NCBI RefSeq assembly: GCF_009914755.1
Contig: NC_060925.1
Strand: one strand, 5' to 3'
DNA from: the human T2T-CHM13v2.0 reference genome, Homo sapiens
Length of the DNA: 64,000 nucleotides
Made by a program: the position numbers and the translations under genes. A model generated the notes under the pieces. It was not told the DNA's origin and made no database searches. It worked only from the letters and a program-made list of their open reading frames with translations. Position 1 is the first letter of the stretch. Each line of letters begins with the position of its first letter. Below, piece by piece: positions 1 through 64,000 of the stretch.

Positions 1-614
1 TGTCATTCCACAAATGAGTATGTGAGGCTGAGACTTGAATATACCATTCGTCAGTCAGAGTTGGTTCCCATTCAACTTTCATTCTGCATGATATTGGTGT
101 TAAAGATTTGTGTTTTTAAAAGGTAAATTTGGTTATAGTTCAAAGGCCTTTCAGACATTGATTTTAGAATGCAGCCCCTGTATGTGATCAGTTAGGCTCC
201 ATTTAACAGGAATGCTAGACAGTCCTATTGGCAAGGAGGGAAGATAGGTGATCTTTAGCAGAATGACGTGGAGAAGGCTGCTGGGATACCTGAAGCAATA
301 AGGTAGCCTTTGAGCCATTCTTTGCACTCTAATAAGACCCCTTTGTTATGCTGGTTAGAATTACTCATCTGACTGCCTTAGGGCAGTCTAGTACCTGCTT
401 ATTTAGCAAGCCAGGACTTGGTAATATGAGAATAAAACTACTTTTAAATAGATGCATATATTAAATACAGACACAGGGGAATAAAGACTAGAAGGAAATA
501 TAATATGTATTAGCAGTAGTTGAATTAGGAGATTATGGGTGATTTTTGTTTTATTCTTTATATCGTTCTATATTTTATAAATATTTTGAAATAAACTATG
601 AATAGCTTTTAAAA

Positions 615-981
615 TTATTATTATACTTTAAGTTCTGGGGTACATGTGCAGAATGGCAGTTTTGTTACATAGGTATACACGTGCCATGGTGGTTTGCTGC
701 ACCCATCAACCTGTCACCTACATTAGGTATTTCTCCTAATGCTATCCCTCCCCTGGCTCCTGACTCCCTGAAAGGCCCTGGTGTGTGATGTTCCCCTCCC
801 TGTGTCCATGTGTCCTCCTTGTTCAACTCCCACTTATGAGTGAGAACATCAATGACAGACTAGATAAAGAAAATGTGGCACATATACACCATGGAATACT
901 ATGCAGCCATAAAAAAGGATGAGTTCATGTTCTTTTGCAGGGACATAGATGAAGCTGAAAACCATCATTCTCAGCAAACTA
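615..981 (-). mobile_element. 5'-truncated, 5'-inverted (twin-primed) L1PA 3' end (L1PA7/8-like)
   Basis: 615-849 is the L1 3' terminus in minus orientation (ttatactttaagttctgggg...gagtgagaacat). 847-981 is the adjacent upstream L1 segment in plus orientation (catcaatgacagactagataaag...ctcagcaaacta). TSD aaactatg(a/g)atagctttt at 593-610 and 976-993. Confidence 0.9.
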
Positions 982-999
982 TGGATAGCTTTTGTAAAC

Positions 1000-1520
1000 A
1001 GAATCATGTATTTTAAAATAATTTGACAATATTATACTTAAAACTGTAGAAATGCCCATTGTTTTTAACCTACTAATCTCACTTTTGAGGTTTTATCCTA
1101 AGAAAATGTCCTGAGAAGGAAAAAGCTATGTGTATGACTTTTTTCCTGCTACTAAATGATTTATAATTGCAAAGTCAGAAACCAAGTGTTCCTCAATAAA
1201 GGGATAATTAATTAGTTGCTTTGTGGAAAATCTTCTGCAAGAATTTCTATGCAGTCATTAAATATGAAAACTGTGAAGACAGTAAGAATCAAGGACAATG
1301 CTGTGATCTAGTGCAGTATGGGGGCAAAAGAGATTAAGGAGAATACGCATGAAATTGTTGCAGCCAAGGGAAATCACATGTATGTGGGAACCAGGCCTGG
1401 AAGTAAATATGTAAAATGAAAACAGTTGTATTGAGTGCTAGAACTTTGGGTGATCTCCTTCCTCTCTTTCCCAATTTCCAAATGGCTGGTAATGTTGTTA
1501 TAATGCCTTTATAATGAACA
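1000..1520 (+). mobile_element. Ancient L1ME-type 3' end fragment
   Basis: Degenerate L1M 3' motifs (ccaagtgttcctcaataaagggataatta; tatgcagtcattaaat). Confidence 0.45.
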
Positions 1521-2421
1521 TAAGGTCCATAAGCCCTTCCATATGTCCTTTCTGTAAATCCTTCAGGTTTAGGACTATACCAGATACATTTTCATGTTAC
1601 TGTTCCCACCATGGTGCTGAGCCTGGGCCTTTTCAGGGGCAATCAGTGTTGCTCCAGTCAGTGTTGCTGAGAAAGAAACCAGGTCTATTGGATGGCTTGG
1701 GGGTGTGGGTAAGAAACATGGTCAACCCGTGAGCAGGCCCTATGTTTGGTCAAGTTACAGTCTTACCATGTTGGACAGAGAATAATAAACTGATAAATTT
1801 GTCCAATGTGTGTGGACATATTCCCTGTAATTGGAAGTTCTTGGGCATGAAATGCTAAGGGTTGAGAACTCAGATTCTCCTTTATTTATTGTTGACTCAG
1901 GCTGTTCTGTTCTCCAAAGCTCACATAAGGTTTGTATATATGACAGCTTTTGATTATCTGTGCTATGGAAAGAAAAATAGGAAAGAATCCAGCAAGCATA
2001 TATATTGGTTGTGTTTATCCCAGGCATTGGGGCAAGGGGTGTGGGGTGTGGGGAGGGGTCATGGGAGGAGTAACAGGCGGAGTGGGAGGAGGAGGAGGAA
2101 GGGGACCACAGATATTTAATACATGCCTGGTACTTGCCAGGCATTATACTAGAAGCTTTTCAGTGTATGGCTCACTTACGCTTGAGGCCACATGCAAAGT
2201 AGGTATTCTATTTTGGGCAAACAAGGGAGTTGAGACTGAGAGGCTAGATAACTTGTCCCAAGCCACATAGGCTAGAAAGAAGAAGATTTATCTAGTTCCA
2301 AAGCACAAAAAGCATTGATTTTCATTCTCTGGGAACATACTAACTGATAATCCACAAAACTGAAAATTCACTTATCATTAGTCTTAAAACTGACTTTAGT
2401 CAGCAGGAGTTCTTTTATCAT

Positions 2422-2824
2422 CAGTGGCTTTCAACCAGGAGAGACTTCTCCCACTCCCACTCTTCCCTTCATAAATTTCAGATTTAAACTTGGAGTTGTC
2501 ATCCAGATCTTATGCACATTTATTTGATTTACATATGCTGAGTGGCTCTTAAATGTATGCTCAGTAAACAGACAGCACCTCTGATGCTTTATGTATTTGA
2601 GAATTCCTCAGAGCCACAGAAATTTAATTTCTGCCACTTCTCCCACAAGGGACATTTGGCGATGTCTAGAGACATTTTTGGTAAGGGGGTAGGAGGGGTG
2701 CTACTGGCATCCAGTGGGTAGAGGCTAAGGATGATGCACACTTGCTATAATGCACAGGACTGCCTCCCACAGCACAGAATCATCTGGCCCAATATGCCAG
2801 TAGTACAGAGGCTGAGAAATCCTG
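2422..2824 (+). mobile_element. MER20 (hAT-Charlie), interrupted by a 170-bp insertion at 2462-2631
   Basis: Starts cagtggctttcaacc, resumes gggacatttggcgatgtctagagacattttt...tgctactggcatccagtgggtagagg, ends gctgagaaatcctg; matches the recalled MER20 consensus. Confidence 0.85.
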
Positions 2825-3056
2825 CCATATCTTAATAAAGCCTAATGTAATTTATCCTCACTAAATTCACTTCCTTGTTTACTTACGAAATTAAGTTTCT
2901 GTGGCTCTGAAGAATTCTCAAATACATAAAGCATCAGAGGTGCTGTCTGTTTACTGAGCATACAATTAGGAGCCACTCAGCATATGTAAATCAGATAAAT
3001 GTGCATAAGATCTGGATGACAACACTAAGTTTAAATCTGAAATTTATGAAAGGAAG
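2462..3056. repeat. 170-bp inverted repeat (arms 2462-2631 and 2887-3056; 255-bp spacer)
   Basis: Manual alignment of the left arm to the reverse complement of the right arm gives 8 mismatches in 170 bp and no gaps. Confidence 0.97.
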
Positions 3057-5865
3057 TTACAGTGAAATTGCCAGCAAGAAATTAACAACTCCCCAAGTGT
3101 TACCAATTGTGGCTAACCCTAATCTGTATTAAATTCTACAATGAATAGCTAAATGTTCACTTGATTCCCAGGATTCCCATATGTAAAATCAGAACTTGAC
3201 TGTTCTCTGATTACAAGGTCAAATCACTAAATTTTAAGTTCTAACACTTAAGTTGTGTCTATAAGTAGAGAGTAAATTGCTTTAGTTTGCTGTTGCTTGT
3301 CTATTTGGTGGGGCAGCATGCATTAATTTTGTGACTTTTGTGGCATTAAGACATCTCTTGGTAAACTAGAGCTAATGAATTATTCAATACTTTGTGGTTC
3401 ACCGTAATTTTGTAGGCACAAGATTGTACCAATATTTGAAAAAGACTCTTAGAACTGCAAAACTGAAAAGGACTCAAGTGATTATCTAGTTTGGTCCTTA
3501 ATCAGTCAATCAACCAGTATTCATTGGATGACCTACTGTGTGTCCAATCCCATGCTAGGTACCACAGAGAATACTAGACAAGTATAAGGCATGAGCTTTG
3601 TTTTTAAGTAATAAACAATATAGCAGAAGTGACACGACAAAGGCACAGGAAATATTTAGTGAACAACTTGGGATATAAATTTTGCTGTACATACTGTCAG
3701 CAATGAAGGGGTCACAGAAGCCTGTATCACATGAAAATGCTGATATTTATGTACATTTTTGTCTTTTGCTTTACCTTGACAGATACCAGAGTTGCTGGAT
3801 CTTAGCACTTTCTTTTTATTTGCCTTGGTGTCTAGGTAGAGAGCCTGGCCTGTACAAGCCAACTAACAAAATGTCTACTTAATAGGTGAATGAATGATCT
3901 CAATAGGAAATAGACCTTAATATTGACCTTGAAGTCACAGAAATGTTTAAATCAGTGTTTCCCACCCCTGGAACATCAAAAGGGGTTAGTAAAAAGAAGA
4001 TTCCATGGTCAAACATATTTGGGAACTGTTGGATTAGAAACAGCTTTCTTTACTCAGAGCTCTCCACATGCATTGGGAATCTCTAAGATTTCATTTGTTT
4101 GAGATCATACTTATTTCACCATGGAAACATTTTTTACTGAGGATTTGGTAACATTTATTTGAATCAATATACCAAAAATGTATTGAGAATCATCTAAACC
4201 ATCCAAAGAAAATGGCATTTTGAGTTGACCAATGCTTTGAAAATTGGTATAATAGAGCCCATAAAACTGTGGTTTGGGAATTTTATAGAGAGAGGAAAAA
4301 GAAAGTTCTGTCCCTCTAAGCCAGTCATGTGTGAAGGAAAGACCTGAATACTTTTGATGTTTCACATAGTAGCTTTCATAAGTGGCCATTTTGCACCTCT
4401 GGTTTAGAGAGTACTACTTTGGTCTGTTGTAATGGTTTGAGCCTTGGATGCACATCTTTGAAAATCTTTGGATGTGTCTTTTCTTAATATTCCCAAGGGG
4501 CTTGTACTTTTATTTTTTAAATGTCTTTTGCCTTGAACTGCTCAATTGGGCTTGATGAATTCTCAGCAGGCTGCTGGCCCAGACCCTTAGATGAACTGGG
4601 ACAGCTGTTGTTTGTTTTTATGTAAATCTGCACTTGTTTTAATTTTGGAGGGTTTCCTGGCATAGTTTGCAATGACAAGGATCACTTATGGGCACCAACC
4701 CACTAAAAAGGTAAAAGCGAAATACTCATCATAGTAAGTTTCTTTATTAAAAGCTTTTTCTTTTTTAGTTTAATAAATCTTTGAAATGCATAATTGTTTG
4801 TTTTCTGATCAGCTTTTGAAACAAATCTTCCAGATACTAAAGAGTTTTTAGTAAAAGGCAAAGCAGTTTAAAAATAATTGATAGTGACCTGGGGAGTTGA
4901 GTGACATTCTATTGCCATGAGGATAAAATATAAGCAGACAGTGACATATTTTGTGAATTATTTCTATTTAAACATTTGAGCCTGAGGAAACAGTTGAGGG
5001 CAGAGCTAAATCCATTTTTGCAAGTAGCTTTGATTTTAAGATAAATTTGTAAAATAATTCCTAGTACATTGTGTCATGTTCTAGCCCCACTTATAACCCT
5101 GAAATTGGTACAACTCAGGCTGCACCTGAACTCCTTCCAAAAGAGCCAGTTATTAAAAAGACCACATTATAGCACAGCCTATACCAGGACTTCAGGATGC
5201 GGGTCCTGAGGGTGGCATGGTGGAAGACCCCAGTCCATTACCTTAAACAAATGGACACAATTCCAAAGTCAAGGAACCAAGTGGTTTGATTCTGTAGAAG
5301 TGTAGCAGAAATAAACAGGAGCAAAAATCTTGGTGTGTCTGACTTGCTGTAGTTTGTCTACATGGTTCTGTGACACATGGCGTACCCTTCCCCTCCAAGA
5401 CAGACTCTGTGACCTTTTGGCTTGGATCCAATCGACCCTTCTGTTGCTCTCCCCAGAGCTTGGCTTTGCATGCTCAGGCCTGGCAAAGGGTTGCTTCTAA
5501 CAGCTCTGACTGGGATTGCACCTCCCTGTTTTCCTCATCACACAAAGCTCTATTTGTGTGGCTACTTCTTCCCAGAGCTGCTGCCTAAGTTCTAATGAAA
5601 CATTGGGACTATCTCTCAGAAAAATTAACAAACCCTTTGGGCACGCTTCTTGTAGATGATATGAACTGGATTTAAGTCACAAAATCTGTGGCTAGTGCTT
5701 GGTAATTGCTCAACTTAATTCAACACACACTTAATGAGCACCTGTTCTGTGCAGGTGCACCATGCCTGGAACTGCAGGAATTACAGATGAATAAGACCTG
5801 CCTAGTAGGAGTTAATAGATAAGCACACAAACAGCTAAGCTGAAATACAGAATGAAAGTTTATTG

Positions 5866-6900
5866 TTGATTCACTTGTTTAGCAACTAGATATTGAGCAA
5901 CTATTATGCACCAAAGCACTATTCTAGATACTGGGGATATAGTCGTGAACAGAACAGAAAAATTCTTGCTCTCAGGGAGCTTAAATTCTCGTGGAGGTGG
6001 ACAGAAGACAAATAACAAATTAACAGGAAATGTCCGTTGGTGATAAGTGCTGGAAGAAATAAAGCACAGTAAGTGTTTTGGAATTATAAGTTGAGGCGCT
6101 AGTTTGGTCAGGAAAGGTCTTTCTGATGAGGCAATGTTTACAAAGAGACCTGAATGAAGTGTGGGAGAAAGCTATGCAGAAATGTGGGAAGGACATTCCA
6201 GGCAGAGTGGATGGCCAGTGTGAGGTCCTGAGGCAAGAACCTGCTTGGCTGAAAACAGCAAACCTGCCCCTGTGGCTGGGGCAGAGTTTTAGGAGATGAC
6301 AGCTGAGGGGAAACTGGAACCAGCTTTTGTAGGGCTTTATGGACCCTGGTGAGTTTGGACTTTATTTCTATGGAGATGGGAAGCCATTAGAAGATTTTTA
6401 GCAGAAAGCAACATGACTGGATATATTTTAAGAGGAACACTGTGGCTGAGCACACACAATGGGGACCAAGAAGAGAAACCGGAAGATCAGTTAGGCAGCT
6501 CCTGCAATTATCCAGGCGGGAGGTGATGGTCTGGGGCCTCATGGCAATGTAGCAGAGGTGAGAAGACAATGGAAGTGGGATATATTGGAGGAATAGGGTC
6601 AAAAGGACTTCCTGACAGACTGTGATGTGCAGGAGTGAGGGAACAGGGGGATCGAGGATGACGCCAAGCTTTTTGGCACCCAGCTGAAAGGAGGTGAGAT
6701 TTACTGAGATGGAGAACACTGAAGGAGGAACAGGATTGAAGGCAGAATCAAGAGTTTAGGTTTGAAAGTGTCAAATTTGAGATACCTATATACTGAGATA
6801 GCTATATTTGAGATACCTTATATTGGACATACACATGGAAAATTTGAATAGGCAGTTGATATAGACATGTAGAGTTAGGGGAGAGGTCAAGGGCTATAAA
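5866..6900 (-). mobile_element. L2 LINE fragment
   Basis: Typical L2 3'-end reverse-complement motifs (tattgagcaactattatgcacc...tctagatactggggata; gagacctgaatgaag; ccaagctttttggcacccagc). Confidence 0.75.
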
Positions 6901-9900
6901 TGTACATTTGGTAAATATGTAGTAGCATTGGGACTTGTCTGGCATAGGGAGTACGAAGAACGAGCTCGCTGAGGTTCATTACGTGATTCGACTTCTGACT
7001 CTCATTGTACTGTCGAGGAAGTTAAACAAATTTCCCATTTCTAAGACCCCCTTGTCCCCTGCTGTGACTTTCCTTGTCAGTCTCTTGAAGCCTCCCGAAG
7101 GTATTCTGTCTTATTTGACTTCCTGTCTCTTAGATTGTCAAGCATACACTTGGCACATCAGCGGATTAAGCAAACCATTCATCAGGTACCTACTATGCAC
7201 CCAGGGCTGTGCTATGTGCTGTGTGATATCACAATGTAGTAAAAGGCAATAGCGGGAGTCAATGTCATTATATATCAACCAGAGAGACCATCTGTCGGAG
7301 TGAAAAGAGGAGCAGTCAGGGCCCTAGAGTCTTGTCTTTGCTGCTCTGTGACATGGGGAAGTCATCACCCATTTGGGCTCAATCTCACCACCCAGACTGG
7401 TTATCTCTAAGTTCTCTTCTAGTCCTAAACTCCTGCCACACCAAATTAGCATTCATTACATCTAGGGCTGGCTGGGAAGAGATCTAAGAGCCAATGTGGG
7501 CTGGAGGACTTGAGTAGGGGCCCTGGATGTTTGTTTTACACTCACATCTATTCAGAAAATAAGCCAATTGATATCTCCTTGTTGATTGTCCACTTGTTTT
7601 TTTTGCAGAAATTGGTGTCATCTTTAAAAGAAAAATGAAAATTATATAGCTAATGATAGCTACAATTTCTTATATATCTTGTATAGTCAGGTATTATGGT
7701 AAATACTTTAAATGGATGATCTCACTTAATGCTCATAATAGCCCTATGAATAGAGCTTTGCACAGAGGAGGAAACTGAAGCTATATATACATGTTTGCTT
7801 ATGTAAATATCCAAAATCAACCAACAAACTTACTCTAACTTAATGTTTTACTCAGATTACAGTTTTAACCTAGAAATTCTCAAAGAAATTCAATATAATT
7901 TAGATTAAACTTAAAATTTAGACCAATTGAAATAGTTGCTTATCTAGAATTTTAAGATAAAATTTTGTTAAGGGATATTGCATATTAAAAAAGAATTTCC
8001 AAACAATCTCAGAATTTGTTTCTGACAAGTTGAATACTATTTGGGAATTGGGTGTAATTTTCTCAAAGAAGTGTGTACAAGTCCAGATATGCCATGCTGC
8101 TTTTTAATTCCAATTCCCTCCTACTCAGAGATAATGAATATTAATATTTAGGGTACATCCTTCCAGAATTGTCCATGGTATTCAAATTTTCATATTACTT
8201 TAGCGATCTAGAAGTGCTATATTTCACAAGCGCCTGGCCCCTCAGAGTGGATGTATGGAGAAGAGAAGGACTTTCTCTTACCCAGTTGGTAAAAAAAAAA
8301 AAAATGCAGTTTTGCATGGTGGAGAGGGGATGGAGTCATGGCCCTTGTAATTTTCCAATGTGATGGCGCTTGCGTGGAGCCACCATCTGTTTGCAGGGCA
8401 GCTCGAGTGTTGTGCATCTGATTTCAATAAGCTGGGCAAGCAGTTCCATCCTACAGCACATTAGCAGGCAGGCACATCTGCTCTGTCTCCATGCTCCAGA
8501 AGCCAATGGAAAGTTAGTCTGCAGAAGCCCACGGTCTAGCTTGACAATAGAAGAGAGTAGTTGCTGTTGGACCCTCTCCAATTCCTATGGAGGTCAGGTT
8601 TTGACCCAGAGCCTTTTGGAGCTTAAAAGCCAGGCTGGTATTGTTCTTTATCATTAGTTGTGTTGTCTCAATTAGAAAAAAGAAATCTATGAAGTCTGGA
8701 TGCAGAATTCTCAAGTCTGGAATTCCTCCCACACATGGAAAACAAGATTCAGTCAAGGAAACAATGCCACTGTGTTTGTCACCCACGTATTTGGGGATCT
8801 GACCACAGAGAATAATTTGCTCTTTATCAGAGCGCTCTTCACCTGGGATTGATAAGAAGTTGCGGCCAAGCTACAGTCAGGAGACCTTAGTCAAGTGACT
8901 CTGGCAGCAAAGCAAACACCTTGCTCACTGTGTAACTTGAAATGCATCCCTGCCGCTGGCAGGAGTCCCGTGTTTACTGTAACATTTGGAAAATTATCAG
9001 CAATAAGATGTTTTATTGAACAATGTTTACACAATGAGCATAATAACATAAACAAGTTAAGTATTTCAATGTTAATAAGGAAAACATTCCTTCATCTTCA
9101 GACCACAAGCATTTCAGTGTAGTAAAATGATAGCCCCGGGCTAGCTCTCGGTGACTTGTAAAGTGGCTAATATTGGTCTTCACCTTTCCCTGTTCCAAAG
9201 GCTGCCCCCTCCAGTGGGACCCCACTGTATATGCTCTCTCTCATTTTCTGGCCTTTCGATTCTCTCTTGGGGCCTCCCTTCCATGGCCTGCAGGGGCTCC
9301 CAGAATGGGGGCTGAAGCTAAGTCCTAAGGAAGCTTCATGTGAATTAGAAGAAATGCCCCTTTCTTAGGCAGAGGCCGCTCCTTGCCAGGGGCATGGTTT
9401 GGTGAGCTGAGCCCCTGCTCATCCCCTTAGCTAGATGCCCTAGACAGGACACAACCTGCACAGCTTTAATGGTGACTGCCCACAGTCCCTCTACCGAGAA
9501 TTGGACAGTGCTTCCCCTCCAGGCTTTCTCACTGACTCTCACTGTCTGGGCCAGGACCCTCAAATTATACTTTGCCAGCGGTGGGGATGGGGTCAATGGA
9601 TAACCCCAGGCTCCAAGGCAGTGTCAGGAAAAGGAGTAGCATGTGAGCTGTGCCGACAGGCCACAGCATAGGGCGAAGGAGGAAGCAAGACCTGGGAGGG
9701 GGCAAAACTTCTCTGCAAAGCAGCCAAGGGCCATCTTCATGTCCACCCACCTTCCAACAGTCTGTCTGCTCACCCAGCACCAGCCTCCACCCCTATATAC
9801 TCTGTGATCTCCAGCCACCTCTCCTCTTTGTTGTTACTTCTCTACTCTATGTAGAGCCTTCAAATAGCAACTTTCTGCATCACCACATCCCCACCTCCCT

Positions 9901-10527
9901 GGCAGCCCACCTGCTTGTCCCTACTCTCCCAACAGTAAGCCCTTCCGAGAGCATTTCCCCTGAGCCCACTCCTACCTGCTCCCCACTCCCAAACATGCAG
10001 CTGACAATCAGAATGAATTCAAGACTAGCCATCAATAGCTGGCAATGCCACCCAAATCACTTCTCATTCTTGCTTTTGGGTGGAAGCTTCCTGGAGACAC
10101 ACTGTTGGCCCAAGTGTAGCTTACAGCAGGGCTATGGACAGATGCTGTTGAATGGCTTCATGGGACTCCCCAGATTCAAACTCTGTATGTTCCTGCCTGG
10201 CTCTCACTAGCGTCCTGGTGGGGAGACATACAGGTCTTATTCAGCATTTAAGTCTGACTAAAGGTCAGCATAGTAAGTGGTTGCGTTCCACAGTGTCTTC
10301 TCCAGCATGGGCCAAGAATGAGAGTCACTCACTCCCTTCTGGAGCTGAGAGATGACCAGAGAGAAGGGAATTCTGTCCATCCAGGATGCCTGGTTTCTTT
10401 TCTTAACCAGACCCGGTGACTGGCCTTCTTCTTCAAGATTCTCCATCTCATAGCCTTGTCTGGCTGCTTCCTTCGCACCCTGCACCACTGCACAGACACT
10501 GTTGCTCTCCACATTCTGTATGCACTG

Positions 10528-10630
10528 CAGACACACACCCACAAACACATGCTCATACACACATAAGCACACACACATGTGTACATGTACTCGCACACAC
10601 ACATACTCATGTACACACCTGTACACACAC
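10528..10630. repeat. Degenerate CA-rich simple repeat
   Basis: Interrupted (CA)n/(CATG)-like tract. Confidence 0.8.
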
Positions 10631-11368
10631 AGTTTGGAAACAAAGACACTGCTACTGCAAAACCCTCGCCTCTGGGATGGCTGCTCATCCTTGCTTCCTA
10701 ACAGACTTAGTAGAACTCAAAACTCACCTTTTCTTTTGGCAAATTTCTTTGGAGAAGTGGAATGGTAGTGCGGGTACAAGGGTGGTAGCATCAGTTGTTT
10801 TTAAAACTTGACCAAATCATACATAGTATGAACTCTGACCCCTACTCACCTGGCATTTCTGGTGCCTAGAAACAAACAAAAAATTGCAGCAGTACCATCT
10901 CCTAAACCATGCCCTCAGCTGGGCACCCAGCCCTCGTTCTTGTGCCCCCAGTGGCCTGAGTTTTTCCTTATATTAAGGAAGAACAATGTCAGCCTAGCAG
11001 CCTCAGCCAGGCCCTGAATTCCTGAGGGGTCAAAGCCTGACTTGAGATCTGCCTGGCCAAGTGTCTTATACAGCACTGGGCAGGCGTGGGTGGTTGATAA
11101 ATATCATTAGATGGCAAGGGGGTGGCAAAGACCACAAGAACAGGCTCTTTCTTAGCTGCCTGGTATTAACTCATGGGGACGTTCTGGATCCTGGGAGAAG
11201 CCAGATGGCCCAGGGTCTGAAATAAACAGCCCCAAGGTCCAAGTCACTTGTTGACAGTGCCTTTCTGGGAATAGGCATTTGGTAGAGTTTTTGCAGGAGA
11301 AGGACCAGGCCTTTGGTGGCTTAAAGGGCAGTGTTTGTGTCACCCTCAGCCTGAAAACAGGTGGAATA

Positions 11369-11937
11369 CAATAGTTGCGCTTTACCCACAGGGGATATGT
11401 TCCAAGACCCCCAGTGTAAATAGTGCCAAATCCTATATACACTATGTTTTTTTCCCCAAACCTACATAACCTATGAAAAAATTTAATTTATACATTAGGC
11501 ACAGTAAGAGATAAAAAACAATAACAATAAAATAGAACAATTATAAGAAAATGCCAGCATCCCTACTCTTGTGCTTTGGGGCCATTATCAAGTAAAATAA
11601 GGTCTACTTGAATACAAGCACTGCCATACTGAAACAGTCCATCTGATAACCAAACCAGCGACTAAGTGGGTAATGAGTGACAGTCAATCTGACAACCAAG
11701 CAGGCTACTAAGTGACTAAGGGGCAGGTAGCCTAGAGAGCAGACAAAGGGATGATTCACGTTCCGGGCAGAAAAAGTGGGATGGCGCAATATATCATCAC
11801 ACTATTCAGAATGGCGCACAATTTAAAACATAAACTCTTTATTTCTGAAATTTACCATTTAATATTTTCGGACCACAACTGATCCCAGGTAACTGAAACT
11901 TTGGAAAGTGAAACCACAGCTAAGGGGGTGACCACTG
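11369..11937. mobile_element. MER44-type (Tigger7-derived, TcMar-Tigger) DNA transposon, probably MER44B
   Basis: Degenerate TIRs (caatagttgcgctttaccc... / ...gctaagggggtgaccactg) with TA on both sides; internal ttccaagacccccagtg and attaggcacagtaagagat motifs. Confidence 0.8.
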
Positions 11938-12755
11938 TATATGAAGCCCATGAAGTGTTGGTAAAAAATGGCTCTACAAAGCAGAAGGAGGTGGAAGCCC
12001 TAATTTGGAGCATCTGCTACTTTCTGCTGTGTGATTATCCGTAGTGTGGCCAATTCCAGGTTAGAAGTGTGGCCTCACTGGGAGTGGAGTTGGGAAGAGA
12101 AGCTTAGGGTGGAGCAGGGGTGAGCCTGTGTGAGCTGGCTGCAGTCCGCCACTATGTGAGACATTTTCTGGAGGACCTCTCTTTATCTTTGGAGCATCCT
12201 TCCTCTCCTTCTCCTGCCCACTTTTCAGACCTCAGATGAATCATCCCTTCTTCCAGGAAGCCTGCTCTGCCCACTAAGATGCAGTATGGACCAGCACGTG
12301 GAACTCTCCTTCATGACACTTAGCACGTGGAAATGGCCATTTCTTTGTGTGCTGACTGATTATCTTCCTGGCTAGTCTGTAAGCCCCGTCAGGAGGGAGA
12401 GAACTATGTATGGTTTTTTCCACTGTTGTATCACCAGTGGCTAGCACAGCTCCTGGTACGATGTTGGTGCTTCATAAATAGTTGATGAAAGAATGGAAGG
12501 AAGAAATGAACTGAGCCCTGGGCTGGGTGGGCTGTTACTAACACTGTGATTTTTAATCAAGGAACTTCATCCACCAGCTTTTTGGGTTTTTTTCCTTCTT
12601 TTTTTGCATTTATTATAAACAAAAGGACTGAATTATTTCCCATTATTCTTTCAACACTAGGATTCTATGGATTTTTGAGTCCGAAAGGACTGCAGTTCTT
12701 TAATGTTTGCCGTTGCCTCAGAAATGGCTCCACTTTTGCATGATGTGTGTATGGG

Positions 12756-12756
<1 letters not shown>

Positions 12757-12803
<47 letters not shown>
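12757..12803. repeat. (TG)n microsatellite, ~23 units
   Basis: Perfect TG run. Confidence 0.97.
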
Positions 12804-12804
<1 letters not shown>

Positions 12805-15800
12805 ATAGCCAAGGGCAGATGATAGAGCATGCAGGAGGGGAGAAGAAACCTTATAATAAAATGTTTTCATTTCCTTTTCATGTCCAAGGCCACAGGGTCA
12901 TAAAAGAATCTGCCTGACAGCCAGCTCTGTAGTATTAGATTCATCCTAGTGATTCTTTTCCCAAAAGGCTAAAGTCTTCCTTGTAATTAAAACTGAAATA
13001 AGAAGCACCAAACAGATGGCAAGCCCCTTATGGGCAGGTGTAAGTCTTAAATGTTCTTACAGCCCCCAAAAGCCCAGAGTAGTGCATGCACACAGTGAGG
13101 ATGCAGTCATACTTGCTGCAGAATTAGCTTGAGATAGACGTGGCCCTTGCAGTAAGAGTTCATCCTAACTACCAATTTTGGTGGACCCAAAATGTTTCTC
13201 CATTTTTCTGTTTGCTTAGGAACACAGACAAAATATCCTCACGGCATTTTATAAAGTTTTGGTACCTTTGATCATAAATGAGACAACCCTACAATTTGCT
13301 TCTCCCCAAGTCCAAGGACACTAGAGAAACCTTGTCTCTGGAATTTCTTTTCTGTCCCTGCCCAGCACTTTCTGGCAGGGCCCATGGCAAAAGCTAAGTC
13401 TGGGCGCCTTGCTCTTTGATGGTGCTGAATAAATTCCTTTCAGGGGGTACAAATCCCTTGCTTTCATGACCATCCCAGGAATGTAGGGTGACAGCCAGGT
13501 GGGACCAACTCCAGGCCCATGGTAAGAAAGGAAAGGGGCTGTTCCCTTTCTGTGCATAGCATGACATTGCCTTTACATGTGACAAAGCCACCTGGAGGCT
13601 ACAAGGAGTGGGCCCCAGAAATCTGTGGGAGTGATTTTTGGAGGCTATAAATGCCCTCTGACACTAAGAGACCTTTAGGGTGGGGGCTGCACTGTCCCCC
13701 CCTAAATTGTGAAATAGTGCCTTAGGAACCCAGGTTGGACCTGTCTAAATAGTGGCTTGACCAGCGTAAAGAGATGACAGAGGAGCTAGCAAGGGAAGAC
13801 TGGTTGTGATAACAACAACTCTAAAGTTTTTGAGGCTTGTGTGCCCGGAACTATGTTAACCATTTTATAAGCATTGCTATATTTAATAATTATAGCAACA
13901 TTTTTATTACCCCCATTTTGCAGCTGGCTTAATGGGGCTTAGCCCACAAATGAGTGGTCAGTCACCATGATGCCATGGCGACGACCTTCTGCATTCCTTG
14001 CATGGGACTCCACTCTCCTGCCCTCTCACTTTGCAAAGACCTCAAGCTCTAAAACATTTCCATGAGTCATTGACTGATGTCTGAAATCTTACTTCCCAAG
14101 ATTTTAATAATATAATGAGGATAGCTACCATTTGTTGAACAGCTTTTATGTGCCAAACACAGTGCTAAGTGTTACATATGTTCTCTTTTTACAATCACTA
14201 CTTTATAAGGGAGTATTATTATTATTCTGGTTTTACAATTCAGGAAGCTGAGAATCAGAGGGAGTTTGTACAAGTTATTGAAAGTCACATTGCTAGCAAG
14301 AAGGAAGGACCAGGGCCAGGCTTTTGCTTGTTCCATTGTTGCTGAGTGGCATTTATTACCTTTCTAACTGAGAGAACTTGACAGCTGCTTAGAATCTGCC
14401 CCTGGGATGAGTATGGGTCTGAGCCTTCATCAGCCCTGTATTTCTTAGTAGGAATGAAGATCCAGAGATCATGCTTCAATGGAGCAGAAGTTTGAGAGTA
14501 CCAAATCTGTGTCCACCAAGAAGAGGACCTAATGATGGAAGGGGATCCCAAAGACCAGTTGGCAGATGGGTTTTGTGAATGAAAAGACAAAGTGGCCTGT
14601 CAGCAGCTCTCTAAGGAAGCAGGAAGGGATGGTCAGCACAGGCTGTTTTATGACTTCTGAGGCTGTGGGACAGGCAACCTTATCATAGCCTCAGCCCTGC
14701 AAAGCACACAGTGCCCAGGCAGCTATGAGACTACATCTGTGGGAAAATCCATATTTCTATGGACTGAGTCAGGCTAAATTAAACATGAGGGTAATTTGAC
14801 ACATCTGAATTTCATCACCATTATATCACTCTGTAGACCTTGTAAATTTTCATAATGACATTTTTGCTAGGTTGGAGTAAGCTGCCTGCATCTTAGGTGT
14901 GTTACTTTAAAACTTTAAAACAGACTAATAAAATGAGGTGTTGGCCAGCTAATCACATGTAGTCATCTCCTCAGAAGGATCCAGGCAGCAAAACGAACCA
15001 GAGTTATGAGTAAGTGTCCTGAGGTGGCCCTGAGGGCACAGACCCTGACCATACCCTTTCTCTTGGAAACAGTGACAGGATGGCCAGAGCTGTGTACATG
15101 CCACCAGGCATCCCTCTCCTGTGGGAGACTGTGTGATCTGCAAACCCCAGAATTTGTATAACCTGGAATCCCGGGACCTTGGAAATATGATCTATGACCT
15201 GCCCTGCTCGCTTCATCTCCCTTAAGAACTGGACATCAACATCATTATTTTGAGATGGTACAAGGGGCTCACCTGGATGGAGGTGAACACCCACCCATCA
15301 CCTGGCATTGCTAAGCACTGTTACATGTGGTGTTACTGTCATGATTTTCTAAAACTGAAGGACAAGATCAATGTTTGATGACGGGTCAGAGCATTTGGAA
15401 TCAAGACTGTCCTGGAACTAACTGTGTGTGTCATAATGTCATGTTTCTCATGTGGTACCGGCTCTATATGGGTCACTATGTCTAAACAGGACTCAGTCTC
15501 TGCCAGGCTACATGAAAGGTTTGATTTTGTCCCTTATCTGCCTTCCAGTTCATAGCTTCCTCAATTGGCTCTTCACCCCAGGATGAGCCAACCTAGAGAT
15601 TTTCTTCTGGAGCTGTCCTTCCCTGGCCCCTCCCTTCCCTCTATACTGGGCTCCATTCCTGACCTGAGCCAACCTGAGCTTCGGCTTCTCTTTCCTGGCC
15701 CTGCTTCTCTCCTACTCACTTTCTTTCCTGATTCCTCTCTTCCATCAGAGCCTGGACCCCTGAGCCCTTCAGCTTGGGTCTCTGTCCTATCACAGATTAA

Positions 15801-16029
15801 AATCCACAGCTGTCTCTACAAGAAGGCTACTGTGGGTGCATATATGCTTGAGAGGAAGCCCTTCTCCATTTTAGGGCTAGCTCATCTGGAGGAGTGGGGT
15901 ACTCCGGAAACTCACAGGGCAGCCCATGGCTGGTCTACGCCAGAAAGCATTCCCTGAAATGCTAGATCCCGCTGATCTCTTCTCCTAACATTCTGTCATA
16001 GGCTGTGTCTGTGCTATCCTTGTCAATTA

Positions 16030-17400
16030 TTTGTTGAATTACTCATTTGACAAAGACTTATAGAGCTCCTACTACATGATGAATGGGTCCCTCAATAAAC
16101 ACAGCAAAGTTCCTGCCCTCATTCATATGTTCTTGTGGAGGAGACAGATAATAAAATAAGAAAACAAATCATAAAATTAAGTATTAAAAAATAAGTAAGG
16201 CAGGATGGGGGAATAGAGTGGCAGGACTTGGTGGGGGTAGGATAGATATTTAGATTAGAATGATCAAGAGGTGATAGCAGACCTAAAAATGTCGATCAGA
16301 AGCTAACCATGTGAAGATCTGTGGGTAGGAGTGTCCCAAATAGAGCAAACAGTGAGTGCGAAGGCCCCAGGACAGTAACAAGGTTGGCATGTTGAAGACA
16401 TTGCAAAAAGGTCAGTGTGGTCACCACACAACCACAACGGGAGGAGCGATTAAGATGCTGGAGACAGTCAGGGTCCAGATCGTATAAGGCAGATTTCCTC
16501 CACCCCAGAACTATCAACATTTTGGGTCAGATGATTTTTTTGTTGCAGGTGCTTGTCCTGTGCATGTTGTTTTGCTGTGCATGTTGTTTTGTGCATGTTG
16601 TTACTGGCTGCCAGTAACACCCCTGAAGCCTCCACCACCCCCTTTATGACCACAGAAATGAGGTGGTCACAGATATTGCCAAATGTCCCCTAGGAGAAAA
16701 ATCACCTTCATTTAAGAACCACTGAACAAAAGCCATGGCAAGATAATTTCATTCTACATATAATGGAAATCCATGGGAGGCTCAGAGCTGGGAAAAACCA
16801 TTGCAATTTACATTTTTAAAGGGCACTCTGGCTGCTGTTGGCCTAAAAGAAAAACAACAGCAGAGGCAGGAGATGCAGGAAGAGGTCTAGATGAGAGGTG
16901 ACCCTGGCCCAGATTAAAGAGGGAGCAGTGGACTATAAGAAGTGATTGGATTCTGACTACATTTTGAGGGTGAAGCCAACAAACTTGCTGGTGAATTGGA
17001 TATAAAAGGTGAGAGGGAAGGCAGAATCAAGTATGGTTTCTAGATTACTCTGTGGGAATAATTATGTCATTATCTAAAGTAGAGAAGACTAGGAGAAAAG
17101 TAGCTTGGGGGTTAAAAAAAATTCTAAATTTGAGATGTCCTTTAGACATCCAAGTAGACATGCCAGTAGAATATAAGAGTCTGGGGCCCAGGGGAGAGAT
17201 CCAGGCTGGAAATGAACATCCGGAAGTCGTAGATCGTAGCTCATGCCTGGGGAGGATGAGATCATCCAGGAAGAGGGCGATCTAGAAAGGAAAGCTGAGC
17301 TCTAGGGCACACCATATTTAGAGGTTCAGAGAATAAGGAGAAGCCAGCAAACGAGGCCAGGGAGGAGGACTAATGAGGGAGAAGGGACATTAGGAGAAGA
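16030..17400 (-). mobile_element. L2 LINE fragment (host of a MER20)
   Basis: L2 motifs on both sides of the MER20 (aaagttcctgccctc; ctctggctgctgttgg; tttgagatgtcctttagacatccaagt). Confidence 0.7.
16490..16724 (-). mobile_element. MER20 nested in L2
   Basis: Reverse-complement MER20 (aacattttgggtcagatgatt...attgccaaatgtcccc...aagaaccactg), with an internal triplication of tgtgcatgttgtt at ~16559-16602. Confidence 0.8.
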
Positions 17401-20199
17401 GACAGGGACATGTGTATTCCTGAGGTGTCCTGGCACTGTTGTTACATCTGCCTTAGACTGAGTAGTTGGGGAGCTCCTCAGGCATTCGTTTGTGTTCAAT
17501 GGTGGTGGCAATGGTACTGAACTACTATAAGGTACTATATCCAAGTTTTAGACAACCAAACGATTGAGCAAAAGCCACCTTGGTTAATCTTTAAGAAATA
17601 AGTGGTACTGATACCACTTTATAGCCGAAGAAACTGAAAATGAGGGCACTATAGCAACTCGCTTTCCATCACATGCACTTTAAGCACGACTCCTGGGACT
17701 GGAACCTTGGAAAGCCTGTTTCCACATTCATGCTTTTTCTGTGGTGTTCTTGGCCTCTGCCTCACAAGGTTCCGCTCAATGCCTGGCACAGACCTCCATT
17801 CTGACCATGGCAGGAATACCTCATCTCTGCTCAAGTTTATGTGAGTGCATCTACATCTGCTACTGCGTTTGGAATGGACCAGGAGGAGCCAGAACTGCTC
17901 AATACCAGGGCAAGTGACTGTCAAGATCCCTCATGCAACTAAGGCCAGAACCAGCACGAGCACCTGGAGTTTCACACTCCTGGTCCAGGTTTTCCCATCT
18001 TACCTTCTGTGTCTACAACCAAGATGTTTCCCCATCCATCAACCATATCCAATGCAACAGCCCTAATAGATATGCAGGGGAAGTAGCATTATTCTCATTT
18101 TCCAGATTAAGAAACAGAGGCTCAGAGAGGTTCTGTAATTTGCCTAAATTATACCACTAGTAAGATTCTGAATCAGGAATAAATTCCTCATCTCCTAAAT
18201 CTAGGTATTACTGAGCTGAAATAATCTATCCCTGACTTAGCCATTAGTTTTTATTTCTTACATAATAACTTTCCCAAACCATAAAAGAAAGAAGATACAA
18301 ACAAACTTTTCTAAACACCAGTATTGCCGGTCAGAATTCTGTAATAGGTTCATAGTCGTTTAAGAAGTCAAAATGACTGGAAGATGAACATTTTGTGCAC
18401 CATGTCAACTTAAAATTATTATTTTTTGGCTTAATCATAAAGATGCTTTAAAAAGAACCTTTGAAACATATTTGTGTTGCTTTATGAAGCTCTCTGCTTT
18501 CTGACATCTCCTGCTCTTTTTTGGAAAAGTTCAAAAACAGCACTTGAAAACCCCACCCCCAAAATATTTTCTTTCATTTCCAAGACACAGAGATGCTGAC
18601 ACATGGGCATGAAATCTGAAGTCAAGCTTTGGAGTCTGACCTCTTCAAAACAGAAAATGAAAACATTTCTAGTGTTCACACTTTCCCTGTGAAAACACAA
18701 ACACAACACTCTTGAACACAGGTGAAAGGAAAGGTAATTCGTTTCATGCGTAAGAAACATTCTTAGTGGTGTGTCATTTCAGGGGCAATTGATTCCATTT
18801 GTCATTGCAATTTTCAGAAAGGGTGGAAATACACTCTCCCCGCCACCTTTTCAGCACAAAAAAAGTAAGTCAGCCTTTGCTTTTTCCTTTAAAAACAGGT
18901 GCAACAGCAATGAATTTAAACATCTCTCTGCTGGCTTGTTTGCAGTCCACTCCAGCTCCCTGGTGCTTGGCTCAATATCATTCACCTGCTTGGGAGGTGG
19001 GGGCAGGGCATGATGTGACAAATGTCTCTCTTCTGCTATAAATATTATTTGAAATGGACAACTGGCTTGGCGACATTAATTTTACAGGCAATAGTGGAAT
19101 AAGCGGTGGAGAGAAGAGGATACACTTAAAAAGATGAACATTATCCCTAGAAGCAGGTCTCTTTTCTCGCCTTCTGTCCCACTACCTTGCAACCTCAAAT
19201 AGAGATATCTTAGCTGCCTAAAAAGCAGCATTAAATCTTTGGTCTGGACAGGAATTCAGCATTTGAGAGGAGATGTCACTAATAATCCTCTCTGAGTACT
19301 AGCGGTGAAAATGGGGCCCAGTGGGAGGGCATTTTACTAGGGAGAGAGTTGGAATGAGCCCTGGGGGAACAAGGGTGAATACAGAATGGGGGCAGGCTAA
19401 GCTTCCATGAGAACTAAGAGGTAGGCAGTTTGTCATCACTGATCTGTCCTCAGAGGCTACATTAGCCAGGCTCTCAAGAAAATTGGGACATGTCACCTTT
19501 GTGGCCCTAAGGTAGAATCTTGGTGTGGGTCACTCTTTCATGTGCCCTCCACTGGGAACCAAAGGTCTGAGGTCAGTGATAGATTGCCCATTGGGTTGAG
19601 GGCTGGAGTTAGGATCAGGGTTTACCTGAAGGTGTCAGCTCCAGCATTCACATTAAGAGCCTTTAAACTGTTTATACCAGGGGAGAAATTGAAACCCTCT
19701 GCATTGTGGCAGCCTGGAGCCTCGCTCAGGAGAAAATGTTAGACTCTCTGCTCTGGGCAGAAACTTCTTTAGAATTTTGACAATATCAACATTTTAATGG
19801 TATCTTAGCCCTGTTGTTCTTATAAAAATATACTGAAGGGGAAGGATATGATTTTGTGGGATCAGAAGCTCCTGCCAAAGTCACTGAACCCACACTAGGA
19901 CCAAAGCGTTTACCCCAGTGGCAAGGCCATGAAAGGCCATGCTACCCAATGTCAGTGCCCAGTGACAGGGAGGAGGATGTCTTGTGCCCCTTGGACAATT
20001 ACTGTTATGGTCATGCTTGGGGAAGAGAATCAAAGAAAGATGGCTTTGCAAGCATGAAATGGGAGAAAGACAGTGCAGAAGGTGGGGCCAAAGACAGGAT
20101 ACGATTATTGTTGCTTCTTTGCTGTGTTTGCCAGAGAAAAAGCAAACCTTAGGGATAAAAACATTGTCAATAGTTCTGATGAGGTTGAGTAGTTACAAT

Positions 20200-20352
20200 G
20201 AAGATAAGAAAGAGGGAAGAGGAAGAGGTAGAAGAGGAAAAGAAGAGGAGAAGGAAGTAGAAAGAGGAAGGGAGAAGGGAAAAGAAGAGGAGGAGGAAGA
20301 AGAAGAGAAGGAGAGGAAGAAGAGAAGGAGGAGGAATGGGCAAGGGGAAGGC
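20200..20352. repeat. GA-rich low-complexity tract
   Basis: Nearly purine-only (GAG/GAA)n-like run. Confidence 0.9.
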
Positions 20353-20893
20353 AGATGATGACAGCAGCTCTCACTTACTGAGGGTGTCCTTGGTGGCAGG
20401 CACAGAACTTCATAGTATGTACTTCATACATCTATGTATGTACTTCACAGATGTACTTCATACACTTTGTCACTTAATCTACACAACAGCTATACAAGAG
20501 AGAAACTAGTCTCACCTTACAGATGAGGACATTGTTGCTTAGAGAACAAAAGTTACCCAAGATCACACAACTGCAAATCACAGAGTTGGGACTTAACCCC
20601 AAGCTTGCCTGGCTTCAGAGCCATCCGCTGTTCGAAATCATGCTGTTGTCTATGCCAGTGGCTTTCACACTTTTTTTGACTATGACTTATAGTAAAAAAA
20701 ATGCATTTTCCATCATGAGCCAGTTTGCATATATATGTATATGTACATACATACAGTACAACTAAAACAAAAGTTTCATAAAAATTTTCCCTTGCTATAT
20801 CCAATGCATATTAATTTTTGAAAATGTTACTCTATGCTCTTTCATTTTTTTCCCTAATGAGAGTTGCACACTAAGTTGATTTCACAACCTGTA

Positions 20894-21227
20894 TTTTGTT
20901 TTCTTTTTTCTTTCTTTCTTTTTTTTTTTTTTTTTTTTTGGAGGCAGGGTCTCACTTATCTTGCCCAGGCTAGAGTGCAGTGGCATGATCATGGCTCACT
21001 GCAGCCTCAACCTTCTGGGCTCAAGTGATTCTCCCACCTTAATCTGCTTAGTAGCTAGGACTTACAGGTGTATGTCACCATGCCTGGCTAATTTTTTTAT
21101 TTTTATTTTTGTACAGATGGGGTCTCACTTTGTTGCTCAGGATGGCCTTAAACTCCTGTCCTCAAGTGATCCTCCCGCCTCAGCCCCCTAAGTGCTGGGA
21201 TTACAGGCATGGGCCACACACCCGGCC
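20894..21227 (-). mobile_element. AluJ
   Basis: Poly-T then Alu reverse complement with J-type diagnostics (atcatggctcactgcagcctcaacc...ggctcaagtgat). Degenerate TSD ttcacaacctgta / ttcaacttgta. Confidence 0.9.
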
Positions 21228-22289
21228 TTCAACTTGTAAAAACATTTTCTGTTCTCTGCTCTATGGCAGTTGATTAGAAGTGTCCTTGAACTCCTGCTTG
21301 ATCTTAGTGGATGCTGGGCAGCATCTCGCTTCTGAGGCATGCAGCTAATTGTGTACTCTGGACCATCCCTCTGGCAAGAGGACATCATTAATAAAATATT
21401 TCAGAAATTACAAATATCTGACAAAGCCATTTGCTTGGAAAAGAGTCAGTCCAGGAAACCATCCAGAATATATAATCACTCATCTCAGGCACTGACTGCT
21501 AATATTTTAGGCAATTGATGTATGCTTTAGCAAAAGAAACTATTTTCTCTGTTTTCAGAACCTAAAGAAGTCATCTGTTCTGAAAGGCTACACACAGTCT
21601 CCATCTAACAATAAATGGTAAAAGAAAAGAAACATGCAAGGTGTTGTGGTGACTCTATCAATCCACCCTCCAGAGTAGTGCTGTCTTTCTCAATTTGGGG
21701 TGAATACAACCAGGATCTGAAATTAGATTGCTTTTCAGAGGAGCATGTACATCTCCACCCTGGTTTGGGATTTCAGGGATGATTTTGTTTCAGCAGCTAG
21801 GGGCAGTGGCAGGTTGGTTGAATCACATTTAGGTCATGGAAAGTGAAGTCTGATCAGGTGGCTCAGCTCGAGTCAGCCCTGATGGGCTGTGGACTCGGTG
21901 ACTTCAAGCAATGTGCACGCTAATTGAGAAAACATGTTCCTGTGATGGCCTCATGCAAAAATCCAGATTTACGAATTTTTTTTATTCCTAAGAATTCCTT
22001 AAATATTTGCCGTGCGTGTCTATACAGCCTCCTGGAGTACTTCTCCTTACTGAGTAGGGTTGTGATTTCTGCTGTGGCCCAGGTCAGGCTTTTAAAGGGT
22101 GGGATTCTGACAAAGGGCAACTGGGCAAGCAGCCACAGGCCTCGGGGAGAAGCAAGAAGAGGGCAGCAGAGGAGAAAAATAACCCAGACCTCCTGTGCTT
22201 TTCCTGGGGCAGAAAAAGCAATTCAAAATCCTTGAAAAGCAATTGTCTGCAATGTCAATGAGGGGGTCCACATCGGGAAGGGGCCTCAG

Positions 22290-22490
22290 CTTACTGGGCA
22301 TTGGCTATATTCCAGACTCTGAGGTAAGAACTTTCCAGCACTCTCTCCTTTCCCCTTCACAATTGCCCTCAAAAATCAGTTGGCATCATGATTCCCTTTT
22401 ACAGATGAAGAAACTGAGGCTTACAGGGGTTAAGTAATGTGCTCACAGAGCTAATGAGAAGTGAACTTGGACCTAAATCCAGTTCTATCT
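22290..22490 (-). mobile_element. MIR (representative; others near 2110-2300, 14110-14330, 18050-18200, 20370-20620, 33090-33270, 39560-39740, 43760-43990, 60570-60800)
   Basis: MIR core ttttacagatgaagaaactgaggcttacaggggttaagtaat. Confidence 0.7.
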
Positions 22491-24813
22491 GTGTGCCAGG
22501 ACTCCTGTAAAATCCTACCTGCCTATGGGACAGCCCCTCACTGCCCTCCGAGGAGCCTCCCTGAAAGCCTTCTTGACATCCAGACCTGTCCCTCTTGGAG
22601 GTCATATATTCACAGAATTAGTACTTCCACTAGTTCCAGTTTTGATACTGCTTGCAATTGCTCCATGTGTTAATTCACATAAGAAGATTAAAAAGCCTGC
22701 AGACAAATTTTGTTTGGTCTGTACCCATGTGTGGAAAGTGAAGAAATTTCAGAGTTTTGGCTTTTCAGTCTCAAAGTTTTGGCTTTTCTTGAAAAGTTCT
22801 TGAAGAGATCTGTATTGGACCTATAATCCTTTACAGCAATGGTTGGCCTGTCCCTTAACAATGAGGCATAGCCTCTCTAGTTTTTCACAGCCCCAGCAAT
22901 CTCTGGCCTCAGCTCATTTATATTCTCTCATGAGCCACTAAGCCTTTTAGTTATGACTCCTGAGCAAGCTCCTTGGGGCAGGATCATGATTTATATTTAT
23001 TTTGAGTCCCCAGAGTGCCCAGTGTCCCAGGTAGCATATTAATAAGGATGCTAATTGAGAGAAGAAAATCTATCCAGTAGCCTCATACATGGTGGGCCCC
23101 CTCCCCTGTGGGGCGAGGACAATCTTCCCCTTTAACCACAGGTTCTATGTAATTCAGCAACAGCTGCTTAACCCTTGGCTCTTGGTCTGGGAGAGCAGAA
23201 ATGCCCCACTGCCATAGCAAAATTCACTTTCTCTTTCTTTTCTTGTAAACTTGAAGAATTCCTAAGACATTTAAAATCCTAAAGACACAGAGGAGTTGTT
23301 ACGTGGAGTAAGGAAGCAAAACATTCTTAAAGCTGCAAGCAAACATGGTCATTCTCAAGAAATGCCTTATTTAGAGAGCATTGCATAACATTTCTGAAAT
23401 AAGAGTCTGAGGAGAAGTTTGCCTCTGAAAGAAAATTACAGGAGAACCTCCGTGAGTCTTCTCTTACCCAGACATTACGAGGCGAAGATAAATCGCAAGA
23501 TGAAATGTTTGGTTAAAATTCTATCAAAATGAGAATGTTAACTACAGAAGGTCAAAATATCAGTGAGTAAATTCCTAGAGAAGTCTTCAATGCAACCAAA
23601 AAGATTTCTCCTCCCAAAACAGAAAAGCTATATATGCACAGATACATTAAAAACATACAAAAAAGATGTTATCCTACCTGAAATTAAAAAAAAACAACTA
23701 TGAAGTGGGGGCTCCCCTCAGATCAGCCCTTCCAAGGGAGAACGTGAGGGGAGGAAGCTCATGTTCGTTGGTGCCCCCCTCATGCCAGGCCTGTGCTGCT
23801 GTTTTGCCTATGCCTTCCCACTTAATGTGCACAACAGCCAGATGACAGCATAGCTACTACTAATATCTTTGTCTTACAGATGAGAAAACTTAGGGACAGG
23901 AGAGGCCCTCCTATGTCTCCACTTTCCTGGAGTACCCCGTCCTTCCCCCTGCTTATCTAGTCCAGCACCTCTCAGGCAGCTAGAAACAGTGTGACTTCTT
24001 TTTCTGAAAGTGTTCTCCATAATCCAAAGGGAGCCTGTCCCACTTGGCATCACTCATACACAATGGGGGTTCAATACATATCCATAGTGATGAGGCAGTA
24101 CCTCAATCGTTGACCTCTCAGCCAGGTCTGCTCAGATCCAAAAATGGGTTGGCATTTCACTAGACTGAGCAAGTGAGACATGCAAGTCACTCCATTACTA
24201 ATGAGGGTTGTAATCCATCTGTAATGATGAAGAACTGAAGTCAGGACAGTCTCCCCCACCCCCTAACCTGGGCAAGGGCTGAGCTCTTGAGACCATCCTC
24301 CCTGGGCTCACTTAGCAACTGCACACAGAGGGGAGGTGACCTATACCACCAACTCTGACTACTGAAGGAGCAGCCAAAGGAAATGGGAAAATCAGCCCAT
24401 CTGTACTGACAACAAATACTTCGTGGTTATTGGGAAACTGTTCCTGTAGTAGTGGATTGAAATTGCCCAATGTGGAAGGGCTTCTGTGTGAAACTTGGGT
24501 GGTTCATTCCCACTGATTTCATAGCCAGCTTCTTTCATTCGCAGGGCTCTCCACCTGCAGAAGCCACCACAGGCGGTGCCAAAAGTGCCAAAACATCTCA
24601 ATCTGCTTAGCCCAGTGGTGGATTTTCAGGGAAATCCTGACTGTCTGACTCTGACTAATAGTACTACTAAAAAAAAAAAAAAAAAAAAAAAGACTTCCCG
24701 CACGTGAATGCGTTGGCTACAGTCTTAGGCAATTCAAAAGCATTGTTGCTAGTTCCACCTGACAGATTTCATCATCAGATCAACCTCATTTGGGGAGGGA
24801 GCTCCTTAAGACT

Positions 24814-24824
24814 TTCTTTCTTTC

Positions 24825-24892
<68 letters not shown>

Positions 24893-25037
24893 TCCTTCTT
24901 TCTTTCTTTCTTCCTTCCTCCCTCCCCCCTCTCTCTCTCTTTCTTCATTCCTTCCTTTCTTTTCTTTCTTTCTTTCTCTCTCTTTTTCTTTCTTTCTCTC
25001 TTCTCTCTCTCTTTCTTTTCTTTTCTTTCTTTTTTTT
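24814..25037. repeat. (TTTC)n / CT-rich microsatellite
   Basis: Long TTTC array followed by a degenerate pyrimidine tract. Confidence 0.95.
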
Positions 25038-28000
25038 CCCTCATTTGAAATCAGCACCAAGCTCTGCAGTTCCTTTTCACTCCTACTTGTAATGAGTTGG
25101 GCATGAGTAGAAAGCATGTGTTCCTATAATACCCTCCTACCCTCTGAAGACATTATTCATTTTAACCCTATGTACTATAAATAAACAAATAGTTCTATTT
25201 TCTGTCCCCCAATGAGACCTTGAAGCAGAGGTGAGAATAATGAGCTATTCTACTTGAGAATAAACCCAGTGCCACAAGCACCATCCCTCGAGTGTAGTGT
25301 TGCTAGCCTACTTTTTTTCAAGGAAATGTCACGTTATCAATTCTCATTTATTTTCACAGCTTGGGCACAGTTGTATTAATTCGATGTCAATGTGCACTCA
25401 TGTTGTATTAAGTGCGGTCAGTGTTGGGGGCTTCTGCTTCAGGGAAGGAACCTCCTGATGCCAGAGTGTGATCCACTTAGCAAAGGAGGGAAGGATTTCC
25501 TCCCAGTGCTGCAGACTCCACAGGCATGCAGTCTGCCTGTGTTTTTAATAACATATGGCAGAGTAGGAAGCTGCCATGCTCTAATAGCACCTGTCCCTTC
25601 ACCTTACTCTTTCTGATTTTCTTTTCCCATGGGTCATTTGTAGTCCACTTCACTCACAAAAGGCAAAGGATGACACTTGGTGGGACTACAGCACTGAGGT
25701 CCCTGCCGATGGTGGCCTAGAGTCTGATTTGCTGGCTCTTGGAGGATGAAGCCCAGGAATTGACTTCTGGAGCCCCAGTTTGATGATTAACCACAGAAAC
25801 CCCAACAATAGGGCCCTTATTGGTAATTTCCAAAAGACTTCTCAACTGGGAGCAGCATTATCTTTGAATACACTTAGCCCTTTATGAGGGGCATTTGAGG
25901 TTGTCACTATGACTTCTGACATTTAGGAGGTGAGGCAGGAATACTAAACTATCTGCACTGTGCAGATTGGTCACACTTAACCAAGAATTGTCCCAAAATG
26001 CTGACAGCTCCATTCAGAAACAATATAAATCCAATATACTTGCCTAATGAGTTGGGAAAGTGAGGCCTGAGAAGTTTAGCGACTTGCTCAAGGTCACAAA
26101 GCTACTTCCCTTCCTTTCTCACAAGTGAGGAAACTGTAACAGGAAGTTTACCCAAAATATAGGAGAAGAATATCAAGGGATCATCCTAACATTTTAATCT
26201 GATTCCTACTGTGTCCTAGTCTGAGGCCTCAAAAGCATGTAAAGTAGCCCAGAGAGGAGCAATGAAAACATCACGAACCACCAGAAAGTCTTCTCCATTG
26301 CATGTTTTCATTCTTCTGGTCTTCACTAAACTTTGTGGCTGAAGGTTTATTCTCCTCGGCTCAAATAGTGACGTTTCTATGCTTCTGCACAGCCTAATAA
26401 AAGACCGAGGACCCCAAAGCCTCAGTTTCTCCATTCACATATCAGCCTCAGGATCATCCTGGCCTTACTGCTATTTGGAGTTAGGATCTTAACTATTTTC
26501 CCACTGTTATCAAGCGATGTCTCATGGGAATGGATTGGGGAAGGGTCTTTCATCCTCATTTATTTACCCAATGCCAGTGTACACTGTTTTCTCAAAATGG
26601 TCCACCACAGAAGTGATTTCTCAGAACTGGCTAAGCCTGAGAGCTGATGGTTTGTGAGATCAGCTAGTGAAAGAAACACACAGGAACTCTTTCTGTGTCA
26701 CAGAAAGGTGTTTTCTGGGAGCATGGGTTGTTTGCACACAGATATCCAGAGATTTTATGCAAGCCGTCAGCAAACCTTCCACTGCTTCCTGAGAGCAGAG
26801 AATTTGCTGCCAGCAAAGGTCTCTAAGGCTTGCTCTAGACTCTGAAGTCAGTGAAAGTTCTTACTTGGAAAAGGTAAATGGCTGGGCCTCTGCTCCCAGG
26901 TCTGGCACTGACATCTGCTTGGGGATCTGGGCCTTGGCCCTACTCCATGCCCAGTAGAGAAGAGCAGTGGCTGAATCTCTGTGTAGTTTCCCTGCTGCTC
27001 TGATGCAGGGTACTGCAGTAAAGCACTCCATCAATGAGCAGCAGGAGTGCTCAGCACTCTTTAAAAAGTAAAGTTGTGTGATTTTTTTCATCAGTTTATT
27101 CTCGGTAATGATGAGAAACTTCCCTCGGGCTCCAGCCCTGCCCTGCCCTACCCTACTCTCCCTGCTGATGTCGGCAACCAGGGCCCCCTTCTTGTCCAAG
27201 GCACAGATTTCTCCCTGAAAGAGAATGAGAGTGTGAAGCCTCATTCCTTGCTCCCACTGGCCCTTGGGGCAGGAGAGTTGTGGGGTGGGCAATAGGAGAA
27301 GGCAAGAACCTCATTCCTTGGTACAGGTTAAAAGTAGGGAAAGAGTCACCAATACCGGGATGACTGCCCTGAGTGGGCCCAGTTCATTTCTCTGGTGGGC
27401 CTGGGCTGCTGTTGGAAATGCAGTGGTGCCAGCAGCTGGTTCTAAAATCCTCTGAGGTGCTCCTATACTTCTGTCAAATTAGTGTTCTCATGCCCCAGTG
27501 ATCTTGGCTTCCCATTTTTGGTGCTTCCTTTTTCCCTTCACCTGCATAAAGATGTTGGGGAAAGAGTGGGGTAGGAGTTTGGCAACATGTGGCATTAACC
27601 CTATCCCCCTTCAACAAGAGGAATGTTCACTTTCTGTGTGAGTCAATTCCAGCTAGGCCAGTCTCAGCCCCCAGACCCGCCTGTCTCCTCTGACCCTCTG
27701 GAAACACTGCCCATCATGAATTGACATTTGGGTTGCTCAGGTTGACGTATGACTTATTCAACAAAAGAGACCCATCAGGTTTGATACAGCCTTTCTTCTT
27801 TCTTCTGTGACTCTGCAGAGGGAGAAAGTTTCAGACATTCAGGAGGAAACTGTAAACACAGGATAAGAAGGGCTGGCAGGGGCCAATGGCTGCTGCCCTT
27901 CTGCACTGCCTCGAGAAGGGGAAAGATTCCCTTCCAGCAGACTTAACTGACGGCTTCAAGAGTTTGAGGACCCTGGAGAGAAGTTACTGATGGGGTCTCC

Positions 28001-29354
28001 ACTGTCATTTCTGCATTTGCAGAGTGCAGCTGGCTGTGCATGGATTGGGGAGGAGGGGACTGGCACTGGCAGTGGGTGTGCCCAGAGGATGGAGCCAGAA
28101 CAATTAATCAAGTGACTTTTCTACAGGATTTCCATTGGCCTTGGATGACAGATGGGGCAGAGGCACCCAGGAGAGCACTATTTTGGTTTCCAGCTGGGAA
28201 CGTGCACTAAGTTTTCCTTAATACCCACAGCACCCAAAAGGCTTTGCTGTAATACACTTTAATGCATGAAACACTCATAAATTATCCTTCGAACTGTTAC
28301 AACTTCCAACCTGGAACAACTTGGAAAAACCAGCCTAGCAAGCAGGCTCTTTTTTAATCTCTCAAATCACAAGAGAAGAAAAAGTTCAAGCACGAAACAC
28401 CTTCCTTAAGAATCTCGAAATTTTTTTTGTTTTGTTTTTGTTTGTTTTTTTTTTTTTTTTTTTTAGAAGGAGGTTTGTAATTAGAGGGAGCTAAGCTGCT
28501 TGTTTCTGCTGGCTCAAAGTTGCAGCTCCCTGACCCCTGAGTCCTCTCTCCCTCCCCTAGATCCTCCTCGCCTGAACTCAAGGCGCTCCCCGCCCTAACC
28601 TTCCACGCCCGCTTCTCCCACACCTGGCAGCAGACAGCTGGAGATGAAGCGTGTGACCCAAGTGGCAGGGCTGAACCTTGGCGACCTCTACCTGAGGTTG
28701 TCCAACGCGGCTCCGTGGAGGGCCCCGGTACGCCGGACGGACCCCGGCGTTGGCTCGCAGACTTCCTGCGTTAACCCCCGGGGCCCTCAGTCACGACTCC
28801 CAGCCCTTCCGAGACGCGCTGAGGGAACTGCCCCAGGTCTAGCGCGCCCCGTTCCGCTCCTCCCCCTACCTGGGGGCCGCGCAGCACTTTCCCTACTCGG
28901 CGCTCACCTCAGCCAGCGCGCTCTGCGCTCCCCCCGCGGTGCTGGCCGCCACTCCTCCCGCCCTGGCGCGCCAGCTGCCGGCGCATCCCTCTCCGCGCCC
29001 ATTCGCTCTCCCTCACTTGCGCGTTATCCACTTCTAGCCCTCGAGCTAGACCCTGGCATGGCCGTGGGCTTCTGCAGGCGCCAGGGCTGCTCCCTGGACT
29101 GCAGGCCATCCTGGGACTAGGGACTCCACGACCAGAACTAACGCTGTTCCCTCGGTCCGACTCGTCCTCCCGCGAGGGTCCCGCGCCCCCACACCCACTC
29201 GGGACATTTCTCAGGGCTGCTCTTCGGCCTGCGGGAGCCTCGGGGGTAACCAGAGAGCTCGCCAGACCGGTATCCTTGCAAACTCTCCCGCGAAGCCCAG
29301 CCACCCCTGCCCGCGCCCGCGCTGCGCCCCTCTCGGGATCGGCTCGGGGCAGCC

Positions 29355-29361
29355 TGACTCA
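29355..29361. promoter_or_regulatory. AP-1 site overlapping the exon 1 splice donor
   Basis: TGACTCA on plus (G|GTGAGTCAG on minus). A functional AP-1 site at the start of NGF intron 1 is established in rodents. Confidence 0.85.
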
Positions 29362-29362
29362 C

Positions 29363-29395
29363 CGCTGCGCTCCCCTCCGGCTCCCAGCGCTCTCT
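29363..29395 (-). other. NGF: NGF non-coding exon 1 (5' UTR; equivalent to rodent exon IB)
   Basis: Reverse complement reads AGAGAGCGCTGGGAGCCGGAGGGGAGCGCAGCG, matching the recalled 5' end of human NGF mRNA. It is followed by donor GTGAGT (29362-29357) and lies in a CpG island. The true TSS may be ~15 nt further upstream. Confidence 0.93.
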
Positions 29396-29463
29396 GCTGT
29401 GCCGGAGCGCCGAGCTGCTCTCACACAGGCTTCTTGAATTCTTAGCCCCTCCTCCCGTACTCC

Positions 29464-29470
29464 TGAGTCA
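29464..29470. promoter_or_regulatory. Upstream AP-1 site (~-70)
   Basis: Perfect TGAGTCA about 70 bp upstream of exon 1. Confidence 0.7.
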
Positions 29471-32400
29471 CACGCTCCAAATCCTGGCCCCCATCCCTCC
29501 CCTCCCCACCACCAGCCCCGCACCTGCTGTGGCTGGGCTGTGGTGCCCGGCTGGAGGGGGTCCTGGGGACTACAGACGGATCGCTCCTGGAGGGCTGGCC
29601 AGACCCAGCCAGAGAAGGACTTTAAACCTTCAGAGGTCAAAGGGAAACCCACTGGGGTCTGAGGGGCCGCGCGCGCAAAGCCGGGAGGGGGAGTTTCTGG
29701 GGCACCGGCAGGGGTCGTTGGGCCGACTGGCTGGGGCTGGGCGGAGTTGCTCGCAGCTTCCCTCACCTCTCCGCCCTGCCCCCGCGCGTTGCCCTTCGCC
29801 AGTGCCTCCCTGGTCTGCCCGGCGTCGCCCTCGGTGCCCCAGGCATCGGCTGCTCCTTTTCTTCGGGGCGCCTTTCCTTATCCCAGGATAGGTGAGCACC
29901 CAGGGGGAGCTCCGCGAGGGGCAGGTGCCCAAGCTCCTCTGACAAGGGAAGGCGGCTGCAGAACCAGCTAGAAGGCCCCCAGGCCCGGCAAGTCCAGCAT
30001 GGGGACAAGGGGCAGAGGACTTCAGGAGTCAGGAGCTAGAGCCGGGACCTTAACTTAAGGCCCTGGGTTCCAGGAACTTCCCGGAGTCCTTGGCCCCTCT
30101 GAAACTGTAGGCTGATTTGCGCGACTGTGTGCAATGCTAATATTCTTTTCTGAGCTGAAGGTCCGCAGCTTTCATCAGTTTTGCAAGGGGTCTGTGACCC
30201 CAGACTGATATAGCCAGCAAACCCTAGGCCCCCATGCCCCCCTCTCCACACTCCAGGCCCCACACAAATTCTTCCTGACCCTTCAAAATTTCTTGAGTTC
30301 CCTCGATTCAGCCTGACAGGAGAGCTTGCCTGACTTTCCCCTGCCCCTCTGCCAGGGCTGTTCCCACCCCAGCATAAAATGAGCAAGGGAGAAATACCCC
30401 TGAAGTCAAATTTGTCACCAAATGTGCATCATTAATTGTAGCATTCCAGGGGATTCGTAGCTCTTTGGAAATTTACAGCCCCACTCCCTCCCGTGTTGAG
30501 CTTGTCTGTGCCTTCGCTTCTTCCTATAGCAAAGGTGGGTTGGACCCCTACCCTGTATGGATGCCACAGAGGAGAAGTAGGTGTGAGGAGAGTAACAGGG
30601 AGGGAAGGTGGGGCACAGAATCTCCCTATTGCTGGTAACACCAGCCAGTGCAACTTAGCAGAAGGGCACCCTCCAGGGAACTGGGATTTAGTGAAGCAGA
30701 TGATTCCTGTCCTAAGTCTGGGGGTGGTCATTTACCCTTAATGGATGGCACTTGAGCAAGATGAAGCCCTGACTAGGCATTTCCAACTCCCTTGATTCAG
30801 ATTAGTCTTGAGGTCTTACTTCTTTCTATTTTCACGTTTGCTCCCATAAGAAAGTTCATTCCATTTACACATGCTCTGAGAAGGATGAAATAGGCAAAAA
30901 GCCCTGGAATTGGAAGTCAGCCTTAGCTTTGGTGTGACCTTGTTGTTTCCCAGCCTTAGGCTTGTCCACTTCTGACTTGTTCAGATACAGGCTGGTGTAT
31001 GAACACACTTTGGAAGTGAGGGCAAGAGGCCAGGGAACACCGTGAATGGCCCTTTCTACAAAAGTAGTATCATAGTCGAGGTGATCCATTAGGAAATTTA
31101 TCATCGTCAATTAAACAAAAGAATTTCCAGATAACAGGATGAATTCATCCATCAATCATGTCATGTATAAACTTGTTTGGAAAGCACTAGCCCCAAGCCT
31201 TACATAATAGCTGCCTGAGAATTTGGGTATGAAATTAAACTTTTAGAATAACAGAGAATTTGGTTGTTGAATGCAGAGCATTTGTATGTGTTCTTGTGGC
31301 ATCATTCAGAAGGACAAAAGGATTTGGGACACTTGTGGTTCTTTTCCATGTGGTATGTAAGGGGGAAACTTTAAGTGATGTAAGCAGATTATAAGTTTGC
31401 TTATATGCTCCATCCTCACCCCCTAAATTGTTGGTCATATTCTTCTTGCACATGTTGATTTAATAAGAGCTCCTTTCTGCCCCTAACTACCTCTATTTCT
31501 GTCCCTGGACTTCAAGGATCTTGAGTAAATAAGAACATGTAAACAACAAACACAAAAATACTCCAAAGATTATTGATTGAGAGCCTACCATATGCCAGGC
31601 ACTGTGTGCTGGCAGTGGTACCGGCTCTCAGAGAGCTTATGTTCTAGTGGGGGCTTGATTATTAGTCCCTGGCCATGTTTATCACAGTTTCCCTAGGTCC
31701 TAGCATAGGACCTGGCCTATAGTAGGTGCTCAGTTAATACCTGTTGAATCCAACAACGGTCAGAGTCATTTGTGACTGTCAGACAACCCACCAACACTGG
31801 ATTGGTTTCCAGCAGGTTCCAGATCAGCCTGCCTTTGGCACAGAGACCACAGCCAGGTGCCTTTTCCCCTGCCTCTTCCACTTTCAAGAAGGTTCAAACA
31901 GAAATGTCCTTCTCTTGGGTCATTGAGAGAAGGACTTCTGGGCCTGGACCAGCTACATTCATAGGAATGAAAAACAGCTGAGAGGGCAGCGGCCAGAGGA
32001 ATGGTGCAGACAAGCAGAGGATAAGAATGTTTTTCTGTACTAGATTTTCTCGAAAGAGCCTTTTATCCAGGGTATCAAAATAACCAGCAGCTGATGCATT
32101 TGCTGACTTGGAGGAGAGATTGTGGCGTGTACAGTAATTGTTGTTATTTCTGAAGATCTAGAAGGCTGCAGCCATTGAGTGCCTCATCAACAGCAACAGT
32201 CAGCTAGCACAAACCCCTGGCTTCTCCCTTGCTTCATTCCAGGAGGCCAGGACAAAGTGCATGTGCTATTTAAAACACCAGCAGGCTCAGCAGAGATCTG
32301 CCAGCAAGGATGGAATCACTGGATCTGCTAGTTCTTCATGTGAAACACAGAAATATTGTCCCAATTGCTGGAGGAAGTGATAGCTTCCGTTTAAAGACTT

Positions 32401-34007
32401 TTTTTTCCTCTTCCTTCTAATCAGAGTGAAGAAGAACTTCAGAAGAGGAAATGTTTCATAATGCTTAGTGAGATGACATGTTCACAGAATCACAGAAATG
32501 ATCAATCCAGCCACCTTATTTATGGATGAAGAAACAAGGGCTCAGGAAGGACAAAGGCTCAGCCAAATACACGTGGCCAGTGTCCGGCTTTTTGACTTCT
32601 AAGCAAGCCTTCCTTTTACTACACTCCCTGAAAGAGGCTGGGAGAAAAACTGACCAATTCAGGCTACAGGAAAAAGCTGGTAAAGGAGCTAAAGTAGGCA
32701 AGGGTGCAGAGAGGGCCAGGGATGCCCCCTTCTCCTCTGGGCTATCCCTGCCTACTCCTGTGGCCTGTTCCTGGCTTTTGCTGTTTCTCGCTGAGATCTC
32801 CAGTTCCTCCATCTCTACTAGTTCCCTCGCTTTTGCTTGTGAACATTCACTTGCCTTTTCTCTCTTAAAGAAACTGCTAGCCCAAACTCTGGATTTCTTA
32901 GCTTCCATTCACTACCAAATTCTTCAGCAAGGTAATCTATACCCATCATTTCCTTGGCACCCCCTCCCCGAAACTTTCTGCAACCAAGTTCCCATCTTCC
33001 TCCCCTACCTTTCCTTTCTCCCTACTAAACTGATAATTTTTTTTAAAGGTCGTTAGTTGCAAGAACACCACCAACACCAACACAATCTCAGCAGCATTTA
33101 TCTAGTGCTTGCCTTATTTCAAGTACTGGGCAAGGCATTTTTCCTAGCCTTATTAATTGGTCCTATTGATTTGTAGATAAGATGAAACTCTGAGAGGTAA
33201 GTCACTTCCCAGGTCTCATAGCTAGCCAAACGGCTGAGTAGAGAATTGAACCCAATCCCTTGCTGTTAAATGCCACGCCTCCTCCTCCTTTCAGCCAAGC
33301 TCAGCTGACTTTGACAGTCCTAGTCCACTCTATTCATGACCTCCTTTGTCTACAACTTTCCTTTCAGAACTCCTGTGACCACACTATCCTGGCTTACTAG
33401 CCACCTCTCTGATTTCATCTGCCCTCTGCACTCATGGGCCTCCCACAACTCAGTCCTGGGGCTTTACATTCTCCTCCACTCTTGTTCTTCCAGGTGTTTT
33501 TTTCTACTAATTTTATAATTCCAAGCATGGTTTCAACTCTGGCCTCTCCTTTAATCACCAACACTTTGAGTGTTATGTGCGAAGCACTACCTAGGTTCTT
33601 GTTTCAGCGAATCTGCACAGGCCCTGGCGAGGACTGTGTTTCTGCCTCTCCTCTGACTCTCAGCCCCTCCATCCAAAGCCCTTGCTCTTAACTCAGCCAG
33701 GCAGCTGCCCCACAGATCCCATTCTTGAAAGGTCAGGAAATCCACGTGGGCCCAGGACAGTTCAGCTCTTTTCCTGCAGCCCAGGAAAGTCACCAGTTTG
33801 GAACTGGCAAGATTTAGCCCATCTGTCCTCTTAAGTGGTGTGTCCTTGGGAGAAAGATTGACCCTCCTTGAGCCGTAATAATAATAATTACTTTTCATTA
33901 TATGGAGTGAATATGTTAAACAATTTTCAAGCACCTGCTACGTGCCAGCCCCATTCTAGGTGCTGGGGATTCAGCAAATGAACAAAACAGCCTATAAACA
34001 CATAGAA

Positions 34008-34212
34008 TTTTTTATTTTTAAATTTTTTAATAATTTCAACTTTTACTTTAGATTCAGGGGGCACATGTGCAGGTTTGTTACAGGGGTATATTGCCTGATG
34101 CTGAGACTTGGGATATGATTGATCTCATCACCTAGATAGTGAGCATAGTCCCAACAGTTAGTTTTTCAACCCTTGCCCCATTTCCTTCCTCCCCACTCTA
34201 GTAGTCCCCAGT
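34008..34212 (-). mobile_element. 5'-truncated old primate L1 3' end (L1PA15-16/L1PB-like)
   Basis: ttcaacttttactttagattcagggggcacatgtgcaggtttgttac... with TSD-like aaacacatagaattt (33996-34010) / agatacatggaattt (34213-34227). Confidence 0.8.
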
Positions 34213-35539
34213 AGATACATGGAATTTAAATTATATTAATTTGCGTCACCTATTTAATAAATGTGCATTATTTAATGTATATTATATGCCAGGCCCATAA
34301 AAGTCAGTTGTGATTTTGGTGAGTTGCAGGGCAGGTGAGTGAGACAGATGCAGACACAGTCAGTGCCAACCAAGTCAATGATCTCCTTAGGTGCAAGGAG
34401 AGTCAGGTGAGCCCTCTGGGGACTGGATCCTCTCCTCTGCTGTCCCGATTCAAACAGCTGTGAGCCTCCACCTTTTCAGACTGGCTGACTCCAGTCTCCA
34501 CAGGAACTGGTCTCCACAAGAACCCCTGGTGACCCTGTGGCTTTCACTGGTGCTTTCTTCAGAGTCCCCTGAGGCTCTCTCACTCCTCTCCCACTGAGCC
34601 AAACCCTCAGTGTCCCTCACGAGCCTACAGCCAATTCAAGTGTGCCTCCATCTGGGTCCTCACTATACAACCCTCCCTGGCCCTGGAGTTGGTACATTCC
34701 TATTAGGGCCACCCAAGAGATACCTCTGGGGCAGGATTCCCCAGGGATCAAGTTTGCCTGCATAGCATCACAGCTGCTCTTTCCTGTCACATGGTATCAT
34801 GTTGACAATTAAGGTTTTGTGGTGCTGAGGCAGGCAAGAACCCCACACTTTCATTTGTGATGCTCCTATGCAGGAGTCTGGGATAGATGGGCTCTGCCAC
34901 ATCCTGGGTAGATCTCTGTCCCTTCAGTGGTGACACTGAGCTCACTGCATTTATTAAAATCCTATCCTGGGGTAGAATCTGTGTTAGGTACAAGGAAACA
35001 AAGATCAAGAAGAAATGATTATTGCTATATAGGAACCTACTATCCAATGGGGCATCAGACACATAAACTGATAAGAAATCTGTAAGGGAGGATCTAGAAG
35101 CTGGAGAGATGGGAAATTCAACCAACTTAGAGCTTTGCCTTTGTTGTCATCCCATTGCATTTTGCATAAATTCCATATTCTTTGAAGAGACTTACGAGGC
35201 TCTGTGTCATCTGGCTCCTCCAGCCCCTTCATCTTCCTTTCTTGCTACTTTCTTTTCTTTGCTCTAGCCTCTGCCGTGGTGAATTTACTTCAGTTCATTT
35301 CACAAGCAGCACCAGCCCCACAGGTCCTATATGGTGTTTCCAGTGCTTCAAAAACTTTTAGCCTTCTCCCTACTCCTTCACCTGTCCATTTCCTCTTCCT
35401 CTGAAACTCAGCTCTGAGAATCTTCAATGACATTTCTAGTCAGGTGATTTCCCTGATCCTCCAAGTCAAGACTGAGTGCCCTTTCTAGGTGCTTCTCCAG
35501 CCCTCCATATTGCACAAAACACATGCTCAATAAATCATT

Positions 35540-36200
35540 TAAAATGAGATATTGCCCAAGATAAGCTTTGAAGCATGCGTAGGAGCCAGGAGAAGAATGC
35601 TGGGAAGGACATCATTTGAGACAGAAGGAACACTTTTAACCAAGGTGTGCAAGTGTGAGATGGTATGTTGCGTACGGGAAACTGCAGCTGATTCAGAACT
35701 GGTGGGGCATGACGTGGTAGGAGATACTGCTGGATCAGTCACTGGGAAGGTCGAGGAAGGCATGGATAATGAAGGGTGAAACCAAATGCAAAGAGACCAC
35801 CTAGGGCCGGTAGTTATAGTCAGGGTGAACGGTGATGGCAGCAGCCTGATCCATGCATGGGGAGCTAAGCATGCAGAGGAGACATTCAAACAAAACTTAG
35901 CGTGTAAATTCATCAGGAAGTGGGGAATGGCTGGATGCAGGGGTAGGGTGAGAAAAGGGTCTCCTGGGTGCCCTTTGGATTCCTGATTTGCCTGAGCAGG
36001 TAAATGATGGTGCTGGCTATGGAGATGGAGCATCCAGAGGTGGGGCCTATGTAGTGGCCTTGGAAGCAGGGGTCTTCAATTTAGGATTTTGCTGGGCCCA
36101 TGGAATACTCAAGGACATATGTGCAACATATGGAGTTTGGAGATCAGGAATGATGTCGAGGCTAGCTGTCTCTGCACACTGCACACAGGCTGAAGGCAAC
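35540..36200 (-). mobile_element. L2 fragment (very degenerate)
   Basis: L2c/d-like motifs (tttgcctgagcaggtaaatgatggtgc; tggagtttggagatcagg). Confidence 0.5.
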
Positions 36201-36939
36201 CAGTAGCATCATCTCAGAGTCTCCACTGAGAACTTACCTCCCCATCAAGCCACACTCTCACTGTCCACCATGTTGGCACCATACCAACTATGGGGCATCT
36301 CCCAGAGGCTAGAACCCAGGGAAACAGATCACTCGCTCCAGTGTTACCTGGTTCCCTCCTTCCTGTTTATTTCTATAATACTCACTCTCCACCTTGAGGT
36401 GCAGGCCAAAGTGTGAGAGCAATTGGGTACCCTAGGGGATGACCACCTTGCCTTTCCCATAAAACTCTATGATCAAGCTCTCCAAGCCTGGCTCTTTATA
36501 ATCTGTGAGAGTTTAAGAAATTCAGAATCCCTTCCCCTTTTTTTCTTTCACAAGAATGACTGACTTTCAAAACCACTGTCTCGCTATGAAATGTCTTGCT
36601 AAAGATGTATATGGACATTTTCCCTTTGCATTCCAGCTGCAACAGTCCCAAGGGTACCCTGTGAAAATCATATGCCCCTGGCGGAATCGGGGGGGATCAC
36701 ACAACTGGGAAATGTGAAAGAGAATACCTATGCATTCCTTATCACATTTGTACAATAAATAACAATCTGCTATCCCCACTAAACTATAAAATTTTCAGGA
36801 ACCTTAAACTCCATCATAATACCTGAAATATAATAGGTTTTCAACAAATGCATTTCATATGGATGAATAAATTAAGCTCAGAGGGTTTGAATAATCATGT
36901 TGAACAAAACTAGCAAATAGCTAACCTAGTCTGTATCTA

Positions 36940-37355
36940 TATCACAGATTGGATATTTGTCCCCTCAAAATCTCATGTTGAAATTTGATCCCCAATGTTG
37001 GAGATGGGGCTTGGTGGGAGGTGTTTGAGTCAAGGGGACAATTCTTCATGGCTGGCCCTGTGCTGTCCTCACGGTAATGAGTGAAGCCTCACTATTAGTT
37101 TCCATGAGCTCTGATTATTTGAAAGAGTCTGGTACCACCCTCCCCTCTCTCTTGCATTTTTCCTATCCCCATGTGATGCCAATCCCCCTTCACCTTCCAC
37201 CATGAGTGGAAGCTTCCTGAGGTCCTCACCAGAAGCAAATCCTAGTGCTGTGCTCCCTGTGCAGCTTTCAAAATCCTAAGCTGAATAAATGTCTTTTATT
37301 TATAAATTGCCCAGCCTTGGATATTCCTTTATAGCAATACAAATGGTCTAAGACA
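36940..37355 (+). mobile_element. MaLR solo LTR (MSTB/MSTC-like)
   Basis: ttggatatttgtcccctcaaaatctcatgttgaaatttgatccccaatgttggag... ending ttcctttatagcaatacaaatggtctaagaca. Confidence 0.85.
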
Positions 37356-40300
37356 GTCTGCAAAGCTCATGCCCTCAGTACTATACCTTACAGACTAATA
37401 ATTGGGAAAATTCTTAAAGAACCAAATCAATTTTTGTCAGCATGGTAGAAGCTAAGAAGACTCTCTTTGTCACTCAGATGTGCTGGCTGATTTAACTCCA
37501 CCATGACCTTTAGCTGTGCCCCTTCAGCCATGCTCAGTTCAAAGCTGTACTACTGTTATGTAAGCAGCAGTTTTGGACAAGTAGGGGGTTCCCAGGTCCT
37601 CTTCAGGTACTGGAGATGTGCCTCCGTTGTGTGGAATTACAGGCTGAGCTGCTACAGAGCCAATGGGAAACATGCATCACCCCTTATTTGACAAGAGGCT
37701 TGCTTCGAGCAGGACTTCAACTTCTGCCAAATTCTGAGTCTGGCAAAAATTGCCTTGCTCTAGGGGACCTTAGGTCATCTTCAGGTCTCAATCCTACCCT
37801 CAGTAAATGGCCTAGAATACTTGCTGGGCTTGAGATGAAACCACTGGAGTCCACTGGTTCTTGCAGGAGTATTTGCATTTCAGTGGGCAGCAGAGGTAAC
37901 TCAAAAGATGGAGGAGATAGTTTGTAAATGGAGTGAAGAAGATAATTGGGAGAATACAAGGTCAATGGGCAGGCCCTGAAATCATTTTGCTTAGGTTTTA
38001 AGATTGCTCACAGACAGACTGTATTGACTTCCATGAATAATGCTCTATCTCATTTCTGGGCCTTTGCAACATGCTCCTTCCTCTTCCTGGGACGCTTTCT
38101 CTGCTCTGTGTTTCCTTCACTAAGCCAACTCCACCTCATTTCTGAGACTTCAGTGCAAATGTGACTTTCTTACTGCCCAAGTCTGGGTTAGGTGTCCTCC
38201 TCTGTGACCCCATCATCCCCTCTGACTGGGTCTCCACAACACTCTGCAGTCTACACACTGTATTATAAAGGCCTATCTGCTCGTTTGACCCCCTTCTCCT
38301 CCCCACCTCCTTTACAAGCTACTCTCTGGGGTGGCAGGGGCCTTGGCATCCCCAGCACATAACACCATGACTGCATGCAGTAGGTATTCCATTCTTAATT
38401 GCTGCTTAACAATATGCTTACATGCACACTCTTAGATTCATTTGCCTTTCTGTGGATAATCATACTTTCTTAGGACACACCTTTCCCCAAGAGAGGCAAA
38501 ACAAAACAAAACAAAAAAAGCCTAGGCTTTAGAACCACAAGATTTGAGTTCCTAATTCCAGCCCCTTTGCTCATTGAGTCCAATGCTTGTAAATGAAAAT
38601 GACACCTGCGTGTAAGGCACATGAGAGGGTGTAGGGAGTGCTCTGTAGGGAGTACACAGCACAGACTTGGGTGTCTCTCCTTTTCCACCACAGCTCCAGC
38701 ACACATGCTCTACCCATACAGCCCCCCAGCACACATACACAGGCACACATGCCTTTTCATGGGCTGAGCCTGATGGGATTAGCAGTATTTGGGCAGACTA
38801 AGGGACGCTTGAGTGATTGTCACAAGGTTAAAGAAAGAGAGGCTGCCAGATGCTTGGGAAAAACAGAAGGCGAGGATTCAGACCAGAACTCCTTCTTCAG
38901 GCTCCCAGCTCCTCTGGGCTGTGGGAAGTCCTTAGGCTGTCTTTTCTCCTTCATTTTTTGAGCCTGCAGAGTGCAGAGCTCTTTTTTTTTCAGTTTGGAG
39001 ATTCATTTATCTGCATTCTAATTTTAAAATTTCCCCATGTGCAGAGATGACTTTGATCTTTAGCAGGAGTTTATTTCTTCCTATTAGCATCACATTATAC
39101 AATCTATGACAGATTAATCACAGCTATTGTTGTACTGTTTATTCTACACACTGTATAATTTTACTTTCAAAATGTTATTTTAATTAAGAAGGAAGTGCAT
39201 TAGGGGAAGGCATTTTCCTGACAGACAGGCTTCTCTGGTCCCACCAAGCAAGCGTATGCCCTGTACTGCCTACAATGGCAACATCTCCAGCAATGAACTC
39301 AAGTCCCAGGGAGCAAGTGAGACCTGGGGTTTTCTGCTGTCACAGGACGACTGTGAATAACTTGAATTATATGTATATATATATTGACTATGAAGCTGAA
39401 TTATATATTTTGCCAAAAATTTTTCTTCATTGTCTTTTTAAAAAATAGCATGTCCTTGTACCACATAGCCTAAAGAATGTAGCTGGAGTTTGATAGAAGG
39501 CTTTAAAGGGACAGAGTTGGGCCTGTGGCCGTTGAGGTTTCTTTATCTTACATGTGAGTCCAGCCTGCCTCAGCTACTTCCTACCTTTATGACCCTGGGC
39601 AAGTTACTTAACCTCTCTGAGCACCGAATTCCTCAGAGGTGGAAGAACCCTGCTAAGGATGCGGATGGAGAGCTTTAACCATGACAGTGCAGGTAAGGGA
39701 CTTTGGAATGTTTCTTGGCATATGGTGAGTGCTCAGTCAGGGGGTCCTTTGATTCCACAGACACATTTCCTTCTGCTCAGACCAAGCTAGGGGCAATGAG
39801 GGGGAGAAGCAGACTTCGCCAACTTGACAGTTTTGCAGGGGGCCCACCCTGGTTTGGAAAGGGTAACCACTTAGAAGCTGCAGAATCTAGAAACACATTT
39901 CAACCTCACCATTTACCCTCAAGTTCTGGACCCAGAGCCAGAAACCAAGCTGGTTGGAGCAACAAGTTCATTTTTGAAAAAAGAAAAACATTTTGTGGTG
40001 AGGGAAAAAATGCTTGCACAAGAAGCCCGAGGAGAAAAGCTCTTATGTGTGATGTAGTTCCACTGGACAGAGATGAAATAAATGGCTGCTTTGCCACCAA
40101 CGCCACAGGGTGGGGCAAAGGCTTGATTTAAACTCTGCATCTGATGTGTACTTTGGTGCAGATAAATCCCAATTCAGTTGTATGGTATCGATGCTAATAT
40201 CACACTGTCAGACCTGATTGACTTGATTAAAGTGACAAGGAGGCCTCCTCAGTCTCCCTTGGAAATAAGTAAGTCTATGTTATGGCAGGAGCAACTGGAG

Positions 40301-41826
40301 GTGAAGAACTCCTATCCTGGAAATGGAACCTAGAAACTATAGGCCCCTGACAAAAAGCTGCAGAAATGGAAGAAGGAAAATAATAAAATCTAAAGCATCT
40401 ATAGGATAAAACCACCATTCCCACTTGGAATCCTGTATTAGTTCAAGGGATAACCACAGTTCCTTTGTTACGTTGGAATTTTGTCATTTCAAATACTGAG
40501 CCCTTCGGCATAGAGTATTCAGCCTTTCTTTTTTGTCTCTGATCAGCAGAGCTGAATTCAGTATAGTACTTGGAAGAATTTGTCTTCAAATATAGTCATT
40601 AAATTGAATTGAGTAAAATTATTCCAAGAAATGGGCTATTATTTGGGATCATTCATTGTAGAGAAATATTTGTTGTGATGGGACTTAAACCACGTTCTTT
40701 AATAACAGCTGGGATCTGTTAAGGTGGAATAAAGGTATATATGGAGGTAAAACTAAAGAAAGCGCATATGGCATTGTCATTAATGGAATTTAGAATGCAG
40801 TTAATATATGAAACAGGTCGCGTGTCCAGGAACAGCACACAATGTCACACTGTTCCAACTGCAGCTTTAGTGATCTTTCCACCACACTCCTTGCACATAT
40901 GGAGGGAAAGACAAAATTGGTTTGTATTGGAAGAAAGGGAGGTTTACCCTGCACATCAAGTGCAGTATTTGCAGATCTCTCAATAGAGAAATGAGGCACA
41001 GAGCATGTCTTTTTATGGGGACATTTCTTTTCCAATGAAAACAAGTTCATTGGAAACACCCTGTCTTAGTTAACATTTTTATAGGCTCTGATATACTTTT
41101 TGGCACTTTTATGTAATGCAGATATTCGTTTAAACTTCAGAAAGAAAAGTTAACACAATTTCAGTTTATTCTACACATTTTTCCAATACTAGGGCCTGGT
41201 AAACATTATAAGCTGTCCCTCCAGCTGCTGATGGCTCTGAGGATTGCTATTTGGCCTCTAACAATGTGACTCTCTTTTGTAGCATTTTCCTCTTCAGGTT
41301 ATTCTTTGCCTTCTTCTTAGAAGAAGAGATTCAGGTCTAAACTCCTTGTTGCCTCTCACCACTCTGTCATCCCTGGGAAATCTCCAATCACTGACTATAA
41401 AAAGGTGGTTTGGCTTCCCTAGACCTCAGAGCAGGTCTACAACAATAGTCACTAAAAATGGGCATTGTCCAAGGTTTGCAAAAAGCCAGAGAAGGGTTCC
41501 AATGTTAATGGTTTCAAATAGCTGTTTTAAAAGGTAAAACTAATAATAAAAACATAATAAAAATTATAGTCAGGCATCTCGCAAATTTAAAGTATGTCAT
41601 AGAAGTGCATAATACAAATGATTCTAGTTAGTGTGCTAAGATACATTGTGCTAGGATACGAAGAGATGTGTTGGCACTGTCTGTTTCTAGCTGTGCCCGA
41701 CCCATGCGGAGCAGCTCAAAGAATGCTTTGCAAGAAGAATGGCACAAAGCTGGCAGGGCAAGAAGACACCAAACAAGACAAAGTGAAGAAGGGACCTGAA
41801 TGTGTTCCATGCTTTGTAGGTGTCAA

Positions 41827-41833
41827 ACACACA

Positions 41834-41877
<44 letters not shown>
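41827..41877. repeat. (CA)n microsatellite
   Basis: About 25 units with one interruption. Confidence 0.95.
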
Positions 41878-41880
<3 letters not shown>

Positions 41881-42184
41881 CAGGATGTATTTTTTTAGTT
41901 TCTTTTAATACTTTTTCTTCTCAGGTTTGGTATTTGGATCAGGACCAGTGAAGTCAAGGTTAGTGTGATGGAAGTAATTGCAACCTTAAGGGAAGATATT
42001 TGCTAAGGCCTGCTCAGGATGGGTCTATACAAAACAGTGAAGGAGGTAACACTCCTTTTAAATGTCTCTCCTCTCCTCCCTGCATCCCCTCCAAGGCCTA
42101 TGCACACCTAGGAACATCCCCTGTCCAGGCTGGACATGAGGCGGGAGGTAAAGCACTGCACTAGCAGTCAGGAATCTTTGGATA

Positions 42185-42244
42185 TCAACTCGACCCATTT
42201 TCATGTCAACTCGACCCATTTTCATGTCAACTCGACTCATTTTC
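42185..42244. repeat. 21-bp tandem repeat, ~2.9 copies
   Basis: Unit tcaactcgacccattttcatg, starting at 42185, 42206 and 42227. Confidence 0.95.
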
Positions 42245-42499
42245 TACTTGAACCTGGGAAAGATCATTTATCTCCCTGGACCCCAGTTTCTTCAGATAAA
42301 ATGAGTGGCTTGGACTATATGATTTCAAGGGTTTCTTTGAATTGAAAGTTGCTAAAATAAATTGATCCACAATAAGGCAACCTCTATCATAAGTCTGTTC
42401 ATTTTGACATAAACTGCCTGTAAAGGGCAATGCTTATTCGAGAGGAATAACTCCTTTGCTTGCCAAATAAGGAACAGGGTTTGCGGTTTGCTTTTTAAG

Positions 42500-42549
42500 G
42501 TGTGTGTGTGTGTGTGTGCGTGTATGTGTGTGCGTGTGTGTGTGTGTGT
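42500..42549. repeat. (TG)n microsatellite, interrupted
   Basis: Direct observation. Confidence 0.9.
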
Positions 42550-42569
42550 AGCAGGTGGTTTGGAGGCTC

Positions 42570-43760
42570 AAGAGCATTTTTATCCTTCTCGTTGTCCACA
42601 CTGAAAATCTTGAGGTTATCTTTGACTTTTCTTTTTCCACCTAATATCTGATTCATTTGCAAATCCTAGTGGTTCCACTAGAATATCTAGAACATGATTA
42701 CCTCTCATTGCCTCCCATGTTACTATGATCCAATAGACCATCATCTTCATCTCTCACCTGGATTATAGCAATACTCTCTTAACTGCTCTCTCTGCATCCA
42801 ACTTTGTCTCCTTTCAGTCTATTCTGAACACCAGTTCCAGCCAGATTGACCCTGCTAAAACTTCTCTTCCCAAAACCTTCCCTTGGTCTCTGCATCAGTC
42901 AGTTTGAGCTAGATTATGCTCAGGTGACAAGCAACATCAACATCTCAGTGACTTCACCAAACAAAGTTTATTTCTCATTCAAACCACATGTCCCATGAGG
43001 TAGAGCAGAAGGGCTCTGTTCGTCACAGTCCCTTGAGAACTGAGCCTGAAGGAGACTCCTGAAGTCACTGAAAGCAGCAACACTGTCAGCGCATTTCACA
43101 CAATGGTTCTTAAAGCTTCTGCCTGAAGTGAACACATCTCCTCCACTCTCATTTTGTTGGCTGAGCAAGTCATATGGCCATATATAGCTTCAAAGGGACA
43201 AAAACAGGCAATCCTATCGTATGGCCAGAGGGGAAGAATGGAACTGTTTGACTAAAAGCATAATAGCAACCACAGTTTCCCATCTTATTCAAAGGATAGC
43301 CCACTTCATCCTCCTCAGGTTCCTCCAGGGTCCTGCATGGTGTGCCCCATTGCCCCCAGCCCCATTACCTGTCTGATCCCACCTCATTCTACCTTCCCTC
43401 TCCCTCCACTTTCACTCCTTCAACACTCCAGGCATGCTGCCCTCGGGGCCTTTGCACTTGCTGTCTACTCTAGAATGCCCTTCCCCAAGACACCTGCAGT
43501 GCTCTTCTCTAAGTACTCTAGAATGCTCTTCCCCATGACATCTTCCCCAAGATGTTTCCCCAAGACATCCCTCACTTCTTTCAAGTCTTTGCTCAAGTGC
43601 ATCCTTCATATTGAGGATTTTCCCAGCCACTGTAATTAAAAATACACACCCCACTCTCCCCACCGCACCCCAGCCTCCTTATCCTGCTTCTCTGCCTTAT
43701 GTTTTTTCTCCTGAATATATCATCATGTAGTACAATGTATAAGCAACTGATTTATTTTGT
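42570..43760 (+). mobile_element. L2 fragment with a nested MLT1-type LTR (~42892-43275)
   Basis: L2 motifs (atctctcacctggattatagcaata; gggcctttgcacttgctgt) flank an MLT1J/K-like block (aaagtttatttctcattc...ttggctgagcaagtcatatggcc). Confidence 0.6.
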
Positions 43761-46745
43761 GGCAGTGTAGTTGTTTGAAAACTGAGCTCTGTATTACTTA
43801 CAGAAGTTAAATCCATGGCTCCTTCACTTCCTAGCTAGCTCCCTTGAGGAAATTACCTAGCTTCTCTGTGCCCCATTTTCCTTGTCAGTAAAGAGGGTTA
43901 GTAATAGCACCTACCTCACAGACTGGTGGTGAAGGTGAAATATGTGAAGCAGGCAGAGCAGGCGCACAGTAATAGCATTTGCTATTCTTATTTGTTGTCT
44001 GACTTGCTGCGTTGGGATGTAAGCTCTGTGGGGAAGTAATATTTGTCCTATTTCAGCCCCGAACTCCAGAGCAATGTCTGACACACACTAGGCACAGCAG
44101 AAATATTTCTTGCATTAAAGTGTGACTGCTTGAATGACTAGTGCATCCGGCAAGCTGGCTTGCACTCACTGTCCTCTGGCCCCTTAATGACCTTCAAGGT
44201 CTCTGGGTCTCAGCATGGGGAGGACTGCAGAGGGGATGGCTCCTCCCGCCCAGCCAGACTGCACATGCTCAGGGTCCCCGAAGCAACTTCCTCCATCACT
44301 GAGGGGACTTCCCTAGATGTGATGATGTGTGATGGGTGGCATGGGCTCATGTTATCGGGAAGCATCCTGATGCACTTTGAGTCTGAGTATAAAATGGACC
44401 CCAGAGTGCTGATAAAACCTGAGTAGACTCTGGGTCATCAGAAAGTCAGCCCCGATGTGGAGCAGAGTGTACTGCCTTGAACCCCACACTCTGCTCCCAT
44501 GGTGCCAGGTATGCCTGTTCGTTTTGAAAAATGGCCACTTGCTATTGTCATGATTTGTCTGTCTCCTGTGGGGAGTGCTAAGTGCCCAGCAGTGGTCCCT
44601 GGGCCAGGCACATAGTAGTTGCTCAATAAAGGTTTGCTAAATGACTGAGCCAAAGGATTCTTAAACCCCTTTGAGTGGAAGCCAAACTGCACACACTCTC
44701 TGGTATATTTGAGGGAATTTTAATCCCTCGAAGTATGGGACGTTGCAAAGAGAGCTATCAGAGTCAAATGTTTTCCTTGTAATTGGACAAATTAACTTAA
44801 CAGCACGAACTTGAACTACCTTAATGGAGAGCATTTGGATTTCTGGGATGTTGTAGTGCTTTCTGGTCCAATGTATCAGATCTTCACAGGTGGGTCATCA
44901 GCCTGAGGGAGCTCAGGGTGAAATCAGCAATTTCCTGGTCTGTCCCATCCAGGGTGCCCAGCAGCTTTCCATGGTGGAACTGGCTTAGGGTTACAAAGCA
45001 AAGTGTAGATGCTGAGAGAAAATTCCTGGCAGTGAGGACACTGAGAATGGTTCGTGTTCCTAAATATGTTACATATGGGCAGTTTTTAAGGTGTATAGGG
45101 GTGAGAGGAGGCCCGGGGAGAGTATCAGGTACTGTAATTCTTAGTTCTGGACTTGATTCTGTTTGCCAACGTCTGATTCTGTGCAAGGCCCATGGGGAAT
45201 CCCTTTCCTGTTTGTTGCTTCTCTCAACCTTTGGGCCTTAAGTGAAAAAGGTCCACAGGATGGGAGCCCTCCACAGATGACATGAGGTAAGAAGCGAGAA
45301 TCAGGGGGTTGCTTTCTTTTTCACCTTGGGACTTGGCATGGGAAGTTGTCAGCCAATTTGCTTACTCCACCAGTGCCCGCCTTGCAGGTTACTTGCTGGG
45401 AGCTCTCCACCCCCGCCCTACCCCATCCCTGTTGGGTCCCCTTTCTCTTACTGGGAAAACAGGGAGAGCTGTGCTTGTGACTTGTCTGGGGCTTAGCCCC
45501 AGGGGCAATGGTGAAGCAGGTAAAACTTACCTGTGCTCATTGCTCTCTGTGGCTTCCCAACCCTGTTGCTTCTTCAAACCCTATGTAGCCTTAAACTGAA
45601 ACTGTGTAGCCCAAGGGAGCTTTTTATCTTTGTGTGTTTGTCCATTTCTTCATCTGTAAAAAGATAGTAATAAAACATGCATTTCTATAAAGTTGCTTGG
45701 AGGATTAAATGAGATAGTTCCCATAATGAATGCCCGATATCATCAATTTTGCCTCTCACGAGAGGTTCTGACATCACTGCTTTACATGTTAGTAGCTTTA
45801 AGCCAGCATTTCCCAAGAACAGCTGCCTTTAGCAGAGTGACCCCCATGGAAGGAGCCTTGGCATTAGGACAGCAGTTTGGGGAGGTGCTCCCTGGGTTTG
45901 AGGTTCCAGTGCCCCTGGAAACCACATTAAATAGAGAGTTACCTGCTCCTTCTAGGAAAGACCCTTTCTGCTTCCTTCCTGAAGGAGGTTGCAGGCGATG
46001 ATGAAATAAGGTCTGACAAGCACTTGTAAGTCCTTTACAATCTGCTCTCCCTCCTTTTTCTCTTGAAAAAAGACTTATGATACAGGAGCCAAAAATATGT
46101 CTTTTTGCCATTTTGCTTTTAGAATGTTATATCATTATCATATTCATATATTCTAGAGCTTTGCTGCTGGAAGAGGCTGTTTTTAAAAAAATTGTCATGC
46201 ATTCCCTTGGCCGAAGGAAACCTCTGAGTTCCCAGGCTATTTGAGAGAAAATTCCTAATCAGCACAACTTTAGTTTGCACTGATTGAATATCAGCTTTTA
46301 TCAACAGTTTAAACAGAATTTCCAAATCAACAAATCAGCACAGTCCACAATATATTCCTAGTTTGGCATCTGTCCTTGTGACACCACCTCTCTGGATTAG
46401 ATTCTGCTGGTGAAATCTGTTTAACTTAGCCAGACTGCTGTGCTAATTGGTACCACTGAGATGTTCAGAAGTCTGAACTTTGATCTGATGAAAACAGACA
46501 TTATTGAAACAGAATTTTGTTTGTTGGCTCGGGGAGTATTGGCTCCTGGAGTCTTTCTGCTGTCAAGTTGCCGAAGGGCCATTTGTTTATGAAATTTATT
46601 GTCTGGGGAGGAATAGAATCTGGGGAAGTGAATTTAAAGATTTATTCCCTCAAGGACAGACTCATATGGAAAAAGACCATTGAGGAAAAAAACTTTTTAA
46701 GCTTCTTCTGCAGGTACTGCTTGTCCATATCCAGCGGGTCATGGA

Positions 46746-46811
<66 letters not shown>
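46746..46811. repeat. Compound (TC)n(TG)n microsatellite
   Basis: Direct observation. Confidence 0.95.
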
Positions 46812-46814
<3 letters not shown>

Positions 46815-47780
46815 GGATACCAAGAGGATCCACTTTACAAAAAACCAGTAAGCTACAACTCAAACATATAGAGAAAATAGGGAGATTTTCCACATATCAG
46901 AAATGCATTTTGCAATGCCCCTTTCAGTGCCCCAGATTTGAAAAAAGAATCGCAAATTCAATTTACGCACAGTGTTTTAGGAATACAGGCACAGTGTAAA
47001 GCGAGGCACACCTGTACATTATTTAATAAGAAAGCATTTCTCTAGGATAAACAACCTTTTTACAGAGTCCTGGGTTCTGGGTTTTGAAGCTTAAGCTACA
47101 TAAGGTATGAATTTTCATCTCAACAAATTTCCCCTCTTAACTTATAATTCAGTTTAAAATATTTCAAGGCTCAATAACAAACTCAGTTACAAGATTATTG
47201 GGAAAAGTCAGTGTTTTATTTGCCGATGTTGATCTATTTACTTTCTAGTGTTGATCTGTTTATTTGCTGTATCACTCTTTTCTTGGTCCTGAGGGTTTCT
47301 TTTTGAGATCTGGCCTGGCTCCCACACAGCCTCTGTTAAGCTGCTTGGTAGGCTGTGTTCTTTGTGTCTTCAGCACCCTCGCCATGTCCTTTGATGAGCT
47401 GGTGGCCTCACCTTATTCTGGGTTCTTTGAGTGATGCTCCACCCACAGGCTCAGGGGTGAAGCCTGTGGCCTAGGCCTAAGGCAATCAGCACATCACTTT
47501 CCCTGGCTACAGAGCTCGGTTCAGGAGTGGGCATGTGGCCCTGACAGGCTCAGTGAGATGCAATGAGATTCTGCTGGGAGGAGAGACCTCAAAGTAGGCT
47601 GTCCTTCCAACTTGAACCTGAGGCAATGTAAGCTGGAGCTGCTTGGGTTGCACTGGGACATGAGCTTTTCTTGACAATGGAGCCTTGGGTGAGTAAGCAG
47701 AGCTGAGATACGGGGACAGATTAACAAGGTGATAAGGACAGCTTTGATCCCTCTAGCCAGCCGTGCCTGAGGCTGGACAT

Positions 47781-48150
47781 ATGCCTTAGTCTGTGGGCAT
47801 TGCTATAACAAAATACCAGAGACTGGGTGGCTTAAACCACAGACATTTATTTCTCACAGTTCTGAAGACTGGGAAGTCCAAGATCAGGGTGCCATCATAG
47901 TTGGCTTCTGGTGAGGGCCCTCTTCCTGGCTTGCAGCTGGCAGCCTACTTACTGTATCTTCACATTGCCCAGAGGAGAGACAGAGAGAGAGAAATTTTTG
48001 GTCCTTCTTATAACAACACTAAAATCCCACCATGAGTGCCCCACTCTCACCTATACCTAATCATATCCCAAGGTCCCCACCTCCAAATACCATCACATTG
48101 GCGGCTTCAATATATGATTTTGAGGGGCATACAAACATTCAGACTTGTAA
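47781..48150 (-). mobile_element. MaLR LTR (MSTD/MLT1A-like) nested in an older MLT1 LTR (~47400-48235)
   Basis: tgctataacaaaataccagagactgggtggcttaaaccacagacatttatttctcacagttctg...ccacctccaaataccatcacattgg. MLT1 motifs continue on both sides. Confidence 0.75.
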
Positions 48151-49057
48151 GTTATATAGACTTATAAATTAATATTTGGCTTTAGACTAATTGGGCTGAG
48201 TTCTTTGTCACTTGTAGCTGAGCTTTAACTAATAGAGAAACACATCTTGGAGACCGGCATGTTTGAGTCCTGCATGTTAAGAGTTTCCATTTGTTCCAGG
48301 ATTAAAGCTTTTTCTTTCTCCTCTACCCCATTTTTCTTTCCTTCCTCCTGAGCACAGGTGTGTCCCACATTGGAACATTCTGAATCAGAGTTTTGAGTCT
48401 CATGTTGCTTTGTATACCTGCTTCCTGGATGGAAGATAACTCAGCCAATTACTATAATAAAAAGACTATGAAAAGGTTTAGACTAAACCCTGTTTTCATT
48501 TTCCTGCAGGTTTTCCTACACCGCGACTTCCACAGTAAATCTTTATATACCTCAAGTTTATTTTGGGCCATAAATGGTTCCATAGAATCAGTCTCATAAA
48601 GGTTACCATTACCTGCTATTTTTCAAATGGTCTGGAATTAAACATTTAGGCAACCAGAAGTGGTTTGATTATCTAGAATGTGGCAATGGATAGCCATGAT
48701 TTTGCCAAAATACTCCAACTTTGCAAGATTGTTTTTACGTGTTGGTCGATAGTTAAAACCATGATGACCACTCGGCTGGCTGTTTCTCTGCGGGACTGGA
48801 GTCACTGGCAGATATTGCCAATCTTATTTCCAAAGTGGATGGGGAAAGTGGGAGGCCTCCAACATTGGATTTAGTGTGAGCTAATATGAAAATACTGCAG
48901 GTGGCGAAAGAAAATGGGTTTTGAAGTCAGTAGACTTGCATTCTAATCCCATCCTAACTGTGTGGAAACTTGGGCAAGTCACTTTACTTCTCTAAATCTT
49001 AATTTTTTTCATCTGTAAATTGGGAATAATAATACTTACTCTATAAAGCTGCTATGA

Positions 49058-49343
<286 letters not shown>

Positions 49344-50327
49344 CTGCTATGAGGATTTTAAAGTTCATAAAATAGTGCCTGACAGATTAAGACTCAACGG
49401 TTTTCTTTCTCCCTCTGCCATATACATTGGGACAAACAATGCCCTAGGAATCAGGAGATGCTTCAAGCCCTGGCTTTATTCCTGATCACTATGACACTAA
49501 GTAATTCTGTCCTTTTTTCCATTGTGGTAGCAGAATCAATATCATTGTCACTGTTTTATAGATGAGGAAAGTAAGGTTTAAAGACTTAGACAAGGCTTCT
49601 CACCAGTAAGTGGAATTGGAAATTGAATCCATCTTGAAAATTAAGGCAAATTCCATTCATCTAACCACCCACCCATTCATCCCTTTATTCAGCAAGTATT
49701 TATATATGAGTATCTACTCTGGACCAGGCAACATATTAAGTGCTTAGGTTGCAACAATGAACAAAATAGTCCCTGTCCTCACGGAGCGTAATGGTACTTG
49801 GAGTTTTTCCTTTTTAACTTGCAGAGTAATTATCAGGCCCAAAAAAGACAAGAAATGTGAAAGTGCTTTGTCAAGTATAAAGCACAGTCAAATATAAACT
49901 AACTTAATGAAATAAAGCTTGAAGACAAGATTAGAGAAAAAAGAATGAAAAGGAATGAGCAAAGCCTCCAAGAAATATGGGACTATGTGAAAAGACCAAA
50001 CCTACATTTGATTGGTGTACCTGAAAGTGACTGGGAGAATGGAACCAAGTTGGAAAACACTCTTCAGGATATTATCCAGGAGAACTTCCCCAACCTATCC
50101 ACACAGGCCAATATTCAAATTCAGGAAATACAGAGAACACCACAAAGATACTCCTTGAGAAGAGCAACACCAAGACACATAATCATCAGATTCACCATGG
50201 TTGAAATGAAGGAAAAAATGTTAAGGGCAGAAAGAAAGACTGGGTTACCCACAAAGGGAAGCCATCAGACTAACAGTGGATCTCTCTGCAGAAACTCTAC
50301 AAGCCAGAAGAGAGTGGGGGCCAATAT

Positions 50328-50338
50328 TCAACATTCTT
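50328..50338. repeat. Target-site duplication tcaacattctt (second copy 52930-52940)
   Basis: Identical 11-mers flank the whole LTR12-SVA composite. The empty site ttctt/aaag fits the L1 endonuclease TTTT/AA preference. Confidence 0.92.
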
Positions 50339-50524
50339 TTTTTTTTCCTATATAAAAAATTTATTAAGAGACAAAACAGTTAAGCTGAAAACCTTTAAAA
50401 ATAGGTCTTACTGTATTTGTGGGTATTGATCCCTGGTCATTAGGTGACAAGTGTTGGAGAAAGGGATGCCATAGGGCATAAATAATCCTTCAATGATTTT
50501 TTTTTTCTCTTTCTTTTTTTTTTT

Positions 50525-52266
50525 CTGTCTTCAGGCATCTGTTTAACAAAGCACATCTTGCATCGCCCTTAATCCATTTAACCCTGAGTTGACACAGCAC
50601 ATGTTTCAGAGAGCAGGGGTTTGGGGGTAAGGTTATAGATTAACAGCATCCCAAGGCAGAAGAATTTTTCTTAGTACAGAACAAAATGGAGTCTCCTATG
50701 TCTACTTCTTTCTACACAGACACAGTAACAATCTGATCTCTCTTTCTTTTCCCCACATTTCCCCCTTTTCTTTTCGACAAAACTGCCATCGTCATCATGG
50801 CCCATTCTCGATGGTCGCTGTCTCTTCGGAGCTGTTGGGAACACTTCCCAGACGGGGCAGCCTGGCAGAGGTGCTCCTCACTTCCCAGACGGGGTGGCCA
50901 GGCAGAGGCGCTCCTCACTTCCCAGATGGGTTGGTGGCTGGACAGAGGCGCTCCCCACCTCCCAGACGGGGCGGCTGGGCAGAGCCGCTCCCCACCTCCC
51001 AGATGGGGTGGCTGGGCAGAGGCGCTCCTCACCTCCCAGATGAAGGGCAGCCAGGCACAGGCGCCCCTCACTTCCCAGGCGGGGCAGCCGGGCAGAGACG
51101 TCCCTCACCTCCCAGACGGGGTGGCGGCTGGGCAGAGGCGCTCCTCACTTCCCAGATGGGGTGGCGGCTGGGCAGAGATGCCCCTCACCTCCCAGACGGG
51201 GCGGCCAGGCAGAGGTGCCCACTTCCCAGATGGGGCGGCCGGGTAGAGGTGCTCCCCACCTCCCAGACAAAGGGCCACTGGGCAGAGGCGCCCCTCATTT
51301 CCCAGGCGGGGCAGCCGGGCAGAGGTGCTCCTCACCTCCCAGACGGGGCGGCCGTGTAGAGGCGCTCCTCACCTCCCAGATGGGGTGGCCGTGCAGAGGC
51401 ACTCCTGACCTCCCAGACGGGGCTGCCTCATCTCGCAGATGGGGTGGCTGGGCAGAGACGCCCCTCACCTCCCAGACGGGGCAGCCAGGCAGAGGCGCCC
51501 ACTTCCCAGACGGGGCGGCCAGGCAGAGGCGCTCCCCACCTCCCAGACGAAGGGCGGCCAGGCAGAGGCGCTCCTCACTTCCCAGGTGGGGCGGCTGGGC
51601 AGAGGCACCCCTCACCTCCCAGATGGGGCAGCTGGGCAGAGACGCCCCTCACTTCCCAGACGGGGCGGCCATGTAGAGGCGCTCCTCACCTCCCAGACGG
51701 GGCGGCCGGACAGAGGCGCTCCTCACCTCCCAGATGGGGCAGCCGGGCAGAGGCGCTCCTCACTTCCCAGACTGGGTGGCCGGGCAGAGGTGCGCCTCAC
51801 ATCCGAGACAATGGGCAGTCAGGCAGAGATGCTCCTCACTTCCTAGGTGGGGTGGCGGCCGGGCAGAGGCGCTCCTCACTTCCCAGATGGGGGCAGCCAG
51901 GAAGAGGCGCTCCTCCCTTCCCATTTGGGGCAGCCGGGCAGAGGTGCTCCTCACTTCCTCCCAGATGGTGCGGCTGGGCAGAGGCACTCCTCACTTCCCA
52001 GAGGGGGTGGCCAGGCAGAGGTGCTCCTCACTTCCCATTCGGGGCAGCCGGGCAGAGGCGCTCCTCACTTCCTCCCAGACTGTGCGGCCGGGCAGAGGCG
52101 CTCCTCACATCCCAGACGATGGGCGACCAGGCAGAGACACTCCTCACTTCCTAGATGGGGTGGCGGCCGGGCAGAGGCACTCCTCACTTCCCAGATGGGG
52201 CGACCAGGCAGAGGGGCTCCTCACATCCCAGATGATGGGCGGCCAGGCAGAGACGCTGCTCACTTC
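50525..52266 (-). mobile_element. SVA (old SVA_A/B-type): VNTR 50844-52266 plus 3'-truncated SINE-R 50525-50843; no hexamer or Alu-like domain
   Basis: SINE-R reverse complement (gcatctgtttaacaaagcacatcttgca...gacacagcacatgtttcagagagc) retains the gtcgctgtctcttcg segment absent from younger SVAs. GC-rich ~40-bp VNTR units gcagaggcgctcctcacttcccagacgggg. Confidence 0.93.
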
Positions 52267-52527
52267 CTTTTCACCTTCTTGGCTCCAGCTCCTTTTCAGG
52301 CCTCTTGGCTCTTCTTTCCTGTTTGAGAAGGGGGATGCTTCCTCATCCTTGCCACCAGAGTTCTCACACCTGTCCTTACACTTTCCTCAGAAATTTCTAT
52401 TCAGTGGAAATCCTGTTGCTTGGATTTCAATCTTGCCATCTTTACTGATGCTCTCTGGAGCCACTGCTGCAGAAGGGGTGATAGGCTTCAATCGTACATC
52501 ATGGCAAGTAGTGGATTGCTGTCCCTA

Positions 52528-52928
52528 TGTGTCCGGAATTGGTGGGTTCTTGGTCTCACTGACTTCAAGAATGAAGCCGCGGACCCTCGCGGTGAGTGTT
52601 ACAGTTCCTAAAGGCGGCGTGTCCGGAGTTGTTTCCTTCTGATGTTTGGATGTGTTCGGAATTTCTTCCTTCTGCTGGGGTTCGTGGTCTCGCTGGCTCA
52701 GGAATGAAGCCATGGACCTTCGCGGTGAGTGTTACAGCTCCTAAGGCAGTGCATCTGGAGTTGTTCATTCCTCCCGGTGGGTTCGTGGTGAAGCTGCAGA
52801 CCTTCGCGGTGAGTGTTACAGCTCATAAAGGCAGTGTAGACCCAAAGAGTGAGCAGCAGCAAGATTTATTGCAAAGAGTGAAAGAACAAAGCTTCCACAA
52901 TGTGGAAGGGGACCCCAGCGGGGTTGCC
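52528..52928 (-). mobile_element. LTR12 (ERV9) R-U5 portion carried as a 5' transduction
   Basis: tgtgtccggaattggtgggttcttggtctcactgacttcaagaatgaagccgcggaccctcgcggtgagtgttacag...ggggaccccagcggggttgcc. Includes the LTR 3' terminus; U3 is absent. Confidence 0.92.
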
Positions 52929-53207
52929 CTCAACATTCTTAAAGAAAAGAATTTTCAAGCCAGAATTTCATATCCAGCCAAACTAAGCTTCATGAGTGAA
53001 GGAGAAATAAAATCCTTTATAGAGAAGCAAATGCTGAGAGATTTTGTCACAACCAGGCCTGCCTTACAAGAGCTCCTGAAGGAAGCACTAAATATGGAAA
53101 GGAAAAGCCAGTACCAGCCACTACAAAAACATACCAAATGGTAAAGACCATCGACACTATGCAGAAACTGCATCAACTAATGGGCAAAATAACCAGCTAG
53201 CATCATA

Positions 53208-54309
53208 ATGACAGGATCAAATTCACATGTAACAATATTAACCTTAAATATAAAAGTGGGCTAAATGCCCCAATTAAAAGACACAGACTGGCAAATTGGA
53301 TAAAGAGCCAAGACCCATCAGTGTGCTGTATTCTATTCAGGAGACCCATCTCACATGCAAAGACACACATAGGCTCAAAATAAAGGGATGGAGGAATATT
53401 TACCAAGCAAATGGAAAGCAAAAAAAAGCAGGGGTTGCAATCCTAGTCTCTTCTAAAACAGACTTTAAACCAACAATGATCAAAAAAGACAAAGAAGGGC
53501 ATTACATGATGGTAAAGGGATCAATGCAACAAGAAGAGCTAACTATCCTAAATATATATGCACCCCATACAGGAGCACTCAGATTCATAAAGCAAGTCCT
53601 TAGAGACCTACAAAGAGACTCAGACTTCCACACAATAATAGTGGGAGACTTTAACACCCCACTGTCAATATTAGACAGTTCAATGAGACAGAAAATTTAC
53701 AAGGATATTCAGGACTCGAACTCAGCTCTGGATCAAGTGGACCTAATAGACATTTGCAGAACTCTCCACCCCAAGTCAACAGAATATACATTCTTCTCAG
53801 CATCACACAGCACTTATTCTAAAATTGACCACATAATTGGAAGTAAAACACTCCTCAGCAAATGCAAAAGGATGGAAATCATAGCAAACAGTCTCTCAGA
53901 CCACAGTGCAATCAAATTAGAACTCAGGATTAAGAAACTCACTCAAAGCCACACAACTACATGGAAACTCAACAACCTGCTCCTGAATGACTACTGGGTA
54001 AATAACAAAATTAAGGCAGAAATAAATAAGTTCTTTGAAACCAATGAGAACAAAGACACAACATACCAGAATCTCTGGGACACAGCTAAAGCAGTGTTTA
54101 GAGGGAAATTTATAGCACTAAATGCCCACAGGAGAAAGCAGGAAAGATCTAATATTAACACCCTGACATCACAATTAAAAGAACTAGAAAAACAAGAGCA
54201 AACAAATTCAAACGCTAGCAGAAGACAAGAAATAACTAAGATTAGAGCAGAACTGAAGGAGATAGAGACACGAAAAACCCTTCAAAAAATCAATGAATCC
54301 AGAAGCTGA
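53208..54309 (+). pseudogene. Disabled L1 ORF2 APE-endonuclease region
   Basis: Motifs IQETHL, NIYAP, IVGDFN, SKIDH and SDH are present. Frameshifting indels occur near 53250 and 53330 (tattc duplication), with a premature TGA at 54307-54309 and no RT domain. Confidence 0.9.
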
Positions 54310-56574
54310 TTTTTTAAAAAAGATTAACAAAATATTATTCTCTTTTCAAATATATTGATAGCATTGCCCATACAATGAGGTTCCACCTAATGCTGATTTG
54401 AAATTGAGAAAACACTTAACACACAGGTGAAGAGGATTAAGGAAGTTTAACAGTTTCAGTTCAAACCCTCAAGCTCTGAAAGACATCAGGGCCTGAACCC
54501 AGATGTGGCCACAGGCAACTATACAGAGGTTCCTGCATCTAAACCCCAGTGCCTGAAGGCCACTTCCTGGGCTGTGCTTCTCCTGCAGTGTCTGTCTTGG
54601 TGGCTGGTAGCAGCTCTCACCTTGCATCCTGGCCTTCAGACAGATGCCTTCTTTGGACCGTCTGCTGGTTCTTGTTTCTGACATCTGCCTGGTCCCTGCC
54701 TCTCAAATGCTTGGCTCTATTCCCATGCCCAGCTCCAGCACCGAACTATTCCTAAATATTAGGAAGAAAACCCAATTGTGAGAAAGCTGCATTAAAAAGC
54801 AGCACCTTCTAACTGGCCTCTGCTCATTTTGTTGGCATCTGATTGACCACCACTGGGCTGCCAGTCCATGGAGAGGGGTCTTGGACTTTGACGTCCGCTC
54901 TGTTTGGTAACTCATGGACTGCACTCCCAGAGAACAGCAAGGAATGATAGAAATTCTGGGATAAGCTTTGGGATGAGAGAACCACACAGGGTATGGCCTC
55001 AGGCTGGCTTGGATGGGGTTCTGGGTTGCTTTGGTTTTGTGATTAAGCCCATGTTCTGGGGAATCTCACATGAGCTGTTAAATCTGTCACATTTTTGTGT
55101 TTCTAACAAGTGGACTTCCTCAGTGCTCTCCGTGCTCTCCTCAGGAGGACTGTGTGCCCTTTACTCTGTACCTGGCCTTCCAGCAGGCACCGAAAAAGCC
55201 CTGTGAGCTTCTCTCTGAGCGGTGGAGAACTGCACATGTATGGATGTTGCTGCTTCCTGCAGGTGTGGCGGGCCCAGAGCCCCAGGGCCTGTGTCCCTTT
55301 TGATCTGAGCTCCATGAACATGGCACCAGAGGGAGTGTGGGTGGCTGCTTTGCTCCTAGAAAGGCTGAGGTTGGGCCCTTCAGAGCCACAGCTGGGCCAG
55401 CTGCTGCTGGGCTTCCCAGCATGTCACACACTGAGGCTGCCAGCAGAGCACACTGCTCCCTCCATCCTGCCTTCAGGCCAGCAACCGAGGGGCTCTTCCA
55501 AGTTGGTTGAAATCACATCACCCCAGGCGCCTGCATGTGGTGTGACTCCTGGTGTTGCACAAAAGTCCTCAACTGGAACCTGTGCAAGACTTTTAATATA
55601 TGGCTGGGAAAAAGAAAAATGAACGTTCCCAGTATTTTTCCCATTCCCATTCCCTCTTCTACCAAGAAGATTTTAAATGAAGGGGGGTGGGGGGAGCTTC
55701 ATACCAGAGGCAAGTTTGCAGTGAGAATCTCTGAGTCTATTTTTGTCCAGTACCATCTGGACACAAATCAAGAATCTAATTTTTCCCACTACTTTCTCTT
55801 CCCCCCGCCCCCTTTGTACTTTAGCTGACTCTGAGAGCATGAAGCCTGAAACCAAGTCTGGACCACAGAATTCCATTAAAACATAAAGAATAAACAGAAA
55901 GAAAATGTCACTGAGTTCCGTGAAGTATTTCCCCCACCTTCAGGGCCCATGGCAGCCGGGGCCCTGGAACTCCTCCTTCAGGACCTTCCAGATGCACCAG
56001 AAGATGCAGTGAGGCTGGGTGCAAAGCACAGTGGCTGGTCCCTCCTGGTGCCACTTTGTACCTGGAGCTGTGGCTGCAGTGTGCTCTGAGCCCTGGGGCA
56101 GGGATATAAAGTGCAGCCATGTGACAGTCATTAGCCAACCTTCAGTAAGTGCCAACAGACTGCCAGTGGGAAGAGGTCGGTCTGTGAGACCTGGAAACCC
56201 TCTCAGCTTAGCAGCTTCACCAAAGTGACAGAGACCCTTGAGGCAGGCCTGAAATACCAAACAGTTCCTTCCCTGTCTTGGACTATTTCCCCTTCTCCTT
56301 CATGGCCAATGCCCCTGGTCAGCCACAACTTAAGATATTAATGCAGTGGATTTTCTTAACATTATACTAGTGGGATTTGGGTGGATGGGTAGATTTCCTT
56401 TAAAGTCATTTGTGTCAGAGGACTTTGGCTTGGAAATAAAGTACCTGAAGTTCTAGGCCTGATCTTCTGTATAAAAATGAACAGATTTATTCAGGAGCCT
56501 GAATGTTGGAAACTTAGCTCTAAGTTCTGTTGGTTCACCTAACATAACCAGACAAAGATGAATGTGGGGGCTTT

Positions 56575-56815
56575 GTTTTTTGTGTTTTTAATTAGTTTTA
56601 TTTTCATTGATACATAATAGATGTACAAGTTTTTGGAGTACATGTGGTAATTTCATACATTTGTATAATTTGTAAAGATTAACTCAGTGTAATTGGTATA
56701 TCTATCACCTTAAATATTTGTCCTTTCTTTAGCTAGAAACATTCCAATTGTTATCTTCCAGTTATTTTGAAATATAAAATAGACAATTGTAAGCTAGAAT
56801 CACCCAATTGATCTG
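56575..56815 (-). mobile_element. L1MA-type 3' end
   Basis: ttgatacataatagatgtaca...ggagtacatgtggtaattt...ccagttattttgaaatata. Confidence 0.7.
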
Positions 56816-58235
56816 GATTTTTTGGTTGTTTTTAGGAAGACGGGTCTGAAGAAGCAAGGACTGGCAAGTCTGATCCCCCACTCTGATTCTCATTGCTGAA
56901 TGTCTGGGTCTTCCTTGTGTACCTGCTGGGGTGGGAGACTGCTCGCAGCATACCTGGCCTATGACATGCCTAGCTCTCTGGGGTGGATCTTGGACAGGAA
57001 GACTGCTTCTGCCAGAGTAAAGAATATGACGGAGCTCCTCATCCGATGGAGCCTCTGGGAAGAGGCGAAGAGCCAGCTGGAAGCCTGGTGGGCCTCCGCT
57101 GCCAGCAGGACAGATGCATCAAGTCAGGTTTATGGGAGAAGTCTTCCCAGACCACTATGTCCAAACTTCTGTCCATCCTGCTATAACCTCTCCAGTTAGA
57201 TGGATGAAAACCAGACCAGTCAGCCATGGACCAGAGCTGCAAAGATAAGAACCCAAAGAAGAAACAAATGGTGTAGCATTAAGTATTTCTTTCCACTTGA
57301 GCAGAAAAATCGGAGACTAAGGGAACTGGAGGAGTGTGGCCTTTGAATGAGACTTGAGGTGGTGAGACAGCAAGTGAACGTGGGGATACTTGCTCAGAGC
57401 TTTGCTAGAATACCTCATGGTTTACTGGACCTAGGACCTTCTTGATATAGAAATGACCATAAAAAGAAAGCAGACAGATTCCCATGAAGAAAAAGTGACC
57501 TCTCCTCTGAATTCCATGCTTGGAAAAGTACTTATTTAAAGGAAGGAAAAAAGTCTCCAAAGCAAAACCTGGCTTGTTTAGATAACTTGGTCTAGGAACA
57601 TGGCGGAAGCTGAACCCAAGAACATGCCTGCACAGTGCAACTTCTGGGTGGGAGTCAGTTGTCTTTTCTGAGTTCCCTGGACCTGAGAGTGTGACACTGA
57701 GACCAGGGGTGTGGAGAAATCTATCTCATATTTATGACATGTGGTGGGATCTTTACTGAGCATTTCAACCCATCCTGTAGTAAAGAGTGCTGAATCATGG
57801 TGGGTCACCCTTCTAGACTAGAGACAGCCTGGGTGGGTTCACTGGAACCAGCCAAAATGGCCACAGGGCCAGCTTGAGTCTCCACTACAAAGGGCAGGTG
57901 AGGGGAGCAGGAGGTAGAACGTTCACAGGACAGGACGATCAGGAGCAGAGAGTTGCTCTAAGATACGAGCACCAGATGGGGAAATTTAACAGAGTGGACT
58001 GTAGAGTCACTTGGAAGGAAAAATGGAAGAGGATTTTATATTACAGCTGCTGTCAATGGTTCTAACCTTGTAGAAATCTATAGGTAAAAATATTGTGAAA
58101 TTACATATGCCCTTTGTTTTCACTTAGTTTTTAATTTCGCTTACTCTAATTATTAGCTTTTCAATATAGGTTTAAAAAGCAGTTATCAGATTTTTATTAA
58201 TTAAGATAGAAGAAATCTTTTCTCATAGACTATTT

Positions 58236-59430
58236 AGTTTTTTATTTTGAAATTATGTTAAACTTATAGAAAAATTTACAAAAATAGTACAGAGAGTTCC
58301 TGTATATCCTTCAACTAGCTTTCCCTAGTGTTACTGTCATACTTAACAATAATACATTGATCATAAATAAGAAATGAACATTGGTACGACACTATGGGCC
58401 TAACTACAGACGTTATTCCACTAGTATCCTTTTTCTGGCTCAGGATCCAATTCAGGATCTCAAATTGCCTTTAGTTATCACGACTCCCTAGTCTCTTCCA
58501 ATCTGTAATTGTCCCAAATTTTTCTTGACAACTTCAACATATGTTTTTAAAACTTTTTATTTTGAGATAACTTTAAATTCACATGCAGTTGCAGGAAATA
58601 ATACAGAGAGATCCCTATATTCCTCACCTAGTTTCCCCCATTGGTAACATCTCAATAACTATGGCATAATATCACAACTTGGAAATTCACATTGATGAGG
58701 TACATGGATCTTCTTCAGATTTCACCAGTTTCACATGGACCTGTGTGTATCAGTGTGTGTGTGTGTGTGTGTGTGTGTCTGTTTGTATCAGTTCTGTGCA
58801 GTTTTATCACATGTGTAGATTCATATGGCCACTACCAGAGAACAGTTCTATCACAAGGACCCCCAGTGCTACCCTTCTATAGCTATTTCCGTTTATCCCC
58901 AGCTCCCAATCCCTGGCAGCCATTAATTTGTTCTCTATCTCTATAGTTTTGTCATTTCAAGAATATCATATAAATAGAGTTATACAGTATGTAATCTCTT
59001 GAGATTGGCTTTTTTTCACTCAGCCTAATTTTCTTGAGATCCATCCATGTTGTTGCATTGGTCAATAATTCATTCATGTTTCTTGCTAAGTCGTACTCCA
59101 TGGTTTGATGGACCAGTTTGTTTAGGCATTCAATTGTCGAAGGACATTTGCACAACCTCAGTTCTTTTGAAGTCAGTTTTTGTAGAATGTCTTTTGATTT
59201 GAGTTGGTCTGATGTTTTCACATATTTAGATCATGGCAATGCATTATCATCATGAATACCACAAAAGGGCTGTGCCCTTCTGAGTTCATCCTATCAAGGA
59301 GTACATGAAGTCAATATGTCTCATTACTGGTGATATTAACTTTAATAGATTGGTTAATTGGTGTCTGCCAGGTTTTTTTCTGCTGTGAAATTACTGTTTT
59401 TCCTTAGTAAATAATAAATATTTTGGAGGA
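58236..59430 (-). mobile_element. Nested old L1M 3' fragments (L1MC/MD-like; inner copy ~58550-59150) with (TG)n at 58753-58778
   Basis: Two L1M 3' starts (ttttattttgaaattatgttaaacttatagaaaaatttacaaaaatagtacagagagttcc; ttttattttgagataactttaaattcacatgcagttg). The outer element resumes at ~59170. Confidence 0.7.
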
Positions 59431-61152
59431 AATTGCTTTCTTTAACGGAACTTTGATAAATGTGGATGGTGTATTCTTAGCTTTCATATTTATCTTGACC
59501 CACAAGCCTGTGGCTTTCTGGGTCACTTTGTCCAAAGCAGAGCCAGAGCTTGTCATGAGGTATCAGTGATTAGAGGAGGACGCATTATCCAAAGAGGAAA
59601 CTAAACACTCTATGCTTCTTAGAACACATTCTTCAATGTCAAATCTTGATTGAAAAAAAAAAAAAAAGCCCAGCTAAAAATGCTAGCACTGTGGGTGAGG
59701 ACACACTTTTCAATAATTTCCTCTGGTGGGTTACGCACCTGCTTAGATAGCGAAAACTTGTCCCTTTGGAAGTAGATTCAGCTAAAAGTGTGCTGTGGGT
59801 GGCTTTGACTCAGACCTCTGAAGGGAGCAAGGTTGGCCAGTCACCTGCCTAGATGGGGACCCATCTGCTCTGTGTCTCCTGTTATAATGGAGGAGGGGTC
59901 CTTCTCTCACTTGAGAACAACTCTCCCCATTGCCCACCAATGCTTTGGCTCCTATCCTCTTCCTCATTTATGGGAACTTTATGCTATCACTTTTACCATC
60001 TTTCTCTGTTACAATCTATTATCGATCACGGCTTGAACTACAGATAGTTAAACATACTTAAATCTTTCCAGTCTTAAAAGTTATAAGGAATATAAATAAA
60101 GTAAGTAAGTGAGTAAGGAAATCAGTAAGGAGGTGCCCTGAAAATTCCAAGGGGCCCAAAACTCCAAGGACATTTCCACCCCACCTATAAATGAGTGGCT
60201 CAGTGGCCATGTGACCTGGTTTTGACCAAAGTGATGGCAAGATGGGTTTGCTGTGAATGTTTCTTCTTGCTCTCAAATGACAGACACATGGATGGGTTTA
60301 ATCTTTTTCTCCCAGTGGACAGGAACCAGGAATGACAGTCCTGACTTCCACATCAGCCATCCTACAATTGCGATATGAACCAGGTTTAGGATGAAACAGC
60401 CATGTGGATGTTGGAATGGAGAGATGGAAAACATCTAGGCCTTCCAACATGTTAATGTTGGAAAAACAGGATATAGCATGGTTTCAGGTAGACCTAGTTT
60501 GTTCTAGCTCTTGCTCTTACTAACAAATTACTTCATTTCTCTCATTCTCAGCTTCCCTGTAAGATGAGAATAACAATAGTGAGAAGAATTAACATTTGAT
60601 GAGATCTAATTATGTGCTAGGCACTGTTCTAACTCACTATGTCCATTCATTAAATAGTCACATGATCCTAATTAGATGAACACTCTTATTGTCCATGTTT
60701 TAGAGAGAGGAAAAAAAAAGCTTAGAGAAGTTGTTTCTAGCACAAAGTCACAAAGCTAGTAAAAAACGAAGCCAAAATTCCAAACAGATCTTGGGGTTCT
60801 ATCCAACTCCAAGTTCTTACTACTTATTTGGAAGGAGGTATAATTTGAGTCTGAGCCCTTACTATCTAGCACGAGGCCAGGACATGGTAGGTGTTTAATA
60901 AATGTTTGTTGAACAAATGTGGACTCTTCATATACTTTTTGCCAGCATAGAAATTGGGATTTTCCTTTTGTGAGCAGAGAAATGCTGAGAGCTGATTGGA
61001 AAGAACAAGAACTCTGACTGAAGGCAAGTTGTGACTTGTAGTTGGAGAGACTTAATGTCACCAAGCCACCAGTTAGTGGCCTGTTCTATGTCCCTGGAAA
61101 CCCAAGCTGTGCTTTAGGCCAACAAGCTAGGAAATTATAAACAGATCTGTAG

Positions 61153-61458
<306 letters not shown>

Positions 61459-63084
61459 ACATGGGCCTCTCTTTACACTCATAAGGAGGGTTGATGCAGG
61501 ACCACAGTACTTTTACACACTGTACCAGCAGAAGGAGTCTCCATCAAGATGCCAAAAGCACATCCTTATTGTGAGGAACTCCTTATACAATATTATGATG
61601 GTCTCCAAAAGAGGAAAGGTAGAATAAACATTATTTGAGTTTAGCACTTGATAATTTATGGGTTTAGAGTGTCAGGACATTAGAGACAACCTTGCAATGC
61701 TCAGCACAACTTGACCATACAATTTTTAAATTATTAATTATAAATTTCTTATATTAGATAAAGCAATTAAACCAGTGCTGATGAAGCCATGATGGAGATG
61801 GCCGTGGGAGGAGTAGGCCTAATTTTCATGAATGGAGCTGGTGAGGAGCACTAGAAGATGCTGGAATCCTTGTCACGGCCCAGGGTTATTGTAGTTGATG
61901 CTACATTCATTCTATTTGAATGATGCACCAAGACCCAATCCCCTTCCTTTGGTTCTCCCTGGACAAGAGCCTTGGCAGAGACTCACAGACATCTAAACTT
62001 CGGTCTAGGGGGAGTCATTAAGACCTCATTTGTCACCCATCACATCTATCCCTAAAGAGAGAGTGCAAGGACTATGAAAATATCCTGTCCTGGGATTAGG
62101 GAAATAGGCAGTTGGAGCCATTTCCTTCCTTGTCTGCTGATCTAAGAAAGAGATTCCTTTTCCTATTTATGTTCTGGTTTTAAGAAATTACTAATTTGAT
62201 CAGACTGTGCTCATGGATAAGAGACAATAAGAAGATGCTGTCTTTAATTTCTTCGAATAATTTAATATTCAATCTTAATAGATCTTCCATTATGAAGGAT
62301 GAAGTAGACAAAAGTTAACTACAGCTTCTGCCTCCATTCTTGGAAAAGACATGCCAGCAATTAGATGCTGGTGGTGAAGGACTGTTTCCACAAGTTATGG
62401 GATTACTGTCATAGTCCTTCAAACAACACAGGACTTGATGCTGTTTTAACAGTTTTTGTCTGAAAACTACCTTGATTTTGTTTTTTGCCTGTATTGTCCT
62501 CTTTTAATCATTCAACCTGGCTGGGATTCAGCAATTTCTGTGTTTCAAACCTTTCGACTGACTTAACCAATTTTAACACCTTTGCTTCTTTCACTTTGAT
62601 CCTTGAATTAGCTTCCCAGAGATACTCTAAAAGATTTATGATTAAAACTTCTTTCTGGGTAAAAGATTATTATTAATAGTATTTAATTTTAATGTTTCCC
62701 ATGTTTGCTATCTGCCCTCTTTTTCTTCACAAGTTTAACATAACTTTTTCCCTTATTCTCACATGTCTAAAACATCTATCCCATCATCAATGGTAAGGTC
62801 ATTTTGTTTTGCTTATTTTTCCCCAACATGTGCAGATCTGGAGAAATACTATATAACTTCAGAGATAATGCTATTATCATCACATTCACAGTGACATAAG
62901 AAAGCTGATGACAGTAACTGCTAGAGTAGGTCTATTATCTGTTTCTCACCAAATCTTTACCTGGCTCTTCTCAGATAAGCTATTAGACATGGGCTTTGGG
63001 TCACACAGGTCTTGATCCAAATCCTGGTTGCACTACTTACTAGCTTTGTGGCTTTGGGGAGTCTTTTAAGTACCCTCAATTGGT

Positions 63085-63460
63085 CTAGATAGGCCAGCTT
63101 ATGCTGCAGTAAAAAACAATCTCAAAATTTCAATGGATTAAAACAAGAAATGTTTATTTCTTGCTTAAGCAAAGTCTCATACAGGTATGGGCAGCTCTCT
63201 AGCACAGCTGTTGTCTTCATGATGGCTCAGCATTAACCATTCACGTCTACACTGGTTTCCTGGGTCACCATGGCACAAGAAAGGTTAAGTGGAGAATTAA
63301 GCATCAACAACTAAATGTTCCTATCCAGGAAAAACAACATTACTTCTGCTTCCTTTTCACTGGACAGAATTCATATGACCACAACTAATATCCATATGGC
63401 AGAGCATAGCTACTTCCATGTGCGCAGAAAGAAGACAGAAGTGGATACCAATGAACAATT
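63085..63460 (-). mobile_element. MLT1J/K-like MaLR LTR fragment
   Basis: ttatgctgcagtaaaaaacaatctcaaaatttcaatggattaaaac...cactggacagaattcatatgacc. Confidence 0.6.
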
Positions 63461-64000
63461 ATAATGCCGCATTCCCTAACCTTCATTTTCCTCATCAATA
63501 AAATGGCAAAGGATTATTATGTCAAGTCAATAAGAAAATGTATATTAAATGCTTAGAATTAAAACTGCAAACACTCAGATAATTGGGAGTTTTTATTATA
63601 TATGTTAAAATGTAATAGCATGGACATAACATCTCTTTTGCATGAAGGGAAAGCAAAAGACATGATATTAAGAGCTCTATATGCTATTTCCAATAAAAGC
63701 CCCATCATCTACAACTGCTATTTGAGCCACTTGAGTGCAAGATATAACTCATTGCATCATTCAGAGAAAGAGTGAGAAGGACATACACCAAAATATTAGC
63801 AATGGTTATCTCTAGTTGTGAAGTTGTAAAAAAATCTAGTTTACTTCTTTATAAATTTTGTTTTTTTCTGGCTTTTCTACCATGAGTATGTATTATTAAG
63901 AATAATAGCTTATTACATACCAGACTCCCATTTTAATTCCCACAATATATTATGATTTTGATGTTATTATCCCAATTTTACACTTAAGGAAACTGGGGCA

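What the first reader, a model, noticed from the sequence alone, without database searches (positions are those of the whole stretch)
50328..52940. Chimeric LTR12-initiated, spliced SVA retrocopy with both 5' and 3' transductions inside one TSD
Seen (minus strand, 5' to 3'): LTR12 R-U5 (52928-52528), 261 bp unique (52527-52267), SVA VNTR (52266-50844), truncated SINE-R (to 50525), A-tract 1 (50524-50497), 150 bp unique, AATAAA, A-tract 2 (50346-50339). One 11-bp TSD at an L1-endonuclease-type site encloses all of it, so it arrived as a single mRNA. The SVA hexamer and Alu-like domains are replaced by an ERV9-LTR-derived leader. Established: 5'-transducing SVA groups exist (e.g. MAST2-SVA_F1). 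Inference: a source locus where an LTR12 promoter drove an SVA_A passenger mobilised by L1, possibly a small composite family. It may already be among catalogued transduction groups; I cannot check.
Basis: partly seen in the sequence, partly recalled or inferred. Interest (0 to 1): 0.82.

Follow-up and report, generated by a model that had tools for sequence, protein, structure and literature searches.

The report
Retrocopy of an LTR12–lncRNA–SVA hybrid transcript
This is one old, dead-on-arrival L1-made copy of a spliced chromosome 3 transcript that began in an ERV9 LTR and ran through an SVA no longer at its source; it is a tidy example of a known process, not a new element family.

Summary
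An 11-bp target-site duplication (AAGAATGTTGA) inside an L1 encloses, on the minus strand, these parts:
- an LTR12-type R-U5 piece
- 261 bp of unique sequence
- a 1.4-kb SVA VNTR
- a 3'-truncated SINE-R
- an A-tract
- 150 bp of unique sequence with AATAAA
- a short A-tail

I found the source on chromosome 3 of the same assembly.
- It carries a 1,381-bp solo LTR with a 4-bp TSD. The chr1 copy starts 29 nt downstream of its AATAAAAG box, after one untemplated G.
- The "261 bp" is two exons, with a 1.9-kb intron removed at CAG|GTAAGT and AAAG|G.
- The exon 2 donor (AAAG|GTGAGA) is joined to an SVA VNTR unit that follows an AG wherever a homologous unit could be checked.
- The 150 bp lies 9.2 kb further downstream on chr3.

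So a single spliced RNA with 5' and 3' transductions is well supported.

- CHM13 has no SVA at the chr3 source, so the parent allele is lost or unfixed.
- Each unique segment has only the chr1 and chr3 copies, so there are no siblings and no composite family.

The copy carries no U3 promoter. The mechanism (SVA exon trapping plus read-through) is already in print, so interest is modest.

The parts
52930..52940 (-). 5' copy of the 11-bp target-site duplication AAGAATGTTGA, inside an L1
   Evidence: sequence; the two flanks overlap by 11-12 nt in 5 of 5 other L1 copies.
52929..52929 (-). Single untemplated G at the 5' end of the insert, as expected when a capped RNA is copied to its end
   Evidence: chr3 has T at this position. 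[quoted passage not shown]
52528..52928 (-). R-U5 part of an LTR12/ERV9-type LTR (401 nt), running from the transcription-start region to the LTR's terminal CA. U3 is absent.
   Evidence: at least 3,940 candidate copies in the genome. The best is chr3 155925474-155925873 at 94%, the next at 88%. Alignment; source LTR anatomy.
52455..52527 (-). Non-LTR part of source exon 1: chr3 flank of the solo LTR up to the CAG|GTAAGT donor. The last G (52455) could instead be the first base of exon 2.
   Evidence: 3 mismatches in 73.
52267..52454 (-). Source exon 2 (chr3 155923301-155923489), ending at the AAAG|GTGAGA donor
   Evidence: 4 mismatches in 188.
50842..52266 (-). SVA VNTR. Its first unit begins exactly after the position of an AG in homologous units.
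   Evidence: period 37, 37.2 copies; upstream AG at the Alu-like/VNTR border of L021 and L023, and in 4 of 4 other units of this same array.
50525..50841 (-). SINE-R, 3'-truncated. It lacks its own AATAAA and ends at a point shared with 10 other SVA copies.
50497..50524 (-). A-tract 1 (A11 GAAAGAG A10): the A-tail of the parent SVA
   Evidence: compared with the L021 tail.
50347..50496 (-). 3' transduction, matching chr3 155913936-155914083. AATAAA lies at 50365-50360, 12 nt before the end.
   Evidence: 1 mismatch in 149.
50339..50346 (-). Terminal A-tail of 8 A (two more A are ambiguous with the TSD)
50328..50338 (-). 3' copy of the TSD AAGAATGTTGA

Best explanation
This is a single L1-mediated retrocopy of a hybrid RNA made at one chromosome 3 locus (CHM13 chr3, about 155.914-155.927 Mb, minus strand).

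Proposed sequence of events:
1. A solo LTR12/ERV9 LTR fired from its own promoter.
2. The transcript left the LTR, used a CAG|GTAAGT donor 73 nt beyond it, and spliced to a 189-nt exon 2.
3. From the exon 2 donor it spliced into an AG acceptor at (or at a repeat of) the first VNTR unit of a sense-oriented SVA lying about 9.2 kb downstream. The SVA's hexamer and Alu-like domains were thereby skipped.
4. That SVA had a truncated SINE-R with no polyadenylation signal. Transcription ran through its A-tail into chr3 DNA and ended at the next AATAAA, 150 nt on.
5. L1 ORF2p nicked a TTT/AAGAAT site inside an L1 upstream of NGF and copied the whole capped RNA.

Shown by the sequence: the source locus, the exon borders, the TSD and the full-length 5' end.

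Inferred:
- The parent SVA sat immediately upstream of TCATTGAAGG on chr3. It is now lost or was never fixed, since CHM13 has none there.
- The event happened in the germline or early embryo.
- The copy has always been inert, because the U3 promoter is not part of the RNA.
For: Source locus
- The 261-bp segment maps as two blocks 1.9 kb apart on chr3, and the 150-bp segment maps 9.2 kb further downstream on the same strand. Nothing else in the genome matches.
- chr3 shows CAG|GTAAGT after block 1, AAAG|G before block 2 and AAAG|GTGAGA after block 2.
- Block 1 is contiguous with a 1,381-bp solo LTR. It has TG..CA ends, a 4-bp TSD CAGG, 4 CCAAT motifs and an AATAAAAG box 29 nt upstream of the first copied base.
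- The chr1 LTR piece is closest to this chr3 LTR: 94% against 88% or less for the other 38 scored copies.

Splice into the SVA
- The SVA part starts with GAAGTGAG. That motif follows an AG with a pyrimidine-rich run at the Alu-like/VNTR border of two full-length SVAs, and in 4 of 4 other units of the insert's own VNTR.

Insertion hallmarks
- 11-bp TSD, a reconstructed empty L1 site in 5 of 5 comparisons, an A-tail and an untemplated 5' G.

Literature
- Splicing of upstream exons into SVAs, and combined 5' and 3' transductions, are described in PMC12593883, PMC6139936 and PMC3287187 (passages only).
- Solo LTR12C LTRs are the leading LTR promoters of chimeric transcripts in oocyte and testis (PMC8767690, passages).
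Against: - CHM13 chr3 155908001-155932000 contains no VNTR or SINE-R match. The central element of the model is therefore inferred, not seen.
- The inferred SVA/chr3 junction (CAATTT|TCATTG) is a poor L1-endonuclease site.
- The exon 1/exon 2 junction in chr1 has one G where canonical splicing predicts two.
- The acceptor cannot be pinned to the Alu-like/VNTR border. The same unit type recurs inside VNTRs, and in L023 an internal unit scores as well as the border unit.
- The LTR part differs from chr3 by 6% against about 2% in the unique parts. The 26 differences split 13:13 between the two lineages, and 11 of the 24 substitutions in the pairwise alignment are in CpG context.
Confidence: 0.8

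Rival explanations
1. Two steps at chr1. A plain processed retrocopy of the chr3 LTR12-driven non-coding RNA (exon 1, exon 2, terminal exon) inserted first. A 5'-truncated SVA later inserted into it, with a small target-site deletion.
For: - chr3 has a good candidate native acceptor (pyrimidine run then ACAG|GAGGAG) 18 nt upstream of the point where the 150-bp match begins. A native three-exon RNA is therefore plausible, and the missing 18 nt could be a target-site deletion.
- Target-site deletions occur with SVA insertions (PMC3287187).
- No SVA is present at chr3.
Against: - The SVA part has no TSD of its own.
- Its 5' end would have to fall by chance exactly at the last base of exon 2, and also exactly after the AG position of a VNTR unit.
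- Its 3' junction is not at an L1-endonuclease-type site either.
Confidence: 0.05
2. RNA recombination during one reverse-transcription event. L1 reverse transcriptase started on the poly(A) of the chr3 RNA and copied 150 nt. It then switched to the A-tail of an unrelated SVA RNA, and switched back to the chr3 RNA near the end of exon 2.
For: - This would explain why chr3 has no SVA and why the A-tract/150-bp junction is not an endonuclease site.
- There is 2-3 nt of microhomology (AAAAG-GA) at the exon 2/VNTR junction.
Against: - It needs two switches, the second returning to the same RNA.
- The 5' junction coincides to the base with a GT donor on one side and an AG-preceded unit on the other. 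That is the signature of splicing, not of random switching.
Confidence: 0.08
3. Founder or member of a mobile LTR12-SVA composite family.
For: Families founded by one exon-to-SVA splice exist: SVA_F1 and pt_SVA_D6 (PMC6139936).
Against: - Each unique segment has only the chr1 copy and the chr3 source in CHM13, with all candidates scored.
- The copy carries R-U5 only, with no U3 promoter.
- It lacks the hexamer and Alu-like part. Removing these lowered trans-mobilisation to near the pseudogene level in PMC3287187.
Confidence: 0.02

Closest known systems
SVA exon trapping / 5' transduction by splicing (SVA_F1 with MAST2 exon 1; chimpanzee pt_SVA_D6 with STK40 exon 1; polymorphic MRPS18A, LINC02916 and UQCRC1 cases)
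   Same: Upstream exons are joined at their exact donor to an AG acceptor inside a sense SVA, and the product is retrotransposed by L1 within one TSD (PMC6139936; PMC12593883). The parent SVA of SVA_F1 is also described there as a polymorphic element, and an extinct source is discussed for pt_SVA_D6.
   Different: - The acceptor here lies at the start of a VNTR unit, so the whole Alu-like domain is lost. [quoted passage not shown] Whether it is the same AG was not tested.
- The leader is a promoter-less LTR R-U5 plus non-coding exons, not a CpG-rich first exon that can act as an internal promoter.
- There are no progeny.
SVA 3' transduction by read-through
   Same: The SVA A-tail is followed by source-locus DNA that ends at a downstream AATAAA plus a new A-tail.
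   Different: Read-through was obligatory here, because the SINE-R is truncated upstream of its own signal. A chr14 copy with the same truncation also carries a 34-nt transduction.
LTR12/ERV9 solo-LTR-driven chimeric transcripts
   Same: A solo LTR with CCAAT repeats acts as the start site of a spliced non-coding transcript. PMC8767690 reports LTR12C as the top LTR promoter of such transcripts in oocyte and testis.
   Different: Here the transcript is known only from its retrocopy; no RNA data were examined. The name LTR12 is recalled, supported by copy number and motifs. It was not tested against a repeat library.
Processed pseudogene (retrocopy) of a non-coding RNA
   Same: It is intronless, 5'-complete, polyadenylated, TSD-flanked, promoter-less and single-copy.
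   Different: More than half of its length is SVA sequence trapped by splicing.

Membership tests
L1-mediated (target-primed) retrotransposition insertion | Target-site duplication of 4-20 bp flanking the whole insert | tested here: met
   11 bp, AAGAATGTTGA. The empty L1 site was reconstructed in 5 of 5 L1 copies.
L1-mediated (target-primed) retrotransposition insertion | Insertion at a TTTT/AA-like endonuclease site, with a 3' A-tail | tested here: met
   The site is TTT/AAGAAT and the tail is 8-10 A. The consensus is quoted in PMC3287187.
L1-mediated (target-primed) retrotransposition insertion | The copy lacks the introns of its source | tested here: met
   1.9 kb, and at least 9.2 kb, of chr3 DNA are missing at GT/AG borders.
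Canonical SVA element | 5' CCCTCT hexamer repeat and Alu-like domain | tested here: not met
   Both are absent from the insert. Both are present in the full-length comparators L021 and L023.
Canonical SVA element | GC-rich VNTR of 36-42 / 49-51 bp units | tested here: met
   TRF finds period 37 and 37.2 copies at 50842-52267.
Canonical SVA element | Complete SINE-R with its own AATAAA | tested here: not met
   About 317-336 nt of SINE-R match other SVAs at 96-98%. The domain then stops at ...GAAGACAG + A-run, where untruncated copies continue.
5'-transducing SVA group (family founded by a splice, like SVA_F1) | Upstream exon joined at its donor to an AG acceptor in the SVA | tested here: met
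   The exon 2 donor is AAAG|GTGAGA on chr3. An AG lies before the homologous unit in L021, in L023 and in 4 of 4 units of the insert itself.
5'-transducing SVA group (family founded by a splice, like SVA_F1) | Several members sharing the junction, each with a different TSD | tested here: not met
   There is no other copy of the 261-bp or 150-bp segment in CHM13.
5'-transducing SVA group (family founded by a splice, like SVA_F1) | A source locus that holds the SVA downstream of the trapped exons | tested here: not met
   No VNTR or SINE-R match in chr3 155908001-155932000 of CHM13. Other haplotypes and apes could not be tested.
LTR12 / ERV9 LTR | A multi-copy LTR with TG..CA ends, a short TSD when solo, and CCAAT-bearing U3 repeats upstream of a TATA-like box | tested here: met
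   At least 3,940 candidate copies. The chr3 LTR is 1,381 bp with TG..CA ends, TSD CAGG, 4 CCAAT and an AATAAAAG box. The NF-Y CCAAT motif in LTR12 is described in PMC8767690.
LTR12 / ERV9 LTR | Match to the curated LTR12 consensus, and the subfamily (C, D, E...) | not testable with these tools
   No repeat library is held, so the family name rests on recall.
SVA_A subfamily | Diagnostic SINE-R positions of SVA_A | not tested
   No subfamily consensus was available. The SINE-R tree gives no supported placement.

The most novel reading that the evidence does not exclude
The chr1 insert may be the only surviving record of an SVA allele that once sat in the last exon or intron of an LTR12-driven chr3 non-coding gene and has since vanished, at least from CHM13. 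If so, it is an orphan daughter of an extinct hybrid transcription unit. It would also show that L1 mobilised an SVA RNA stripped of both its hexamer and its whole Alu-like domain, through an acceptor at the VNTR start that has not, to my knowledge, been described. That last point rests on recall and on searches only.
Probability: 0.55. Interest if true: 0.4.

Novelty: new member of a known kind. Interest (0 to 1): 0.3.

Why it matters
It is a clean, fully dissectable case of three known processes combined in one RNA: LTR-promoted transcription, exon-to-SVA splicing and 3' read-through.

It gives a concrete reason why some spliced SVA chimeras found families and this one did not. SVA_F1 and pt_SVA_D6 carry a first exon described as able to act as an internal promoter (shown for SVA_F1, assumed for pt_SVA_D6; PMC6139936). 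This copy received only the promoter-less R-U5 of an LTR, and it lost the Alu-like domain.

It also documents a parent SVA allele that is absent from the reference. Ape T2T assemblies could test that directly.

It has no evident bearing on NGF. The insert lies in introns of two non-coding genes and overlaps none of the exons in the hub's table.

Tried and rejected
- A family of siblings: rejected.
- An SVA still present at the chr3 source: not found in the 24 kb examined.
- One lineage of SINE-R-truncated SVAs that would explain the truncation: rejected. The 11 copies with the same end point are scattered over the SINE-R tree, some only 83-92% identical to the insert. This looks like a recurrent 3'-end site.
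- The full-length chr1:162.84 Mb SVA (L021) as direct parent of the lost chr3 SVA: unresolved.
  - It shares the truncation point and the A11-12 GAAAGA tail pattern.
  - It also shares the first-unit variants GAGCAGC and CATCATC.
  - The tree fork holding both has only 90/83 support and includes three untruncated copies.
- Gene conversion as the cause of the higher LTR divergence: not needed. The 26 differences split 13:13.
- Literature: Hancks 2009 and Damert 2009 are not held, by DOI or by PMC id. I therefore could not check whether this insertion is already listed in those catalogues or in the reference-SVA tables of PMC10681720.
- Searches found no paper describing an LTR12/ERV9-SVA chimera.
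- No ape genome is held, so orthologous sites were not examined.
Full report
**Observation**

In order:

| Window coordinates | Feature |
|---|---|
| 52940-52930 | AAGAATGTTGA (5' TSD copy) |
| 52929 | one G |
| 52928-52528 | 401 nt of LTR-type sequence |
| 52527-52267 | 261 nt of non-repetitive sequence |
| 50842-52267 | GC-rich tandem array, period 37, 37.2 copies (TRF) |
| about 50841-50525 | SINE-R sequence |
| 50524-50497 | interrupted A-tract |
| 50496-50347 | 150 nt of non-repetitive sequence |
| 50365-50360 | AATAAA (within the 150 nt) |
| 50346-50339 | eight A |
| 50338-50328 | AAGAATGTTGA again (3' TSD copy) |

Both flanks are L1 sequence. I took 300 nt on each side and aligned them to five other L1 copies. 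These came from 40 scored of 3,890 candidates. In 5 of 5 copies the left flank ended 11-12 nt after the position where the right flank began. The site was therefore one continuous L1, and the 11-mer is a true target-site duplication. The cut site reads TTT/AAGAAT, close to the L1 endonuclease consensus TTTT/AA quoted in PMC3287187 (passages).

**The source locus**

The window's own assembly could be searched.

- The 261-nt segment has only three matches, all three candidates scored. One is itself. The other two are blocks on chromosome 3: nt 2-73 at C3:155925401-155925472 and nt 73-261 at C3:155923301-155923489, both on the minus strand.
- The 150-nt segment has two matches: itself and C3:155913936-155914083, minus strand, 99% identical.

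I fetched chr3 155908001-155932000 and read the borders.

- Block 1 is directly contiguous with a complete solo LTR, C3:155925474-155926854.
  - It is 1,381 bp with TG...CA ends and is flanked by a 4-bp duplication, CAGG.
  - It has four CCAAT motifs in a repeated U3 region and an AATAAAAG box.
- Block 1 ends at CAG|GTAAGT.
- Block 2 is preceded by a pyrimidine run and AAAG|G, and it ends at AAAG|GTGAGA.
- The chr1 copy starts 29 nt downstream of the first base of the AATAAAAG box. It is preceded by a G that chr3 does not template.
- Extra G residues at the 5' ends of L1-mobilised SVA copies are reported in PMC3287187.

The LTR segment is a high-copy repeat, with at least 3,940 candidates of which 40 were scored. 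Its closest relative is this chr3 LTR at 94% identity, while the other 38 scored copies are at 85-89%.

The name LTR12/ERV9 is from recall; no repeat library is held. The CCAAT (NF-Y) motif, and the statement that solo LTR12C LTRs are the most frequent LTR promoters of chimeric transcripts in oocyte and testis, come from PMC8767690 (passages).

**The SVA part and the splice**

The SVA portion begins GAAGTGAGCAGCG... immediately after the last base of exon 2.

- Two full-length SVAs were fetched for comparison: L021 (chr1:162.84 Mb) and L023 (chr16:61.78 Mb).
  - In both, the Alu-like domain ends in a pyrimidine-rich run followed by ...TCTAG.
  - The first VNTR unit then starts GAAGTGAG.
- Inside the insert's own VNTR, the four other occurrences of GAAGTGAG are each preceded by AG: CTAG twice and GGAG twice.
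- The 5' junction is therefore a GT donor on one side and an AG-preceded unit on the other. That is the signature of splicing.
- The first 80 nt of the insert's SVA part match the border unit of L021 best (94% over 72 nt). In L023, however, an internal unit scores as well as the border unit. I therefore cannot say whether the acceptor was at the Alu-like/VNTR border or in a repeat of that unit further in.
- Either way, the hexamer and the whole Alu-like domain were spliced out.

**The truncated SINE-R**

The SINE-R matches other SVAs at 96-98% over its first 336 nt (40 scored of 1,880 candidates). It stops at ...GAAGACAG followed by A-tract 1, where untruncated copies continue.

- A pattern search found 11 copies in CHM13, this one included, with an A-run at that same point, and none for the reversed control pattern.
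- On a SINE-R tree these copies are scattered, and some are only 83-92% identical to the insert. This is a recurrent 3'-end site rather than one lineage.
- Such an SVA has no AATAAA of its own, so read-through to the next genomic signal is expected. A chr14 copy with the same truncation also carries a 34-nt 3' transduction with AATAAA.

**The missing parent**

BLAST of the whole insert against the 24 kb of chr3 finds the LTR, both exons and the 150-nt segment, but no VNTR or SINE-R.

- On chr3 the 150-nt segment is preceded by ...ACAG|GAGGAGACTATACAATTT and then TCATTGAAGG.
- There is no AG directly before the matched part, so the A-tract/150-nt junction is not a splice.
- The parent SVA must therefore have abutted TCATTGAAGG.
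- The simplest reading is that a sense SVA insertion allele existed there when the RNA was made and was later lost or never fixed.
- This step is inferred, not shown.

Points against the reading:

- CAATTT|TCATTG is a poor endonuclease site.
- The exon 1/exon 2 junction in chr1 has one G where CAG|G... predicts two.

**Rivals**

- *Later SVA insertion into a plain retrocopy.* This would need the SVA's truncation point to fall exactly after an AG position, its target to be exactly the last base of exon 2, no TSD, and an 18-nt deletion. I give it 0.05.
- *Template switching.* L1 reverse transcriptase would move from the chr3 RNA to an SVA RNA and back. This explains the empty chr3 site and the non-endonuclease junction. 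It needs two switches, and it does not explain why the 5' junction has donor and acceptor signatures. I give it 0.08.
- *A mobile composite family.* This is contradicted on three counts, and I give it 0.02.
  - There are no siblings.
  - The copy has no U3.
  - It lacks the 5' SVA part, whose removal lowered trans-mobilisation to about pseudogene level in PMC3287187.

**Age**

Differences between chr1 and chr3:

| Segment | Mismatches |
|---|---|
| Exon 1 (non-LTR part) | 3 of 73 |
| Exon 2 | 4 of 188 |
| 3' segment | 1 of 149 |
| LTR | 24 of 400 (11 in CpG context) |

- The unique parts differ by about 2%.
- I used ten other LTR copies only to polarise the 26 differing columns. Thirteen changes fall on each lineage, so nothing unusual happened to either copy.
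- About 2% pairwise lies between the human-chimpanzee and human-orangutan divergence values as I recall them. The insertion is probably shared with the African apes. This was not tested.

**Comparison with what is known**

It works like the published SVA exon-trapping and 5'-transduction events, combined with a 3' transduction.

- Both kinds, and elements with both, are stated to exist in PMC3287187.
- Canonical splicing of non-coding exons, with read-through or splicing into an SVA, is described in PMC12593883.

It is not a member of a transduction family, because two defining features were tested and not met: there are no other members, and the reference has no source SVA. It is not a canonical SVA, because it has no hexamer, no Alu-like domain and an incomplete SINE-R.

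What is particular to this case:

- an LTR start site
- loss of the whole Alu-like domain through an acceptor at a VNTR unit
- an obligatory read-through caused by the truncated SINE-R
- a vanished parent

I could not check whether the insertion is already listed in the 2009 catalogues or in reference-SVA tables. Three full-text searches found no description of an LTR12/ERV9-SVA chimera.

**Verdict**

The single-RNA interpretation is supported, and the source locus has been found. The family idea is refuted for CHM13, and the source SVA is missing.

It is a new member of a known kind, of modest interest (0.3). The insert overlaps none of the exons listed for NGF-AS1 or LOC112268234 in the hub's table. 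It lies in their introns.

Noticed in passing
window 50525-50547; loci L025-L034: Eleven SVA copies in CHM13, this one included, end their SINE-R at the same point (...GAAG[A/G]CA) followed by an A-run. They are scattered over the SINE-R tree, so this looks like a recurrent premature 3'-end site. No canonical AATAAA is visible just upstream.
   Followed up: partly
L021 (G000:C1:162841001-162850000, minus strand), oriented positions about 4903-6775: This is a full-length SVA with TSD AAAGAAATAGGCCC and the same SINE-R truncation. Its tail reads A12 G AAAGA..., resembling the insert's A11 GAAAGAG A10. Its first VNTR unit shares the variants GAGCAGC and CATCATC with the insert. It may be the parent or a sibling of the lost chr3 SVA, but the tree does not resolve this.
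   Followed up: partly
L022 (G000:C14:59919001-59928000, minus strand), oriented positions about 5570-7010: This is a 5'-truncated SVA with the same SINE-R truncation, a 34-nt 3' transduction containing AATAAA, a second A-tail, and TSD GGGACAAAGAAGG.
   Followed up: no
L031 and L032 (G000:C18:11777101 and 11810846): Two truncated-SINE-R SVAs lie 34 kb apart. They share an A18 tail followed by the same 12-13 nt (GGGAGC[A/G]GGCTA), after which their flanks diverge. This could be a micro-transduction or a partial duplication.
   Followed up: no
window 52455; L007 about 5489: The exon 1/exon 2 junction of the retrocopy has one G where the canonical chr3 donor and acceptor predict GG. The cause could be a 1-nt loss at or after reverse transcription.
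   Followed up: no
L006 about 6084-6110 (chr3, minus strand): A pyrimidine run and ACAG|GAGGAG lie 18 nt upstream of the 150-nt segment, with AATAAA at its end. This looks like a native terminal exon of the LTR12-driven chr3 transcript, into which the lost SVA would have inserted. No annotation or RNA data were available.
   Followed up: no
window 52528-52928 against L007: The LTR part of the retrocopy differs from its source by 6%, against about 2% in the adjacent unique exons. Eleven of the 24 substitutions are in CpG context, and the changes are split 13:13 between the two copies.
   Followed up: yes
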